Source: an uncultured delta proteobacterium
GTDB taxonomy: Bacteria; Myxococcota_A; Polyangia; Polyangiales; Polyangiaceae
Direction: 5' to 3'
Assembly: GCA_963716725.1 (NCBI GenBank)
Contig: CAVQUB010000004.1
Span: 32,001 to 96,000 of the forward strand
Length of the DNA: 64,000 nt
Part shown: piece by piece, positions 1 through 64,000 of the stretch
Layout: the number at the start of each line of letters is the position of its first letter
How positions within the stretch are numbered: position 1 is the first letter of the stretch
Made by a program: the position numbers and the translations under genes
Notes under the pieces: model-generated
Database searches by the model: none
Told to the model about the DNA's origin: nothing
What the model saw: the letters and a program-made list of their open reading frames with translations, nothing else

Positions 1-786
1 GCCGCGGCCGATGTGCTCACTTTCTCGACCCGAGTCGCCGAGCTCGAAGAGTCCGTGGTCGGCTCCGATCTCGGGCAGCGTCAGCGCGGGCTGGATCTCG
101 CACGGCTGATGGGCAACCCGGATCCGGATCGCAGCCTCGGCGCCCTCGCCAACGCTCCGCCCCAGGCCGGACCCAGGGCGACCCGCGCCGACGTGGAGGC
201 CGCGCTCCGGAGCGGATCGATGGAGTTGGCCGAGCTCGAGTCCCAGGTGAAGCTCGCGCGCACCCGCGCCGACGTGGCCGGCGAGTCCACGCGTCCGCGG
301 CTGGATCTCGAGGGCTTTCTCGAGTCGCAGGGCGTGAGCGAGCGCGTGCCCCGGGCGGTCACTCGCGCCGGGCAGCTGAGTTGGGTGACCGCGCATGTCG
401 GGGTGGTCTACGAGCTGCCGCTGGACGACTCGCGTCGCAACGCCGAGAAGCGATCGGCACTGCTCGCCGTGCGAGCCGCGGAACACAACCTGCGATCGAT
501 GCGCGACCGAATCACGGCCGAGGCGGCCCTGGCGGTCACCAACGAGAGCGCGGCGTCGCGTCGGGTGATCTTGGCCGAAAAGACCTTGGCCGTGGCGTTG
601 CAGGCCCACGCCGCCGAGAAGTCACGCTTCGAGCTCGGCCAGGGGCTGCCGATCTCGGTGCAGCAGGCCGAAGACGAACTCCGACGCGCGCGGCTCCGGG
701 TCGCCCGGGCCCGGGTGGATCTGGTGCAGGAGCAGACCGTGGTCTTGCACTTGGCCGGAAAGCTGCTGCGTCACTACGGGACCTGA
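1..786 (+). CDS. TolC-family outer membrane efflux protein (5' truncated by window)
   Basis: Frame open from base 1. OEP-repeat pattern with long amphipathic helices, 'RPRLDLEG', and 'EKSRFELGQG...VQQAEDEL..ARL' at the C-terminus. Confidence 0.8.
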   Translation, partial: AAADVLTFSTRVAELEESVVGSDLGQRQRGLDLARLMGNPDPDRSLGALANAPPQAGPRATRADVEAALRSGSMELAELESQVKLARTRADVAGESTRPRLDLEGFLESQGVSERVPRAVTRAGQLSWVTAHVGVVYELPLDDSRRNAEKRSALLAVRAAEHNLRSMRDRITAEAALAVTNESAASRRVILAEKTLAVALQAHAAEKSRFELGQGLPISVQQAEDELRRARLRVARARVDLVQEQTVVLHLAGKLLRHYGT

Positions 787-794
787 ACCGCGCC

Positions 795-2678
795 TCACTC
801 CGGCGCGGAGAAGATCACCCGGGCACGCCACACCGTTGCGCCGTACCCATCGGCGCGCGACAGCGCTCGCGCGGCCTCGGGCACGCTCGGATCGCGCAGC
901 ATCGCCAGGTGTTCATTGGCCATGCCGCGCACGGCCTTGGGTTGGGACGGGTCCTTGGCCAAGCGCAGCATCGTCGCGCGACACTGATCGCCCAGCAGAC
1001 TGAGGGCCCAGAATGCGTGGTCGACGGCCTCGGGCTTGGCTCCGCGGGCCGCATCGCCGACGGTCGCGCAGGCGCTGGCGGGTCGCCGCCGCGCGAGCAG
1101 GGTCGTGGTCAGCGTGCGAGTGAAGCCCTCCTGGTCGAGCAGGCCCAGGACGAAGCGGTGGTCCCCGCGACTCGCGAGCTCCTCCACCACCCGACCGTGT
1201 TCGGTGATGATGAGCGCGCCCCGCCGGGGCCACGAGTCCCGGGAGAAGCGCCGCATGTGCTGTCGTTGCGCGACCAGCAGACGCGCGGCGGCGAGATCGC
1301 GGGCGCCTGGCAGATCGAGCTTCAGCATGTACCAAATGGCGACCCATGGAGCCGTGCCGTCGTCGTCGGCATCGGTGGCGAGTTTGGTGAGCTTGCTTTG
1401 GGCGCCCGCGTCACCGAGAGCGCTCAGCGCGGCGAGGTGCATGGCTCGCCGATCGGGCACGAAGCTCCGGTGCGAGCGATCCCCCGCGACTTCCGGGTCG
1501 CTCGATTGCTTCTGGAGCCACAGCAAGAGGCGTATTCGCGCGGCGTCCGTCGCGTCCGATCGCGGCGTCGTTCGCGTGCGTTCGAGCCACGACAGGATCG
1601 CCTCGTAGCGGTGGCGGTGCAGGAGCACGTCCATCTCGGAGGTGTCCCGACCCGGATAGAGATCGGGCATCAGGGTGCTGTAGCAGGCCGCAGCACGCTG
1701 AGTGCTCAGCGAATCCGTCGAGAGCTCGGCGCGCAGTTCGGTGGTGAGCGCGGCGTCCCCGAGGCGGACCCGCGCCGCCAGGAACTCACAGCCGCCGGAA
1801 CCGCGCGGCAGATTCACGTCGTCCTTGGTCAGCATTCCGGAGACTCGTGCCAGCACCGCGCGGGCCTCTTCGCTGGGCGTCGTCACCCAGGGCAGGAGAT
1901 CGGTGTACAGCGTCGGGTTCTTGGACAGCCAGCTCGGCTCGCGGCGGGCGCGCTCGATCAGCTCGAGCGCGTACTTCTGCGCCAGCGCCGGATCGAGGCG
2001 CGGCAGCGCGTCGAGCGTGTCGCGCCAGAGGTTGAAGCCGTCGCGCTCGAAGCTGCGGAGCAGCGCCAGGACCTTGGGCGCGGACGCCGTGTCCCCGAGA
2101 TCCGCCAGGGCCCGCGCCGCAGCGTGCTTGCTGCGACGGAGCTCACCGGCTTGCCAGGGCTCGACGTTCTTGGGCATCGGCCGCTCGAGCTCGCGCCGAA
2201 GCAGGGGCAGCGCGCCCGTGAGCCGGAGCTCGCCGGCGGCGTGCATGTTGTCCTGCCGCCACGATTCGACGTAGGGGTGTCCGTAGAAGCGAGTGCCGGG
2301 CGCGGCGCCGATCACGCGCAGGATCCCCGGCGTGCCCCGCGGGACGCCGATGCAGCGCCAGGTGTTGCGGCTCTGGGTCAACACCAGCTTGGGTTCCTGA
2401 GGGCGAGCTGTCGGAAGCGTCTCCGGGCTCCGCCGCGTGGGCAGCGGATCGCTCTCGGGAAGGTCGAAGACCTCGAGCTTGGCCATCTCGAGCCGTGGGG
2501 GTCGCTTGCGCGGCAGCGGGAGCCAATCGTTCGCTGGGCGTCTGCGCTCGGGCGCTGGTGCCTGCGCAACTCCGGGCTTTGGATCTTCGTGACACACCGC
2601 GTGCCGCGAAGGATCCGCCCCGGCTTCGCCCGCAAGGCAGAGGAGCGCCGAGGCCGCGAGCAGGGAGGCGGACCTCAC
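795..2678 (-). CDS. Secreted HEAT-repeat-like helical hypothetical protein
   Basis: GTG at 2678 overlaps the upstream TGA (GTGA). Signal-peptide-like N-terminus (MRSASLLAASALLCLAGEAGA). HEAT-like motifs 'AAARALADLGD' and 'LAALSALGD'. Confidence 0.65.
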   Translation of the reverse strand: MRSASLLAASALLCLAGEAGADPSRHAVCHEDPKPGVAQAPAPERRRPANDWLPLPRKRPPRLEMAKLEVFDLPESDPLPTRRSPETLPTARPQEPKLVLTQSRNTWRCIGVPRGTPGILRVIGAAPGTRFYGHPYVESWRQDNMHAAGELRLTGALPLLRRELERPMPKNVEPWQAGELRRSKHAAARALADLGDTASAPKVLALLRSFERDGFNLWRDTLDALPRLDPALAQKYALELIERARREPSWLSKNPTLYTDLLPWVTTPSEEARAVLARVSGMLTKDDVNLPRGSGGCEFLAARVRLGDAALTTELRAELSTDSLSTQRAAACYSTLMPDLYPGRDTSEMDVLLHRHRYEAILSWLERTRTTPRSDATDAARIRLLLWLQKQSSDPEVAGDRSHRSFVPDRRAMHLAALSALGDAGAQSKLTKLATDADDDGTAPWVAIWYMLKLDLPGARDLAAARLLVAQRQHMRRFSRDSWPRRGALIITEHGRVVEELASRGDHRFVLGLLDQEGFTRTLTTTLLARRRPASACATVGDAARGAKPEAVDHAFWALSLLGDQCRATMLRLAKDPSQPKAVRGMANEHLAMLRDPSVPEAARALSRADGYGATVWRARVIFSAPE

Positions 2679-3914
2679 GGCGTCACCTCCGAGAGCGCTG
2701 TCTCCGCCGGCTCGCGGGCGTCGCAGTAGAGCGGAACGTCCACGCGTCGGGACGAAAAGAGCACGCTGGCCCAGTGCGAGCCGCGCTCGTTCGGGAGGCG
2801 CACCTGGTAGCCGCCCTCGACCCACAGCTCGCCGTCGAGGGTGCGGACGGCGCGCACCTGGATTGGCCCGGCGGGTGACACGAAGCCCAGCCGGGGCAGG
2901 GGCACCCGCGTCAGCTGGGCGTCCTTCATGCGATAGAGCGCGCGTCCAGCCGCGAGCCACAGCGTGCCTCGACCATCGGCGGCGACCGACATGATGCCGT
3001 CGTTGAACCCCGTCTCGACGTTGCTCCAGCTCTTGCCGTCGAAGCGAGCGAGGAAGGCGCGACGCTGCTCGGGCTCCCTGAAGGGTTCGTACGCGCCCAG
3101 GTAGATTTCGTCTTCGCTGGGAGCCGCGAGGCTCAGGTTGACGATGCCGTCGAGCCGCTCGCCGAAGGGAACGAGCTCGATGGTCCAGCGCGTCGCGTTC
3201 GGCGCTCCGTGCGCCACCATCAGCGTGGTCACGCCGTAGTTCGCTGCTTTGGCGTCGTCACAGCGTCCGGCCACGATCGTGCCGCCCTTGGGCGTCGCCG
3301 CCCACGTCAGGGGCACGAAGTCGAGCTCCGGACCGCAGATCTCCCGCCCCGGCAGCTCCGGCAACCCGCGCGACGCGGCCGGCACGCTCACCGGATCGCG
3401 GGTCGGCTGCCAGCCGGATACGGAAGCGGTATCCGCTTGGCTCGCGCTCGAAGAGCGGACCGCGTTTCACCAGGCTGTAGCGCACGGTCGTGCGCAGCAA
3501 CCACGGATCTTCCGCGCTGCCACCCAGCCGCAGCTCCCCCTCGACGTAGCCGCGGGCGTCCGTCGGCAGCCCACGGAGCAGGGAAGGTCGGCGATGCGCG
3601 CGTCCGCCTCGGAGTTCTGCCAGCGTCTCCGCGGTCGCCACTCGGTCACCCGGCAACCACCCGGCGAGCACGCGCCCGTGGTCGCCGTAGACCAAGAAGC
3701 GGCGCTCGCCGGCGGCCTCGATGGAGAGCTTCGGGCAGGGGCCCTCCGCGAACACCTGCAAGTCTCCCGGGGGCGCCCGCGTCGCCTCGGGCGCCTGCGC
3801 GACCTGAGGCGCGGCGCCGCACGAAAGCGTCAGCGTCGCCGCGAGCATCGCGGCGGAGCGCGGGTCGAATCTGAACGACGTTGCTGCTCCGAAAGCCACG
3901 GCGCAGCCTAGCAT
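2675..3914 (-). pseudogene. Beta-rich putative lipoprotein split by a single frameshift near 3420 (real or assembly error)
   Basis: ORF 3258-3914 (lipobox-like LTLSC) and ORF 2675-3391 join into one reading if one base is removed at CGC TTC CGT A TCC GGC TGG (...GYRFR/SGWQPTRDPVSVP...). Confidence 0.55.
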
Positions 3915-4012
3915 CGTACACGCCGAATCGAGACCCTGCGGTCGCTGGGCCGGCGCTGGGGCACCTGAGCTTCCACCCGTTCTCGGAACTCGATCTGGTG
4001 TAGAAGGCCCGC

Positions 4013-4636
4013 ATGCAGAAGCTCGCCAAGGGCATTCACTCGTTTCAGAGCGGGTACTTCGCGACGCATCGACAGCTCTTCGAGCAGCTCGCGTCGGCAG
4101 GGCAGAACCCTGAGACGTTGTTCATCACCTGCTCGGACTCGCGAGTGGTGCCGAATCTGATCACCAACGCGGCTCCCGGGGAACTGTTCCTGATCCGCAA
4201 CGTGGGCAACGTGGTTCCGCACCCGACGCTGCCCGGCGGCACGGCTGCGGCGATGGAGTACGCGGTGGAGGTGCTCGGGGTCGAGAACGTCATCGTGTGT
4301 GGGCACACCCAGTGCGGCGCCATCCAAGCCATCTTGCATCCCGAGACCGTGGCGCACTTGCCCTACGTCAAGCGCTGGGTCGAGGGCAGCGGCGAGCTGA
4401 GTCGGCTGCTGTCCGAGCGCTACGCACAGCTCGAGGGTGACGCGCTAGCTACCGTGGCGGTTCAAGAAAACGTGCTTCTCCAGGCAGAGAACCTGCGGCG
4501 TTTCGAGTTCGTCGAGAGGAAGCTGGCCGCGGGCAAGCTGCACATCAGCGCTTGGGTGTTCAAGATCGCGACCGGCCAGGTCTTCGACTTCGATCCGGAG
4601 AGCGGCGAGTTCGTCGAGCTGAGCCCGGACGAGTAG
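4013..4636 (+). CDS. cynT: Beta-class carbonic anhydrase (CynT-like)
   Basis: Zinc ligand motifs CSDSRV and GHTQCGA; also RNVGN and EYAVEVL. Confidence 0.93.
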   Translation: MQKLAKGIHSFQSGYFATHRQLFEQLASAGQNPETLFITCSDSRVVPNLITNAAPGELFLIRNVGNVVPHPTLPGGTAAAMEYAVEVLGVENVIVCGHTQCGAIQAILHPETVAHLPYVKRWVEGSGELSRLLSERYAQLEGDALATVAVQENVLLQAENLRRFEFVERKLAAGKLHISAWVFKIATGQVFDFDPESGEFVELSPDE

Positions 4637-4700
4637 TGAGTCCCGGCCAGGACGCCCGGGACTTTGCCCCGCCGAGGCCCCTGGTGCTACTCGCCAGGGC

Positions 4701-6317
4701 ATGGCCGGCGAAGCCCCGAGCTCGGCGGAGGCCGAGCGCAAAAAGATCACCGGGCGCGCCGGGATCGTGGCGGCCGGCACCCTGTTCAGTCGGCTCTTGG
4801 GGCTGGTGCGCGATCAGGTGCTCGCCGCGGTCTTCAGCCGGGCAGCCACCGACGCGTTCTTCGTGGCGTTCACCATCCCCAACGTGCTCCGTCAGTTGCT
4901 CGCCGAGGGCGCCGTGCAGAACGCGGTCCTGCCCGTCCTGGCCAAGACCCGCGAGCAGGAGGGCGACGAGGCGGCTCGCCGGCTGTTCCGCACGCTGCGC
5001 GGCCTCTCACTCCTGACGCTCACGGTCGTGACCGTCGCCGGCATCGCGCTGGCGCCCCAGTTGGTGGATCTCTTCGCCGGCGGCTTTCGCGCCCACGAGG
5101 GACAGTACGAACGCACGGTGACGCTCACGCGCTGGGTATTCCCGTACATCTTCTTCATGGGTACCGCCGCGCTGGGCGTCGCGGCGCTCAACGTGCACCA
5201 GCGCTTCGTCGCCACCAGCTTCGCGCCCGCGTTGCTCAACGTCGCCTTCGTGGTGTGCGCGCTCGCGTTGCCGGATCTCGTGGATGCGCGCGGCCACGAC
5301 CGCACGCTGGCCCTGGCCGCTGGCGTGTTGATCGGCGGCCTGCTCCAGGTCGTCGCGCAGTGGCCCAGCTTGAAGGCCATCGGATACCTGGTGGCTCCCA
5401 GCTTCGACCTCGCGCTCCGCGGCGTGCGCGAGACCCTCCGGCGCATGGGGCCCGTCTTGATCGGGCTGGGTGTGTACTACGTCGACGTGGTGCTCGCGCG
5501 CCGGTTTCTGTCCGAGCTCGGCGTCGGTGCCCAGAGTTACTTCGGCTGGGCATTGCGCCTGTGCGACTTCCCGCAAGGCATCTTCGTGATGGCGCTGCAG
5601 AGCGCGACCTTGCCGAGCCTCGCGCTCTTGGTCGCGCGGGGGGATCACGCGGAGGTCAAGAAGACCTTCGTCTATGGCATGCGCCTTTCGCTCTTCGTGG
5701 CGCTGGCCGCCAGCGTCTTGTTCGTGGCGTTGGCCGAGCCGGTGGTGGCCTTGATCTTCCAGCGTGGACACTTTGACGCCGAGTCCACCCGCGAGACCGC
5801 CAAGGCGCTGGCGGCGCAAGGGCTCGGGATCTGGATGGTCGCCGCCGTGAGGCAGCTGGTCGCCGTGTACTACGCGCTCGGCGACACGCGCACCCCGGTC
5901 ATCGTCGCGGCCGTCGACCTCGCCGTGTTCGTGACTTTGGCGCTGTCCCTCAGAGGCCCCCTCGGGCACGTCGGGGTGAGCCTCGCCGTGACCGGCGCGA
6001 GCGGCGCGCAGATGATCATGCTCTGGATCGGGCTGCGCTTCCGACTGGGCGACACCGGATTGTTCGAGATCGCCGGATCCGCGCTGAAGACCCTCCTGGC
6101 CGCGGCGGCGGCGGCCGGCGCTGGGATGGGCGTGGCCTGGGCGTTGGCGGCTCCCCCGGGCGCAGGAGCCTTGAGGGTCTTGCTGCCCGGCCTCGCGGCC
6201 GTGTCGGCCTACGGCGTGGTGTTCCTGATCGCGGCTTGGGTCGTCCGCAGCGAAGAGCTCCGCGGGCTGGTGGAAGCGGTGGCGCGGCGGCGAAGCTCCG
6301 GCGCGAGCGCGAGCTGA
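4701..6317 (+). CDS. murJ: Lipid II flippase MurJ (MviN)
   Basis: SRLLGLVRD, DAFFVAFTIPNVLRQLLAEGA, FQRGHFD, YYALGDTRTP; multi-TM protein. Confidence 0.96.
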   Translation: MAGEAPSSAEAERKKITGRAGIVAAGTLFSRLLGLVRDQVLAAVFSRAATDAFFVAFTIPNVLRQLLAEGAVQNAVLPVLAKTREQEGDEAARRLFRTLRGLSLLTLTVVTVAGIALAPQLVDLFAGGFRAHEGQYERTVTLTRWVFPYIFFMGTAALGVAALNVHQRFVATSFAPALLNVAFVVCALALPDLVDARGHDRTLALAAGVLIGGLLQVVAQWPSLKAIGYLVAPSFDLALRGVRETLRRMGPVLIGLGVYYVDVVLARRFLSELGVGAQSYFGWALRLCDFPQGIFVMALQSATLPSLALLVARGDHAEVKKTFVYGMRLSLFVALAASVLFVALAEPVVALIFQRGHFDAESTRETAKALAAQGLGIWMVAAVRQLVAVYYALGDTRTPVIVAAVDLAVFVTLALSLRGPLGHVGVSLAVTGASGAQMIMLWIGLRFRLGDTGLFEIAGSALKTLLAAAAAAGAGMGVAWALAAPPGAGALRVLLPGLAAVSAYGVVFLIAAWVVRSEELRGLVEAVARRRSSGASAS

Positions 6318-6567
6318 GCGAGAGCCCGGGAGCGGGAGCGCAAGGGCTGCGGGAACGCCTCCGGGTCGTGCAGGTCTCGCGCTTTTGGACCGTGCTGACC
6401 GGGCACCCGGGGGGGCGTGCAGAGCAGCGTCACCGGAGTTCCGCCGCGAAAGCAGCCTATTTCGTGGCCCGCGGGCGGGCGGTTCGACGGATCCCTCCGG
6501 GCGGGCGCAAGAGTTGCATTGGGCCCCGCCAGCTCACTGGGTTACGGCGGCGACGGGAGCATACAAT

Positions 6568-9468
6568 ATGACGAAATCTCGGGTCTGGGGGTTGATTGGA
6601 AGTGGACTGGTCCTGGTCGCTGCTTGTAGCGGTGACGATGGCGGCGCTGGTCCCAAAGGCGCGACCAGCAAGCCCTGCACCGTCGAGAGCAACGGCGACG
6701 GCACGGCAACCATCACCTGCCCTGACGGCACGACCGTCACCGTAAACGACGGCAAGCCCGGCGACGCGGGCCCACCCGGCGAAGCGGGCCCACCCGCCGA
6801 CGCGGGCACCACCTGCACCATCGTCGACAACAACAACGGCACCAAGACCATCACCTGCTCGGATGGAACCCAGATCACGGTCTCGAGCGCGCTCTTGGAC
6901 TACGCCAAGCTCACACCCGCCGAGAAGACCGACCTCGACCCGACGATGGTGATCACCGACGTGAAGTTCCCCACCGACGGGAAGCCGGTGGTCACAGTCA
7001 AGGTCACCGATCGCAAGGGCAACCCCGTGAAGGGGCTCGACGCGCTTTCGACGGGCGCGGGCCTGACCTGGCGCGCGTCGGTGCTGAAGCTGGGCGCCAA
7101 CGTGAACGGGAGCGCCAACGATACCTGGGTGAGCTACCTCGCCGCCAACGCGACCAGCTCCGCGAGCGCTGAAAACGCCTCGAGCACCGCTGCCCCGACC
7201 GCGACCCAGGGCATGCTCGAGGACAAAGGCGATGGCACCTACGTCTACACCTTTGCCAAGGTGATCACCGACGAGCCCAACGCCGGCACCAAGTACGAAG
7301 CCGACAAGCACCATCGCATCATCGTGCTCGCCTACAAGAGCGGGAACCCCTTCCGGCCGATGGACGCCTGGAAGGATCTGATCCCCCAGACGGGCGCCGA
7401 CGTGTCCGGGAAGAACGACAAGGTCAACGGCGCTGCCTGCTTGAACTGCCACTCCGACTGGCGCGCGCCGGCGAACTCTGTCGGGGCGTTCCACAGCGGA
7501 ACCCGCTACGAGGTCAACACCTGCGTGGCCTGTCACAACGACCAGCGCCGCTTCAGCAGCGCGGGCGCTGCTTTGACCGAGCCCACCATGACTGCGGGCA
7601 GCACGCCCGGCACCTACAAGTGGAGCGGAAGCGCCAGCATCATCAACGGCGAGGCTACCCTGAACCTGCCGGTCTTCATCCACAAGATCCACATGGGTCA
7701 CAAGCTCTCGCTCGTCCCCGACCGCGCCGGCGGCGGCGGCGGCTACGCTGCCGTGCAGTTCGACGAAGCCACCTACCCGCAGGACGTACGCAACTGCGCG
7801 AAGTGCCACAACACGGTGGACCAGGCCGACAACGTGAAGAGCAAGCCGAGCCGGCGAGCCTGCGGGTCCTGTCACGACAACATCTCCTTCGACGCGGCGG
7901 CTCCGCTGGGGCGCAAGAAGCACACCGGTGGCGCGGCCACGACCGACTCGGACTGCGCGACCTGCCACGGCGCGGGCAAGATCCTGGCTCCGAAGCACGA
8001 GCCGGTGGCTGCCCCGGACACCGTCACCAGCGGCACGCTGCCCGCTTCTCCCGACGGTCGCTACGTGATGGGCGGCTGGCAGGGTGACAGCTCGACGCAG
8101 GGTTACAAGTCCTGCACCGTCGCCTCGCCCTGCACCTGCACGGCGGCCGCGCCGTGTCTGCCCAGCTCCAACAGCTCGGCGTCGTGGATCGCCGCGACGG
8201 GCTTCGTGCCCACGGGCGCCGCCAAGATCACCTACGACGTCAAAGAGGTGAAGATCGACGCCACCACCAAGAACCCGAGCATCGTCTTCAAGTTCCTGAA
8301 GGACGGCGTCGACGTCGACTTCGGCACCTACAACGCGACCACCAAGCCGGAGCTGCTGACGGGCTTCGTGGGCTCGCCGAGCGCGTACTTCGCCTACTCG
8401 CTGCCCCAGGACGGGATCGCCTCGCCCGCGGACTTCAACGCCTCGACCAGCGCCTACATCAAGGGCGTGTGGAACGGGTCCAACAGCAACGCGACCATGA
8501 CCAAGGACGCGGCGACCGGCTACTACACGCTCACGCTGACCAACGTCGTCTTGCCGGCGACCGCCAAGATGCTCACCGGAGGCATCGGCTACAGCTACAG
8601 CATGTCGAGCACGCGGCCGCTGATTCAGGTCGACCTGCCCGTGTACCCCTACGACGCGACGACCAAGATCGGTGGGCTGACGGTTCCGTCGCCGAACGTC
8701 TGGAAGACGGCGACAGGGCACACCACGCGCCGACCCATCGTCGACACGGCCAAGTGCAACAAGTGCCATGACGGCTTGGGCGTCAGCCCCACCTTCCACT
8801 CGGCTCAGCGCAACGACGCACCGACCTGCTCGTTCTGCCACAACACCAACCGCGTCAACGGCGGCTGGGCCGTCAACGCCAAGGACATCGTTCACGCCAT
8901 CCACTCGGGTGCCAAGCGCACCGTGCCCTTCAGCTGGCACGGAGAGATCAAGGCCTGGGAGGTGACCTACCCCGGTGTCCTCAACAACTGCGGTCAGTGC
9001 CACGTCGATGGCAGCTACGACTTCAGCGCTAGCGCGTCGGCGAAGGCCATGACGAGCCTGCTCTACAGCACGGCGGCCCAGGGGATCTACAAGTCGGCTC
9101 CGACGGCTCCGGCGACCATCGGTCCCTATCTGTCCCCGTACATCACGGCCGACACCGCCAACTATGGCGTGGGCTTCGCCACATCGAACCAGACCTCGGG
9201 CACGCGCAACGGAGTGGCCTGCACCACCGCGGCGCCTTGTGTCTGTTCGACCGCGGCGCCCTGTGACGCCGAAGGCGCGACCCTCGTCCACTCGCCGATC
9301 ACCGCTGCCTGCGCTTCGTGCCACGATTCAGCGACGGCCAAGAAGCACTTCGCCGACAACGACGGGTCGTTCTATGCCCCGCGCAGCGCCGCGCTGGGCA
9401 AGCAGGAGTCCTGCATGATGTGTCACGGTCCCGGCAAGATCGCCGCCATCGCTCAGGTCCACAAGTAG
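6568..9468 (+). CDS. Decaheme c-type cytochrome lipoprotein, OmcA/MtrC family
   Basis: Lipobox LVAAC. Ten CxxCH motifs (CLNCH, CVACH, CAKCH, CGSCH, CATCH, CNKCH, CSFCH, CGQCH, CASCH, CMMCH) in a 5+5 arrangement. Also IHKIH/VHAIH, TYP motifs and 'DKGDGTYVYTF'. Confidence 0.9.
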   Translation: MTKSRVWGLIGSGLVLVAACSGDDGGAGPKGATSKPCTVESNGDGTATITCPDGTTVTVNDGKPGDAGPPGEAGPPADAGTTCTIVDNNNGTKTITCSDGTQITVSSALLDYAKLTPAEKTDLDPTMVITDVKFPTDGKPVVTVKVTDRKGNPVKGLDALSTGAGLTWRASVLKLGANVNGSANDTWVSYLAANATSSASAENASSTAAPTATQGMLEDKGDGTYVYTFAKVITDEPNAGTKYEADKHHRIIVLAYKSGNPFRPMDAWKDLIPQTGADVSGKNDKVNGAACLNCHSDWRAPANSVGAFHSGTRYEVNTCVACHNDQRRFSSAGAALTEPTMTAGSTPGTYKWSGSASIINGEATLNLPVFIHKIHMGHKLSLVPDRAGGGGGYAAVQFDEATYPQDVRNCAKCHNTVDQADNVKSKPSRRACGSCHDNISFDAAAPLGRKKHTGGAATTDSDCATCHGAGKILAPKHEPVAAPDTVTSGTLPASPDGRYVMGGWQGDSSTQGYKSCTVASPCTCTAAAPCLPSSNSSASWIAATGFVPTGAAKITYDVKEVKIDATTKNPSIVFKFLKDGVDVDFGTYNATTKPELLTGFVGSPSAYFAYSLPQDGIASPADFNASTSAYIKGVWNGSNSNATMTKDAATGYYTLTLTNVVLPATAKMLTGGIGYSYSMSSTRPLIQVDLPVYPYDATTKIGGLTVPSPNVWKTATGHTTRRPIVDTAKCNKCHDGLGVSPTFHSAQRNDAPTCSFCHNTNRVNGGWAVNAKDIVHAIHSGAKRTVPFSWHGEIKAWEVTYPGVLNNCGQCHVDGSYDFSASASAKAMTSLLYSTAAQGIYKSAPTAPATIGPYLSPYITADTANYGVGFATSNQTSGTRNGVACTTAAPCVCSTAAPCDAEGATLVHSPITAACASCHDSATAKKHFADNDGSFYAPRSAALGKQESCMMCHGPGKIAAIAQVHK

Positions 9469-9511
9469 TCGGCGCCTCGGGCAGCCAGCTGTCCGATCGC
9501 GCTCAGCCGCG

Positions 9512-9568
9512 CTCCGCCGCGCTCCGCCCTCTCCGCTCGACTCCGAGCGGCGGGGGCGGCGGCGTTTG
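9512..9568 (+). terminator. Possible intrinsic terminator after the cytochrome gene
   Basis: Hairpin ccgctcg-actc-cgagcgg with extended GC pairing, followed by only a short TTTGT. Confidence 0.4.
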
Positions 9569-9628
9569 TGGAGATGCGCTCCGGATTGTCGTGGCGCTGC
9601 CCTCCGCGAAGCGGCAAGCTGCGCCCCG

Positions 9629-10261
9629 ATGAGCCCCGAGCCCGCCGACGTCAAGACCAGCGTGAAGAGCGCGGAGTTCACCGCGGCGGCGGCCGCCCTG
9701 GCCAACCTTCCGCCACCGCTGACCGTCGAGGTCGCCTTCGCGGGTCGCTCCAACGTCGGCAAGAGCAGCCTGATGAACTGCCTCTTGTCGCGCCGAAACC
9801 TGGTGCGAGTGAGCGGCACCCCGGGTTGCACGCGCACGCTCAGCTTGTTCGATGCGGAGCTCGGCGACGGCGCGCGCATCACCATGGTCGACCTGCCTGG
9901 GTACGGCTTCGCTCGGCGCAGCAAGACCGAGCGTGGCGCCTGGGCCGAGATGATCGAAGGCTATCTGCTGGAACGAGTCACCCTGCGCGCGGTCGTTTCA
10001 ATCATCGACGTTCGGCGCGGACTCGAGGACGACGACCGCGATCTGCTGACGATGATGGCGGCGCCGTCACAGGTGAGCCGCCCCCAGGTCACCACCCTGG
10101 TGGTGGCCACCAAGCTCGACAAGCTCCCGCTCAACAAACAGAAGCTCGAGCTCGAACGGGTGAGGAAGGGCGCCGGCGTGCCGGTGCTGGGGTTCTCCTC
10201 CGAGACCGGCTTCGGGCGGGACGAGCTGTGGCGGCGGATCAGGAAGGCGGCCGGGATCTGA
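9629..10261 (+). CDS. engB: Ribosome biogenesis GTPase YihA/EngB (YsxC)
   Basis: EVAFAGRSNVGKSSL (G1), TPGCT (G2), DLPGYG (G3), TKLDK (G4). Confidence 0.95.
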   Translation: MSPEPADVKTSVKSAEFTAAAAALANLPPPLTVEVAFAGRSNVGKSSLMNCLLSRRNLVRVSGTPGCTRTLSLFDAELGDGARITMVDLPGYGFARRSKTERGAWAEMIEGYLLERVTLRAVVSIIDVRRGLEDDDRDLLTMMAAPSQVSRPQVTTLVVATKLDKLPLNKQKLELERVRKGAGVPVLGFSSETGFGRDELWRRIRKAAGI

Positions 10262-10267
10262 GCCACG

Positions 10268-10981
10268 TCAGGGCGCGACGGTGAAGGCTTCGGTTTCGTC
10301 GAGCTCCCGCCCGCAGTCGCCGTAGAGCACGAACTTGTGGGCCGTGCCCGGGATCTCGAAGCGAAAGGCCGGACCGGCCTTGGCGCGGTAGTACTCGATA
10401 CGCGCCATGCGATCGCGCGGCGCACCTTGCTTGATGGCGTGGGCCCACACCTCCGCAAAGCCGCAGCGCGGCGGCTCGGGCAGCGGATCGAGCACCTGTG
10501 ATGGACAGGGGTAGTCCGTCACGTCGGGATCGGCGAGCAGGCCTTCCTTCTTCAAGTGAACTGTCTGCTTCCCGCAGTAGTGCCGTCGCGGCAGGGTGCC
10601 GGGTTCGCGCGTCGGCTGCGGTCCGTCCCCCGCGAGGCTCTGGAAGGTGTAGCGCGCGCGTCCGGAAACGCCGTTCAGGTCGATGATGCCGTCGCTCTTG
10701 ACGCCCTCGGCCCAGATGTTGCGCAGGATTTTGCGGGAAGTGACCGCTCGCGCGCCTTGCAACGAGCCGACCACGTCGACCGCGTTGGGGAAGCCGACCA
10801 CGCCGCCGGTGGTGGGCGGGGCAGGGGGCGCGGCGACCTCGGGCTTGGACGCGCGCTTGGCCCAGAGCGACAGCGCGATGCTCGCCACGAAGGCCACGAG
10901 GACGATCATCAACCCCACGACGCGGTCGCGGCGTCGGTGGGCCTCGATCTCAGCCAGGATTGCGGTCTCCGGTTCGGTCAT
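10268..10981 (-). CDS. Hypothetical single-pass membrane protein
   Basis: 237-aa ORF with GC-rich third positions, one N-terminal TM helix and a Cys-containing extracytoplasmic domain. Confidence 0.7.
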   Translation of the reverse strand: MTEPETAILAEIEAHRRRDRVVGLMIVLVAFVASIALSLWAKRASKPEVAAPPAPPTTGGVVGFPNAVDVVGSLQGARAVTSRKILRNIWAEGVKSDGIIDLNGVSGRARYTFQSLAGDGPQPTREPGTLPRRHYCGKQTVHLKKEGLLADPDVTDYPCPSQVLDPLPEPPRCGFAEVWAHAIKQGAPRDRMARIEYYRAKAGPAFRFEIPGTAHKFVLYGDCGRELDETEAFTVAP

Positions 10982-11134
10982 GTTCGGCGCGGCGACCGTA
11001 TATCACGAAGTTAGCGCTGGGACGGTAGGCAGACCGACCGGAGCCATGGCTGCTTGCCCTGGGGCTCCGCGCGCGCTATCAACGGCGGCTCTCGGGGCAT
11101 TCCCCGGGGCGGACCGGCTCCGATGGGCCGGCTC

Positions 11135-11206
11135 GGGCGCATAACTCAGCGGTAGAGTGCGACCTTCACACGGTCGAAGTCACAGGTTCAAATCCTGTTG
11201 CGCCCA
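11135..11206 (+). tRNA. tRNA-Val(CAC)
   Basis: Acceptor stem gggcgca/tgcgccc, D-arm, anticodon arm cgacc-ttCACac-ggtcg, T-loop ggttcaaatcc. CCA not encoded. Confidence 0.95.
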
Positions 11207-11536
11207 CAGAGATAATCGAGAGGTTGCGACGGCTCCGGAGCGCTCGGAGCACCACCGGGCAGTACTGACGCCAGCGCAGGAACCCGAGCGTCAGATGGGC
11301 TGTCTTGGGGGGGGTGGTCGGCTTGGGTGCAGGCGGCATGCCCGTTTCGTGGACTCCACCCATGTGTCGAGGTCGGCGCGACGGGCTACCCAGCGTCTCT
11401 TGATGCGTCGGGCAGGCAGCGAGCAGCAGACGAGCGGCGTGACCGCAATGAAGCACTTCTCGCGAGCGGATAGGCCAAGCAGCCAAGACGGCGCGGCGTG
11501 ATGATGGCCGCGAAGAACGTTCCGCTTTGCGCGGAC

Positions 11537-11552
11537 GTACCGATTTAGGTAC
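11537..11552. promoter_or_regulatory. Palindromic operator candidate upstream of the TA operon
   Basis: GTACC-gattta-GGTAC inverted repeat 9 bp before the toxin GTG and downstream of a TTGCGC -35-like hexamer. Confidence 0.5.
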
Positions 11553-11561
11553 ATATAGCCC

Positions 11562-11908
11562 GTGGCAGCCAAGAAGCAGCCCTTCTCGCCTGCCAGTTCT
11601 ACCGGACCGCCACGGGCAACGAGCCGGTGCGAGAGTGGCTCAAGTCACTTTCGCCCGCCATTCGGAAGGAAATCGGATCGGACATCGAGCAAGTTCAATG
11701 GAGCTGGCCGGTGGGAAAGCCCTTGGTCGATGGCTTCGGTGACGGGCTCTTCGAGGTTCGCACGAGTCTCAAAGGCAACATCTTTCGGGTGCTCTTTTGC
11801 CTGGAGGGCGCCACGATGGTGCTGCTGCACGGCTTCCAGAAGAAGACCCAGAAGACGCCGAAGGCGGACCTCGACCTTGCTCGACGGCGACGAAAGGAAG
11901 CGGAATAG
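11562..11908 (+). CDS. Type II toxin, RelE/HigB (phage Gp49/DUF891-like); first 7 codons out of frame
   Basis: FYRTATGNEPVREWL...GDGLFEVR...RVLF...LLHGFQKKTQKTP..DLDLARRR. The GTG at 11562 needs one extra C at CAG CCC TTC; the in-frame alternative start is 11627. Confidence 0.85.
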
Positions 11909-11910
11909 CC

Positions 11911-12189
11911 ATGAAAAACAAGCACATCGGGTCGACCCTCAGCTCGCTCTTCGAAGAACTCGGCGAGCGGGAGGATGTGGAGCTCTTGACGCAGAAGAAG
12001 CTCCTCGCCGCCAAGATCGAGCGGGCCATGACTCGGCGGAGAATGACCCAGGCCGAGCTGGCTCGCGCCATGCGCACGAGCCGCACCGTCGTCCATCGAC
12101 TCCTCGATCCCCGCGACACGAGCGTCACCCTGGCCACCCTATCGAAGGCTTCGAAGGCGCTCGGAGTGAAGCTGTTGCACGTCGCATGA
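11911..12189 (+). CDS. XRE/HTH antitoxin (HigA-like)
   Basis: MKNKHIGS...MTQAELARAMRTSRTVVHRLLDP...VTLATLSKA; starts 2 bp after the toxin stop. Confidence 0.88.
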   Translation: MKNKHIGSTLSSLFEELGEREDVELLTQKKLLAAKIERAMTRRRMTQAELARAMRTSRTVVHRLLDPRDTSVTLATLSKASKALGVKLLHVA

Positions 12190-12657
12190 GGGCCTGATCG
12201 GAAACATGCGATTCGGGTCGCGTGAAGCGTGCGAGGCGGCGTTCGAGTTTCTCGTGCAAGATAACGCCAACGAACTTGCGCGCCTCATCGAGAGTCCCAG
12301 CTCGAGGCCGCCGATCTCACTTTCGCTGCCGAGATCTGGGACGCCACCACGACGATTCGCTTGTACGCCGAGCTTTGATTCCCAGCCGAGCTCGACGCGT
12401 AGACGACCGCCGGCGAGTTGAACAGACGCCCCCGAACATCGCCCCCGCGATTTGAACCTATCGTGTCGCCTTCGAACGCAGCCAGTCTCTCCAGCAATGC
12501 CACTGCTGGCACCAGCGAAATCACAAAGCCGGCGCCGACTCACGTCTTCTGGGTGGGCTTGACGAACGTGGTGGGTGTGCGCTTGCACACACCCTGGATC
12601 TGGGCTGGTGTCGCGTTCTTCAGCTCAGGGTGGTTCATGAGCGTTGGGGCGCCCCGA

Positions 12658-15009
12658 CTACGGCACGAGATGCGCGAAGAAGCCCGTCTTGGCGGCGGGC
12701 AGGGGGCCTGTGCCGAAGTCGATGGTGCCGCCGCTGTACTTGCCCGCGAAACCGAGGGCAGAGCCGATCCAAGCGACGCTGGTCGGCGTGTCGACACTGA
12801 GGTAGCCCCAGGCCTTCGACGACAGGTGCGCCCCTTGCGAGCTGAAGCGAGCGAGCACCATGTCCGCCTGGCCGATGTACGTCACCGGGCCGCCTCCGAA
12901 GTCGATGGCCGCGCCGATTTCTGCCGCCAGCGCGACTTCGCCGCTGCTCGTCGCCGCCACCGAGACCCCTCGGTCGTCCGCCAGGCTTCCGAACCCCTTG
13001 GCCCACGTCGTCGAGAGCGCCACGGCGTCGAGCTTGAAGAGAAAGATATCTGAAGCCCCCTTGCTCGTCATGGCCCCTGTCCCGAAGTCGACTTGGCCCG
13101 TGAAGGAACCCGTCACCAAGAGCCCGGTCGTCCCGTCCCGCGCGATGTCGCGGCCGCTGTCGACTCCAGAATCTCCGAATCGCTTCGCCTGCTGAAGCGT
13201 TCCGTCGACCCCCGAGAAGCGTGCCACGAAAACGTCGGTAGCGGTGCTGGTGCTGACCAGCTGAGTACCTCCGAAATCCACGGTAGCGGCGAAGTCGCCC
13301 AGCGCGACGATGCTGGTGCCGTCAGCCACCAAAGCCCGCACCGGTGCGCCGGTCGAGCCCCCAGTGACGATCAGCTTCTTCGCCCAAATCGACCCCCCGT
13401 CGACCCCGGAGTATTTGGCGAGATATCCCTGCCAGTTCGCGCCGTAGAGCTGAGGGCCTCCGAAATCGAGCGTGCCGTAGAAGCGACCGCCGACGTAGAC
13501 GTTGTCCGCTGCGTCGATGGCGAGGGCGAGCAACTCCCCGGCCGCGGGGGGGGCCACGGGGATGCTCACGCAACGCGACCACATCTCGGCGCCCTTGTCG
13601 GCGCTGTACTTGATCACGAACAGCCCCGAGCCGGCGCAGCTCAGCGGCTTGTCGAAGGACGCGCCGTTGCTGGTCGTGCCCACGACGATGACGTTGCCCT
13701 TGGAGTCGACGGCGACCTCTTCGAGTTGGTCGTTGCCCGTCCCGCCCCCCCGCACCACCCAGAGCGGCGCGCCAGCGGGGGTGAACCTGGCCAGGAACAG
13801 ATCGTTGCCGCCCGAGGAGCTGATGGAGACCCCGCCGATGTCTTGACCGGAGATGAACGTGCCCGCGGCGACCAGGTTCCCGGTGGGATCGGCGGCGACG
13901 CGCGGGTTGCCGGTGATCGCCTCGGCCCACGTGACCGCGCCTGCCGGCTTGCAGAGCTTGCTGACGCAGTTGGCGCTCTTGCAGTCGCCGCTCGTGCTGC
14001 AACCTTTGCCATCGGAGCAGGGACTGCACTGTCCACCCCCGCAATCGATGTCCGTCTCGGCGCCGCTTTGCGTCCCGTCGCTGCAACCCGGCGTGGTGCA
14101 GATCCCCGCCAGACACTTGCCCTCGGCGCAATCGGCGGCGGCCCAGCAACCCTTGGGGGCGGCGCATTTGGAGCAGCTCGATCCGCCGCAGTCCAGGTCG
14201 GATTCCGTCCCATTCTGCAGCCCGTCCGAGCAGCTGGGCGCCGCGCACTTCTGAGCCGTGCAGACGTCGCTGGCGCAGTCGCTGGGCTTGGTGCACGCCG
14301 CTCCCGCACAGGCGCCGCAGAGGCCACCGCAGTCGATCTGGGACTCGGTCGGATCTTTCACCCCGTTGGCGCACGCTCCGGGGCCGGCGTCGATGCCTGC
14401 CACGACGCACTTCCCAGTCGGATCGCACGACGAGCCGGGGCAGTCCTTGTCGGTGACGCATTCGGTAGCGCAGGCGCCCGCTAGGCAGACCAGGAGTCCC
14501 GGACAGTCCGAGTCGTGAACGCAGGCGTTGCCGATGCTCGCGTCGACCGACGGATCCGAGGGCTTGATCAGGCCACCGTCGGAGTCCACGTCGGCTGGCA
14601 CGGCGCACGAGAACTCAGCGCACACCTGATCCGGGACGCAGTCTTTGGTGACCTTGCATTCGGGGCGGCACTTGCCGACGACGCACCTGAAACTCTCCGG
14701 GCAATCGCTGTGGTAATCGCACTTCTGCTCGCTCTCGAACATGCACACTTTGAAGGGCTTGTCGGTCGGGACGCAGAGCTCACCGTCGGCGCAGTCGCGC
14801 TGTTCGGAGCATTCGACGTGGCACATGCGAAAGGCGCAGACCAGAGGCGACGCGCAGTCCGTGGCGAGCACGCAACCCTCCGCGAGTTGAGCGCGTCGCA
14901 GCGCGGCTGCGTCGTCCGAACCGCAGGCTCCGACCGACGCCGACGCCAGGACGACGAGACCGAGCAAGGCCAAGACTCTCCCCCACCTGAGGCGCCCCCG
15001 ATATCTCAT
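12658..15009 (-). CDS. Cys-rich repeat lipoprotein with C-terminal beta-propeller
   Basis: Lipobox VGAC. Many CxxDxDC units and three C.[DN]G....E..[IL]DCGG repeats. C-terminal 'AVDSKGNVIVVG' and 'DVFVARF' propeller blades. Confidence 0.8.
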   Translation of the reverse strand: MRYRGRLRWGRVLALLGLVVLASASVGACGSDDAAALRRAQLAEGCVLATDCASPLVCAFRMCHVECSEQRDCADGELCVPTDKPFKVCMFESEQKCDYHSDCPESFRCVVGKCRPECKVTKDCVPDQVCAEFSCAVPADVDSDGGLIKPSDPSVDASIGNACVHDSDCPGLLVCLAGACATECVTDKDCPGSSCDPTGKCVVAGIDAGPGACANGVKDPTESQIDCGGLCGACAGAACTKPSDCASDVCTAQKCAAPSCSDGLQNGTESDLDCGGSSCSKCAAPKGCWAAADCAEGKCLAGICTTPGCSDGTQSGAETDIDCGGGQCSPCSDGKGCSTSGDCKSANCVSKLCKPAGAVTWAEAITGNPRVAADPTGNLVAAGTFISGQDIGGVSISSSGGNDLFLARFTPAGAPLWVVRGGGTGNDQLEEVAVDSKGNVIVVGTTSNGASFDKPLSCAGSGLFVIKYSADKGAEMWSRCVSIPVAPPAAGELLALAIDAADNVYVGGRFYGTLDFGGPQLYGANWQGYLAKYSGVDGGSIWAKKLIVTGGSTGAPVRALVADGTSIVALGDFAATVDFGGTQLVSTSTATDVFVARFSGVDGTLQQAKRFGDSGVDSGRDIARDGTTGLLVTGSFTGQVDFGTGAMTSKGASDIFLFKLDAVALSTTWAKGFGSLADDRGVSVAATSSGEVALAAEIGAAIDFGGGPVTYIGQADMVLARFSSQGAHLSSKAWGYLSVDTPTSVAWIGSALGFAGKYSGGTIDFGTGPLPAAKTGFFAHLVP

Positions 15010-15191
15010 TGGCAGAGCCTAGGCCATTGCCAGAGAGGTCGCGAGCAGGTCGCGAGCAGGTCGTCGAAGTCCTGGTGGGCGGGGTGTTGCCCCGCTCGCC
15101 CCAGGCTGTGGCGCGCGCTTCTTCAGCTCGATCTTCTCCGCGCACCGGGAAGGACTCATGTTCCTTGTCGTATCAGGAGCCGGAGAAGATC

Positions 15192-16641
15192 GTGCGTCGC
15201 ACCCTTTTGGCATCGCTGGTTGTGAGTTCGGTATCGATCGCCTGCGGCGGGAGCGGCGGCGCTCAGCCGTCGGGCCAGGCGGGCGCCGGTGGAGCGACGG
15301 GTGGCGCCGGTGGAGCGACGGGTGGCGCCGGTGGAGCGGCGGGTGGCGCCGGCGGAGCGACGGGTGGCGCCGGCGGAGCGACGGGTGGCGCCGGCGGAGC
15401 GACGGGCGGCGCTGATGCCGGCGGAGCCGATGCCGGCGGCGCCGATGCGGGAGACGGCAGCCCCGATGCTCCGAGCGACTCCGGAGTCGGCCAATTCGGT
15501 AAACAGATCGGAACTGACTCCTGCGTTCCGCCCGGAGCCGGCTACGCCCCAGCCTGGACGATGGATCGCCGGTGCAATGCGCGAACAGGGCAGAGCCCGG
15601 TGGTGAGCACGCAGACAGGCGCCGTGGTCTACAGCCAAGGGGTGGGCGACGGGTATGCGTCGAGCTCCTTTCCGGGGGAGACGACGTTCGCTGCGGACGG
15701 GACGATCTATGCAAACGGAGAGGTGATCAACGCCCTCGATCCGGCAACGTACGCGACGAAGTGGAAGTGGGGGTCACCGCACTTTCCACCGGTTGTTTCC
15801 CCAAATGGAGCCGTCATCGTGATGGATCCGACGGTGACGCCTGGTCTCGTCTCGCTCAACCCAGCGACCGGCGCCGTGAACTGGTCGCTGAAGTTCCCGA
15901 AGTACTATGTGGGGGCAGCGACGGTGCTGGCTGACGGTTCGCTGGCGTTCGTCGCTGGCCTCAGCGAGCTCCTGGTTCTGAAGGCCGCCGATGGCAGCGC
16001 TGCATGGAGCGTCGACGTGGGTCCTCCGGGGAAGTTGGCGCAGCCCCCGCTGGTCGTGGGCGCGAATGGGACCATCTACGTCAACATGTTCGACAAGATT
16101 AGGGCCGTCTCGACCGCCACGCAGAAGATCTCGTGGACCGCGCCGACGGCTGTGAAGAGCAACATCGTGCTCGATGAGCGGGACCAGCGCCTCTACTTCC
16201 TTCACCTCGACGGTGGTTACAGCAAGGTGGGCTCCCTCTCCGCGACCGACGGCACGGGTCTCGTATATACGTCGTACAAATTCACGGCAGGCAACAGCAC
16301 GTCCAACCTGGCCCTTGGCGAAAGCGGCTGGGTCTACTTCATCTCGAACGGTCAGCTACAGGCCATCAACACGCAAACCCAGGCTCATTGGGAGCATCCG
16401 GTCACGGGGTCTTGCTCCGATCCGGTGGTCGGAGGGGACGGGACTGTGTATTTTGCCGAGACGTCGGGCAGCGGCGTGGCTGCCGTGGCGGTGACCGCGG
16501 CTGGCGCCCTGCGCTGGAAGAAGGTGCTCGGCCCCACGCTCGAATCCATCGAGCCCCGGCTCGTTCGTGACCATTGCCCCATCGGGCCATCTGGCGATCA
16601 CTGCGGCGGCCAACTCGACTTTCTACCTGCTGGGGCCCTGA
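15192..16641 (+). CDS. PQQ-like/BamB-like beta-propeller lipoprotein with Gly/Ala linker; frameshift near 16548
   Basis: GTG start and lipobox SIAC. Blades 'DGTIY', 'ALDPATYATKWKW', 'LNPATGAVNWS'. A shifted frame gives a natural C-terminus ...GSFVTIAPSGHLAITAAANSTFYLLGP* at 16641 and removes the overlap with terB. Confidence 0.72.
15282..15407 (+). repeat. 21-bp coding tandem repeat x6 (GAGGATG)
   Basis: Unit ggcgccggyggagcgrcgggt read directly in the sequence. Confidence 0.9.
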
Positions 16642-16661
16642 CCGCGGTCCTCGAGACCGCC

Positions 16662-17183
16662 TCAGCCGCCGAACAGCTCCGAGTGCACCTCGTCCAAGAT
16701 CTCCTGAGACTCGGACCGGGGGATCTCGAACACGCTCGAGAGCGCCTCGATGGCGGCGGCTTCGGCGTGCGCCACGTGGTCGTCGACGAAGGCCACGCCC
16801 GCGGCTAGGCGAAACGCGAACCCCCGCCCGTCGGCCGAGGTGATGCGCTGCGCGCAGGCGTCGAGGCGCGCGCGCCAGCCGTCTCGTGCCAGCTTCTCGT
16901 TGAAACGATCGAGCAACGCTTGCAGGTCCAGACCCTTGACGTGGTGCATGTCGACTACGGCTTGGAAGCTGGCGGCGAGCTGTTCGAGCTCGTCCTTCTG
17001 AACGACCCCGTCGACCGCCGCCATCAAGAACATGGTCTCGAGTGTTGCTTCGAACTCCGCGGCCTGAGACTTGGATTTGTCGTCCAAGATCTCCCCGGGC
17101 CGCAGACTGCGGGCGAGTGCGTGGGCGGCTTCTCCGGCGGTGACACCGGTGGCGATCTTTCGGAGGCGGGCTTCGAGTGCCAT
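16662..17183 (-). CDS. TerB-family (tellurite resistance) protein
   Basis: MFLMAAVDGVVQKDE and AAGVAFVDDHVAHAE paired TerB motifs. Confidence 0.8.
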   Translation of the reverse strand: MALEARLRKIATGVTAGEAAHALARSLRPGEILDDKSKSQAAEFEATLETMFLMAAVDGVVQKDELEQLAASFQAVVDMHHVKGLDLQALLDRFNEKLARDGWRARLDACAQRITSADGRGFAFRLAAGVAFVDDHVAHAEAAAIEALSSVFEIPRSESQEILDEVHSELFGG

Positions 17184-17238
17184 GGACCCCAAGGCTAGAA
17201 CAAGTCGCGACCCGATGGGAAAGGGGCGAGGCGGATCG

Positions 17239-17997
17239 TCAATCGAAGCCGAGATGGGCGCGGAAAGCCCGCTCCACCAAGTCGAGCGCGACGTCGAGGT
17301 CGGTGGCTGCGAGGGCGTCCGGCTCTCCCCGAGCGGCCCGGACCATGCGCCGGCGAGTTGGCCCGGGGACTTGCAGGCGAGCGCCGCCGCAACCGCGGCA
17401 GACCAGCCCGCCGCGGGCGACGTCGATCTGAGCAGCCTGGGCCTCGGGGCAGAGTTTGCCGCACGAAACGCAGCGCGCCAGGTCCAGCCCCCAGCCGAAG
17501 GCCGACAAGAGCGAGAGCCCGGCCTGCGCCAGCTCGCGGCGCGGTGAGACCGCGTCGTCTCGTGTGTCGAGGCGTGTGAGCAGCGAGTCGATCGCCCGCC
17601 ACACTTCCGGCTCTGCCGTGCGCGGGGGTGACGCACGCCGCACCCAACCGAGGGCACGCCCGGCGGCCTCCATGCGTTCGAGGCTCGTGAGCAGGCGCAA
17701 TCGCGCGACTTCGATCCGCGCTTCGCCGAGCACGAATAGCTCCGAGGTCGGTCGCTCGTCGAGCCGGACGTGCAGCGTGTGCATCGGCTCGAGCGCGCCG
17801 CCGAAGCGCCGTTGACTCTTGCGTGCGCCGCGCGCCAGTGCGCTCGCCTTGCCGAACGACTCGGTGAACAGCGTCACGACCAGGTCGCTGTCGCCGTAGT
17901 CGACGCGGCGCACCAAGAGCGCGCGGGTGGTGTGGGTTCGGATCGCGGTTCGCGTGCACCCCTTCGGGTATCGCGAAGCGCGTCGCGGTGGCGCCAC
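17239..17997 (-). CDS. recO: DNA repair protein RecO (start uncertain)
   Basis: RRVDYGDSDLVVTLFT..GK.SALARGARKSQRRFGGALEP; zinc finger CVSC...CRGC. Confidence 0.93.
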   Translation of the reverse strand: MAPPRRASRYPKGCTRTAIRTHTTRALLVRRVDYGDSDLVVTLFTESFGKASALARGARKSQRRFGGALEPMHTLHVRLDERPTSELFVLGEARIEVARLRLLTSLERMEAAGRALGWVRRASPPRTAEPEVWRAIDSLLTRLDTRDDAVSPRRELAQAGLSLLSAFGWGLDLARCVSCGKLCPEAQAAQIDVARGGLVCRGCGGARLQVPGPTRRRMVRAARGEPDALAATDLDVALDLVERAFRAHLGFD

Positions 17998-17999
17998 GG

Positions 18000-18431
18000 T
18001 CAGGCGCGGGCCGACGATGCGGGCAGGCGGCTCAGCTCTTGCGGCATGTCGTCGCCGCGTGGCTTGAGCACGATGCTCAGCGCCAGGGTGAAGAGGATCA
18101 GCAGCAAGACGAAGGCGAGGGCGACCCCGTAGCGCTTGCTCCTTGCGGGTCGCATGGCGGGATTGCCCGATGACAACGGCAAGGGTGTCACCCAGGCGAT
18201 GCGTCGACTCGCCGTGTAGAGCGCCAGCACGTCTTCGGGAGCGACGCCGACGGCGCGCGCGTAGGACTTGAGGAAGCCGCGGACGAAGACCTCACCCGGC
18301 AGCTCGTCGAAGCGATCGGATTCGATGCGCTCGACGCTGGACATCGGCACGCGCGTCGCGCGGCTGATTTCCTCGGCGCTCATCCGCTTCTCCAAGCGGT
18401 GCCGCCGCAGGAGCTGTCCCACGGTCTCCAT
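18000..18431 (-). CDS. RodZ-like HTH membrane protein (short form)
   Basis: GQLLRRHR...EISRATRV...IESDRFDELPGEVFVRGFLKSYARAVG followed by one TM helix. Confidence 0.85.
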   Translation of the reverse strand: METVGQLLRRHRLEKRMSAEEISRATRVPMSSVERIESDRFDELPGEVFVRGFLKSYARAVGVAPEDVLALYTASRRIAWVTPLPLSSGNPAMRPARSKRYGVALAFVLLLILFTLALSIVLKPRGDDMPQELSRLPASSARA

Positions 18432-18443
18432 TGGGGGGCGAGC

Positions 18444-19244
18444 CTACTTGAGATTCGCCAAGATGGAGCTGCATTCTTTTCCCGCAGCGGACGTCGGCAG
18501 GAGCTCTTTGCATTTGCGCAAGTCCGCCGCGGCGTCCGCCCCCCGCCCGAGCTTCACCAGCACGCGTCCCCTCCCTAGAAAGGCGTCCTGCAGACCCTTG
18601 CAGGCGGGCGCCTCGGTTTCGAGCGCGCGGCCGTAGGCCTCGAGCGCCTCCGTGTACTGCTTCTTCTTCTCGAGGGCCGCCCCGAGGCGGAAGTTGCCCA
18701 CGCAGAACAGCGGCTGCGCCGCGACGCTGCGCGAGAGCGCGTCGATGGCCGCGTCGAGGGAGCCCTTCTCGAGGTACGCCCAGCCCAGATTTCCCCAAGC
18801 ATTTTCGGGAGTCTGATACAGCATGTCCTCGGAGAGGGGCTTGAGCACCCCGATGGCTTCGTCGTACTTCTTCGCGTGGATGAGCACGACGCCCAGCGTG
18901 TTCTTCGCCTCCCGGAAGTCCCCCTTGGCCCGCAGTGACGCGCGGGCGTACTTCTCGGCTTCTTCGAGGCGGCAGTCATCCTTGCCGGTGCTGCACATCG
19001 CCAAGTAGATGAGGGCCGCGAGGTGGGAGGCCTCGTGGTTGTCCTCGTTGAGCTCCAGGGCTTTGAGCGCATGATCGAGGGCCTCGCGAGGGTTCTTCTG
19101 TCGCAAGAAGGCGTCCCGGGCGATGTCGTACTCGCCCTCGCTCATCCGCTCGGGATCGCCGCCTCCGGGCGAATTAGCGCCGTTACCGGGGCAGCCCCCC
19201 AGACACAACGAAATCCCGAGGGCGGCGAGCCATCGTAGAGACAT
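18444..19244 (-). CDS. tgl: Type IV pilus pilotin TPR lipoprotein (Tgl/PilW/PilF)
   Basis: Lipobox LGGC, TPRs, 'LYQTPENAWGNLGWAY', several Cys residues; directly upstream of the rodZ-like gene. Confidence 0.8.
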   Translation of the reverse strand: MSLRWLAALGISLCLGGCPGNGANSPGGGDPERMSEGEYDIARDAFLRQKNPREALDHALKALELNEDNHEASHLAALIYLAMCSTGKDDCRLEEAEKYARASLRAKGDFREAKNTLGVVLIHAKKYDEAIGVLKPLSEDMLYQTPENAWGNLGWAYLEKGSLDAAIDALSRSVAAQPLFCVGNFRLGAALEKKKQYTEALEAYGRALETEAPACKGLQDAFLGRGRVLVKLGRGADAAADLRKCKELLPTSAAGKECSSILANLK

Positions 19245-19283
19245 CCCGGGCGGCGATACCCCACGGTTCGAAGCGAGTCAACG

Positions 19284-20045
19284 CTAGGTGCCTGAGATCG
19301 CAGTGGTCTTCCCCGGCGGTCGGTCGTCCCTCGTCAGCGACTCACCCCTCCGGGTACTTCCCAGGGTCGCCCCAGGGTCGTCCCCGCGGATCTGATCGCG
19401 CACCCCGAGCAGCCCGTAGAGCTCCTGCAGCGCCTCGGGATCGGGCAGCGCCACCAATTCGTCGACGATCTGTAGGTAACCGCGGTCTCGGAGCTGCTGA
19501 ACGATTCGCTTCACGGTGTCCACGTCGAGACCCACGCGCGCCGAAAGCTCCAGGGGCGACACCGAGAGCTCGATCGGGCCATCACCCGCCTCTTCCGCCA
19601 TCGCGTGGCGAGCGAGCTTGATCAACGAAACCACCACCTTGGAGTGTGAGTCGCGGAGCATCAGGATCTCGATTTGGTCCTCAGCGTCGCGCAATCGGCG
19701 GATCAGCTGCTGGAGTACCCGGCTGCCGACCGCGGCGTTGCTCGCCAGCACCTGCTGAAAGGTCGCGTGATCGAGGGCCAATGCAACGCCGTCGGAGAGC
19801 GCGACGGCGGTCGAGTGGTGCAACCCCCCCCGGACCAGCGCCGACTCGCCGAAGAGATCTCCCGGGCGCAGGACCCGCAGCCCACGTTCCATGGCGCCGA
19901 CCTGCTTGATCAGGCGGATGCGCCCGTTCTGCAGCAGGTACGCTTCGACGGCGGGGGAACCGTCGCGGAACAAGACGTCGCCGGCCGCGAATTGCCGGCC
20001 GAAGCGCGTGAGCAAGCGCTCCTGCTGCTCTTCGGTGCTCGCCAC
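19284..20045 (-). CDS. Crp/Fnr-family cyclic-nucleotide-binding regulator
   Basis: cNMP domain (F.AGDVLFRDG, PGDLFGESAL, STAVA) and C-terminal HTH (ELSARVGLDVDTVKRIVQQLRDRG). GTG start at 20045. Confidence 0.85.
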   Translation of the reverse strand: MASTEEQQERLLTRFGRQFAAGDVLFRDGSPAVEAYLLQNGRIRLIKQVGAMERGLRVLRPGDLFGESALVRGGLHHSTAVALSDGVALALDHATFQQVLASNAAVGSRVLQQLIRRLRDAEDQIEILMLRDSHSKVVVSLIKLARHAMAEEAGDGPIELSVSPLELSARVGLDVDTVKRIVQQLRDRGYLQIVDELVALPDPEALQELYGLLGVRDQIRGDDPGATLGSTRRGESLTRDDRPPGKTTAISGT

Positions 20046-20077
20046 GGGCGCAGTGTGCCAGCAGGTTCGAGGGATCT

Positions 20078-20749
20078 TCAACCCGATCGGCTGGCGATGG
20101 GAGAAGGCGGAAGGTTCTGAGGGGTGGCGCCGGAGTCCCGGACATACAGCGGCTCGCTCAGGGTCTGCTCCGGCCCGCGATCCGCCGCTAGCGCTGCGAT
20201 CCCCGAAGCGTCCGGCAAATCGCAGAGCTCGGAGCGAAATCCGGGGGCGCCCAGCTCCTGGGCGACTTCCCCGAGGAAGACCGCCCCGGGGAAGCGCTCC
20301 GCGAGCAGGCACAGCGCCGTCGGGCGCGGCAGGGCCTCGGCGCGGCACAGGGCCCGGCCGGCTTGGTCGAAGGCCTGGGCGAACACCTCGTCCCGACGTG
20401 CGTCGATCAGCGCGACCCGCGGTGCGCTGACCTCGGCCGGGCATGCGGCGGCCATCGCCTCCAGGGAGCCGACGCCGATGAGCTCGATCCCGAGCCCGAG
20501 GGCGATGCCCTGAGCAAACGCAATCCCGACTCGGAGGCCGGTGAAGCTCCCGGGGCCCATGCCGACGCCGACGCGGTCCAGATCGGCCTTGGTCCAGCCG
20601 GCCTGCCCAAGCACTTGATCGAGGAGCGGCCGCAGGCGTTCGGCGTGCGCGTTCAGATCCGAGTGGGTCGCGCGCGCCACCACGCGCGGGCCCTCGGCGA
20701 GCACGACGGAGCCGCGGCGCGACGAGGTCTCGATGCAGAGCAGGCGCAC
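20078..20749 (-). CDS. tsaB: tRNA threonylcarbamoyladenosine biosynthesis protein TsaB
   Basis: LCIETSS, HAERL, GPGSFTGLRVG, IDARRDEVF, EPLYVR. Confidence 0.95.
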   Translation of the reverse strand: MRLLCIETSSRRGSVVLAEGPRVVARATHSDLNAHAERLRPLLDQVLGQAGWTKADLDRVGVGMGPGSFTGLRVGIAFAQGIALGLGIELIGVGSLEAMAAACPAEVSAPRVALIDARRDEVFAQAFDQAGRALCRAEALPRPTALCLLAERFPGAVFLGEVAQELGAPGFRSELCDLPDASGIAALAADRGPEQTLSEPLYVRDSGATPQNLPPSPIASRSG

Positions 20750-20828
20750 GCCGGGACGGATAGCAGGTGCCTCGTGGGCTGACCAGAGTGCTGCGGTCCG
20801 AGCGCTCCCGCGCTATGACCCGCGCGCC

Positions 20829-22421
20829 ATGCAGGACGAAGCTGCGTTCGATCGATTTGCCAAGAGCTTCCTGGGTCTCGACCGCAGCGATCGGGTCTTC
20901 GAGCAAGTCTCGGCGGCGCGGCGCGTCTACCTCGACACCACCGCGACGGCGCTGATGCCCGAGGTGGTGTGGCGTGGGCTCGAGCGCTATCTGGAGTCGG
21001 CCTGCGCCAACAGTCACACCGAAGCACACCGCGCCGGTCGCGACACGACGCGAGCCATCGAAGCCAGCCGCGACGCCATCGGACGGCTGGTCGGTTATCA
21101 GTCCGAGCGGGACGTCGTGCTGTTCACGGCCAACGGCGCGACGGGCGCCGTCAACTTCTTGGCGCGCGCGCTGTTTCCCTCCGAGCTGCGCTCGGTCAAC
21201 AAGCGCTTCCCGGGGGGGGCTCCTCCCGAGCTGCTCGCCGCGCTCCGTAGCGGTCTGGGTGACGAGGGGCGCGGCGTGCTCGACGAGATGTTGGAGCGGC
21301 CGCTGGTCGTGGTCACCATGATGGAGCACCACTCCAACCTGATCCCCTGGATGGAGGCCGTGGGCCACCACAACCTGCGGGCAGTGCGCGTCGATCCCGC
21401 CACTGGCGCCTTGGATCTGAGCGACCTCGCCCGCATCCTCGAGACCGAGGGGCGGCGCGTGCGCTTGGTCGCGGTGACCGGTGTGTCGAACGTGACGGGC
21501 ATCGTCAACCCGGTGCATCGCATCGCGGCCATGGCCCACGCTGTTGGCGCGCAGATCCTGGTCGACGGGGCGCAGTGGGTGCCCCACGCCCGCGTCGAGA
21601 TGCACGGCGCCGAGCCCGGTGAGTCTCTCGACTACCTGGTGCTCAGCGGCCACAAGCTCTACGCGCCCGGCAGCCGCGGCGCGCTGATCGGCAGCCTCGA
21701 GACGCTCAGCGGCAGGCGCTGCGTCACGGATGTGGGCGGCGGCATGGTCGAGTACGTGAGCATCAACGATTTCGAGATCAAGGATGACGTGGCGGCGCGC
21801 GAGGAGGCGGGCACGCCCAATATTCCGGGATCCATCGCCATGGGGCTCGTCGCGGAGACGCTGCTCCGCATCGGAATGGACCTCGTCGCCGAGCGCGAGC
21901 ACCGACTGACGGAGGCGCTGGTCCGGCGCCTCGAGCGCGTGCCCAAGATCCACATCTACGGCAGCACGGATCTCGACGCCGTGCCCAGAGCCGGCGTGGT
22001 GTCGTTCAACATCGAGGGTCTGCGTCACGGGCTGGTCGCGGCCTATCTGAACGACTTTCACGACATCGCCGTGCGCGAAGGCTGCTTCTGCGCGCACCCC
22101 TACGTGAAGGCGCTGATCGGCGTCGACGATCAAACCGAAGAGAGCTACCGACAAGAGATGTTGTGTGGCGATCGACGGAACGTACCGGGCATGGTGCGCG
22201 CGTCGCTGGGCGTGTATTCGACTGCGGACGACGTCGAAGCGTTGGGAGCCGCACTGGAGCGGCTCGTCGGGCGCGCCGACGAGATGTCCGCCCGCTACCG
22301 GAGCGGGCTCGACGGGACGTTTCGCCTCGCCGACGCGGCCGAGCTTCCGCGCACGTACTCGGTGGCGGACGAGGTCGAGCGCTGGCTCGACGGCGGCGCG
22401 CGCGCTGAGCCACCGTCGTGA
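20829..22421 (+). CDS. Class V PLP enzyme, cysteine desulfurase/SufS-like
   Basis: YLDTTAT, EHHSN, SNVTG, DGAQ, SGHK (PLP lysine), EAGTPN, REGCFCAHP, RASLG. Confidence 0.88.
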   Translation: MQDEAAFDRFAKSFLGLDRSDRVFEQVSAARRVYLDTTATALMPEVVWRGLERYLESACANSHTEAHRAGRDTTRAIEASRDAIGRLVGYQSERDVVLFTANGATGAVNFLARALFPSELRSVNKRFPGGAPPELLAALRSGLGDEGRGVLDEMLERPLVVVTMMEHHSNLIPWMEAVGHHNLRAVRVDPATGALDLSDLARILETEGRRVRLVAVTGVSNVTGIVNPVHRIAAMAHAVGAQILVDGAQWVPHARVEMHGAEPGESLDYLVLSGHKLYAPGSRGALIGSLETLSGRRCVTDVGGGMVEYVSINDFEIKDDVAAREEAGTPNIPGSIAMGLVAETLLRIGMDLVAEREHRLTEALVRRLERVPKIHIYGSTDLDAVPRAGVVSFNIEGLRHGLVAAYLNDFHDIAVREGCFCAHPYVKALIGVDDQTEESYRQEMLCGDRRNVPGMVRASLGVYSTADDVEALGAALERLVGRADEMSARYRSGLDGTFRLADAAELPRTYSVADEVERWLDGGARAEPPS

Positions 22422-22471
22422 CCTCTTGATGCGCTGGCGGCGAGAAAAACGCGTGGGGTCGAGACTAGCCC

Positions 22472-22499
22472 TTGCAATCCTCCTAAAACCGTCTAACTT
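22472..22499 (+). promoter_or_regulatory. Sigma70-like promoter candidate for tRNA-Pro
   Basis: TTGCAA-N16-TAACTT in an AT-rich patch about 30 bp upstream of the tRNA. Confidence 0.5.
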
Positions 22500-22530
22500 C
22501 CGCCCACCCTCGCGGCTTCGTGAGGGGGTT

Positions 22531-22608
22531 CGGGGCGTAGCGCAGCCTGGATAGCGCACCAGACTGGGGGTCTGGGGGTCCCGGGTTCAAATCCCGGCGC
22601 CCCGACCA
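22531..22608 (+). tRNA. tRNA-Pro(GGG)
   Basis: Acceptor stem cggggcg/cgccccg, anticodon arm ccaga-ctGGGgg-tctgg, T-arm ggttcaaatcc, encoded CCA. Confidence 0.95.
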
Positions 22609-22657
22609 TTTGGGGGGCAGTGCGCCGGGGCGGGGCGTTGGCCCCGAGTCTGTCGGC

Positions 22658-23512
22658 TCACCGCCTCGCGAAGCTTCTCGCGCGGATCAAATAACGCTCG
22701 AGGGCGCGGAGGTGGGCGAGCTGCGCGGGATCGGCAGGCACGAAGCGACGCGCGCGCAATAGCGCCTGGCCCGCTTCGAGCAAAGCGCTCGAGGGTGACT
22801 CACACAGCGCGCGCCGCAACGCCGCGACGACCGCTGGCTCGAGGGCCGACGAGGCGGCCAGCACGTCGGAGGGGATGGGCCCCGCGCGCTTGAGCACCTC
22901 GACCTTTGCGCTGCCCCATCCGGCGTTGGAGATGGCGCCGCTCGAGTCCAGGTGGAAGTAGGTCGCGCCGACGGCGTTGGGATCTTCGAGCACCGCGCTG
23001 ACCACCGCGTCGTGCGTCCGGGCGAAGGTCTGGCGCTCGAAGCCACGATCGACGTCGAAACCCTCGGCGTCGAGGGCGGCGCGGATCACCAAGTAGCCCG
23101 CCGCGCTCTCTTCGTCGACCCACACCGCGTGGGCGCGGTGCAGGTTCGAGACCGAGTGCAGCGGGGAGTCCGCCCGCACGAAGAGCGCGGACCAGTACCA
23201 CGCGCTGTCGCCGCGCTCGGGTAGGGCGATGGGGCTGACTTCGGCGCGGAGCGCGGCCAGCGCGACTACCGGTGAGAGCCACGCCAGCTCGACCTCGCCG
23301 GCTTCCAGCCGGTGGAGCAGCCGATCGTAGCGCGGCGCCGCGTAGCCCACGACGTCGAGGCCGGCGGAGCGAGACAGCTCTGCGCAGAAGAGCTCGAGAT
23401 CGGCGCGGGAGGGTCCTTCGTTGCCCGTCCCCGTCGCGCGCCGCCGGGTGCGCCGGCCGAGCTCCGAAAGCGCCACGCCCAGGCGGATGCGTGAGGACAC
23501 GGCGGGCAGCAT
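22658..23512 (-). CDS. PhnD/phosphonate-binding-protein-like domain protein
   Basis: [43 protein letters not shown]. No evident signal peptide. Confidence 0.75.
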
Positions 23513-23563
23513 ACACGCGTTTGGCGCCTCGCGGCCTCGTGCCTGGGGTACTACGCTGGCGTG

Positions 23564-24910
23564 ATGCAGACCTGGGACTACCTGGTGATCGGCGCCGGCA
23601 GCGGCGGTATCGCGTCGGCGCGTCGGGCCGCCGAGCACGGGGCGCGGGTCGCGATCATCGAGGCCGAGCGCCTCGGCGGAACCTGCGTGAATCAGGGCTG
23701 CGTTCCCAAGAAAATCATGTTCAACGCAGCGAGCATCGCCGCGGCTCTGGGCGACGCCGAAGGCTACGGCTTCGACGTCGACGTGGCGGGCTTCGATTGG
23801 TCGAAGCTGAAGGCCGGGCGGGATGCCTACGTCGAGCGACTGAACGGCATCTACGCCCGCAACCTCGAGGGCTCACGGGTGACCACCATCCATGGGCGCG
23901 GGCGCTTCGTCGCGCCCCGCGAGGTGGAGGTGGCCGGCGAGCGGCACGCGGCGGAGCACGTGCTGATCGCGACGGGTGGCCGACCGCGCGTCCCTGAGGT
24001 CGTCGGCGCGGAGTTGGGCATCACCTCCGACGGCTTCTTCGCGCTGCCCGCGCGGCCAGCGCGGGTGGCCATCGTAGGTGCGGGCTACATCGCGGTGGAG
24101 CTCGCCGGGGTTCTGGCCGCGCTCGGCTCCGAGGTCAACTTGCTCTTGCGCCATCAAGAACTCCTGCGGCGCTTCGACATCACGCTGCGCGAGACCCTGA
24201 TGCACGAGCTCACCGCTCACGGCATCAACGTGCTGTCGTGCATTCACCTGGCACGCGTCGAGCGCGACGGCGAGGGCAGCCTCTCGCTCCTGGGTTCCAT
24301 GGGCGAGAGACTGTCCGGGATCGACGCGCTGATTTGGGCCATCGGCCGCGATCCGAACAGCGACGGCCTCGGGCTCGATCTCGCGGGAGTTGCCACCGAT
24401 GACGCTGGCCACGTGCAGGTCGACGAGTGGCAAGATACCAGCGTCCAGAACGTGCACGCCGTGGGTGACGTCACGGGCAAGTGGCCGCTCACTCCCGTGG
24501 CCATCGCCGCCGGTCGGCTGCTCGCGGACCGGCTCTTTGGAAAGGTGCCGGGCGCGCGCCTCGACTACGAGTGCATCCCGAGCGTGGTCTTCAGTCATCC
24601 GCCCATCGGGACCGTCGGCGTGACGGAGGACGAAGCCCGAGAGCGCTGGGGGGACGCCGTCAAGGTTTATTCGTCCCGCTTCACCAACATGTACCACGCG
24701 CTCACAGCCCGCCGCAGCGCGAGTGTGGTCAAGCTCGTGACCGTCGGACCCGACCAGAAGATCGTCGGGGTGCACGTGATCGGCATCGGCGCCGACGAGA
24801 TGATTCAAGGCTTCGCTGTCGCGGTGCGCATGGGTGCGACCAAGGCCGACTTCGACCGCACGGTGGCCATCCACCCGACCGCGGCCGAAGAGCTGGTCAC
24901 GCTGCGCTAG
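23564..24910 (+). CDS. gor: Glutathione-disulfide reductase
   Basis: [59 protein letters not shown]. Confidence 0.96.
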
Positions 24911-24966
24911 GCACCATTTTTCATTCGTCCTGGGGGCAGTCCCGCGATATTTGTTGCGACCCCCGC

Positions 24967-27657
24967 ATGCGCCTCGCCATCGTCGTCGTTCCCTCCGTAG
25001 CCAAAGCCAAGGCGACGGCCCGTCGGGTGTCTGCCCTCGCGGACCGATTGGTCGAGAGGCTCGCGGAACCGGACGCCGCCTATCGAGTCGAGGTGCTGGA
25101 GGCTCGCGGCCGACTCGGCGAGCGAGTCGAGGCGCTCTTGCGCGAGAGCCGCCCGGCGGGGCCCACCTTCGTCTTCGTGTCGTCCGAGCTCGTCCTCGAC
25201 GAAGAAGGACCGGCCTTCGCCCTCGCCGGCGACGCGCGCCTGCCGTTGATCGATCTGCGTACCACCCTGGCGGCCCACGCCGATCAGGTGATTCTGGTCG
25301 TTGACGCCAGGCACGTGCCCGACCTCGACGATCCGACGCTCTCGGCGACGTTGATCGACGCGGCGCGCGCGGCCGTCGAGCCGCGGGAGAGCGGCATCAC
25401 CCTCATGATCGGCGCGGAGCCCGACGCCGAAGGTGAAGCGGGCGCGTCGCTCTTCGCCCAGGCGTTCTTGGCGGCGCTCGACCGAGCGCGTTCCCAGCTG
25501 TCGCGCAGTGGCGGGGTCGGCGCCGACGCCGTGTATCGAGAGATGAAGGACGACGGAGACCGTTTCCACGCCATCCCCGCCGCCGGCTTCTTCCCCGGGC
25601 GAGGCGACTTTCCGGTGCTCGTCCAGCAGAGCGTGGTCGTCGGCGGCGCCGAGTCCAGTCCGCCCTCCCGCCGCAGCGGTCACCCCGCCGCCGCCAGCGT
25701 GCGCCCGTCGATCCCGCCGGGGGCGCGAACTCCTGCGGTCGAGGAGGCGTGGAAGCAGGGCAGCGCTGCGGCCTCCCAGGGACGGCACGCTGAGGCCGTG
25801 GAGCACTACAAGAAGGCGCTCTTGCTGCTCGGAAAGAAGCCCGAGCGGGCGGAACTCTACCATCGCATGGGCGACGCCAAGGCAGCGCTCGGCAAGAACG
25901 CCGAGGCGCTGCACAACTACGACAAAGCGCTCGGCGTCGAGCCCTTGCACCACGAGGCGTTCGAACGCGCGCGTGCTTTGCTCGAAGCCGAAAAGAGCTT
26001 CGCGCGACTCGAGGCCCTGTATCGGCGCCGGCTCGAGGCCCGCAGCGACGTCACCGCCAAGGTCAAGGAGCTGGCGGCGATCGCGACGCTGTGGGTCGAC
26101 CGAGCCAAGGATCCATCGAAGGCCATCCCCGCCCTCGAACACTGGGTGCGCCTGAGCGAAGACGCCGAAGCGCTGGAGCGCCTGGTCGACGCGCTCTCCG
26201 CGGCGGGCCGACACGCGGGAGCCAACGAAGCTCGCAAGCGGCTCGCCAAGCTGATCGAAGATGACCCTCCGAAGAGGGCCGGGGTGCTGGCCGCTGCGGC
26301 CCAGGTCGCGCAGAAGCACCTGCCCGGGGGCGGGGACGCGCTGGATCTGGCGCGGGCCGCCCTCGACGCCGACGCCAACGTGCTGTCGGCGTTGGAGGTC
26401 GCGGCGCTGGCACTGGGCACGCGTCGGCGCTGGCGAGAGCTGGCGGAGATCTACGAGAGCATCTTGCCGCGCATTGCCGACGACGTCGTGGCCTGGGATC
26501 TCGGCAAGAAGCTGGGCATGCTCTACCGCGACGAGCTCGACGACCTCGACGCCGCGCTCCGGGTCTTCACCGTGTCGGCGCAGAAGAACCTGGCCGACGT
26601 GGAGATCCGCTTCTGGCTCGCGGAGCTCTACGAAGCTCGCCAGGATCACGCCGCGTCGGCCGAGCAGATGCGGCAGGCCGCGTTTTCCGCGCCCGAGCGA
26701 GGGGACGTGCACCGACGAGCGCTCTGGTGCTTCGAGAAGACCGGAGACGCAGACGCCGCCTGGAACGCCGCGTGTGTGCTCGATCAGCTCGGCGAAGCCG
26801 ATATCAACGAGTCACTCGTCGCCGACGCCCACCGCCCCGAGGGGCTGATCAACGCGCGCGGTGCCTTCGGTCCGGATCAGTGGTGCGATCTCCGCCCCGA
26901 GCGGGACGCGGCCCTCGATCACGTGCTCGCGCTCGTGACGCCGGCAGCCATCGAGCTTCGCCTAGAGCGACTCGAAGCAGGAGGGCAGCTGCCCAAGTTG
27001 ACCGACGCGACCCTGCAAAACCCCACAGGCACGACCACGTTGATGCGCAGCCTGAGCTGGACGGCTCGGCTCTTCGGGGTGCAAGCGCCCGCCGTGCACG
27101 TGCTTCCCAAGGTCGACGGCGATCTCACGCCCTTGCCCCTCGGCGAGGGGACCGCGGCCGCGGGCATCGCCCTGGCGAGCGGCCTCGAGCTCCCCGATCT
27201 GGCCTTTCTGTGGGCCCGGGTCCTGGCCTATCTCCACCCGGATCATCGGCTCCTGGTCTTCTATCCCACGGCGCCGGACGTCGCCAAGCTCCTACTCGCG
27301 GCCATGGCCGTAGCCCGAGACGAGACGGTGGAAGGTGACGCGGGCGTCGTGGCAGAGCGATTGCTGAGCGTGTTGGATGACTCGGCGCGCGACGAGCTCG
27401 CTCGCGCCGTGACCGAGCTCGGTAAGAAGCGGCTCAAGAGTCGCGTGGCGTCCCACGTCAGGTGCGTGCACGCGGCGGCGGGGCGTGCTGGGCTGGTGGC
27501 GACGGGCGACCTCGCCCGGGCCATCTCGGTGGTCGGCAGATCCCCGCTGCGGTCCGGCCCGTCCGAGGCCGAGCAGATCGGGGATCTCAGGGCCTTCGCC
27601 ATCAGCGCTGCGCACGGCCGAATTCGGCGCCACCTCGGCGTCGCACTTCGAAGCTGA
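24967..27657 (+). CDS. TPR protein with N-terminal caspase-like and C-terminal M48-like degenerate domains
   Basis: Central TPRs (EAVEHYKKAL, EALHNYDKAL). Terminal domains inferred from motif patterns (see findings). Confidence 0.75.
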   Translation: MRLAIVVVPSVAKAKATARRVSALADRLVERLAEPDAAYRVEVLEARGRLGERVEALLRESRPAGPTFVFVSSELVLDEEGPAFALAGDARLPLIDLRTTLAAHADQVILVVDARHVPDLDDPTLSATLIDAARAAVEPRESGITLMIGAEPDAEGEAGASLFAQAFLAALDRARSQLSRSGGVGADAVYREMKDDGDRFHAIPAAGFFPGRGDFPVLVQQSVVVGGAESSPPSRRSGHPAAASVRPSIPPGARTPAVEEAWKQGSAAASQGRHAEAVEHYKKALLLLGKKPERAELYHRMGDAKAALGKNAEALHNYDKALGVEPLHHEAFERARALLEAEKSFARLEALYRRRLEARSDVTAKVKELAAIATLWVDRAKDPSKAIPALEHWVRLSEDAEALERLVDALSAAGRHAGANEARKRLAKLIEDDPPKRAGVLAAAAQVAQKHLPGGGDALDLARAALDADANVLSALEVAALALGTRRRWRELAEIYESILPRIADDVVAWDLGKKLGMLYRDELDDLDAALRVFTVSAQKNLADVEIRFWLAELYEARQDHAASAEQMRQAAFSAPERGDVHRRALWCFEKTGDADAAWNAACVLDQLGEADINESLVADAHRPEGLINARGAFGPDQWCDLRPERDAALDHVLALVTPAAIELRLERLEAGGQLPKLTDATLQNPTGTTTLMRSLSWTARLFGVQAPAVHVLPKVDGDLTPLPLGEGTAAAGIALASGLELPDLAFLWARVLAYLHPDHRLLVFYPTAPDVAKLLLAAMAVARDETVEGDAGVVAERLLSVLDDSARDELARAVTELGKKRLKSRVASHVRCVHAAAGRAGLVATGDLARAISVVGRSPLRSGPSEAEQIGDLRAFAISAAHGRIRRHLGVALRS

Positions 27658-27660
27658 GGC

Positions 27661-27981
27661 TCAGCGCGCGCTGACTGAAGGGGCGGGCGCCGCCGCGCCG
27701 CCGCGAACGCTGCAGGTATAGCTGCCGACCAGGAATAGCCCACGTGCGCAGCCCACCGTGACCAACCCGCGCCCTTCGCTTTGGTAGTCGAAGCTCTGAC
27801 CGATGGGGCCCTTCTCTTCGCGCATCAGCTTGGGCTGCGTGTCGCTGGGAGACGCGGCGAGCTTCTGCGCCATCTGGCGCACCTCGCTGTTGTCCGCAAA
27901 CACGTTGTAGATGCCCAGGGCCGAGGTGACGAGTAGCACGACAGGCAGCAGGGATCGGAGCGGGCTTCTTCCTTCAGCCAT
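27661..27981 (-). CDS. Small exported hypothetical protein
   Basis: 106 aa, N-terminal hydrophobic helix, 3 bp from the upstream gene. Confidence 0.7.
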   Translation of the reverse strand: MAEGRSPLRSLLPVVLLVTSALGIYNVFADNSEVRQMAQKLAASPSDTQPKLMREEKGPIGQSFDYQSEGRGLVTVGCARGLFLVGSYTCSVRGGAAAPAPSVSAR

Positions 27982-27984
27982 GGC

Positions 27985-28578
27985 TCACCCGGACATCTCG
28001 AGCTCGAAGAACGGGACTTCGCGCTCTTTGCTCCACCACAAGCCACAGCCGACATTGAGGAAGTGTTTGTTCAGAATGCCGCGGTAGTATGAGCCGTTGC
28101 GCACGTGGATGTCCGCGTCGGTGCGAACCTCGTCGCAGCGCTCGCGCAAATCGAGTCGCGTCGTCACCTCGAGGTAGACGAGCCCCTTGCTCATGGCGGC
28201 GATGTTCGCGACGGCGGGCGCCACGTCGGGGTCGGGCAAGTACTGCATCACGCCCTGGCACACGATCAGATCGTGTTTCTTGCGGTCGCGCCAGCGGGCG
28301 ATGTCTCGGTGCGAAAAGCCGTACTTCTTGCACATCGACTGGCTCACTTCGGTCCCTGTGTAGGCGACGCCCTTGGTGTTCTTCTCGAGCCAACGCTTCC
28401 AGTGCCCGACGCCCGCGCCGATGTCGAGCACGGTCTTGACTTCGATCTTGTTGTAGCGAGCGAATGCGATGACAAACTCGGCCAGCGCAGCGTGCTCGTC
28501 CGCCGAGGTCACCCGGGTCTTCGGGTCTTCGTAGAAGCGATGGTAGTAGGCTTCATCGAAGCGCCGGAAACGGTCCAT
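27985..28578 (-). CDS. Class I SAM-dependent methyltransferase
   Basis: VLDIGAGVG motif I; DLIVCQGVMQYL. Confidence 0.85.
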   Translation of the reverse strand: MDRFRRFDEAYYHRFYEDPKTRVTSADEHAALAEFVIAFARYNKIEVKTVLDIGAGVGHWKRWLEKNTKGVAYTGTEVSQSMCKKYGFSHRDIARWRDRKKHDLIVCQGVMQYLPDPDVAPAVANIAAMSKGLVYLEVTTRLDLRERCDEVRTDADIHVRNGSYYRGILNKHFLNVGCGLWWSKEREVPFFELEMSG

Positions 28579-28663
28579 GCGCGGGAGTCTACCGCGAGGG
28601 CTCGGTGCGCGGGTAGCCCAAGAACCCGCGTTTGTTGGGCCGGGCACGCGGCCGGGAGGCGCT

Positions 28664-29449
28664 TCACGCTCGCCTCGGGGCGGGGGAGCCGCTCGTTCGG
28701 AGCGCCTCGCGGAAGCCAAGCACGGGCGAAAGCTCGTAGGGCTCCAACAGCACCGGCAGCTCGCGCTCCACCGCGTAGCCCTCCGGCGTGGGTCGGATCT
28801 CGAGCGCGCGAAAGCGCACGCCGGCCTGCGACGCGCGCCTAGCGGCCCGGGCGAAGGTTGGATCGTGTGCATCCGAAGGGCGCACCGCGCGTGCGCCCGC
28901 TCGCTGCACCGTGAAGATCACGGTGGCTGCGCCGCCGCCCCGAGTGACGGCCGTGAGTTCGTGCAAGTGGCGCGTCGCTCGCTCGGACTCGGCGTCGGGG
29001 AAGTAAGCGATGCCATCGGGGTACACGAGATGACAGTTCTTCACCTCGACCAAGTGCTCGCGCGTCTTCGTCGTGAGCCGAAAGTCGACGCGTGAGCCAT
29101 GGCCGTAGGCATACTCGGGTCGCACTTCGGTGAAGCGTCGCAGCCCCGGCAGCGTCCGCGCTTCGAGCACGGCGCGGACCAGTCGATTGGCCATCAGCGT
29201 GTTGACGCCGATCAGCCCCGTGTCGAGCTCGAGCAGCTCCCAGGTGTAGGCGAGCTTGCGCCCGGGGCGAGCCGGCGAGACGAAGACGCGGCGTCCGGGC
29301 ACCAGCAGGCCTTCCATGCGACCGGTGTTCACGCAGTGCGCCACCACCTCGCGTGAGTCCGCGAGGCGCACGTCGGCGAAGAAGCGCTTGCGCCGCCCCA
29401 GGAACTCACCGGGCAAGAGCGGCGTCGGGTGAGGGACGAAGGCAAGCAC
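28664..29449 (-). CDS. sfsA: DNA/RNA nuclease SfsA
   Basis: RRKRFFADV, HCVNTGRMEGL, RKLAYTWE, SRVDF, VEVKNC, FPDAESERATRHLHEL. GTG 2 bp after the DTW gene's TAA. Confidence 0.93.
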   Translation of the reverse strand: MLAFVPHPTPLLPGEFLGRRKRFFADVRLADSREVVAHCVNTGRMEGLLVPGRRVFVSPARPGRKLAYTWELLELDTGLIGVNTLMANRLVRAVLEARTLPGLRRFTEVRPEYAYGHGSRVDFRLTTKTREHLVEVKNCHLVYPDGIAYFPDAESERATRHLHELTAVTRGGGAATVIFTVQRAGARAVRPSDAHDPTFARAARRASQAGVRFRALEIRPTPEGYAVERELPVLLEPYELSPVLGFREALRTSGSPAPRRA

Positions 29450-29451
29450 GC

Positions 29452-30574
29452 TTAGGGCTCGAGCCCCGCGCGCTCGCGCAGGGCGCGGACGACGGCCAGT
29501 GCGTTGCCCAAGCGGTCCGCGGCGCGCCCGCGCACTTCGACCGCCGGCCGAGTGAGCCCCGCGCGCACGATCACCGACTCGAGGGTGCCCGGGGCGCGTT
29601 CGAAGGCGTTCGACCACAGCGACTTGAGACTGAGCCCTGCTGCTTCGAGCCCGGCCGCCGCCATCAGGTCGAGGGTGCTCTGGTTCCAAGCCAGAGATCA
29701 GGTCGCGAGGTCGCCGAAACTGGAGAAAAGCGCTGCGAACATCCCGCAGCGAGCTTGCCGTGGACCAATCGGCGTCCGCGAGTTGCATGTAGTGCCGTCC
29801 CGCTGGAATTGGTCCCGCGACGACGCGGTCGAAGGGCTCACCGCCCGCAGGCCGGGCAGCGGTGAGCTGCACCAACGATCGGCCGGGCGGATCTGGCGCC
29901 GACTCGGCGTACACGATCACGAGATCGTTCCAGCGCTCGGCGATGGCACGGGCCACGCCCCGAGCCGAACCCGCCAGCCTTCGCTTGGCGCGGCGGGGAC
30001 CTGGCCGCTCGCGGACGTAGCGCACCTGATCGTCGATCATCGAATCGAAGGCAGCGAGCAGTTCATCGAGGCCTTGGGTCTCTGGCTCGAGAACACGCAG
30101 TGCCGCGACCACGGCCTCGACGGTGGAGACACACTCGATCCTCGGCTCGCGTCGGATGCGGTAACGACTCGGTTCGATGGCGCCGAGCGTCACCCGGGGG
30201 ATGCCTCGAAGCCAGCCGAGCTCCCGCCACAGCGTGTGGGCGTGGTGCCAGGTCCCGTCGAGCACGATGAGTTGGTCGGGGCGCTCGCTGGGCGCCAGGG
30301 TCTCGAGTGGGCGCGCGTCGGCTCCGGGATACAAGAGCGCCGTGCCGGGGTTCACGCCGGGCAGTTCGCGCCGCGGACCCTTCAATGAGATCACGTCGAG
30401 CCTGGTGCGAGCCAATCCGAGCGCGAGCAGTCGTGCAGTGCCGATGGCGTGCCGCCGCTCCCGCGGGTGCTGGAGTAGCCACACCGTGGTCGTATTGTCG
30501 ACGCGTGGCACCCGCGCACAGACACACGTGACCGTGGGCTTCATGCACGAGTAGCAGAAGGACCTGCCGGTCAT
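29452..30574 (-). CDS. DTW-domain protein (TapT-like acp3U transferase) with C-terminal extension; frameshift near 29693
   Basis: CYSC...CVC, LLQHPRE, LLYPG, VLDGTW, YRIRREP, STVEAV. The C-terminus continues in ORF 29452-29664 after removing one base. Confidence 0.82.
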
Positions 30575-32145
30575 TTCGGTTTGGGCAAGGTCTTGCGCTT
30601 CTCTTCGCCCTTGGTGCCGCTGGCTGTCGGAGCTGGGGGCGGCTGAGCGGACGGCGTGGGCGCGGGGGCAGTCGTGCCAGTGGCGGCCGGCGTGGTGGGG
30701 GTTCTGGGCGGGGGGCGCGCGGCCGAAGCGGGCGTTGCCTCGGCACTGCGGCCGGCGGAGGCCACGGGCAAGGCGGCCTTGGGCGTGAGCCCGGCGCTGG
30801 GTTGGGTCGGGCGTTGGGGCCGCGGGCTGGCGTCCTTGGCCGCGACGCCCGGATCGGTCGCGTCGGCGCCGAGCAGGTCGGTGGGCGCTGATTCCGGCGA
30901 GCCACCGCTGGCAGCGGGAGCCACGCCCGGGGTGGTCGCGCCGGAGGTCGCCGCATCCGGCGACTCCCACGGGCGCCACGCGAATGCGGCGATTGCCGCC
31001 GTGCCGATCCCGACGGAACCCACGAGGCCGATCATGCCGAGGGCCAAGAGCGCTGGTCTTTGCCTTGGCGGCGCCGGAGCAGGGGGCGCGGGGCTTCCGG
31101 GGAAAGCAGCCACGATCGGGCGGGTGACCGCGAAGGAATTCGGTGACTGCGACAGGGGGGCCTCCGCGGAGACGAGCGTGGCGACGGTCGCGGCGTCGCG
31201 AACCGAGTGCGGTCCGGCCGCGGCTTCGATTCGAGTGGCTTCGTCGGCTTTGTCCTGAAGCGCCGCGGCGTAGCTCGGGATCGCGCCTGAGAGAACCGCC
31301 TGCACGTCCCGCCGCATGGTCTCGGCGTCGGGATACCGAGCCTCTTGGGAGAAGGCGAGCGCCCGATCGACGATGGCGCAGACGGCCGGCAGTACGCCGG
31401 GGGACACCGCAGCGAGGCGCGGAGCGGGCTTGGTCGCCATCGCGACGAGCAGCTCGGCTTCGCTGGGCTCTTCGTGGATGCGACGGCCCGCCAGCGCGCG
31501 AAACATCAGCGCGCCGAGGGCGAACAAGTCGGTGCGGCCATCGACCTTTCCCCGCCGACCCAGCGCCTGCTCCGGGGCCATGTAGGGGATGGTGCCCAGC
31601 GCCAGGCCCGTGCGGGTCTTGAACTCCGAGGGCACGTCGTCGATGACCCGTGCGATCCCGAAGTCCAGGATCTTGAGCCGGCCGTCGTTCATCACGAACA
31701 CGTTGTCGGGCTTGATGTCGCGGTGCACCACGCCGGCGGCGTGGGCAGCGCCCAGCGCGTCGAGGATCTGATCGGTGAAGGACAGCAAGTCGCGAACCGT
31801 GAAGCGATCGGCGTGCTGCATGCGGGCAGAGAGCGGCTCGCCTTCGAGCAGTTCGATGACCAGAAACACATCTGCACCGTCGGTGTGGTCGAGTACCCGC
31901 ACGATGCCGGGATGCCCAATGCGATTGGCGACGTAGGCCTCCCGCAAGAACCGCTCTTTGAGATCGCGGCGCCGTGCCATCTCGGGGTGCAGCAGCTTGA
32001 TGGCCACCCGCCGTCCGCTGGTATCGGTGGCCTCGTAGACCGAGGCCATGCCGCCGCTCCCGAGCCAGCGCGCGAGCTTCCAGTCCGCGCCGACGGTCTC
32101 GCCGCTCCGATCTCCGGCGGTTTCGGTCGGGGGCGTCGGAGGCAT
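30571..32145 (-). CDS. Membrane Ser/Thr protein kinase (Hanks type)
   Basis: LGSGGMASVY, VAIKLL, HRDIKPDN, DFGIA, GTIPYMAPEQ, then a TM helix and a Pro/Ala-rich tail. Confidence 0.95.
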   Translation of the reverse strand: MPPTPPTETAGDRSGETVGADWKLARWLGSGGMASVYEATDTSGRRVAIKLLHPEMARRRDLKERFLREAYVANRIGHPGIVRVLDHTDGADVFLVIELLEGEPLSARMQHADRFTVRDLLSFTDQILDALGAAHAAGVVHRDIKPDNVFVMNDGRLKILDFGIARVIDDVPSEFKTRTGLALGTIPYMAPEQALGRRGKVDGRTDLFALGALMFRALAGRRIHEEPSEAELLVAMATKPAPRLAAVSPGVLPAVCAIVDRALAFSQEARYPDAETMRRDVQAVLSGAIPSYAAALQDKADEATRIEAAAGPHSVRDAATVATLVSAEAPLSQSPNSFAVTRPIVAAFPGSPAPPAPAPPRQRPALLALGMIGLVGSVGIGTAAIAAFAWRPWESPDAATSGATTPGVAPAASGGSPESAPTDLLGADATDPGVAAKDASPRPQRPTQPSAGLTPKAALPVASAGRSAEATPASAARPPPRTPTTPAATGTTAPAPTPSAQPPPAPTASGTKGEEKRKTLPKPK

Positions 32146-32239
32146 CGCGGCGCCGCTAGCCTAGCGCCGATCTGCCCGGCATTTCCCGCGCCAATCAGCG
32201 GGGCAGCGCCCGGGCCGGAAATCACAGTAGGATTCGCCC

Positions 32240-32641
32240 ATGACTCCCAGCGAGAAGAGCATCGTCAAGTCCCTGGTCGCGGTCGCGTGGGCCGACGGAA
32301 AAGTGGAGCAACCCGAGTCACACGTGATCGAGGGGTTGCTCGCGGGCTTCGACGCCAGCGACGAAGAAGAGAAGGAGATCCTGGAATACGCCAAGGAGAA
32401 GCGCACGCTCGACAAGGACGTGCCCTTCGCCAGCTTCGGCAGCGAAGAGCGCGAGTTGTTGCTCGCCAACGCAGCGCTCCTGACCCACGCGGACGGCGAG
32501 CAGAGCGAGAGCGAGAAAGAGCTCTTGGACAAGCTGATCGATCTGCTGGGATTCAGCGAAGACGAAGCGAGCTCGATCTTGGACTCGGTCAAGGACGGGG
32601 CGTTGCGCTTGGGGAGCGACATCCTCGAAGAAGTGAAGTGA
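32240..32641 (+). CDS. TerB-family protein
   Basis: VAVAWADGKVEQPE and LTHADGEQSESE paired motifs. Confidence 0.8.
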   Translation: MTPSEKSIVKSLVAVAWADGKVEQPESHVIEGLLAGFDASDEEEKEILEYAKEKRTLDKDVPFASFGSEERELLLANAALLTHADGEQSESEKELLDKLIDLLGFSEDEASSILDSVKDGALRLGSDILEEVK

Positions 32642-32645
32642 GCGG

Positions 32646-33098
32646 ATGCTCGACAAGAACGAACGCCAGTTCTTCGCGCAGGAACACGCGGCGAGCGTGA
32701 TCCAGACCATCACCGGGACCTTGCATTCGATGGGCATCCCGCTGGCGCAGACCGGGCCCAATCAATGGTCCGGCCGCGGGCAGGTCGCCAGTCACGGCAT
32801 CGCCCCGAAGGTGCTGGTGTCGATGATGCCGGTGCAAAATGGCTTCTTCTTGGATGTGCGGGCCGTCGCCGACATCGAGTCGAACTCGGTGATCCTCTTG
32901 GTCGTGCTGTGGCTGGTGTTCTTCCCCATCGCCATCATCCTGGCGTACAACGCCTATCAGGACTGGGAGCGACGCCAGGTCCAGTTCTTCCAGGCGGTGT
33001 GGGCCCCGCTCGGCAACCGCATCGCGCAGCCGCCTGGCCCGCAGTTCGGGCCGCCCGGCTACGGCGGGCCACCTGGCTACGGCGCGGGCGGGCAGTGA
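32646..33098 (+). CDS. Hypothetical membrane protein
   Basis: 150 aa, one hydrophobic segment and a PPGYG tail; translationally coupled to the next gene (TGATG). Confidence 0.7.
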   Translation: MLDKNERQFFAQEHAASVIQTITGTLHSMGIPLAQTGPNQWSGRGQVASHGIAPKVLVSMMPVQNGFFLDVRAVADIESNSVILLVVLWLVFFPIAIILAYNAYQDWERRQVQFFQAVWAPLGNRIAQPPGPQFGPPGYGGPPGYGAGGQ

Positions 33099-33895
33099 TG
33101 AGCGTCTTCGCCCGAGATTTGCTGCGAGAACAGGTCGCGTTCATCACCGGAGGCGGCAGCGGCATCGGCGCCGGCATCGCGCTCAGATTTGCCGAGCAAG
33201 GCGCAAAGGTCGCACTGCTCGGCCGCAAGATCGAGAAGCTCGAGGCGACCGCGCGCCAGATCACCGAGCGCGGCGGCGAAGCCCTCGCTGTGGCCGCCGA
33301 CGTGCGTGACTACGCCGCGGTCGAAGCCGCGGTCGGCGAGGTCATTGGCAAGTTCGGGCGGCTCGACATCCTGATCAACTCGGCGGCCGGCAACTTCCTC
33401 TCGCCAGCAGCTACGCTCTCGGCCAACGGCTTCCGCACCGTCATCGACATCGACCTGGTCGGCAGCTTCAACGCGGCTCGAGCCTGCTTCGAGGCGCTCT
33501 CGGCCCGGGGCGGCAGCATCGTCAGCATCACGGCGACCCAGGCTTGGGTGCCGACGCCGCTGCAGTGCCACGCCGGCGCCGCCAAGGCCGGCATCGCGAA
33601 GCTGACGCAAGATCTGGCTCTGGAGTGGGGCTCGAGCAAGATCCGCGTGAACGCAGTGGCGCCGGGGCCCGTCGCCGACACCGAAGGCATGAAGCGCCTA
33701 GCGCCGGGCGAGAGCGAAGCGCGCGAGCGACTCGAGCGCAGCATGCCCATTGGCCGCTGGGGCAAGGTCGCAGAGATCGCCGACGCGGTGCTGTTCTTGG
33801 TCTCGCCCGCGGCGGGCTTCATCACGGGCACCACCCTGGTGGTGGACGGCGGCCAGTCGCTGGTGGGCGCGGGGAATCTGTTCTCGATGGGTTGA
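33098..33895 (+). CDS. SDR oxidoreductase, 2,4-dienoyl-CoA reductase (DECR-like)
   Basis: TGGGSGIG, NSAAGNF..PA..LSANGFRTVIDIDL.G, HAGAAKAG, LALEWG. Confidence 0.88.
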   Translation: MSVFARDLLREQVAFITGGGSGIGAGIALRFAEQGAKVALLGRKIEKLEATARQITERGGEALAVAADVRDYAAVEAAVGEVIGKFGRLDILINSAAGNFLSPAATLSANGFRTVIDIDLVGSFNAARACFEALSARGGSIVSITATQAWVPTPLQCHAGAAKAGIAKLTQDLALEWGSSKIRVNAVAPGPVADTEGMKRLAPGESEARERLERSMPIGRWGKVAEIADAVLFLVSPAAGFITGTTLVVDGGQSLVGAGNLFSMG

Positions 33896-33901
33896 GAGCG
33901 T

Positions 33902-34495
33902 TCAGCCGTTGCTTGCGCTGCCGCGCGTGGACAGCGGCGCGGGTTCGATGCCCAGACCCGAGACGCCGCCGGAGACGATGAACGCCATCACGTCGCTGCT
34001 GCTGGCGGACAGCGCTTCGATCTGGTCCCGGGGAAAGAGCAGCAAGTTGCCAGCAAAGTTGTAGGATTGTGGGAAGTAGACCGCGACGTGCTCGCGCATC
34101 TCGAGCGGCGCGAGGGACTCCCGCGTCACGAAGCCCAGGGCCTTGACCTGACTGCCGGGCAGGAGGGCGACCGCCACCGGACGGTCGAACTTCTTCTTGT
34201 CGCCGACGAAGGCGCCGACCAAGTCGCGGATGGAGGTGTAGAGCAGCTTGACCAGCGGGACCTTCGCCAACCACTTCTCGGTCTCCCGGACCACGGCCTT
34301 GCCGATCACGTTGGAGGTGAGAAACCCGACCAGGGTGATCAGCACCAGGGTGAGCACGAAACCCACGCCCGGCACTCCCATCGGCAAGATGCGATCGATG
34401 GTGGTGAAGACGAGCCACGCGATGTAGAGAGTGATGCCGACTGGAGCGAGCACCAGGCACCCACGCCAGAAGTAGCCGAGCAGGGTCTTCGTCAT
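33902..34495 (-). CDS. DUF502-domain membrane protein
   Basis: GCLVLAPVGIT, KVPLVKLLYTSIRD, LGFVT, VAVYFP, FIVSGG. Confidence 0.85.
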   Translation of the reverse strand: MTKTLLGYFWRGCLVLAPVGITLYIAWLVFTTIDRILPMGVPGVGFVLTLVLITLVGFLTSNVIGKAVVRETEKWLAKVPLVKLLYTSIRDLVGAFVGDKKKFDRPVAVALLPGSQVKALGFVTRESLAPLEMREHVAVYFPQSYNFAGNLLLFPRDQIEALSASSSDVMAFIVSGGVSGLGIEPAPLSTRGSASNG

Positions 34496-34643
34496 GGCCG
34501 ACGGGATAGCGTATTTCCTCAGCAGCGTGGGATTCGGGAGCGCGGCGTGAGGGTCGCGCTGCGCCAAAGCGCAGGCGGCGAGCGCGTGATCAATCGTCGT
34601 TTCGCCCCCGCCACCCTGGCGAACCTGGGGTTTTTCATCGGGA

Positions 34644-35789
34644 TCACTGGCGGGGCAGATCCAGTCGGATGACCCGCCGGGCGTTCTCGCCGTAGATCTT
34701 GCGCAGCACTTCTTCCGGCAGATCGATGCCGCTGATCTTCCAGTTGCCCTGGATGGGCGTGGGGTGATCGAAGTCGCGGTCGTTGGTCTCGAAGTAGCGG
34801 CGGGTCGCCGAGAAGAAGCGCTCTTCTTCCTTGGCGCCGGCGGGCGTCTTGCCCTCCGAGCCCAAGAACAAGGGCTCGGGCTCGGCGCTCACGCCCAGAT
34901 CGCTGCCGTACAGGATGCGATCTTGGAACTCGACGAAGAAGGCCCGGATCTTCTCCGGCGGATGGCGGCCGATTTCGGGGATGCGCGCCGCGGTGTCGAT
35001 GTAGAGATTTGGGTACTTGCGCAGCCAACCGGCGACGCGGTCGGGATCTTCTGCGGCGTTGCCGAAGTGCACCGAGATGAACCGTGTCTTGGGATGGCGC
35101 GCGACGCGCCGCTCGAGCTGCGCGAGGATTTGATCGAAGCTCGGAACCTCTTGGCCGTACTGTGACCAGCCCGGGTGCGCCTCGAGCTCGTCCTTGCGCT
35201 CGTTCTTGTCGTCGGTGGGGAGCCAGAACGCTCGGGGGTCACCGCTGTGAATGGCCACCGGCATCTCGAGCTCGGCCGCGGCTTCGAATACCGGGTCGAG
35301 GCCCGGATCGTCCACGGCGAGCAGCGCGCCTTCGGGCCCCGGCAGACCCAGCCCGAGCAGCTTCGCTATCTTGAGCCCGCGAGCGCCCAGGGCGTGAGCG
35401 CGACGGAGCGATGCCGCCATCCGCGCGCCGTAGTCGGGGAAGCGAGCGGCGGCGTAGTCGAGCGACGTGAAGACCGTGACCCGACCCTTGCTGGAGCGCG
35501 CGGCAGCGAGCTGTTCCGGGAGGCCGCGCTGCGGGACGCCGCCGGAGAGGTTGACGGCGTGATCGAAGCGCCAGCGTTCCATCAAGCGGCCGAGGCGGTC
35601 GACTCCGTCGGGACCGAGGTGCACGTGCACGTCGATGATGAACGGCCGCTCTGCCCGGCTCGAGCTCGGCGCCGGCGGCAATGTTGCGGAGGGCGGCGAC
35701 CGAAACGCGAACCACGATCCCACGAGGAGCGTGAGCGCGAGCAGGGCCAGGACCCTCCAGGGCCGTTTCTTCTCCGTCACGGAGGCCAT
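34644..35789 (-). CDS. Amidohydrolase_2-family metallohydrolase
   Basis: IDVHVH, GARGLK, PVAIHSGD, VHFG, NLYIDTAAR, RILYGSD, IYGENA. Confidence 0.88.
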   Translation of the reverse strand: MASVTEKKRPWRVLALLALTLLVGSWFAFRSPPSATLPPAPSSSRAERPFIIDVHVHLGPDGVDRLGRLMERWRFDHAVNLSGGVPQRGLPEQLAAARSSKGRVTVFTSLDYAAARFPDYGARMAASLRRAHALGARGLKIAKLLGLGLPGPEGALLAVDDPGLDPVFEAAAELEMPVAIHSGDPRAFWLPTDDKNERKDELEAHPGWSQYGQEVPSFDQILAQLERRVARHPKTRFISVHFGNAAEDPDRVAGWLRKYPNLYIDTAARIPEIGRHPPEKIRAFFVEFQDRILYGSDLGVSAEPEPLFLGSEGKTPAGAKEEERFFSATRRYFETNDRDFDHPTPIQGNWKISGIDLPEEVLRKIYGENARRVIRLDLPRQ

Positions 35790-35801
35790 GTTACGTCAGC
35801 G

Positions 35802-36659
35802 CTAACCGACGGCACCCAGCATGTTGGCCAAGTTCTGCAGGCGCTGAACCACGAAGCGTTCGTTGGGCCCGAGCCGGAGCGCCTCGACCAGCTCGATGTA
35901 GCGGCGCAAGAGCGAGAGATCCAAGCGCGGCGCGCGGCGCGAGACGGCGAAGAGATCGTCCACCGCCTCGAGGGGCAAGAGCCTGCCTTGGGCCGAGAAC
36001 AAGCGCAGGGGATACTCGATCCACTGGCTCTTGCCGGTCGCTCGCGCGAGCTTGAGCGCGGCCGTGGCGGCCGCCTCGGCGACCCCCGGCTGGACCTCGC
36101 GCCCATGCTGCGCCTCTTCGAGCACGTCGGAGAGCAGCGTGCCGATCAAGCGCTCGGCCTCGTCGGGTTTGCCCAGGGCGATGGCCTTGTCGATCACGCC
36201 GATCATGAGCCCGAAGGCTTGGGTCCGGCGGGTGGTGACGTCCGCGGGATGGTCGTCTTCGGCGTCCCGAGTCGGGACGCGTTGGGTCGGGCGCGCAGCG
36301 TCGCTGCCCTCCGCCCACTTCAGCGCGAACACCTCGTCGGAGAGGGAGATGCGCGTGCCGGGCGCCACGAGCAGCTTGCCGTGAACGACGGCGCCGTCGA
36401 CTCGCACGCCGTTCACGCTGCCCAGGTCCTCGACGAAGACCGAAGCGCCGGTCACCGTGAGCTTGGCGTGTCGACGGGAGACGCGTTCGTTGTCGATCAC
36501 GATGTCGGCGTCTTCGCCGCGTCCGATCACGTGCTGTCCCATCGCGAGGGCGATGCGCGTTGCGCCGTGCTCGAGCACGAAGCTGGCCTTTGGTCGGCTG
36601 CCGCTCTCGCGCTTGCCCGGAGCAAACGCTGGCTGCGTGCGTGCTTGTTCCCTCGCCAC
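35802..36659 (-). CDS. FHA-domain protein
   Basis: IGRGEDADIVIDNERVSRRHA...EDLGSVNG. Own GTG start preceded by a GAGGGGGG RBS-like stretch. Confidence 0.85.
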   Translation of the reverse strand: MAREQARTQPAFAPGKRESGSRPKASFVLEHGATRIALAMGQHVIGRGEDADIVIDNERVSRRHAKLTVTGASVFVEDLGSVNGVRVDGAVVHGKLLVAPGTRISLSDEVFALKWAEGSDAARPTQRVPTRDAEDDHPADVTTRRTQAFGLMIGVIDKAIALGKPDEAERLIGTLLSDVLEEAQHGREVQPGVAEAAATAALKLARATGKSQWIEYPLRLFSAQGRLLPLEAVDDLFAVSRRAPRLDLSLLRRYIELVEALRLGPNERFVVQRLQNLANMLGAVG

Positions 36660-36772
36660 TTTCCCCCCCTCGCGTCCCGCAAGCCTAGAGCAACCAGGCC
36701 TGACCGCAAGTCGCAGAAACGCCCCGGCTGCGACCGCAATGGACGCAGGCGGGGCGCCTCGGCTGGAAGGGA

Positions 36773-37101
36773 CTATTTCGAGGACTTCGGTCAGCTTCTG
36801 GAGCTTCATGGCCAGGCCCATGTCGCCCTCGATCTTCAGCTTACCCGAGAAGAAGAGCTGCTGGCCGTTGGCCCGGCCCTCGAGCATGTCGACGTAGTCG
36901 CTGGCCGCCATCTTGATGGTGCAGGCCGCGTCGCCCTCGCCCTCGGTCACGCCCGGGTTGTCCTTGAGGTTCATGACCCAGGTTCCGCCGCCATCACCGG
37001 CCAGGATGAACTTGTACACGGCGCCGATGGCGGCAGCCTTCTCCTTGTGCTCGGTGATCTCTGGAAGCGGCCTCGGTCATTTTTTCTTGGGCAGTTGCCA
37101 T
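36773..37101 (-). CDS. SCP2 sterol/lipid-binding domain protein (two single-base insertions in the assembly)
   Basis: AGGAG RBS + ATG at 37101; 'LFFSGKLKIEGDMGLAMKLQ'. The span to the TAG at 36773 is 329 bp (327+2), matching extra bases near 37060 and 36779. Confidence 0.8.
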
Positions 37102-37177
37102 GCTCGTTCTCCTGTTGGGTGTACTTCTCGTGTCGGAGCCGCGTGGCTCCAGGTGCCGGGCGAGCCGGCATGGATTT

Positions 37178-37930
37178 TCAGGGCGGATCCGGCGGGCGGC
37201 TCTTCTTGCCCACCGACTCGACGAAGCGTTCGTGGCGGCTGGTCCAGATCCAGAGCAAGAGCGAGCGAGCGCGATCGGCGTCACCCGCGCGCACGGCCTC
37301 CACCACGTGCTCGTAGCCCTCGGTGATCGAGCCCGCCGAGACCCAGAGCGTCTCGAGGTAGGGGGTGTACTTCTTGAGCAGGCCGCGCACGCTGTTGAGC
37401 AGCAGGCGCGGCACGACGTTCTGGGCGGCGCCCGCCAGGGCCCAGTTGAAGTCGAAGTCGAGCCAGAGCAGTCGCGACAGGTTCTTCTCGCTGCGCATCT
37501 CGGCCAGGATGTGATCGAGCGCGCGCAGGTCGTCATCCGTCCGGCGCTTGGCGGCGAGCTCGGCAAAGTCGGCGCTGAGGATCCGGGCGACCTCCAGCAG
37601 GTTCTTGAGCACCTCGGTGTTCACGACGCCCTGGGGCGTGACCACCAGGTACTCGATCACGTCGACGCTGGCGTGCTCGGAGTAGTCGAGCACCTCGGTG
37701 CCCACCCCAGCGCGCCGCTCGATCAGCCGCAGCTGCTGGAGCTGGTTCATCGCTTCGCGGACGGTGAAGCGGTTGACGGCCAGGTCTTCGGCGAGGCTCA
37801 GCTCAGGAGGCAGCATGTCTCCCGGCGCGTAGACACCCGACAGGATGCGGCGCTTGAGCAGCTCGGCGACCTGAGTACCGAGCTTCGGTCCCAGCGGGTC
37901 GAGCCGCTTCTTGCGCGCCGTCTCAGCCAA
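37178..37930 (-). CDS. FadR/GntR-family transcriptional regulator
   Basis: ILSGVYAPGDMLPPELSLAEDLAVNRFTVREA wHTH plus an FCD-like domain. The true ATG may be 37943 with an extra C in CCCC. Confidence 0.9.
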   Translation of the reverse strand: MAETARKKRLDPLGPKLGTQVAELLKRRILSGVYAPGDMLPPELSLAEDLAVNRFTVREAMNQLQQLRLIERRAGVGTEVLDYSEHASVDVIEYLVVTPQGVVNTEVLKNLLEVARILSADFAELAAKRRTDDDLRALDHILAEMRSEKNLSRLLWLDFDFNWALAGAAQNVVPRLLLNSVRGLLKKYTPYLETLWVSAGSITEGYEHVVEAVRAGDADRARSLLLWIWTSRHERFVESVGKKSRPPDPP

Positions 37931-37952
37931 CGCCAGGGGTCATAACGTGCGT

Positions 37953-37986
37953 AATGTTCAACATTCAACCCGAAATGTTGGACAAA
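37953..37986. promoter_or_regulatory. Tandem palindromic operator candidates
   Basis: AATGTTcAACATT (37953-37965) and AATGTTgGACAAA (37974-37986), 21 bp apart, directly upstream of the GntR gene. Confidence 0.6.
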
Positions 37987-38005
37987 TAAGCAAGCCTCCG
38001 AGATC

Positions 38006-38040
38006 AAACAAAAAAAAGCGAGGCCCCGGGGGGCCCCGCC
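38006..38040 (-). terminator. Rho-independent terminator
   Basis: Minus strand gcggggcc...ggcctcgc hairpin followed by TTTTTTTTGTTT. Confidence 0.8.
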
Positions 38041-38060
38041 CTCCACTGGACACGCCGCCT

Positions 38061-38348
38061 TCAGGGAGCCGTGCCAGCGTCCGCCGGTGCAGCCGCCTTG
38101 GGCTGGCTCAGCACCTTGCCGGGCACCGTGGCCGTCGGGGCCGCGGTCGCCGTCGCGGTCGCCGTCGCCGTCGCGGTCGCCGTCGCCGCCGGATCGGTGG
38201 TGGTGGTCGCCGTGGGGGCGGCCACGGGCGTGGCCTCGCCCGTCGCTGCCGGCGTGGAGTCCGCCGGGCGGTTTTGGACCACGCAGCCAGCGAAGATGAC
38301 AGCCAGGGTACCGAAGATCACAACACCAGAAAAAGCCTTGGAATTCAT
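38061..38348 (-). CDS. Small Thr/Ala/Pro-rich lipoprotein
   Basis: Lipobox FAGC, (AT)7 dipeptide run, terminator downstream. Confidence 0.7.
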   Translation of the reverse strand: MNSKAFSGVVIFGTLAVIFAGCVVQNRPADSTPAATGEATPVAAPTATTTTDPAATATATATATATATAAPTATVPGKVLSQPKAAAPADAGTAP

Positions 38349-38428
38349 GAAGAACCTACCTTGTTGAGCGCGCTGAGGTTACACGGATCCCCGCGGCGTC
38401 GCGAGGTTCGACGAACTTCGGCGCGATT

Positions 38429-40630
38429 CTACTCACCCCGGCCCAGCTCCGAGAGCACGAATGCGAAGAGATCGGCGTATTCGTCGGCGATTTTGCTGAT
38501 GGGCTTGCCGGCGCCGTGGCCCGCTCGGAGCTCCGAGCGCAGCAAGATGGGGCGACCCGAGGCCTGGGCGTGCTGCAACGCGGCAGCCATCTTCCGCGCG
38601 TGCATCGGATCGACCCGGGTGTCGCTCTCGGCCGTCATGAGCAGGACGGCCGGGTACGCCGTGCCGGCGCGGACGTGGTGGTAGGGCGAGTAGGCGTAGA
38701 GCCACTCGAACTGCTTGGGGTCTTCGGCCGAGCCGTACTCCGGGATCCAGAGCTTTGCGATCTGAAACTGATGGTAGCGCAGCATGTCGGTGAGCGGCAC
38801 CCCGCTGACGGCCGCCGCGAAGAGCTCAGGGCGCTGCACCAGCGTCGCCGCCACCAGCAGACCGCCGTTGGACCGGCCGTGGATGGCGAGTCGCGCGGGG
38901 CGCGTGACCTTGCTGCGGGTCAGGTCTTCGGCCACCGCGATGAAGTCGTCGAACACGTTCTGCTTCTTCTCGAGCTGGCCGGCACGATGCCAGTCCTCGC
39001 CGAACTCGCCGCCGCCGCGCAGGTTGGCCTGCACCGAGATGCCGCCGCGTTCGATGAAAGCGTAGGTCGATCTCGAAAACCGCGGCAGCAGGCTGACGTT
39101 GAAACCACCGTAGCCGTAGAGCAAGGTCGGATTGTCCTTGCTGGTCAGCGACACGTCCTTCTTGTGCACCATCAGGTAGGGCACGAGCGTGCCGTCCTTG
39201 CTCTTGGCCTTGCGAGCGGTGACGGTGAACTGATCGGTGGCGATGTTCGCCTTCACCTCCTTCCAGACGCTGACTTTGCCCGAGCGCAGGTCGAGGCGCC
39301 GGATGCTGGGCGGGGTGACGAAGGACTCGAAATCGAAAAACGCCTGGCTGTCGTCGTGCAGGCCAGCGAAGCCATTGCTGTTGCCGAGGGTGGGCAGCTC
39401 GACCGAGCCCTTGCTGGTGCCGGCTTGGTCGAAGCGCTCGAGCCGACTCACGACCTCGTGGGTGTACGCGACCAGCACCTCGCCGCCGATCACGTTGAAG
39501 TCCATGAGCACGTCCTCGGGGTGCTCGGCGACCACGCGCTTCCACTTCGCCCGCTCGGGCTGGTTGGGATCGACGGCGTAGACGGCGTAGCGCGGCGCGC
39601 CTTCGTTGGTGCGAACCCAGAGCAGGTCGTCCAGCGGGAGCGGGTCGTAGACGTTGTCCTTGCCTTCGGTGATCTCTTTCCAGACCAGCTTCTTCTGCCG
39701 GGTGTCGGCCATCAGCAGCGAACTCTTGCTCCAGCCCTGGTGGACCCGCATCACCAGCCAGCGCCCATTGGGCGAGATGGCGCAGCTCGGAAAATCCGTG
39801 AACACCTTGGCCTTGAACACCTGAGGGTCGGCGTCCGGGGAGCGCCCGATCTCGTGCTCGAAGATGCTGCGGTGGTACTGCTCTTCGCCCGCCGGCACGC
39901 TGCCCTTGGCCGGGAAGCGCGAGTAGTAGAAGCGCTTGCCCCCGGGCAGCCAACACACCGACGAGTAGCGGGCGCGCGTGATCTGGTCGGCCAGGTCCTG
40001 GCCGGTAGTCACGTCGCGGATCCGGAGCGTGCTCTCTTCGCTGCCGCCCTCGCTCACTCCGTAGGCGAGGAGCGCGCCGTCGTTCGATGGCTGGTACCAG
40101 TCGAGCGAGGTGGTGCCGTCGTTGCTCATCGCGTTGGGATCGACCAAGGCACGGTCGCTGCCGTCGAGGCCGTCACGCACCTGGAGCACGGGTTGGTTCT
40201 GGTGTCCGTCGCGGCGCGTATGAAAGTAGCGCAGGACGCCCTTGCCGGTGCGACGCACCGCGGGCAGCGACTCCTCGCCGATGCCCAGCAGTTCCTCGAG
40301 GCGAGCGCGGAGCGCCGGCCGCGCGGGGACCCGACCGAGGTAGGCCGCGAGCTCGCGGTTCTGCGCGTCGACCCAGGCCGAAACCTCGGGGTCGTCCGAG
40401 CGCTCGAGCCAGCGGTAGGGATCAGCGATCTTGCGACCGTGCACGGTCTCTTCGAGGTCCTGTCGACGCGTCATGGGTTTGGGTCTCTGTGAGCTGCTCT
40501 CGACGATGATCGAGCCGAGTCCAGCGCCGCCCTCGGGGTGCGCCGGCGGCTCCGCGCTCAGCGGCGGCGGAGTGCAACCGACCGAGAGGACCAGGCCGGT
40601 GACGGCGAAGCGCACGAACTGCCGGAGCAT
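38429..40630 (-). CDS. Prolyl oligopeptidase (S9A), lipoprotein
   Basis: [29 protein letters not shown] (Ser), DTRVDP (Asp), AGHGAG (His). Confidence 0.95.
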
Positions 40631-40855
40631 CGGGGTCGAGTGTAGGTCGACGTCGGAGCGCCGCCGACAATAATTGAGCGCACCGGGAGTGGTTCTGCTC
40701 GCAACGGCCCCACCGAGCCGGCGCGGACCGGCGGGCAGGCGCGGCTCAGGACGACTCGGAGGGGCGCGCGGGCTGCCGTGAGTAGGTCGGCTCCGCTCCA
40801 GGGCCCTCGCGCGATGGCGCCTGCGTCGCTGTCGTCGACGACGCGCAAGACCAAT

Positions 40856-41383
40856 TTAGTCGAAGAGTCTCGCGAGCTGAAGTTCGAAACCACCGAGGAG
40901 CGGTGTGGTCAGCTGGCCTCGGACTTCCTCCCGCAACCGCAGCTCGGGACCGTGCCAGCGCTCGACGTAGCCCTCGGGCTCGACCACCCAGTACTCCGCC
41001 ACTCCAGCGTCAGCGTAGATGTAGCGCTTGGTCACCCGATCGTAGGCGCGGTTCGTGGAAATCACCTCCACGCAGAGGCTTGGCACCGCGTTGATGGGGC
41101 CTTCGTGGCTTCGGGGAATTGCTTCGAGGACAACGAAAGCGTCTGGCTGGAGGATGCGCCCCTCGCCAAACCGAACATCTAGCGGGCTTTGGCCGATGGT
41201 CACAGTGCGACCCTCGGCCCAAATGCTCAACGCGGTTAGCACTCGTCGCAGCGTTTCCTGATGCCAGAAACTAGGACTAGGACTCACGACGACCTCTCCA
41301 TCCAGCAGCTCGACCTTGTCCCGGCTTTCGGGCAGCGCCAAGAACTGGGCCTCACTCACCAGCGCTCGTGCCGAGGTTGACAT
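40856..41383 (-). CDS. Uma2/DUF820-family putative endonuclease
   Basis: ELLDG...PS..HQ, QPD, P.LCVEVIS, K..IYADAGVAEYWVV. Confidence 0.92.
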   Translation of the reverse strand: MSTSARALVSEAQFLALPESRDKVELLDGEVVVSPSPSFWHQETLRRVLTALSIWAEGRTVTIGQSPLDVRFGEGRILQPDAFVVLEAIPRSHEGPINAVPSLCVEVISTNRAYDRVTKRYIYADAGVAEYWVVEPEGYVERWHGPELRLREEVRGQLTTPLLGGFELQLARLFD

Positions 41384-41570
41384 GCGGGCAGTTTGCCACA
41401 GCGCTGCGCAAAGGACGAGCCGAGTGCGAACGCGCGGCGGTGCGCAGGGTCGGTCCGGCGGCGTTGTCGCGGAGGAGCTCCGGCGTTGATTGCGGTCGGA
41501 ACTCCCATCGCGACCCGAACACCGCTCACGATTTGGACGCGCCGCGTGCGGTGGGGCAGATTAGCGCCGC

Positions 41571-42707
41571 GTGCGCCCCCTGGTCTTGTTCGGTGTCTGT
41601 CTCACGGCTTGCGCCGCGGCGCAGCCCGCGACCGTGCCGATGCCCGCCCCGGCTCCCGCGCCCATCGCCGTGCCCCCGGCCGTCGCCGCGCCTGGCGCCG
41701 TGGCGGCGCCGGTGCCCGCGCCCGCAGCGATCGCCAAGCCCTTCCTCAAGGGCCAGACCCATGTGCACAGCAATCGCTCCTACGACGCGAGGACGCCGCC
41801 CGAGCAAGTCGTGAAGTTCTACCGCGACCGTGGCTACGACTTCTTGGTGCTCACCGATCACAACCGCGTCACCGCGCTGCCGTCGCCCGAGGGCATGCTG
41901 GTCTTCGCGGGGGTCGAGCTGAGCCAGAACTCCGCGACCTGCGATCCGAAGCCTTCGCCGGGCTACCGCTGCCTCTTCCATTTGAGCGGCCTGTTCGTGG
42001 ACCCTGAGCGCGACCCGCGGAAGGGCGAACGCATTCCGCTCCCGTTTCGTCCCGGTCGGCTCGACGCTTACCGTGCGGAGCTTGCCATCGTGCGGGAGCT
42101 GGGCGGAGCGCCAGTGCTGAACCACCCGCTGTTCCATTTCGCGGCCGATGCGCGCATGGTGCGCGCGCTGTCCGCCGACGGGGTGCGCCACGTCGAGCTC
42201 TGGAACGCGAGCCTGGACCAGCAACACCCCGCGAGCCGGGAGAGCGCCGAGCGTCGCGCTGAGGGCCTGTGGGACGAGGTGCTCACCCAGGGCGCGCGGG
42301 TCTTTGGCGTGGCGACCGACGACGCGCACCACTTTGCCGATGCGGCCGAGCGCGCGCGGGTCGGGAAGTTCGCCTACGTGGGCGATCGCGCCTGGATCAT
42401 GCTGCGCGCCGACAAGACCCCCACCGGCATTCGGGCGGCCTTCGAGGCCGGAGACTTCTACGCCTCGACGGGCGTGAGCCTCGCCTCGCTGGCGCACGAA
42501 GCGGGCGCGCTGACGCTGTCGGTCGAGCCGGAAGCCGGGCAGAGCTACGTGACTCGATTCGTGGGCCCGTCCGGGCGCGAACTCGCTCGAAGCTCCGGCC
42601 TGTCGGCGCGCCATGAGCTCGGACCTGGCGGCGGCTACGTGCGAGCGGTGGTCGAGGACTCCCGCGGTCGCAAGGCCTGGACGCAGCCGCTGTGGGCGCC
42701 GAAGTGA
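41571..42707 (+). CDS. PHP-domain (CehA/McbA-like) metallohydrolase, lipoprotein
   Basis: KGQTHVHSNRSYD, LTDHN, NHP, ATDDAH; lipobox LTAC. Confidence 0.85.
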   Translation: MRPLVLFGVCLTACAAAQPATVPMPAPAPAPIAVPPAVAAPGAVAAPVPAPAAIAKPFLKGQTHVHSNRSYDARTPPEQVVKFYRDRGYDFLVLTDHNRVTALPSPEGMLVFAGVELSQNSATCDPKPSPGYRCLFHLSGLFVDPERDPRKGERIPLPFRPGRLDAYRAELAIVRELGGAPVLNHPLFHFAADARMVRALSADGVRHVELWNASLDQQHPASRESAERRAEGLWDEVLTQGARVFGVATDDAHHFADAAERARVGKFAYVGDRAWIMLRADKTPTGIRAAFEAGDFYASTGVSLASLAHEAGALTLSVEPEAGQSYVTRFVGPSGRELARSSGLSARHELGPGGGYVRAVVEDSRGRKAWTQPLWAPK

Positions 42708-42772
42708 TCGGCGCGACGTGGTGCTGCTCGCAGACGGCAGCGAGGCGCTGGCGTACTTCGCGGCGCGCTGAG

Positions 42773-43516
42773 TCAGGCGGCCGGATCGGCGAGACCGATC
42801 TTGGTGAGTTCCTGATCGAAGCGCAGATCGAAGCCGGCGATTTCGCCGGCGACCGCGGGATCGGTGAGTGCGTTCTCGATCTGTTCGGCGCCTTCGTTGA
42901 CGGCTTCGCGTTCACGCTCTGGCAGATCGCCGCCCGCTTCGGAGCGCTTTTGAAACATCGCGGCGACCGCCCGCCCGGCGGCCGCGAGGCCCTGCTTGGA
43001 GCGGCCGACCACCGAGGAGAGGGCCTGTTTGGAGATCGAGAGCTCGCTCTCGGCGAGCGCACGTTCGAAGGCGCCACGGATCAGCTTGGCCTGACCGGCG
43101 AGACCGGACCCGCCCTCGGGCAAGAGGCCGCGGGCGAGACAGCGGTCGACGCTGCGCCCGAAGAGCAGAGCCGTGACCAGATCCCGGGTGATGCCCCGCG
43201 CCGCGCCAATCCAGGCGAGGAGCTTGCGGATTGGAAATAGGATCAGCTTCGCCAGAAGTTTGGGCAGCGCCGTGAGGCAGCCGCCCAGGCAGCCGACTTG
43301 CTCTGCGTAGAGCGGCGCCACTGCTTTTGACGAGAAGCTCCGGCCGTGGCGGTCGAGCGCCTGGCTCACGATCAGGCGAGAGACCGCGTTGCGGAAGATC
43401 TCGTCCGCGAAGGGCAGTGGCACGAAGCGGCAGGCGGAGTAGAGGAGCGCGGAGAGCACGAGTGCACGCTCGAAGCTCGGTGCGCGCTCGCTGGCCAGCG
43501 CGGTCGGTTTGGACAC
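42773..43516 (-). CDS. Hypothetical protein
   Basis: 247-aa ORF abutting the gltA stop; FVPLPFADE motif. Confidence 0.65.
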   Translation of the reverse strand: MSKPTALASERAPSFERALVLSALLYSACRFVPLPFADEIFRNAVSRLIVSQALDRHGRSFSSKAVAPLYAEQVGCLGGCLTALPKLLAKLILFPIRKLLAWIGAARGITRDLVTALLFGRSVDRCLARGLLPEGGSGLAGQAKLIRGAFERALAESELSISKQALSSVVGRSKQGLAAAGRAVAAMFQKRSEAGGDLPEREREAVNEGAEQIENALTDPAVAGEIAGFDLRFDQELTKIGLADPAA

Positions 43517-44839
<1,323 letters not shown>

Positions 44840-44950
44840 GGCCTTCCTTCGTGCTGCACTGGTTTTCGTCGCGCGGTGGCCGGGGAGCAAGGCCCCCGCA
44901 TGGAATGCCAATTTCTGGGCCGGTTGCGGTCGATTTGGCAAACCCAGGGG

Positions 44951-46606
44951 ATGGCTCCCCGTCCGTCCCCCCGGGCTCCCTCGGCTGGTCCCGCGTCCGG
45001 CCCTCGGCGGCGGCTCATTTGCCGGCTATTTGCCGGCTTCTTCCTGATTTCCACCGCCGGCTGCGACGGCTTCTTTGGCAAGAACGACCCGGGCGCCGCC
45101 AAGGTGAAGCCCGAGAACGGCGGGACCAAGGTCGAAGACGACGAGTGGTCGATGGTGCCGGTTCCCCCGGCGGACGGGCCCAAGCTCGCGCCCGTGGCGA
45201 TGGTGGTGCCGGTGTTGCCGAAGCCCGACAAGCAGGCCGCGCCCATCGGCTACCTGAGGGTCGGGGCGCGGGTCAGCCGCTCCGTGGAGCCGGTCTCCCG
45301 CCGCGACTGCCCGGACGGTTGGTACGCGGTGCGTCCGGTCGGGTTCGTGTGCGCGGGAGCTGAAGCGACCATCAAGCTCGACCACCCGATCGCCAAGGCC
45401 ATCACCACCGAGCCGCATCGCGACTGGGCCATGCCCTACCGTTACGCCTTCACCCGAGCCATCGCGCCGAACTACCTGCGCGTTCCCAGCAAAGACGAGC
45501 AATTCCAGTACGAGATGAGGCTCGAGCGGCATCTGCGCAACTGGAGCAAGCTGCGCGAGAACTGGGACGAGCTGACCGTCGGCGCCAACGACGTGCCGCT
45601 GGACGACGCGGGGATCGCCGTCGACAAGATCCCCGAACACGCCAAGCCGCTGGACCAAAGCGAGCGCTTTGGTGGCAATGGCGAGGACGCCGTTCCTTGG
45701 TGGCTCGTCGGTGAGCGCCGCATCCCCAACCTCTCGAGCTTTCGCGCGCCCCCCTACGCAGTCATCGCCAACCGCGTGAAGCGCCACACCGGAGTGGCCC
45801 TGATCGGGACTTTCGTGGCGGGGCCCGAGGCGCAGAACCGGCGCTTCGCCATCTCCACCGACGGTCGCATGCTGCCCGCCGACAAACTCAAGGCCGACAG
45901 CGGCTCGCCCTTCCACGGCCATTCGCTCCGCGATACCGGGCTGCCCGCGGCGTTTGCCCGCAAGGCCGGCGCCACTTGGTGGGACCTGAAGGAGGGCCAG
46001 CTCGAGAAGGGCGAACGCCTCGGTTGGCGCGAGTTCATCCCGCTCACCGGCACCGTCAAAATGCTGCACGGGTTCAGGATGGTGGAGGCCAAGAACGGAC
46101 GCTGGCTCAAGAGCAGCGATCTGAAGACCGCCGCCAAGCCCAGCCAGCTGCCGTCGTGGGCCAAGAAGGGCACCAAGTGGATCGACCTCAGCATCGTGAG
46201 CCAGACCCTCACCTTGTGGGAGGGCGATCGCCCCGTGTACGTCACCTTGGTCTCGACCGGCAAGGACGGCCTCGGCGAGCCCGGCAAGACGCTCAGCACG
46301 CCGCGCGGGACCTTCCGCGTCTACCAGAAGCACATCACCACGACCATGGACTCGGAGGTGGCCGATCACGAGTTCGAGCTGCGTGACGTGCCGTGGGTGA
46401 TGTACTTCAAAGGCGGCTACGCCCTTCACGGAGCGTACTGGCACGACGACTTCGGTCGGGTGCGATCCCACGGTTGCGTGAACCTAGCGCCGATCGACGC
46501 GCGCTTCGTCTTCATGTGGGCGAGCCCCGAGGTGTCCGACCACTGGCACGCCGCCTACGCGAGTGACGCCACCGAGCAGGGCACGCTCGTGCACATCCAC
46601 CCCTGA
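44951..46606 (+). CDS. L,D-transpeptidase (YkuD domain) with long N-terminal region
   Basis: VSTGK, TPRGTF, ALHGAYWH, RSHGCVNL. Confidence 0.9.
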   Translation: MAPRPSPRAPSAGPASGPRRRLICRLFAGFFLISTAGCDGFFGKNDPGAAKVKPENGGTKVEDDEWSMVPVPPADGPKLAPVAMVVPVLPKPDKQAAPIGYLRVGARVSRSVEPVSRRDCPDGWYAVRPVGFVCAGAEATIKLDHPIAKAITTEPHRDWAMPYRYAFTRAIAPNYLRVPSKDEQFQYEMRLERHLRNWSKLRENWDELTVGANDVPLDDAGIAVDKIPEHAKPLDQSERFGGNGEDAVPWWLVGERRIPNLSSFRAPPYAVIANRVKRHTGVALIGTFVAGPEAQNRRFAISTDGRMLPADKLKADSGSPFHGHSLRDTGLPAAFARKAGATWWDLKEGQLEKGERLGWREFIPLTGTVKMLHGFRMVEAKNGRWLKSSDLKTAAKPSQLPSWAKKGTKWIDLSIVSQTLTLWEGDRPVYVTLVSTGKDGLGEPGKTLSTPRGTFRVYQKHITTTMDSEVADHEFELRDVPWVMYFKGGYALHGAYWHDDFGRVRSHGCVNLAPIDARFVFMWASPEVSDHWHAAYASDATEQGTLVHIHP

Positions 46607-46687
46607 CTCAGCGCTGTCGCGCGATCAACGCCAAGACCGCGAGCGCCAAGCAAGCGGCGGTGATCAGGAGCCCGGCTGACATCCCGA

Positions 46688-48511
46688 TCAGCGCGACAGA
46701 CCAGGGATCTTGGGCATTCCGTCGGGGCCGTAGAGGCTCGCGGGCTGCTTGAAGAAGAACGACGCGGCAGCGGCGCCGCCGACCACGAGCGCGAGCAAGA
46801 GCACCACGAGCACGCAGCCCATGCTCGACCGCTGCTTGGGCTCGGGCGGTCGCGGCATCGACGCAGGCGCTGCGTAAGCGCCGCTGGACGGCATCGCTCC
46901 CGGCGACGACATCGGATTCGACGCCGGCGGCTGGATCCCCGTGGGCTCCCACAGGGAGTCTAGGGGCTGGTCCCGTCCGGCGGGCAGGTCGACGCCCGCG
47001 AACAGATCCGCGGCTTCGCCGCTGGTCGAGGCGCCGGTCCCGGCCATCAGGGTGTCGAGCGAGAACGAGTCACCGATCGCGGAGGGCAGGCTGCGTTGTT
47101 CCAGCGTCGTGTCTTCGTCGCCCAGCAGATCTGCCGCCGACAGGGGCCGAGACTCCGCGCGGAAGCCGTCTTCCATGGCCAGGGTCCGCTCTTCCATGTA
47201 CGAGAGCAGGTCGTCGACGTCAGTCGTTGGGGCTCCAGGCGGGGCGGCGGATTCTTCGTGGATCTGCGTCGGCACGTCGTCGAACTGCGCTGCCAAGATC
47301 TCGGCGTTGGACTTGTGCGGCGGTCGCGGACCGCCCAGCGACGCGATCAGCCCCTGGGCGCTCTTGCTGTCGAGCGAGACCGTCACCTCGTCGAAGCCCA
47401 CGTCGTCGTCCACGTCGCGTCCGGGCTCGTGCCACACGCCGGAGGGCACCCGGCCGCGGCTCGACGGTGGCGCGAGGGCGGCCATGGTCGCGACGATGGT
47501 GGCCTCGTCTTCGTGAGGCTCATCCATCGGCATGTCGTCGTCGTCGTCGTCGTCGTCGGGCTTGGGCGCCAGGCCTCGGGCCGAGAGCTCCGCGGCAATC
47601 ATGGGGATTTCCCAAGGACGCTTCCAGTCCTCCATCCCGTCGGCCCAGATGAAGGTCTCTTGGTCGATGCTGCCGCGAGCGTAGAGCTGCACCACTTCGG
47701 CGGTGCGCATCTCTTCGTGTTGGTCGTCCGTGAGGGCGACGGTCCACTCTGGTTCGACCTCGGGCTCGCTTGGCCTTGCGGGCACCGGGGCACGCTGCGC
47801 CGATGGCAGCGTGTCGACGGCTGGGGGCGCGGGTGCGGCGCCCGCGGGGGCCTCCAGACCCCCGAGCATCGTGCGCCTCGGGTTGGCGGTCACGCGGGGG
47901 ACGACCGCCGCCGGGGCTCCGGCGCTGGAGGGAATACCGCGGCCCGCCGGGCGCGGTGCTGGTCCGGCCGCGCGAGGCGCCGCGGCCGGTCGTGGCACGC
48001 TGGCCGCGGCCCGAGCGGGCTCGCGCCATGTTCCGGTCTTCCCGCCGCTATCGGTCAGCGCGCTCCAGTCGTTGTCGTCGGCCGGGGGCGAGGCCTTCGT
48101 GGGAGCTGCTGTCGCCGGTTTGGGCGCCGCCGCCGCGGGCTTGGGGGACGCCGCCGCGGGCTTGGGCGCTGCCGCCGCGGGCTTGGGCGCTGCCGCCGCG
48201 GGCTTGGGCGCCGCCGCCGCGGGCTTGGGCGCCGCCGCCGCGGGTTTGGGCGCCGCCGCCGCGGGCTTGGGCGCTGCCGCCGCGGGCTTGGGCGCCGCCG
48301 CCGCGGGCTTGGGTGCTGCCGCCGCGGGCTTGGGCGCCGCCGCCGCGGGCTTGGGTGCTGCCGCGGGCTTGGGTGACGGCTCACCGATTTGCGTCCCGTC
48401 GACGATGATGGGCGAACCACACCGCTTGCACGCGATCCGAACCTTTCGGCCTCGGACCTTGTCGTCGGGGACGGCAAATCGTGCCGGGCAGCTCGTGCAG
48501 GAAGCTTCCAT
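46688..48511 (-). CDS. Zinc-ribbon + GYF_2-domain membrane protein (GltJ/AgmX-like architecture)
   Basis: CTSCPARF.VPDDKV...IACKRC (MJ0042-type finger); 'GSIDQETFIWADGMEDWK' GYF_2; C-terminal TM helix. Confidence 0.82.
   Translation of the reverse strand: MEASCTSCPARFAVPDDKVRGRKVRIACKRCGSPIIVDGTQIGEPSPKPAAAPKPAAAAPKPAAAAPKPAAAAPKPAAAAPKPAAAAPKPAAAAPKPAAAAPKPAAAAPKPAAAAPKPAAASPKPAAAAPKPATAAPTKASPPADDNDWSALTDSGGKTGTWREPARAAASVPRPAAAPRAAGPAPRPAGRGIPSSAGAPAAVVPRVTANPRRTMLGGLEAPAGAAPAPPAVDTLPSAQRAPVPARPSEPEVEPEWTVALTDDQHEEMRTAEVVQLYARGSIDQETFIWADGMEDWKRPWEIPMIAAELSARGLAPKPDDDDDDDDMPMDEPHEDEATIVATMAALAPPSSRGRVPSGVWHEPGRDVDDDVGFDEVTVSLDSKSAQGLIASLGGPRPPHKSNAEILAAQFDDVPTQIHEESAAPPGAPTTDVDDLLSYMEERTLAMEDGFRAESRPLSAADLLGDEDTTLEQRSLPSAIGDSFSLDTLMAGTGASTSGEAADLFAGVDLPAGRDQPLDSLWEPTGIQPPASNPMSSPGAMPSSGAYAAPASMPRPPEPKQRSSMGCVLVVLLLALVVGGAAAASFFFKQPASLYGPDGMPKIPGLSR
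48101..48370 (-). repeat. 21-bp coding tandem repeat, 13 units (KPAAAAP)
   Basis: Plus-strand unit gggcttgggcgcygccgccgc read directly. Confidence 0.92.
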
Positions 48512-48603
48512 CGACGAAGTCGAGAACGAGCCTATGCCATGCGCCTCATGGAAGCTAGGGCATAGCGTGGCGTGCATCGCGGCGTGGCGCGGCGTCGTTC
48601 TCC

Positions 48604-49335
48604 GTGGTTTTGTCCGGGAACGACATGACGCTCTGGCACCTGTCCCTGGCCATTGCGGAAACGGCCCGGATCTCGGTCCCGACGCTGCTCGAAGGAGTCG
48701 CGGGACGGCTCACGGCCGAGACCTGCGATCGACGGCTCGATTCTTGGTCGCGGAGGTTGCTCGACCAGGTTGGGATCGAGGTGACCACCTGCGGGCTCGA
48801 GCTCGCGCCCGCAGGCGAGACCTTCGTGGTCATGAGCAACCATCAGTCGCTCTACGACATCCCGGTCTTGTTTCAGGCGCTGAAGCGTCGTGTGCGCATG
48901 GTGGCCAAGTCAGAACTGTTTCGCATCCCGGTCTGGGGCGGCGCGATGCGTGCGGCGGGTTTCATCGAGGTCGACCGCAAGAACCACGAACGAGCCCTCG
49001 CGGGGCTCGCCCGGGCCAAGACCGCGCTTTCCGAAGGCACCAGTATTTGGATCGCGCCCGAGGGCACCCGCAGCCGCAGCGGCAAGCTCGGAGCGTTCAA
49101 GAAAGGCGGCTTCCACTTGGCGCTCGACACCGGTGCACGCATCCTGCCCGTGACCGTGGTCGGCACTCGCGACGTGCTGGTCACGCTCGAAGGCACGGTG
49201 CACACCGGCGCTGCGGTCACGGTCACCCTGAGCGCGCCCATCGACTCGAAAGCCTATGGAGTCGCCAAGAGGGACGAGCTCGCGGCCGCGGTGCGCGAGT
49301 CCATCGCGCGACACCTGCCTGAACAGCTTCGCTGA
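48604..49335 (+). CDS. plsC: 1-acyl-sn-glycerol-3-phosphate acyltransferase (alternative start 48625)
   Basis: NHQSLYD, FIEVDR, APEGTRS, FKKGGF, ILPV. Confidence 0.9.
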   Translation: MVLSGNDMTLWHLSLAIAETARISVPTLLEGVAGRLTAETCDRRLDSWSRRLLDQVGIEVTTCGLELAPAGETFVVMSNHQSLYDIPVLFQALKRRVRMVAKSELFRIPVWGGAMRAAGFIEVDRKNHERALAGLARAKTALSEGTSIWIAPEGTRSRSGKLGAFKKGGFHLALDTGARILPVTVVGTRDVLVTLEGTVHTGAAVTVTLSAPIDSKAYGVAKRDELAAAVRESIARHLPEQLR

Positions 49336-49344
49336 CCGCCGCCC

Positions 49345-50361
49345 TCAAATCGTGAGCGCGGCGAACTCGGGGCCGGCCGGGATGCTCATCAGCTCTTTGA
49401 GCAGCAGCTGCACATCGTGGTGATCGTACAGCAGGTTGTGCACGGCCCGCACAATCGGAAGATCCAGGCGTTTTCTGCTGGCAAAGTCGTTGGCCGCTTT
49501 GGCCATCTTCACGCCCTCGGCCACCATGCGCATGTCGCGTTGGATGTCGTCGAGCTTCTCGCCCCGGGCGAGCCGAGCGCCCACCTGGTGGTTCCGCGAG
49601 AGCGGCGACGAGCAGGTCGCGATCAGATCGCCCATGCCGGCCATGCCACCGAAGGTCATGACGTCGGCGCCCATGGCCACCCCGAAACGAGCCATCTCGG
49701 ACAAGCCGCGGGTCAGCAGCAAGGCCTTGGTGTTGTCGCCGAGCCCGAGGCCCGCGGCCACGCCGGCCGCGAGGGCGATGATGTTCTTGAAGGCGCCGCC
49801 GATTTCGGCGCCGATCACGTCCCGCCCTTGGTAGACGCGGAAGTAGTCGTTGTGCAGGGCCGCGTGCGCGCGCTCGAAGACCTCGTCGTAGCGACTCGCG
49901 ACCAGGGTCCCCGCGGGCTGCCGCGCCGCCAGCTCTTTGGCCAGGTTCGGGCCGCTGATGACGCCGATCTTTCGCAGGCAGGTCTCTTCGCGCAAGACCT
50001 CGCTCATGCGCTTGAAGCTGCCTTGTTCGATGCCCTTGGTCGCGTGCACGACCACGTGCTCACCGGTCAGGTGGTTGCCCAGCTCGCGGGCGGTCTCGCG
50101 CATGGTGTGCGAGGGCACGACCGCGATGATCAGCGACGCGCTCTTGCAGATGCGTTCCAGATCGGAGGTCGCTTCGACCGAGTCGCCCAGGCTGAAACCT
50201 GGAAGATACTGGGCGTTTTGCCGGGTTTCATTGATCTCGCGGCAGACCGCCTCACGCCGCGCCCACAGCAGCGTGCGCTTGCCGTTGTCCCCCAAGACCT
50301 TTGCCAGCGTGGTCCCCCAGCTGCCGGCGCCGACCACCCCGATGCAGTCGTCGAGGGTCAT
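49345..50361 (-). CDS. gpsA: NAD(P)H-dependent glycerol-3-phosphate dehydrogenase
   Basis: GAGSWGT, TKGIE, SGPNLA, GAFKNIIA, GDLIATC.SPLSRN, AEG. Confidence 0.96.
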   Translation of the reverse strand: MTLDDCIGVVGAGSWGTTLAKVLGDNGKRTLLWARREAVCREINETRQNAQYLPGFSLGDSVEATSDLERICKSASLIIAVVPSHTMRETARELGNHLTGEHVVVHATKGIEQGSFKRMSEVLREETCLRKIGVISGPNLAKELAARQPAGTLVASRYDEVFERAHAALHNDYFRVYQGRDVIGAEIGGAFKNIIALAAGVAAGLGLGDNTKALLLTRGLSEMARFGVAMGADVMTFGGMAGMGDLIATCSSPLSRNHQVGARLARGEKLDDIQRDMRMVAEGVKMAKAANDFASRKRLDLPIVRAVHNLLYDHHDVQLLLKELMSIPAGPEFAALTI

Positions 50362-51989
50362 GCCTGGGGCCCTCCGGCGTGGGACGCCACCGCAGAGCGC
50401 GCGAGTGTGCGTCCGAGATCGTAACCCTTGAGGCGATTGCCGTAGTAGAGCAGCAAGTTTCGGTCCTCGTGGAACACACGTTCGCCGCGGCGCACGGCCG
50501 CCGCCCGCGTGTGATAGCTGCTGAAGGCGCGCAGGGCGTCAGTGACGACCGCCTGCGGGTCCTGGGACAAACTCTCGGAGAGCCGCGGACCCCGCCTCGA
50601 GTGCCGAAGCGCCTCGATCACGCGCTCCGTCTCGCTCGCGAGGTCGCTGAAGAGGACGCTGGGTGAGCGGCCGCCGGTGCGGAGGAGTCGGTACAGGTCC
50701 ATCTCGGGGTTGTCGCGTTGGATCATGTCGAGCAGCGCGTAGCCGACGACGTGGGTGCTCATCGCGACGTTGTCCCGGGCGAACTCCCGAGCAATCGCCG
50801 ACGCGAGCTCGTTGGTGTACTCCTCGTCACGTTGAGCGTCGTGCACGGGCGCTCCGGCGTCGCAGACGTAGGTCGAGGAGTCGATCAGGCGCCCGCGTGG
50901 GTCGAGGCTGCGCCCCTCCTCGTCCACGTAGTTGCCCACCACGTCTAGGGGCTGGCTGAACGTGATCACCACCCGACTGTCCAGAGAGACCATGTTCGAC
51001 ATGAAGTTCAACACCTGCTTGGGGCGGCTGAACTCGTCGTCTTCGATGATGTAGCGGTTCTTGCCCACCTCTTTCAGGTGGTCGTCGATCAGCGTCTCGG
51101 CCTCGAGGCCGAGTTTGTACGAAATGGTGCAGGGCACGACGTAGAGGTTCGGCTTCTCGCGGTGGCTCTGCAGATTGCCCACGTAGGCGCGGACCGCCGT
51201 GCCGAGCAGGCCGCGCTTGAGCTTCTGCTCCAGCGCGCCGCTGCGTGAGCGGGTTCCGCCCGGGAAGAACAGGTTGTTGTAGTCGAGCTCGAGCGCGACG
51301 GTGGCGTACTCTTTGAGTACCTCCTTGTAGAGGCCCGCGGTCTTCTTTCGATCCACCCGGTAAGCGCCCAGGTTGTTCATGAAGAACGACGTGACCGGGT
51401 TGTTGAACAGGTTGAGCCCCGCTCCGTAGAGCAACGGCGGCAAGCCCATCAGGTGAACCGCGTAGCCGAGCACGATGCTGTCGAGGTGCGAAGAATGCGT
51501 CGGCACCACGACCAGGGTGCCTTTGTCGAGCAGCTTGCGCACGTGGTCCACCGAGCCCTGGATCTGCACGTGGTCGGAGAGCCCGCGTCGGAGGGAGCCG
51601 AGCGAGCCGAGCTTGCCCGGGGACATCGCCGTGAGCAGCACGCTCAGCCCCGTCGGGATCACGGTGGTCGAGAACTTGTACACGCGGTCGTCGAAGTTGC
51701 CCACGATCTCCGCGGCGAAGCGCAGCGCGATCTGATCGAGGAGTTCGCGCAGGTCGCGGGCGGAAGCGTGTCGGAGGCGCTTCTGCACGCGGTGGTAAAA
51801 GGCGTGGTCCTCGGCGATGCGGGCGTCGCCGCCGCGCTCGCGCTCGAGTCGTCGGCGTTCGTGGTAGAGCGTGTCGTTCACCAAGGCTTCGAGCCCCACC
51901 TCTTCGGGTAGGCGCAGCGATGCCACGTGACGGTCGACGACGCGCGTGGCCGCCTCGATTCGGGCGCGTTCGCGGTGCTCGGGTCGCAT
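50358..51989 (-). CDS. plsB: Glycerol-3-phosphate acyltransferase, PlsB-like
   Basis: PTHSSHLD, AGLNL, GAYRVDR, FFPGGTRSRSG. Stop overlaps the gpsA start (ATGA). Confidence 0.82.
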   Translation of the reverse strand: MRPEHRERARIEAATRVVDRHVASLRLPEEVGLEALVNDTLYHERRRLERERGGDARIAEDHAFYHRVQKRLRHASARDLRELLDQIALRFAAEIVGNFDDRVYKFSTTVIPTGLSVLLTAMSPGKLGSLGSLRRGLSDHVQIQGSVDHVRKLLDKGTLVVVPTHSSHLDSIVLGYAVHLMGLPPLLYGAGLNLFNNPVTSFFMNNLGAYRVDRKKTAGLYKEVLKEYATVALELDYNNLFFPGGTRSRSGALEQKLKRGLLGTAVRAYVGNLQSHREKPNLYVVPCTISYKLGLEAETLIDDHLKEVGKNRYIIEDDEFSRPKQVLNFMSNMVSLDSRVVITFSQPLDVVGNYVDEEGRSLDPRGRLIDSSTYVCDAGAPVHDAQRDEEYTNELASAIAREFARDNVAMSTHVVGYALLDMIQRDNPEMDLYRLLRTGGRSPSVLFSDLASETERVIEALRHSRRGPRLSESLSQDPQAVVTDALRAFSSYHTRAAAVRRGERVFHEDRNLLLYYGNRLKGYDLGRTLARSAVASHAGGPQA

Positions 51990-52085
51990 GGGAGCCCGAG
52001 CCTACAACGACCCGGCGGGCGCGGGCACAGTCATCCTGCGGCGCTTTTTGTCGCGCATTATCGGGCGGTGCGCTATGGCCGTCTC

Positions 52086-53018
52086 GTGTCATCAGCCGAT
52101 TCCGAGCGTGAGGCCGCGGGGGCCCGAGGGCCGGCACGTGAGCGGCGCGCGCCGCCTTCGCGACTGCCGGCGCCCCGGCAGGCTGGGCGCTCGCCGGTCC
52201 TGCCCTTTGCCATTGGCTTGGGCTTGGGCCTCGCGGTCGCGGTCGGGGTCATCGGCTTCGGATCGTCCAAGCGCCGGGGCCTGAACGCCCAGCTCGAGGC
52301 GCGCTGCGAGGGCCGAGAGATCGCCGCCTGCCGACAGCTGGCGCTCTCGCATCAGATCGGTCTCGAGGGTGCCCGCGACGAGAAGCGCGCGGCCGAGCTC
52401 TTCGAGCGTGCCTGCAACGCAGACGACGCCGCCGCGTGCCTCCACTACGCCAAGTCCATCGAGGCTGCCCGCGCGGGCGGAGTCGACCACGGCCGCGTGA
52501 TCACACTCCTCGAGCGCGCGTGTCAGGCTTCGGAGGCCGAGGCCTGCGCGGCCCTCGGGAAGCGCTACGAGAAGGGACGAGGAACCGCCAAGGATCCCGC
52601 GCGAGCCTTGCAGTTCTACCAACGGGGTTGCGACTACGGCAGCGCCGAGGCCTGCGGTGGCCTGGCGCTGGCGAAATACATCGGCATGGGCACCGAGCCC
52701 AACGTGGAGCAGGCGGTGGTGCTCTTCCAGAAGGCCTGCGATGGCGGCGACGCCGACGGCTGTCACGGCTTCGGGCGCATGGTGCTGGGCGGGCGCGGGG
52801 TGCAGAAGGACGAAGCCAAGGCCGTGCAACTCTTCGAGCGCTCCTGCGACGGCGGCTCGATCATGGGCTGCCGGGCCCTTGGCCTGATGCTTTCCGACGA
52901 AAAAGGCGCGCTGCCGGCCGATCCGGCCCGCGGCAGGAAGATGTTCGAGCGCGCCTGCGATCTGGGCGATCAGGTCTCCTGCGACCGGCTCGATCGTCCC
53001 GCGGCGGGCGCACGCTAG
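52086..53018 (+). CDS. Sel1/Hcp-like Cys-rich repeat protein (start uncertain)
   Basis: Repeats of AC..LG..Y..G.G...D..RA..LF.RAC after a TM helix. Confidence 0.88.
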   Translation: MSSADSEREAAGARGPARERRAPPSRLPAPRQAGRSPVLPFAIGLGLGLAVAVGVIGFGSSKRRGLNAQLEARCEGREIAACRQLALSHQIGLEGARDEKRAAELFERACNADDAAACLHYAKSIEAARAGGVDHGRVITLLERACQASEAEACAALGKRYEKGRGTAKDPARALQFYQRGCDYGSAEACGGLALAKYIGMGTEPNVEQAVVLFQKACDGGDADGCHGFGRMVLGGRGVQKDEAKAVQLFERSCDGGSIMGCRALGLMLSDEKGALPADPARGRKMFERACDLGDQVSCDRLDRPAAGAR

Positions 53019-53156
53019 CCGCTGCGGGGCAGGCCTATGCCGCCGGCGAGGACGGCGTCGGCCGAGAATCCAAAGCCCTCGGGGCCTGGCGCCGGACGAT
53101 CACCGTGCTCTAGTGCCGCGCGGCCGAAGTTCGAGTGGATTCGCCCCTGAGACCTG

Positions 53157-53409
53157 CGCTCATTTGGGCTCTCACAGGAAGGGCGGAAGAGCGGAAGGAT
53201 TTGGGGTGGTCAGGCGTTAGCCTCCGCAGGCCATTTCTGAGCGCGGTCACGTTGAAGTTGACGAGCAGGCCGACGGGCAACCGCTCATTTGGGCTCTCAC
53301 AGGAAGGGCGGAAGAGCGGAAGGATTTGGGGTGGTCAGGCGTTAGCCTCCGCAGGCCATTTCTGAGCGCGGTCACGTCGAAGTTGACGAGCAGGCCGACG
53401 GGCAACCGC
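53157..53409. repeat. 125-bp tandem duplication of the GxxExxY 3' end
   Basis: 53157-53284 and 53282-53409 are identical except T53253/C53378. Confidence 0.92.
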
Positions 53410-53730
53410 GAAAGGCGCAGATAGGTGATGACCTGCGCTTCGTAAATCGGGAGCAGCCGCTCGACCGCCTTGAGCTCCAGGAGGATACGATCTGGAAGCG
53501 ACCAGGTCGAGGCGATAGGCGCAGTCAAGGTGTACGCCTTTGTAGCGGATTGGTAGCGGTCGCTGCCGCTCGAACTTGAGCCGTCGTTCGGACAGCTCGG
53601 CAGATAGACAGGCCTCATATGCGGATTCCATCAGCCCTGGACCGAGATGCCGATGCACCTCGATCAGCGCACCGATCACCTCGTCCGTCCCATCCCCAAA
53701 TCTTCCGAGCTTTCGCCCTTCCTGTGCCAT
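53247..53730 (-). pseudogene. GxxExxY protein (PD-(D/E)XK superfamily), frameshifted near 53495
   Basis: VIGALIEVHRHLGPGLMESAYEACL...YRLDLV / ILLELKAVERLLPIYEAQVITYLRLS...GLLVNF. Confidence 0.88.
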
Positions 53731-53797
53731 CCCCGTGTGGTCGGGCCTCACTCCGAAACAGTTGCGGCTTTCTTCGCAGAAAGTGAGGGGATTTTTC

Positions 53798-54234
53798 TGG
53801 ATTCGGCCCACGACTCGGGGCGGTACGACCAGCGAAAGGGTCGGTCGGTCTGCAGATACCACGCGACGTACGCGTCGATCCTCGCCGCGAGGTCGTCGGT
53901 GCTTCTACTCGAGCCGCTACGGTGTCCGAGAGAGAGAGGGCGGCCGTCCCGAGCGCGGGGCGTCCGCCAGTCTCTCGCTAGGTGCCGCGCAGTCGAAGCG
54001 CTTGCGCCAGTCGTCCACCGTGCGCACGTGCACCCCGAGGAGCCGGGCGATGTCCGTCGCAGGCACTCCGTCCGCCATCATCAACACGGCCTGCGCCCGA
54101 CGAACCAGCCGCTGCTCCGCCCTGGCGGGTCGCAACGCCTCCTCGATCCGCGCGCGCTCTTCAGCCCTCAGCGCGAGCGGAACCGTCGGACGACCACCGT
54201 GCGCTCGGCCCGCGAACGCGCTGTAGTCGATCAT
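53798..54234 (-). pseudogene. IS630 transposase remnant: N-terminal HTH plus extreme C-terminus; DDE domain deleted
   Basis: RAQAVLMMADG...IARLLGV..RTV..WRKRF...LADAPRSGRPP, then STDDLAARIDAYVAWY...RPFRWSY. Confidence 0.85.
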
Positions 54235-54299
54235 GTCACCCCACTACACCGACGACACGCACACGGAAAAGAAACCAGCGAAACTTCTGCCGCGCGGCA

Positions 54300-54584
54300 C
54301 TAGTGCTTGTAGACCTTGTGCTGCGGGCGGCCCGCCAGGATCTGTTCTTTGCCCCAGTTGGTGACGGCTCGGAAGGTATCGCTCTGGATGAAATCCCGGA
54401 AGGCCTGCTCGTCGGACCACTCGCTGGTGATCAGATACGAAGCGTCATCGCTCACGTCCTTCCAGAGTGTCGAATTCGTATGACCGGACGCGGAGCGCAG
54501 GGCGCCGATCACTGAGGCGAACTTCTCTTCGAAGTCGCGCTGCTTGCCCGGCAAGACGCGATAATTCATGCCAACGGTTACCAA
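54300..54584 (-). CDS. Antibiotic biosynthesis monooxygenase (ABM)-family protein
   Basis: AGGAG RBS + TTG; YRVLPGKQRDFEEKF...YLITSEWSDEQAF. The stop TAG coincides with the IS target site. Confidence 0.85.
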   Translation of the reverse strand: MVTVGMNYRVLPGKQRDFEEKFASVIGALRSASGHTNSTLWKDVSDDASYLITSEWSDEQAFRDFIQSDTFRAVTNWGKEQILAGRPQHKVYKH

Positions 54585-54710
54585 GGTGAAACTCTCCTGA
54601 GCGATGGACCATGCACCGGCCATTCGCCGGAGCATGCCTGAGCACCACGAATGCGGCGTCGCTGTCAATGCCGCAGGGCGCCGGGGGGGGCTGCGGCCCG
54701 TGGGCAGCCC

Positions 54711-56837
54711 TCACTCTTCGAGGTGGGCCAGCGGCGGAAGCGGCAACCGGCCGCCGCCCATGAAGGTCGCGACCAAGCCCGAGCAGCGCGCCCCGCCGCC
54801 CGCTCCTGACATCGGCAGCAACTTGGCGGTCAGCAGATCTCTTCCGGCGCGCACGCTCAGATCGGCAAGCGCCGCATCGGCGCCGTCGGCGCAGCCCGCG
54901 CCCGAGAGCACGACGGAGCGCTTGCCCTCGAGAGGCACGAAGTGCAGCACCGCACCGTCCGCGAGACGATCGAGCCGCAGGCCGTAGAGATCGCTGCGCG
55001 CCAGGAACTTCCCATCCGCCGAGATCGCGGCTTCGGCCGTGTCGTGGCTCGTGGTCGGGGCTCGGGCGATCACGCTGCCGGTCGTCGAGTCGCGAACCTC
55101 GACGCCGTGGCCGGTCGAGACGATGAGCTGGTCGTGATTCGGGCCAAAGCGCAGGAAGCGGGCGCGACCGCCGGCGATTGGGAAGCTGCGCTCGGGTTTC
55201 CAGCTCTTGGTGGACCAGATCGTGATTTCGCCCGTGACGCTCATGGCGAGCAGCTTGCCGCTCGGGCTGAACGCGGCGGCGGGGTATTGATCGGAGGTGA
55301 GCTGTCGCAAGAGCACGCCGCTGCGCGTATCGACGACATTCGCCCCTTCCTCCAGGGAAAGTGCCCAGTGGCCGCCGGGCTGCCCGAGGCGCTCGACGTA
55401 GCAACGGGCGGGCTTCTGGCCGTCGACCGCCGCGAGCGAGTTGGCGTCCCGCAGGACCGCGGTGGGATCATCGTTCCGCGCGATCGCGACGCGCTGGTCC
55501 GAAACGAAGCGCACGCAGGTTGGCATGATCGGGCCTACGGCCTCGGCGAGAGTCTCTCCCGTCGACAGGTCGATGAGCACGAGCTTGCCGCTTCCGAATG
55601 CGATCAGCGCGCGCGTTCCGCCGGGATTCAGCGCGAATTCTCCGATGTAGTCGTCGGGCGACGGCTGCAGCTCTGCGATCAGCGCGCCGGACTTCGCGCT
55701 CCAGACGCGAAGGTCGCCTCGAGCCTCGAGGATCCGATCCCCGTGCCACTGCACGACCAGGCGTCGATTGGAGACCCGGTTCGGCGGTGAGCCCCAGAGC
55801 CGCCTGAGCGGCTTCTTGGCTTTGGCGTCCCAAAGCGTCACGGAGAAGTCGAGCCCGGTCGCCCAGCGCGAGCCGTCTGAGCTCCAATCGAAGGAGTCCG
55901 GAATGAACCCCGTCCCCGGCCGCGGTGCGTCGTCCACGACCTCGTCCAAGGGCCATGCGTCTCCGACCGAGAAGCGGCGAAGGGTTCCACCGGTGTCGAA
56001 GGCCACCACCTTGCCCGTTGGGTCGAAGGCGGCGCGCCCTTGCAAGCCTTGGGTCAGGATCAGCTGGCGCCGCTCTCCCGTTTTTGCATCGAGCAGCACC
56101 GTCGGATCGCCCACCGCCAGGGTCGAGCCATCGGGGCTCACCCGCACCGATTTGTAGGGCACCGCGCCTCCAGGGGCCTTCTTCTGGGCGAAGCGCAGGG
56201 TCCCGTCAGCTTCGTAGACCGTGAGCACTCCGCTCTCATCGCTCACGGCCAGCGCGCCGCCGGGCAAGAACTCGAGCCCGCTCACCCAACCCGGCGTCTG
56301 CCAGGTCGGCAGGGTCGCGCCGGTCTCGGCGCTCCAGCGCAGGACCTTGCGCACGTAGCCCGCGGCGATCGTCTTGCCGTCGGGGCTCCAGGCGAGTGCG
56401 GCGATATTCGCGCCCGATTCTGTTTGGGCCAAGGTCCGGAATGGGGACGCATTTTTCAGATCCCAAATCACGACTCCGTGCTTGGCGGCTGCCAAGCGCT
56501 TGCTGTCCGGACTCCACGCCAGCGCGCTCGAGTGCATGCCCGCTTGGAGGAGTACGGCACGCAGGGCGCCGTCCTTGGCGTCGAAGAGCAGCGTCTCTTC
56601 GAACCCAGTCGCCAGTGCCAAGAGCCGGCCGTCGGGCGAAAACCGAAGATCGCGAAGGCGGTCCGCGCGCAGCGGTGACACGATGGCCACGGCAGGCAGA
56701 TCTCGGGGCTGGGGCGATTCGGTTGCGGCCGGCGGCGCCGGCGTTCCGGCGGTGTCGCCGCTTCGCGCTGTGACGCCGGCGTGGTTCGGACTGCACGCTG
56801 CGCTGAGGCCCAAGGCGAGCGCGATCGAAAGGCGCAT
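54711..56837 (-). CDS. WD40-repeat lipoprotein
   Basis: Lipobox SAAC; repeated FSPDG/WSPDG blades, VVIWD, VTLWD. Confidence 0.88.
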   Translation of the reverse strand: MRLSIALALGLSAACSPNHAGVTARSGDTAGTPAPPAATESPQPRDLPAVAIVSPLRADRLRDLRFSPDGRLLALATGFEETLLFDAKDGALRAVLLQAGMHSSALAWSPDSKRLAAAKHGVVIWDLKNASPFRTLAQTESGANIAALAWSPDGKTIAAGYVRKVLRWSAETGATLPTWQTPGWVSGLEFLPGGALAVSDESGVLTVYEADGTLRFAQKKAPGGAVPYKSVRVSPDGSTLAVGDPTVLLDAKTGERRQLILTQGLQGRAAFDPTGKVVAFDTGGTLRRFSVGDAWPLDEVVDDAPRPGTGFIPDSFDWSSDGSRWATGLDFSVTLWDAKAKKPLRRLWGSPPNRVSNRRLVVQWHGDRILEARGDLRVWSAKSGALIAELQPSPDDYIGEFALNPGGTRALIAFGSGKLVLIDLSTGETLAEAVGPIMPTCVRFVSDQRVAIARNDDPTAVLRDANSLAAVDGQKPARCYVERLGQPGGHWALSLEEGANVVDTRSGVLLRQLTSDQYPAAAFSPSGKLLAMSVTGEITIWSTKSWKPERSFPIAGGRARFLRFGPNHDQLIVSTGHGVEVRDSTTGSVIARAPTTSHDTAEAAISADGKFLARSDLYGLRLDRLADGAVLHFVPLEGKRSVVLSGAGCADGADAALADLSVRAGRDLLTAKLLPMSGAGGGARCSGLVATFMGGGRLPLPPLAHLEE

Positions 56838-57041
56838 GGCGAGGGTCGTAGTCCGCAGGGCGAGGGGATGGAACGGGCGGCCTCATTCGGGCGTGGTGGG
56901 GGGGGTCTCCGGCGTCCATCCCGGTGCGAATCCCTCCAACACGGCTCAAGCGCGCCCTGCGGCGGCCTGCACGGAACTACTCCCCGAAGCTAGGCGCCTG
57001 CCCTATCATTCGCGGTCGTGGGGAGGTGCCGTCGGAAGTAG

Positions 57042-57353
57042 AGAGCACGTATCTGGGTGGCACCGCGGCACGAGTCCGCGCGCGCCGCGCCGGCGGCCTC
57101 ACCTCCGGCCTCACCCGCGGCGAGCGACCTCCCGCCTGCAGCGGCCTCCGCGAGCCCGACCCTGGTCGCCCACGAGCCGCCCCTCGCATCCGCAGCCTCC
57201 GCCAGCGCTACCCCGCCCCATGCTCCGTCCCCGCCACGAGCTCGGGACCCCGTCGACCGCACGCCCCGAAAGAAGCCCATCGCCGATGTTCCACCTGCTG
57301 CCTCCGCGCCTGCACCCACGAAGCCCCCGCTCGAGATCAAGCTGGAGCGCTGA
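57042..57353 (+). pseudogene. Orphan Pro/Ala-rich tail resembling the C-terminus of a myxobacterial membrane kinase
   Basis: ...IWVAPRHES...PAPTKPPLEIKLER*. In-frame stop at 57039; no kinase domain upstream. Confidence 0.4.
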
Positions 57354-60246
57354 AGGCGGAGTTCTCGCGGCGCTGCTCTTGGCGGCGCTGATGACTCTTG
57401 GGCTGCCAGCCCACGCGAGTGATGTCGCGGACGAGGCTGATCTGCACTTTCAGATCGGCGCGAAGCACTACCAAGGCGGGGACTTCAGCGGAGCGCTGGA
57501 GCACTTCCTTGTTTCGAACCGCCTGGTTCCCAACAAGAACGTGCTCTTCAACATCGCGCGCTGCTACGAGCAGCTCGGCCAGTTCCCGAACGCCTGGCGT
57601 TTCTACGCGACCTCCCTCGATACCGAGACGGATCCGAAGCAGAAGAGCGCGATCCGAGACTCGCTGGGCCGCATCGCGCCCAACGTCGCCGTGATTCAGG
57701 TCGAGTCGGACCCTCCAGACGCGACCATCTACGTGGATCGGAAGGACCTCGGGCCGCGTGGTTCGGCGCCGCGGGAGCTGGGGCTCGCCCCAGGAAAGTA
57801 CACCATCATCGTCGAGCGACCAGGCTACGAGCCCGCGCAGTCGAAGGTGTTGAACGTGACGGCAGGCTCGAAGACGAGCGTGTCTCTCAAGCTCAAGAGC
57901 ATTTTCGGAAAGCTGCGCGTGGAAGGAGCCGCGGGGGCCCAGATCCGCCTCGACGATCCAAACGGGCCGGTCGTGGCCGTCGCTCCCGCGGAGATCAGCG
58001 TCGAGCCCGGCCCACACCGGGTCTTCGTGACCAAGGCAGGCTCGCGCCCCGCCGAGCTGGACGTCGACATCGGGCCCAAGAAGACCTCGACGATTCGGCC
58101 GCGGCTGGTGATCGAGACCGGGACGCTGGTGGTCTCGAGCGACTTGCGCGACGCATTGGTCGAGGTGGACGGCGAGCCCATGGGCTTCACGCCCGCGGTG
58201 GTCACCATCCCGGTCGGCTCCCACCAGATCCGAGTCTCACTCTCGGGATTTCGTCCGATTGTGCGGAGGGTGGCCATCGCCGCCAACAAGCAATCGAGCC
58301 TGATGTTGGAGCTCGCACGTGAAGCGCAGGTCACCGCCGCGAGCCGCAGCACGCAGCTGGTCGAGGAGGCTCCGTCGTCGGTGAGCATCATCACCGCCCA
58401 AGAGCTCCGAGCGATGGGTTACCCGACCATCGCCGAGGCGGTCCGAGGCGTGCGGGGGGTCTACCTGACCGACGATCGAAGCTACTTGACCTTGGGTTTC
58501 CGCGGGTTTTCACGCCCCGGCGACTACGGCAACAAGATCCTGATCCTCTACGACGGCCATCCCTTCAACGACAACATCCTCTACCAGTCGTTTCCGGGAT
58601 TCGAGGGCCGGACGGACATCGACGATGTCGAACGCATCGAGGTGGTGCGCGGTCCTGGCTCAGCACTCTACGGCACGGGCGCCGTGTTCGGCGTCGTCAA
58701 CGTGGTCACTCACGAACGCGACAAGGTGTCGAAGCTGGAAGTGGGCGCGTCGGCAGTCGAGCACAGCATGTTGCGTGGGCGCGCTCACGCCTATCAGCGG
58801 CTCGGCAAGGATTCCGGGCTCTGGCTCAGCCTGGCCGGCGCCCGCGGCGCGGGCCGAGATTTCCACTTCCCAGAATATCGAAGCGACCCATCGGGTCTGA
58901 ACGGAGAGGCCCGAGGCCTCGATGACGTCGAACTCGCGACCGTCCAAGGTCGCTTCTGGTACCGCGACCTCACCCTGCAGTGGATCTGGCATCAGCGCGA
59001 GAAGACCCTGCCGCACGCTGAGTACGACACGCTGTTCGGAGACGATCGCAATCGTTTCGTCGACCGACGTGGCTTCGTTGAAGCTCGCTTCGAACCGAAG
59101 CTCACCAGCGAGTTCCAATCCTTCACCCGGGCCCATGCCAACCTGTATGTGTTCGAGTCCGGGTCGCCCTACGATCCCGCAGACGGCGGCGTCGCGCTGG
59201 AAAAATACGTGGGACAGTGGGCCGGAATCGAGCAGCGCTTCGTGATTCAGCCCGCCCAGCCGCTGCGGCTGACGGTCGGCGGCGAAGCGCAGCGTCACTT
59301 CCGTGCGAGCCTCCGAGGCGAGGACAACGGTGGCGTGTTCTTGCCCGACGACAAGAACCCGTTCTGGGTGATGAGCGCCTACGCCATCGCTGATGTCGAG
59401 GTGTCCCCGCGCCTCGCGCTGCACGCCGGAGCCCGCTACGACTACTTCAAGTGGGAGTTCACCAGCATCCCCGAGACCTCACAGGGTTCCCTCAACCCGC
59501 GGGGCGCCATCGTTGCCAAGCCCTACTCCGGGGGAGTCACCAAGCTGATGGGCGGCAGTGCCTTTCGCGCACCCACCGTCTACGAGCTCTTCTACCAAAG
59601 CCCGGTGCAAGCACCGAGCCCGAGTCTAAAGCCCGAAACCGTCTACTCCGGGGAGCTCGAGCACACTCATCAGATCGCGCGTGCGGTCAGCGCCACTGGG
59701 GCGGTGTACGCGAACTACGTGGACAATCTGATCGTCGGTCGCGGCGGAGGCACCGAGACCGACCCGCTCTACCTGGTCAACTCGGGAGCTCCGGTCTTGG
59801 TGCTCGGCGCCGAAGCCGAGGTGCGTCGCGACTGGCGCGAGGGCTGGATGTTGGCAGGGCAGTATTCGCTCTCGCTGGCGCGCTACGTCAAGAACGACCA
59901 AGACCTGCGACAAGTGCCCAATTCTCCGCGGCATCTGGCCTCGGTAAAAGGCGCGGTGCCCATCATCGGACGATCGCTCACGGTGATGAGTCGAGCCACC
60001 CTAGAGGGCAGTCGCTACGATCGGCTGGAGACGGTGGGTGATCCGCCCCAGGGCAAGACCGACGCGGCCGTGGTCTGGGACGTCGTGTTCAGTGGCGAGA
60101 TGATGAATTCCAAAGTTCACTACAACATCGGGGCGTACAACATCGCCGACTGGCACTACTCGGCGCCGGTCAGCGGCGAGTTCCGAATGACCACCATTCC
60201 GCAACCCGGCCGCACGCTGCTCGCGAGCGTGAACGTGGAGCTCTGA
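57286..60246 (+). CDS. TonB-dependent receptor with N-terminal TPR and three PEGA domains (start uncertain: 57286/57379/57391)
   Basis: Signal peptide ending PAHA. TPR (ALEHF, VLFNIARCYEQLG). PEGA (VESDPPDATIYVD). Plug (APSSVSIITAQEL, VERIEVVRGPGSALYG..AVFGVVNVVT). Barrel end PGRTLLASVNVEL. Confidence 0.9.
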   Translation: MFHLLPPRLHPRSPRSRSSWSAEGGVLAALLLAALMTLGLPAHASDVADEADLHFQIGAKHYQGGDFSGALEHFLVSNRLVPNKNVLFNIARCYEQLGQFPNAWRFYATSLDTETDPKQKSAIRDSLGRIAPNVAVIQVESDPPDATIYVDRKDLGPRGSAPRELGLAPGKYTIIVERPGYEPAQSKVLNVTAGSKTSVSLKLKSIFGKLRVEGAAGAQIRLDDPNGPVVAVAPAEISVEPGPHRVFVTKAGSRPAELDVDIGPKKTSTIRPRLVIETGTLVVSSDLRDALVEVDGEPMGFTPAVVTIPVGSHQIRVSLSGFRPIVRRVAIAANKQSSLMLELAREAQVTAASRSTQLVEEAPSSVSIITAQELRAMGYPTIAEAVRGVRGVYLTDDRSYLTLGFRGFSRPGDYGNKILILYDGHPFNDNILYQSFPGFEGRTDIDDVERIEVVRGPGSALYGTGAVFGVVNVVTHERDKVSKLEVGASAVEHSMLRGRAHAYQRLGKDSGLWLSLAGARGAGRDFHFPEYRSDPSGLNGEARGLDDVELATVQGRFWYRDLTLQWIWHQREKTLPHAEYDTLFGDDRNRFVDRRGFVEARFEPKLTSEFQSFTRAHANLYVFESGSPYDPADGGVALEKYVGQWAGIEQRFVIQPAQPLRLTVGGEAQRHFRASLRGEDNGGVFLPDDKNPFWVMSAYAIADVEVSPRLALHAGARYDYFKWEFTSIPETSQGSLNPRGAIVAKPYSGGVTKLMGGSAFRAPTVYELFYQSPVQAPSPSLKPETVYSGELEHTHQIARAVSATGAVYANYVDNLIVGRGGGTETDPLYLVNSGAPVLVLGAEAEVRRDWREGWMLAGQYSLSLARYVKNDQDLRQVPNSPRHLASVKGAVPIIGRSLTVMSRATLEGSRYDRLETVGDPPQGKTDAAVVWDVVFSGEMMNSKVHYNIGAYNIADWHYSAPVSGEFRMTTIPQPGRTLLASVNVEL

Positions 60247-60249
60247 GCC

Positions 60250-60552
60250 ATGCGGAGTCGGATCGCATGGGCATTGGCATTGGCGACCTCGCTGTTCGTC
60301 TCGTTGGCGCGGGCGGAAGACGGCGGGGACGCAGCAGCTGGAGCGGCTGGCGCGGCTGGAGCGGCTGGCGCAGCTGGCGCGGCTGGCGCGGCTGGCGCGG
60401 CTGGCGCGGCCACCTCGACGCCTCCTCCCCAGCACGACCAGGGCTTCGACTGCGCGCTGGGCCGCCGGGCCACGCCCGGAGGCCTGGTGTGGCTCGGGGT
60501 GGCCGCCATCGGGCTGCTCGCGCGACGCCGACGAGCCTCGCGCGGTCGCTGA
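60250..60552 (+). CDS. Small MYXO-CTERM sorting-signal protein with (AAG)8 linker
   Basis: Signal peptide ending ARA; 9-bp repeats at 60334-60405; GFDC...GLVWLGVAAIGLLARRRR. Confidence 0.75.
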   Translation: MRSRIAWALALATSLFVSLARAEDGGDAAAGAAGAAGAAGAAGAAGAAGAAGAATSTPPPQHDQGFDCALGRRATPGGLVWLGVAAIGLLARRRRASRGR

Positions 60553-60687
60553 GCGGAGCACGACGCGCTTCGGAGTCCGCGCTTCCCGCCGCGCCGCCCG
60601 CCCCACCCGCGCCGGCCGTCGCCCCACCTGCGAAGGTCGGATTCAGAGAGAACCAGTGGGGCTCACCGTGCTGAGCCCGGCGCTCGC

Positions 60688-61398
60688 TCAGCGCAGCGGT
60701 GGGCGGACCTTGCACCACACGCGCAAGATCAGCGTGCCGCGCTCGGTCCAAGGAGTCACGTCGACGCGATCGATCTGATCGATCGCTGCGATAGGCAGTC
60801 GGTGCATCAGCCGTTCGGCCACGAAGTCGCGTCGCGTGGTCTCGGTGGACAGCTGTCCGAGATCGTCGCCCTTGATCACGAATGTGACCAGCTCGAACAC
60901 TTCGAGCGCCTGCGCGCGCGAACGTGCGCTCAAGGGTGATGGTGAGACGTCGAGCATCGCCGTGGCCAAGGCGTCGATGGTGTCCTTGCTCACACGATCG
61001 GTCTTCAAGCCCGCGGGTGCGTTGGCCGGCGGCGCCACGCCGGGCATGGTCATTCGACCAGCGAGGGAAGGCTGCGGCGGCGGTTCGGAGTAGCCGCGGG
61101 TGCGCTGGCGGGACCGGACGCCGGTCGTGGGTTCCGAGGCCTCGTCGGCGTGGCTGATGCGGCCAGGCAGCAGCTCGGCCGTGATGGCGGCCAAGGTCTC
61201 GCGGCCCGCGGGCACCAGGTGAAATTCGAGGTCTGGGCCATCGGCTTTTGGCGCGAGATTGGTGGTGATGGCGGCGAGGGTCTCTCGCCCGGCGGGCGCG
61301 AAGCCCACCTGGATGTCCGGCGAAGAACCGGGCCGTTTGGGAGGGCCGCCTCGCGGGGGGGGACGCTTCGGGGGGCGCTTCTTCGGAGCCTGGGCCAA
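60688..61398 (-). CDS. Hypothetical protein with duplicated PAGRETLAAIT motif (start uncertain)
   Basis: GC-biased ORF; globular-looking C-terminus (FELVTFVI...IDRVDVTPW...LILRVW). Confidence 0.6.
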   Translation of the reverse strand: MAQAPKKRPPKRPPPRGGPPKRPGSSPDIQVGFAPAGRETLAAITTNLAPKADGPDLEFHLVPAGRETLAAITAELLPGRISHADEASEPTTGVRSRQRTRGYSEPPPQPSLAGRMTMPGVAPPANAPAGLKTDRVSKDTIDALATAMLDVSPSPLSARSRAQALEVFELVTFVIKGDDLGQLSTETTRRDFVAERLMHRLPIAAIDQIDRVDVTPWTERGTLILRVWCKVRPPLR

Positions 61399-61448
61399 GG
61401 AGAGTCGAGTATCCCACGAGATGGCGCTCGGGTGAAATCGCGGAGTTG

Positions 61449-61487
61449 CCGGGCTCGGTCCGGGCTCGGTCCGGCCTCGGTCCGGCT
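61449..61487. repeat. 11-bp intergenic tandem repeat x3.5
   Basis: ccgggctcggt ccgggctcggt ccggcctcggt ccggct, immediately after the gltD stop. Confidence 0.8.
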
Positions 61488-62909
61488 TCAACCCAGCTCG
61501 GTCTTGCCCATCAGGTACAGGTCGATGGCTCGAGCCGCGCGGCGCCCGTCGGCGATGGCCCACACCACCAGGCTCTGGCCGCGCTGACAGTCGCCGGCAG
61601 CGAACACGCCCGGCACGTTGGTCATGCAGTTCGGGTCGATGGCGACGTTGCCCCTTCGGTCGAGCCCGAGGCCGAGCGCCTCGACCAGCCCGGCCTTCTC
61701 GGGATGAACGAAGCCCAGCGCCAGCAGGACCAGATCTGCGTCGAGCGCCGTCTCGGTGCCGTCGACGCGCTCGAAGCGCCCTGCGCGCTCGGCGACCTCG
61801 ACGACGTGTAGCTTCTCGACGAGCCCGTGGTCACCGCTGAAGCGCTCCGTCGAGACGCTCCATTTGCGCTCGCCGCCTTCTTCGTGAGAGCTCGACGTGC
61901 GCAACATCAGCGGCCAGTTGGGCCAGGGCGTATTGGGAGCGCGCTCGTCGGGCGGCCGCGGCAATATTTCGAGGCTGGTCACGCTGGTCGCACCCTGCCT
62001 CAGCGCCGTACCGATGCAGTCGCTGCCGGTGTCCCCGCCGCCGATCACGACCACGCGTTTGCCCGTAGCGACGATGGCGCGATCGTCCGCGATGCGATCG
62101 CCGCTGACGCGACGGTTCTGCTGTTCGAGGTAATCCATCGCAAAGTGAATGCCGCCCAGGTCGCGACCGGGCATGCCGAGGTCGCGCGGCGCTCGCGAGC
62201 CAATGGCCAGGCACAGGGCGTCGAAGCCAGCGGTCAGCTCGGCGACGCCGAGAGCGGTGCCGACCTCGACGCCGGTTCTAAACTCGACGCCTTCGGCCCG
62301 CATCTGCTCGACCCGAGCGTGCACCCAGCGCTTGTCGAGCTTGAAGTCGGGGATCCCGTAGGTGAGCAGACCGCCGACGCGATCGTCGCGCTCGAGCACC
62401 ACCACGCTGTGCCCGGCTCGGTTCAGCTGCTGCGCTGCTGCGAGCCCAGCCGGGCCCGAGCCTACGACCGCGACCTTCTTGCCGGTGCGGCTGAGTGGCG
62501 GCTCCGGAACGATGCGACCGTGGGAAAACGCGTGGTCGGCGATGGATCGCTCGAGCAGCTTGATGCTCACTGGATCGTCGTCGATGCCCAGCACGCAGGC
62601 CGCTTCACAGGGCGCCGGACAGACGCGTCCGGTGATCTCCGGGAAGTTGTTGGTGGCGTGCAGCGCCGCGACGGCATCGTCCCAGCGCCCGCGGTACACG
62701 TGGTCGTTCCACTCCGGGATCAAGTTGTCGAGGGGGCATCCGCTGTTGCAGAAGGGAATGCCGCAGTCCATGCAGCGGGCGCCTTGCTCGGCCAGTCGTT
62801 CGTTCACTACCGGGAGCTCGAGTTCCCGGTAGTCCCGCAGCCGCTCGGCCACCGGTCGCTTGGCTGCGCTCCGGCGCGCGTACTGCATGAAGCCGGTCAG
62901 CTTGCCCAT
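61488..62909 (-). CDS. gltD: Glutamate synthase small subunit
   Basis: MGKLTGF, RCMDCGIPFC..GCP, GRVCPAPCE..C, GSGPAG, GGGDTGSDC, RGQSLVVWAI. Confidence 0.97.
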   Translation of the reverse strand: MGKLTGFMQYARRSAAKRPVAERLRDYRELELPVVNERLAEQGARCMDCGIPFCNSGCPLDNLIPEWNDHVYRGRWDDAVAALHATNNFPEITGRVCPAPCEAACVLGIDDDPVSIKLLERSIADHAFSHGRIVPEPPLSRTGKKVAVVGSGPAGLAAAQQLNRAGHSVVVLERDDRVGGLLTYGIPDFKLDKRWVHARVEQMRAEGVEFRTGVEVGTALGVAELTAGFDALCLAIGSRAPRDLGMPGRDLGGIHFAMDYLEQQNRRVSGDRIADDRAIVATGKRVVVIGGGDTGSDCIGTALRQGATSVTSLEILPRPPDERAPNTPWPNWPLMLRTSSSHEEGGERKWSVSTERFSGDHGLVEKLHVVEVAERAGRFERVDGTETALDADLVLLALGFVHPEKAGLVEALGLGLDRRGNVAIDPNCMTNVPGVFAAGDCQRGQSLVVWAIADGRRAARAIDLYLMGKTELG

Positions 62910-62911
62910 GC

Positions 62912-64000
62912 TCACTCCGCCTCCGGCGCGTGGCGATTGCCCCGCGGAACCGGCAATGGGTCGTCTTCGGTGCCCGCTGCGCTGGGAGCCGCGCGGCGCT
63001 GTTCTTCGATCTGATCGAGCACGCGCCGGTACTCTACGGGTACGACCTTGCGCAGGCGCGGCAGGGTCTCTTCCCAGCGCGCGAGCAACTCGGCGGCCTT
63101 AGCGCTCCCGGTGACGCGCCGGTGCTCGTCCAAGAGCGCAGCGACGAAGGCGGCGTCTTCGGAGCCGAGGCCTTCGATAGTCACGAGATCCTTGTTGCAG
63201 CGGGATTCGAAGCCGCCGTCTCCGTCGAGCACGTAGGCGTAACCTCCGCTCATTCCGGCGGCAAAGTTGCGGCCGGTTCTGCCGATCACGACCACGCGCC
63301 CACCCGTCATGTACTCGCAGCCGTGATCGCCAACGCCTTCGACCACCGCGGTCGCGCCGCTGTTGCGCACGGCAAAGCGTTCTCCCACGACGCCGCTGAT
63401 GAAGGCCCTGCCGCTGGTCGCTCCGTAGAGCGCCACGTTGCCCACCAGCACGCTCTCGTCGGAACGGAAGGTCGCACCGCGCGGCGGACGCACGCTGATG
63501 GTGCCGCCCGAGAGGCCCTTGCCGACATAGTCGTTGGCGTCTCCCTCGAGGTGCAGGTGCGTGCCCGAGACGGCGAAGGCCCCGAAGCTCTGGCCGGCGC
63601 TGCCCTCGAAGTCGAGGCGGAGGGTTCCCTCGGGGAGCCCGGCTGCGCCGTGACGCCGAGCAATCTCACCGGCCAGGAAGGCCCCCACCGTGCGGTGCAC
63701 GTTCTTGATCGGCAGCGCGATGGAGACTTTCTCCCCGCGCTCGATGGCCGGGCGCACTTGTTCCAGGATCTGGTGGTCGAGGGAGCGCTCCACGCCGTGG
63801 TCCTGCTGCACGCTCTTGCACACGCCCACTCCGTCGCCGCGCTCCGCAGGGGCGAGCACCGCGCTCATGTCGAGTTTCTTGGCCTTGAAGTGCCCAGCCA
63901 CGTCTCGGGGGCGCAGGCGGTCGACGCGTCCGATCATCTCGTCGATGGTGCGAAAGCCGAGCTGGCTCATGAGCTCGCGTGCCTCTTCCGCCACGTAGAA
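62912..64000 (-). CDS. gltB: Glutamate synthase large subunit (5' truncated by window)
   Basis: GSAGQSFGAF, GDANDYVGKGLSGG, GERFAVRNSGA, GDHGCEYMTGG, GRNFAAGMSGG. Confidence 0.97.
   Translation of the reverse strand, partial: FYVAEEARELMSQLGFRTIDEMIGRVDRLRPRDVAGHFKAKKLDMSAVLAPAERGDGVGVCKSVQQDHGVERSLDHQILEQVRPAIERGEKVSIALPIKNVHRTVGAFLAGEIARRHGAAGLPEGTLRLDFEGSAGQSFGAFAVSGTHLHLEGDANDYVGKGLSGGTISVRPPRGATFRSDESVLVGNVALYGATSGRAFISGVVGERFAVRNSGATAVVEGVGDHGCEYMTGGRVVVIGRTGRNFAAGMSGGYAYVLDGDGGFESRCNKDLVTIEGLGSEDAAFVAALLDEHRRVTGSAKAAELLARWEETLPRLRKVVPVEYRRVLDQIEEQRRAAPSAAGTEDDPLPVPRGNRHAPEAE

Follow-up and report, generated by a model that had tools for sequence, protein, structure and literature searches.

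In the 64,000-nucleotide stretch of DNA analysed here (the window), a GxxExxY gene very probably lies within three nested mobile layers, namely a hairpin-enclosed gene carried by an IS10-like unit that itself sits in an IS630-family element; we give this reading a probability of about 80%. The innermost layer would be a GxxExxY nuclease gene placed in the loop of a long hairpin, the ~40-nt arms of which would be built of GGAAG-type units. In the middle layer, this hairpin gene would be the cargo of a ~528-bp element that has IS10-type ends, 9-bp duplications and no transposase, and whose mobiliser we infer to be an IS4-family DDE transposase acting in trans. A single insertion of this unit into a 1736-bp IS630-family element, at the inner margin of the element's right terminal repeat, would have swapped the last 8 transposase codons for 16 others. 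The composite would then have spread into CTAG sites by IS630 transposition until 32 copies existed, with three or more full-length copies whose transposase frames are open as presumable sources of the IS630 enzyme. The copy present in the window would be a dead end: its transposase is deleted, its GxxExxY gene is frameshifted, the ends of the unit have decayed, and the assembly yielded no IS4_2 transposase. In this locus, the mobility of GxxExxY appears ordinary rather than novel, and the notion of a new class of element is not supported by the sequences compared.

Results

The outer layer: an IS630-family element present in 32 copies

The features of the locus are as follows:

53110-54303, minus strand: defective non-autonomous IS630-family copy of 1194 bp, with CTAG at each end (the full element is 1736 bp)
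53917-54234, minus strand: transposase ORF1, 105 aa, helix-turn-helix (HTH_23, HTH_29 and HTH_28 matches)
53809-53900, minus strand: transposase 3'-end remnant, ...PFRWSYRPESWAES, with the 666-bp deletion junction at 53900
53800-53808: probable target-site duplication, copy 1, GATTCGGCC, from the alignment, the target sequence being seen in cargo-free relatives
53147-53799, minus strand: putative IS10-like (IS4-family) non-autonomous unit with the GxxExxY gene, from homology limits and from the alignment of terminal inverted repeats and target-site duplication
53783-53799, minus strand: putative decayed terminal inverted repeat on the gene's 5' side, CAGAAAAATCCCCTCAC, 13/17 to CTGGGAAATCCCCTCAT
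53690-53733: 44-nt hairpin arm that overlaps the GxxExxY ORF at its start, 77% complementary
53247-53730, minus strand: GxxExxY (PD-(D/E)XK) pseudogene, with its ATG at 53730 and a frameshift after ...RLDLV
53157-53406: 125-bp tandem duplication (53157-53281 and 53282-53406, 99% identical)
53166-53209: second hairpin arm, at the ORF's 3' end, with a further copy at 53291-53334 owing to the tandem duplication
53147-53163, plus strand: putative decayed terminal inverted repeat on the gene's 3' side, CTGAGACCTGCGCTCAT, 12/17 to CTGAGGAATCCCCTCAT
53138-53146: probable second copy of the target-site duplication, GATTCGCCC, within the inner portion of the right terminal repeat of the IS630

The terminal repeats of the outer element (53107-53142 and 54271-54306) are 36 nt long, 81% complementary and end in CTAG. 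Its full form, found at C20:66876-68611, is 1736 bp long, has CTAG ends and contains, in this order and on the same strand, ORF1 (105 aa), a DDE ORF and the GxxExxY gene. In the full copies, ORF1 leads into the DDE ORF by a -1 frameshift at a CCCTCTCTCTCTCGG run, and the DDE ORF of a full-length sister belongs to the IS630 family (NF033545, 181.5 bits for a cut-off of 100). The host IS of the segment turned out to be incomplete in the window: 666 bp of the transposase (element positions 405-1070) are missing, the DDE part being deleted, and the stretch G000:C4:85751-85918 matches transposase residues 243-298 only.

The copies were counted with a BLAST search that compared the region with the genome of the window itself (35 contigs, 84% complete). 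This genome contains 32 loci of the IS: five full-length copies, nine without positions 405-1070 (the class of the window copy), four without 727-1205, six without 132-1233 (the 644-bp elements) and eight other partial copies. The GxxExxY part is present in all 32 and absent from none. All 27 copies with two ends have different flanks and CTAG at both limits, and insertion at the TA within CTAG is the rule for the IS630 family. Since every IS copy carries the gene and every two-ended copy is bounded by CTAG, the GxxExxY gene appears to multiply in this genome as IS630 cargo. The transposase could come from the copies in C11, C20 and C5, in which both ORF1 and the DDE frame are open. Independent mobility of the segment in this genome, as put forward in the first-pass annotation, does not agree with these counts, which show the very situation that the annotation had named as refuting it, sister copies that all carry the segment. 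In this 84% complete assembly, BLAST found no copy of the GxxExxY unit outside the IS630 element, and no IS4_2 transposase scored above the cut-off. In the window, the neighbours of the IS are a gene for a Sel1-repeat protein and a gene for an ABM monooxygenase.

Cargo-free relatives display the empty site

Relatives of the transposase were sought in 151 genomes of the order, the window's own included, 22 of which gave a match, and further relatives came from public genomes (21 loci) and metagenomes (80 loci), hereafter the 101 relative loci. The C-terminus of the transposase is readable in 78 of the latter, about 49 of which are cargo-free according to our own classification (39 by pattern, 10 by eye). 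In the cargo-free relatives, the transposase stop lies within the terminal CTAG, 36-44 nt past ...KSW, and 3' ends of this kind occur across 62% to 86% transposase identity. The site obtained from the window by deleting the segment together with one repeat, which the first-pass annotation had proposed as the empty IS630 site, is real: L142, L146 and L215, three cargo-free loci with 83-86% transposase identity, match it codon for codon, reading TGG GCN GAA TCC AGT NCA ACT TCT GCC GGG CGG CAC TAG, with as many codons between TGG and the stop as the rejoined window site has and with a single GAATCC. L126-130 and L135 (~78% identity) are likewise collinear with the rejoined site. As for the window element, its homology to the cargo-free relatives ends at ...KSWAES.

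These comparisons support the view that the GxxExxY segment inserted as a discrete piece into an IS630-family element, with a target-site duplication. The idea of a hairpin at the target was tried and rejected: the empty 3' ends of 14 cargo-free relatives fold no better than shuffled sequences and have no common structure.

The middle layer: a probable IS10-like unit with 9-bp duplications

The exact direct repeat TGGATTCG, located by eye and by repeat search at 53136-53143 and 53798-53805, does bracket a 654-bp segment, as had been reported. With the junctions pinned to within a few bases by the cargo-free IS630 relatives, we calculate that an exact 8-mer would be present at both junctions by chance in ~3 cases out of 10,000 at 68% G+C. 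The duplication itself, claimed to be 8 bp long in the first-pass annotation, holds, but not its length: a better reading is 9 bp, with GATTCGCCC (53138-53146) and GATTCGGCC (53800-53808) identical at 8/9 positions, and the exact 8-mer would consist of 6 bases of the duplication plus a CA common by coincidence to the element end and the target. The 9-bp duplication brackets a 653-bp unit (53147-53799), which is reduced to 528 bp without the 125-bp tandem duplication, a peculiarity of this copy (C4) among the 32.

These boundaries are in keeping with homology. Similarity to the units of another genome starts at about element position 1177-1179 (L270, L256) and stops at about 1700-1701 (L241, L251, L253, L256), that is, ~53145 to ~53794 in window coordinates for positions ~1177-1701; the outermost bases (53147 and 53799) were set from the alignment of the terminal inverted repeats and the target-site duplication. 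The 64-nt 'leader' distinguished in the first-pass annotation is homologous to the interior of the cassette when aligned with GxxExxY loci of other genomes. Rfam gave no match in 52900-54500, nor did a sequence search of the PDB.

A protein search disclosed, in a related MAG, 25 or more loci with this type of cassette, at 75-91% DNA identity, including internally deleted and gene-less forms, in different contexts. The MAG units have common sharp ends located outside the hairpin arms, 5' CTGGGAAATCCCCTCAT... and 3' ...ATGAGGGGATT(T/C)C(C/T)CAG, and the clean-end consensus of sister units and gene-less copies is CTGRGRAATCCCCTCAT. Perfect 9-bp duplications flank the MAG units L249, L251, L253 and L258, and the match is 8/9 at L313/L270, as at the window unit. 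A pattern scan of public genomes revealed seven elements of 141-143 bp with the same ends in a Sorangium chromosome; each is made up of the two ends plus a hairpin of 8-nt units that contains no gene, so that the decay series reaches down to gene-less hairpin MITEs. All seven Sorangium copies, as well as the MAG copies L318 and L320, have perfect 9-bp duplications, one further copy having 8/9. Altogether, perfect 9-bp duplications were found at 13 related units in at least 13 different contexts, which, together with the cargo-free loci, bears out the earlier proposal that the segment is a discrete insertion.

The ends of the window unit match the terminal-repeat consensus at 12/17 (3' side) and 13/17 (5' side) positions, and its probable membership among the IS10-like units is suggested mainly by full-length homology with the clean units and by the coinciding boundaries. 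The end motif has no other copy in the window's own genome, and ordinary genes, with no transposase among them, lie beside the 23 ORF-bearing loci that have the terminal-repeat motif.

A candidate mobilising enzyme

IS10-type terminal inverted repeats and a 9-bp duplication are hallmarks of the IS4 family. The resemblance of the unit ends to IS10 ends was tested by sequence search. The same end motif is present at Salinivibrio contig ends, which led to plasmid elements of the ISVsa5/IS10 type with 85% identity. One such element, on an E. coli plasmid, has CTGAGAGATCCCCTCAT at one end, CTGATGAATCCCCTAAT (reverse complement) at the other and a 9-bp duplication, TATTGAGTG; its product is annotated as 'IS4-like element ISVsa5 family transposase'. 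The ISVsa5 end is identical to the consensus of the sister units and MITEs at 15-16 of 17 positions.

A search with the ISVsa5 protein in 201 genomes of the window's family, its own included, gave matches in 36. One of these matches, L399, comes from a genome of the same genus as the window. It is an intact IS4-family element of 1317 bp that has the ends CTGAGGGATCCCCACGA and CTGAGGAATCCCCTCGA and a 9-bp duplication, CTGGTCGTT, and that encodes a 394-aa transposase (NF033591, 315 bits for a cut-off of 152). What connects the L399-type transposase, as a candidate, with the small units is the matching ends and the duplication length only. Given the IS10-type ends, the 9-bp duplications and the intact IS4-family element in the same genus, mobilisation by a DDE enzyme acting in trans is likely; since the unit lacks a transposase of its own, it is likely a non-autonomous member of the IS4 family (IS10-like) that depended on a DDE transposase of this family for its movement. 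The suggestion that GxxExxY loci form a minimal mobile class with no DDE, HUH or integrase gene loses its ground with these same three observations, whereas the fallback offered alongside it, an enzyme acting in trans, fits the IS4-family reading of the unit ends. The movement of GxxExxY in one lineage may then be explained conventionally, the hairpin and the gene being IS10-like non-autonomous cargo, and with clean ends, 9-bp duplications and a candidate transposase from the same genus, this mobility is open to a standard transposition assay.

The GxxExxY gene is broken in most copies

GxxExxY proteins form a numerous group with no known function and are often encoded between inverted repeats, which raises the question of how their genes move. 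The GxxExxY copy of the window matches PF13366 (PDDEXK_3) in two frames, with 72.4 and 47.9 bits and a split at profile position 68/69, while an intact sister gene matches TIGR04256 with 136.6 bits (cut-off 35). From the PD-(D/E)XK fold, we take the D ... E-x-K motif to be catalytic; in the window copy, the strand bearing it is broken by the frameshift after RLDLV. An uninterrupted canonical match is found in three of the 32 copies only (C33, C20:93866 and C13:340438), which read ...RLDLVVE(A/D)RILLELK. One and the same frameshift patch is common to 21 copies, all five of the full-length elements among them. An additional insertion in the gene is found in the six 644-bp elements (11 nt) and in two copies (2 nt); both restore one long ORF yet scramble the strand with the catalytic Asp. 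As 29 of the 32 copies are broken, the passenger gene seems mostly dead, and the locus would illustrate the amplification by an IS630 of a foreign, already dead passenger to 32 copies.

These data bear on the idea that GxxExxY is a self-contained element, in which the PD-(D/E)XK protein cuts and pastes, makes 8-bp duplications and needs no DDE, HUH or integrase enzyme. Such an element would account for a discrete insertion with a flanking duplication, for a unit in which the gene is the sole ORF and for the retention of the GxxExxY part by all of the five or more internal-deletion classes of the IS. We nevertheless regard it as very unlikely, because the ends and the 9-bp duplication are of the IS10 type of the IS4 family, gene-less copies of 141-143 bp have perfect duplications as well, the gene is broken in all the full-length ISs among others, all the copies found in this genome lie within the IS, and two genomes rich in the arm motif lack a PF13366 gene (see below). 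PF13366 is given as of unknown function in PMC3424549. The literature on GxxExxY that was searched contained nothing on mobility.

The inner layer: hairpins around GxxExxY genes

The ~35-nt motif of the 3' arm is 92-97% conserved in other genomes, while the coding sequence is only ~70% identical. In the intact sister, the arms pair in both the minimum-energy and the centroid RNA folds (z = -5.9, 0/100 shuffles as good). Significant inverted arms, made of ACAGGAAG and 8-nt units, flank 19 of the 26 testable GxxExxY loci in related genomes, three of the 29 loci having been left out of the arm test as lying near locus ends, and a second, unrelated GxxExxY locus of the window's genome has arms built of another unit. 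The hairpin-enclosed architecture of GxxExxY genes is widespread.

The arm motif also exists apart from the gene. It occurs 117, 81 and 49 times in three related genomes, versus 2, 1 and 7 times for the reversed control, often as gene-less hairpins just past stop codons, and the two genomes with 117 and 81 motifs (G182 and G113) contain no PF13366 gene. A comparison, within one genus, of the gene-less hairpins of G182 with G150, G185, G224 and G401 yielded two sites where the hairpin is plainly present in G182 and missing from the others; identity is 72-80%, and the junctions are not readable to the base. Those gene-less hairpins have no IS10-like ends, and IS10-like terminal repeats were found at none of the 29 order-level GxxExxY loci, which suggests that packaging as a MITE is a feature of one sublineage.

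Beside the arms of the 19 armed loci, the longest direct repeat is on average 5.0 nt, as against 4.7 nt in shuffles, and reaches 8 nt or more at one locus. A duplication at the boundaries of the arms is not the rule for GxxExxY loci, and an 8-bp duplication, extrapolated earlier to GxxExxY loci at large, is not a general mark of them. A hairpin-flanked GxxExxY gene need not be, as a matter of caution, a transposase-free element.

Other hairpin cassettes occupy the same IS630 slot

At least 18 related IS630 loci contain unit-repeat arms or a cassette directly past ...KSW. ORFs matching PF05635 (23S rRNA IVS protein), in either orientation, are present in 14 of the 15 slot loci tested (7/7 and 7/8; in the second set, for which 38 of the 58 listed ORFs were submitted, L151 gave none and L143 fell under the Pfam cut-off). 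None of these other slot cassettes contains GxxExxY, and an IS10-like end is found at none of the 101 relative IS630 loci. At the junctions of the KSWS* group cassettes, the repeat is 0-3 nt long, and the junction of the L165 cassette is a 61-nt diverged duplication of the IS end (50/61 identical). A TGAGCGC trailer motif common to the window unit and the L121 cassette was set aside as too weak.

Because the slot cassettes of these relatives are devoid of IS10-like ends, there must be a second route into the IS630 slot. The unit of the window might have used it, entering by the same structure-directed or recombinational route as the IVS-protein cassettes and bringing its IS10-like ends as baggage from an earlier location. 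This would agree with the abundance of hairpin cassettes and PF05635 ORFs in the slot, with the absence of IS10-like ends from the relatives and with the transposase tree, on which the elements with a cassette are intermingled with the cargo-free ones (6-7 changes of state, at least three of them forced by well-supported branches); such an interleaving could also be produced by recombination between IS copies. We consider this route improbable for the window unit, since the ends of the segment coincide with those of the clean terminal-repeat units, not with the hairpin arms, and since the segment bears a 9-bp duplication (8/9), whereas the other cassettes have 0-3 nt or ~61-nt repeats.

The interleaved states, along with the fact that the closest relatives by transposase (L121, 89%) also bear a cassette, could alternatively mean that the segment is ancestral in the IS630 lineage and was precisely deleted, between the direct repeats, in the cargo-free relatives; hairpins between short repeats are prone to deletion. 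That scenario is the least credible of all: the cassettes of the relatives differ in genes, arms and junctions, the cargo-free ends extend from 62% to 86% identity with the stop invariably inside the terminal CTAG, and the unit exists independently in many contexts other than IS630.

The slot is of wider interest as well, since IVS-protein hairpin cassettes without transposon ends are found in it repeatedly. It is tempting, if rather doubtful, to view hairpin-armed cassettes, whether they encode a GxxExxY nuclease or a four-helix-bundle protein of the 23S-IVS type, as one insertable module riding several vehicles, an IS10-like MITE here and, in related IS630s, entry, exit or swap in the 3' slot without transposon ends, the IS630s of this clade acting as recurrent carriers.

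Comparison with known systems

The units to which the middle layer probably belongs have much in common with the MITEs and the cargo-carrying non-autonomous derivatives of the IS4 family (IS10/ISVsa5): ends of the form CTG..(A/G)ATCCCCT.AT, a 9-bp duplication, no internal transposase, numerous short copies and, in a related genome, an autonomous partner whose ends match. They differ from these in their interior, a long hairpin that holds the GxxExxY nuclease gene in the full-size members, and the literature searched provided no description of an IS10-like MITE with GxxExxY hairpin cargo. The outer layer resembles the passenger-bearing IS630s ('transporter IS') by its frameshifted DDE transposase, its CTAG/TA target, its terminal repeats and its many internally deleted copies, presumably mobilised in trans; unlike in these elements, the passenger here would be a transposable unit of another family, and the slot between the transposase and the right end has been filled repeatedly by hairpin cassettes in this clade.

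REP/REPIN-RAYT systems, in which a gene is flanked by inverted copies of a short repeat and RAYT is a Y1 HUH transposase, are similar in that a short inverted repeat flanks a gene and is frequent without it, a resemblance and nothing further. Here, the gene belongs to PF13366 rather than to the Y1 HUH class, repeat-rich genomes can lack the gene, and the readable ends of the GxxExxY units appear to be of the DDE type, with 9-bp duplications.

The inner layer recalls the 23S rRNA intervening sequences (IVSs). In the Coxiella 23S rRNA IVS (PMC4990558), an S23p/PF05635 ORF lies in terminal inverted repeats forming a long stem, and the sporadic distribution of IVSs is said to suggest horizontal spread. 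The likeness consists in an ORF enclosed by long-stem inverted repeats and in the PF05635 genes found in the IS630 slot of the relatives. The searched literature on the IVS protein, S23p and PF05635 mentioned nothing on IS passengers. The GxxExxY unit differs from an IVS in that it lies inside an IS between protein genes and not in rRNA, carries PD-(D/E)XK cargo and has what seem to be transposon ends outside the stem.

Frames and recurrent changes of the IS630 element

In a full-length sister copy of the IS630 element from the window's own genome (G000), the overlap between ORF1 and the DDE ORF falls at a CCCTCTCTCTCTCGG run; L032, a relative 67% identical, has this run too.

G000:C20:67230-67260 (window equivalent about 53917-53945): ORF1/DDE ORF overlap region

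This overlap suggests, at the sequence level, programmed -1 frameshifting between the two ORFs at the run. The closest transposase relative (89%; metagenome contig L148) is broken at ...RPKS, about position 905, by another element, whose protein is encoded on the opposite strand.

Two independent second-site insertions, of 11 nt and 2 nt, were found in the frameshifted GxxExxY gene.

644-bp copies, e.g. G000 C12:117172-117815: 11-nt insertion in the GxxExxY gene
G000 C7:217533 and C5:330483: 2-nt insertion in the GxxExxY gene

Both regain a single long ORF across the gene, with the catalytic strand scrambled; this restoration may be due to chance, or read-through may have been selected for. 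A breakpoint recurs in the G000 copies C14:36042-36948, C2:111950 and C11:120644; it falls at element position 1232-1238, where the 5' hairpin arm has its outer edge. The first of these copies carries additional tandem copies of the 5' arm, suggesting that this arm is recombination-prone.

The CTAG target of the window copy (54300-54303) provides, through its TAG, the stop codon of the neighbouring gene, whose ORF is still intact despite the adjoining insertion.

54300-54668, minus strand: ABM monooxygenase gene

Related hairpin units

A second GxxExxY gene of the same genome (L003, G000:C14:1800-2800), unrelated to the IS630 passenger, is enclosed by inverted arms with units CTGCGTGC/CCCGCGTG; the direct repeats on its flanks (GAGAAACCAGACC... 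and AGTTTTTGGGG...GTCGAC) resemble, by analogy, those of a cassette array. Across the whole related genomes G182 and G113, we counted 117 and 81 copies of the arm motif, respectively, no PF13366 gene, and 4 and 6 PF05635 genes.

In metagenome contigs L165 and L166 (about 1160-1905 of L165), the IS630 3' end is present twice, as diverged 61-nt direct repeats with an IVS-protein hairpin cassette between them; the inner of these two IS ends is decayed.

Sorangium sp. So ce1128 harbors a MITE family of 141-143 bp combining IS10-like ends with a gene-less hairpin of units ACAGGGAG/GCGGGGAG, and all seven loci display perfect 9-bp duplications.

L283, L297, L300, L302, L303, L308, L356: 141-143-bp MITE loci, Sorangium sp. 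So ce1128

Follow-up and report, generated by a model that had tools for sequence, protein, structure and literature searches.

Among described repeat systems, the closest to the arrangement reported here is REPIN/RAYT. In the partial set of published accounts used for this comparison, a usually single-copy gene lies between inverted copies of a short repeat, this repeat recurs at tens to hundreds of dispersed sites, in many cases as intergenic hairpin doublets, and genome-specific classes of the repeat match the flanks of the gene. Genes of the GxxExxY family (PF13366/TIGR04256) and the arrays around them resemble REPIN/RAYT in these respects. Within the coverage of the same accounts, RAYT is a HUH/Y1, IS200/IS605-like transposase and its repeat a single palindrome, whereas GxxExxY is a PD-(D/E)XK family member of about 125 aa and each of its arms is a tandem array of about three 8–9-nt units. 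Also unlike REPIN/RAYT as described there, the GxxExxY family extends across phyla at 50–68% identity, and arrays occur in some genomes where no GxxExxY gene was found.

Other known elements share part of this organization. Pairs of insertion sequences (IS) and MITEs with sub-terminal transposase-binding repeats have the same inward polarity, units near both ends, and autonomous together with gene-less forms, but the array cassette contains no DDE or other known transposase and no target duplication was seen at the array edges; the 9-bp or TA target duplications of the locus belong to outer IS4-type and IS630 ends and not to the arrays. The intervening sequences of 23S rRNA, which carry a four-helix-bundle ORF and are processed by RNase III, also place a small ORF inside a long inverted repeat; however, the cassette studied here lies inside an IS and not in rRNA, and matches no RNA family. 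Finally, as in an IS630 with passenger DNA, the whole cassette moves as IS630 cargo with a TA duplication at CTAG. It differs from a plain IS630, since a relative in another genome (G073, locus L154; 1190 bp, transposase 67% identical) has no cassette and the arms are repeats of the cargo itself rather than IS ends.

No published account of an association between GxxExxY genes and arrays was found in the openly accessible literature. A paper on TAACTGA repeats describes, in the part of it consulted, direct heptamer repeats upstream of genes and no gene-bracketing arrays (PMC4679880), and the function of PF13366/TIGR04256 is given as ‘Unknown’ in a table of the one survey found to list the family (PMC3424549).

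The locus was found in a 64,000-nt stretch of genomic DNA (the window). A preliminary description of this DNA had noted inverted repeats inside both ends of a GxxExxY ORF, and proposed either cis-acting recognition sites for the nuclease, analogous to REP/RAYT or transposon-end arrays, or a long-range mRNA/ssDNA stem sequestering the start region. The repeats themselves were all recovered from the sequence as described. The arm at 53173–53206 reads cacaggaagggcggaagagcggaaggatttgggg, has an exact second copy at 53298–53331, and is identical at 30 of 34 positions to the reverse complement of 53694–53726, with three substitutions and one gap. GGAAG-type pentamers stand at arm positions 5, 13 and 21, giving three G(G/A)AAG units per arm with a period of 8 nt. 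A repeat search lengthened the arms to 44 nt with 77% complementarity, pairing both 53166–53209 and 53291–53334 with 53690–53733. The inverted repeat exceeds chance, with a local alignment score of 45 compared with a mean of 15.9 (sd 2.3, maximum 30) for 500 shuffles.

The two ends of a minus-strand GxxExxY gene overlap with the arms. The first base of the 5′ arm (53694–53726, minus strand) is one base past the ATG (53730–53728), and the arm encodes AQEGRKLGRFG. The 3′ arm (53298–53331, minus strand, for the copy proximal to the gene body) overlaps the C-terminal codons and translates as PKSFRSSALPV; both peptides were found again in the translation. The 3′ arm is present twice, its second copy being at 53173–53206 (minus strand), because of a tandem duplication of the cassette 3′ end (53157–53406) that comprises 53157–53281 and 53282–53406 (2 × 125 bp, 99% identity) and was absent from the other 31 IS copies examined.

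Tandem duplications adjoining array arms were observed in three independent cases: the one in the window, one of 159 bp in the sister species G006 (L034, 1912–2070), and one at G000:C14:36275–36411, which is a triplicated 5′ arm in another IS copy of the window’s genome. From these duplications, array arms look recombinogenic. Four independent rearrangement junctions fall within 7 nt at 53733–53739 of the window, the outer edge of the 5′ arm.

In this copy the ORF is broken, which corrects the preliminary description. Positions 3–67 of TIGR04256 are matched in one frame (53335–53730, minus strand), lost near 53490–53500, and positions 68–114, including the ELK motif, in a different one (53247–53618, minus strand); the two frames score 76.8 and 48.7 bits (cut-off 35). 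It is thus a pseudogene, whose frame shifts after the D strand and before the ELK motif. For comparison, an intact paralogue (L031) scores 141.7 bits to PF13366 (cut-off 22). Among 32 IS copies in the window’s genome, 21 carry a common frameshift, six (class C) owe their ‘open’ frame solely to an 11-nt duplication, which compensates the shift but scrambles the catalytic strand, two have a low-scoring open frame and three are intact, so that 29 of the 32 are broken. Programmed frameshifting was considered for the split gene and rejected, since the intact copies differ at this point by a multi-base change and the class C copies are open only because the duplication compensates the shift.

The sole GxxExxY paralogue outside the IS copies of this genome is located near a contig start (C14:2117–2464, in L047, G000:C14:617–3964), with 72% DNA identity. 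It sits between direct repeats of about 200 bp that contain ACGCAG-type 9-nt arrays, and no inverted repeat bracketing its start and stop was found within 200 bp.

PF13366/TIGR04256 proteins are widespread in Bacteria and occur in some Archaea too. The catalytic residues D75, E85 and K87 were invariant in 64 sequences. The AlphaFold model has a pLDDT of 87.9, with low confidence for the array-encoded tails (residues 1–14 and 130–147), and its best structural neighbours are PD-(D/E)XK proteins (3ijm, the Cas4 protein SSO0001, BpuSI and Hjc), with Z values of only 7.4–5.8 and no Foldseek match at E ≤ 0.001. A sequence search of the PDB for a solved relative returned 0 matches at E ≤ 1.

The window region is a repeat with 32 copies in the genome, at 94–100% identity. 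The full unit is an IS630-family element of 1736 bp, with terminal inverted repeats at its ends and two transposase frames followed by the GxxExxY gene. Five copies are full-length, and one of them (L010) scores 175.1 bits to the IS630 transposase model (cut-off 100). Insertion takes place at (C/G)TAG with TA on each side, and all left ends shown in the 32-copy alignment follow (C/G)TA. The remaining 27 copies are deletion derivatives or truncated, with the GxxExxY end kept in all: a 667-bp deletion is shared by nine, including that of the window, another four have lost 480 bp, six more are MITE-like with 635 bp, and the rest are of other types. The window copy is a non-autonomous element at 53113–54300 (minus strand) with the 667-bp deletion at about 53900, terminal inverted repeats at 53113–53142 and 54271–54300, and the TA target duplication within CTAG at 53111–53112 (partner 54301–54302). 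Its transposase remnant (53917–54234, minus strand) is restricted to the N-terminal helix-turn-helix part, with 105 aa and 41 bits.

The 32 copies were produced by IS630 transposition. Since 21 of them share the frameshift and only three hold an intact gene, the recent burst was IS630 transposition of a mostly broken passenger. The window copy being itself frameshifted cargo of an IS630, an action of the nuclease on its own ends cannot explain the 32 copies.

Two further observations were made on this element and its surroundings. Translation of a full-length copy (L010:294–1513) gives the IS630 transposase in two frames, of 127 aa and 262 aa, with the split after a CCCTCTCTCTCTC run that is also present in the G073 relative; this split may be programmed frameshifting. 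Upstream of the IS, the ORF at 51927–53018 (plus strand) contains 108-nt periodic repeats with a Sel1/TPR-like look, and gave only weak matches to TPR models.

Comparison with the cassette-free relative L154 uncovered an inner layer. A block of about 528 bp is inserted just upstream of the IS end, with an imperfect 9-bp direct repeat on either side (gattcgccc at 53138–53146 and gattcggccc at 53800–53809). In the window, this MITE-like cassette covers 53147–53799 (minus strand; 528 bp plus the 125-bp duplication), with a recognisable terminal repeat at 53147–53167 and a degenerate opposite end at 53779–53799. In the sister genome G006 the homologous block is free-standing (527 bp, protein 81% identical); its terminal repeats are perfect over 21 bp, its target duplications are 9 bp long, and 24 such ends are found in that genome. 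Among 121 genomes of the bacterial family, 25 contain this end motif (reversed control, 0), and in G154 it flanks an IS4-family transposase (221 bits, cut-off 152); this IS4-type end may resemble those of IS10. Shared ends, a 9-bp duplication and the lack of a transposase inside, as in an IS4-derived MITE, were all observed, although in the window one end is degenerate and the 9-bp repeat imperfect. From the empty site in L154 and the comparisons with G006 and G154, the arms therefore lie inside an IS4-type MITE that is in turn inside an IS630. They are not the ends of the mobile unit, since two further nested pairs of terminal repeats enclose them. The window cassette is a dead passenger, consisting of a frameshifted gene in a degenerate MITE within an internally deleted IS630. 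No autonomous partner of the inner MITE was found in the window’s genome or in G006, where the terminal motif is present only at cassette ends, and a synteny search for an empty site around the cassette of G003 gave only paralogous flanks.

GxxExxY cassettes are again MITE-like cargo in one unrelated genome, the MAG CAVTRY01 (L070, L071, L074, L080 and L087), in an element with different 23-bp terminal repeats, 9-bp target duplications and at least eight copies. At another locus (L184, G143:C45:6000–6600), two IS4-type ends in the same orientation have a run of AACTAGC heptamers between them, a further instance of short tandem arrays beside mobile-element ends.

Since the preliminary description had proposed checking homologous genes for co-varying 5′ and 3′ repeats, the family was surveyed with 80 loci from named records, 78 of them scorable, from Polyangiaceae and Sorangium, Acidobacteriota, Planctomycetota, Cyanobacteria, Chloroflexota, Verrucomicrobiota and an ANME-1 archaeon; relatives were searched with a 4-sequence alignment. 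Such repeats are present in many phyla as well as in sister genomes. The start-versus-stop inverted-repeat score was at least 33 in 61 of the 78 loci and in 0 of 145 windows displaced by 800 bp, whose maximum was 30, and periodic RAG units number three or more in 50 of the 61 bracketed loci. From its outer edge inward, each arm consists of (T)TCAC followed by about three units of 8–9 nt, and arm similarity ends at the outer TCAC; the window version of this pattern is TCACAGGAAGGGCGGAAGAGCGGAAGG. The unit cores include GCNGAG, ACAGAG, ACGAAG, GCAAAG and GG(A/G)AG. In relatives of the window’s genome, GxxExxY genes lie between differing but complementary purine-rich and pyrimidine-rich arrays, and in the sister species G006 GGAAG is changed to GGGAG in both arms. 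Among 14 further gene loci, four had no flanking repeat within 350 bp. Bracketing by arrays is a hallmark of the family across phyla, and the unit type is specific to the cassette.

Array hairpins of a similar design were also observed around genes of another family. At three of four loci with four-helix-bundle genes of TIGR02436, the ‘23S rRNA intervening sequence protein’ family (L141, L144 and L142, in G045 and G044; not L143), the gene lies in a hairpin of tandem 7–8-nt units. These are of AGCTNTT, GGTGATC and GAAAG types and bear no relation to the units of GxxExxY arrays. This suggests that the array hairpin may be a niche independent of the nuclease.

The conservation of individual units was analyzed next to that of the arms. 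In 40 cassettes, identity over the 6-nt core was 5.58/6 for partner units and 5.16–5.19/6 for non-partner units of the same cassette, compared with 3.95/6 between cassettes. In 49 non-redundant cassettes, arm mismatches were concentrated at the spacer offsets +1 (48/155) and +2 (32/144) and, within the core, at the degenerate position (23/126), with none at the last two positions (0/113 and 0/111). Of 175 arm mismatches, 33 were G·U-compatible versus 49 A·C, with no G·U enrichment. Since a stem alone needs no common core in all six units, the pattern looks like iterated recognition units, and at the level of sequence it argues for recognition in DNA rather than for an mRNA stem.

These data bear directly on a role in RNA, in which base pairing between the 5′ and 3′ ends of the transcript would form a long stem, either masking the start codon or serving as a substrate for RNase III, like the ORF-carrying intervening sequences of rRNA. 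In the folded 461-nt sense strand the arms were paired in both the minimum-energy and the centroid structures (z = −5.97, with 0 of 100 shuffles as good), so that the mRNA/ssDNA stem proposed at the outset stands as far as pairing in silico is concerned, and the start of the 5′ arm so close to the ATG would also fit it. However, such folding is expected of any inverted repeat, the mismatches gather in spacers instead of falling at random and have no G·U bias, and pairing by itself does not require the core that all six units share. Solo arms and gene-less arrays are common, and Rfam gave no match in 52900–54500, rRNA included, and at 20 other loci only sub-threshold microRNA-precursor models on hairpins. 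A function of the arms as an RNA stem is therefore considered decidedly unlikely.

The same comparison weighs on the view that the arms have no present function and are decaying terminal repeats of an old MITE, kept by descent only. The state of the window copy, whose gene is broken and whose arms are enclosed by a degenerate MITE and a dead IS copy, agrees with this view. Nevertheless, divergence of the spacers beside conserved cores indicates that the cores are under selection, the same architecture recurs across phyla with different sequences, and the IS4-type terminal repeats form a separate, outer pair. We regard this explanation as very improbable.

Solo and gene-less copies of the motif, which the preliminary description had suggested looking for, do exist. 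With reversed-pattern controls giving 0, array counts in related genomes ranged from 12 to 205, beside one to 11 GxxExxY genes: 62 arrays and two genes in G045, 25 and one in G042, 13 and one in G043, 12 and four in G044, 117 and one in G009, and 205 and 11 in G041. Many dispersed arrays are convergent pairs 50–170 bp apart, that is, gene-less hairpins. Two array classes are present in G045 (about 25 of GCCGAG type and about 36 of ACNGAG type, counted from the listing), and each of its two genes is flanked by one of them. The hairpin loops of G045 are unique; therefore, the dispersed arrays in that genome did not arise by plain copying of a single element. Inspection of the flanks showed no target-site duplication directly outside the arrays.

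Within the bacterial family, the CACAGGRAG-type array was found in 23 of 121 genomes, and the gene in 16 of these 23 compared with 12 of the 98 without the array (Fisher p = 9e-8, a value that overstates the evidence, since the genomes are related and not independent). The gene is a single match in 18 of 27 positive genomes, the window’s own left out. Flanking arrays are of the same subtype as the dispersed ones in G101, G009, G176 and G114, but the sole gene of G132, like that of G165, has flanks of a unit type other than the dispersed CACAGGRAG arrays. In the array-rich genomes G134 (42 arrays), G177 (81) and G019 (11), no GxxExxY gene was found even at E ≤ 0.01.

In the window’s genome, an arm search allowing up to six mismatches placed 33 of 33 matches to one of the arms and 61 of the 62 to its counterpart inside IS copies, and only eight related arrays lie outside them, one being a hairpin. 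Gene-less intergenic arrays of CACAGGAAG-GGGAAG type were observed in this genome at C2:245746–245815, C15:210290–210450 and C18:147454–147530; their forms are a tight hairpin, a 55-bp unit in threefold tandem, and a twofold tandem. The array hairpin of this genome is located at C2:245750.

The distribution of arrays and genes could also mean that the arrays are an independent REP-like class, spread or kept by other means, with small genes lodging in the hairpin loops. In variants of this explanation, a homing-type nuclease might use the hairpin as a landing pad, or the hairpin might serve to insulate or stabilise the transcript of the inserted gene. It would account for the array-bearing genomes in which no gene was found (G134, G177 and G019), the disagreement in G132 and G165 between the units beside the gene and those dispersed in the genome, the four-helix-bundle genes between arrays of other units at three of four loci, and the unique loops of the gene-less hairpins. 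Against it, G045 (two classes, two genes), G009 and G101 show co-variation of unit class and gene, array presence and gene presence are strongly associated over the 121 genomes, and a consensus of (T)TCAC plus RCNGAG-type units is kept around the family across phyla, which is unexpected if any hairpin serves. Independent spread of the arrays is considered unlikely.

The preferred reading, to which we assign a probability of roughly one half, is that the arms are the cognate arrays of the GxxExxY cassette, that is, cis DNA sites in a REPIN/RAYT-like arrangement, with the mechanism inferred from correlation. Flanking of the gene by an inverted dispersed repeat, as in REPIN/RAYT, was found in the window, in the 61 of 78 loci and in G045, G009 and G101, but not in G132 and G165, and dispersal of the repeat far in excess of the gene, often as hairpin doublets, was found in related genomes. 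By this reading, the encoded nuclease would read the arrays unit by unit as cis-acting DNA sites, both in cis and in trans. The array–gene–array cassette would be the autonomous form and the gene-less arrays and hairpins its non-autonomous derivatives, in a REPIN/RAYT-like partnership that would use a hydrolytic PD-(D/E)XK enzyme. The initial proposal of REP/RAYT-like cis sites is thus apt for the family in view of bracketing and dispersal, and less so for the genome in which it was made, with its eight arrays outside the IS copies.

For annotation, these results mean that the N- and C-terminal tails of GxxExxY ORFs are repeat-encoded, and that many ‘GxxExxY’ matches in the window’s genome are IS-borne pseudogenes. 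Its link to a defined cis element, namely two tri-unit arrays in inverted orientation, gives the family a testable function, and these arrays are dispersed more than 100 times in some genomes. A broader proposal, put forward tentatively and with somewhat less than even odds, is that GxxExxY (PF13366) is the enzyme partner of a hitherto undescribed class of dispersed palindromic ‘array’ repeats and the PD-(D/E)XK counterpart of RAYT/REPIN, with a nuclease that reads tri-unit arrays and drives or maintains their spread, and with an array-hairpin design that also houses other small genes, such as those of the four-helix-bundle type. If the link between the family and the arrays holds, the systems made of a repeat and a domesticated enzyme, so far known only for tyrosine transposases, would gain a second enzyme class with a different mechanism, and the low-complexity palindromic repeats of one class seen in Myxococcota, Acidobacteriota and other phyla would find an explanation.
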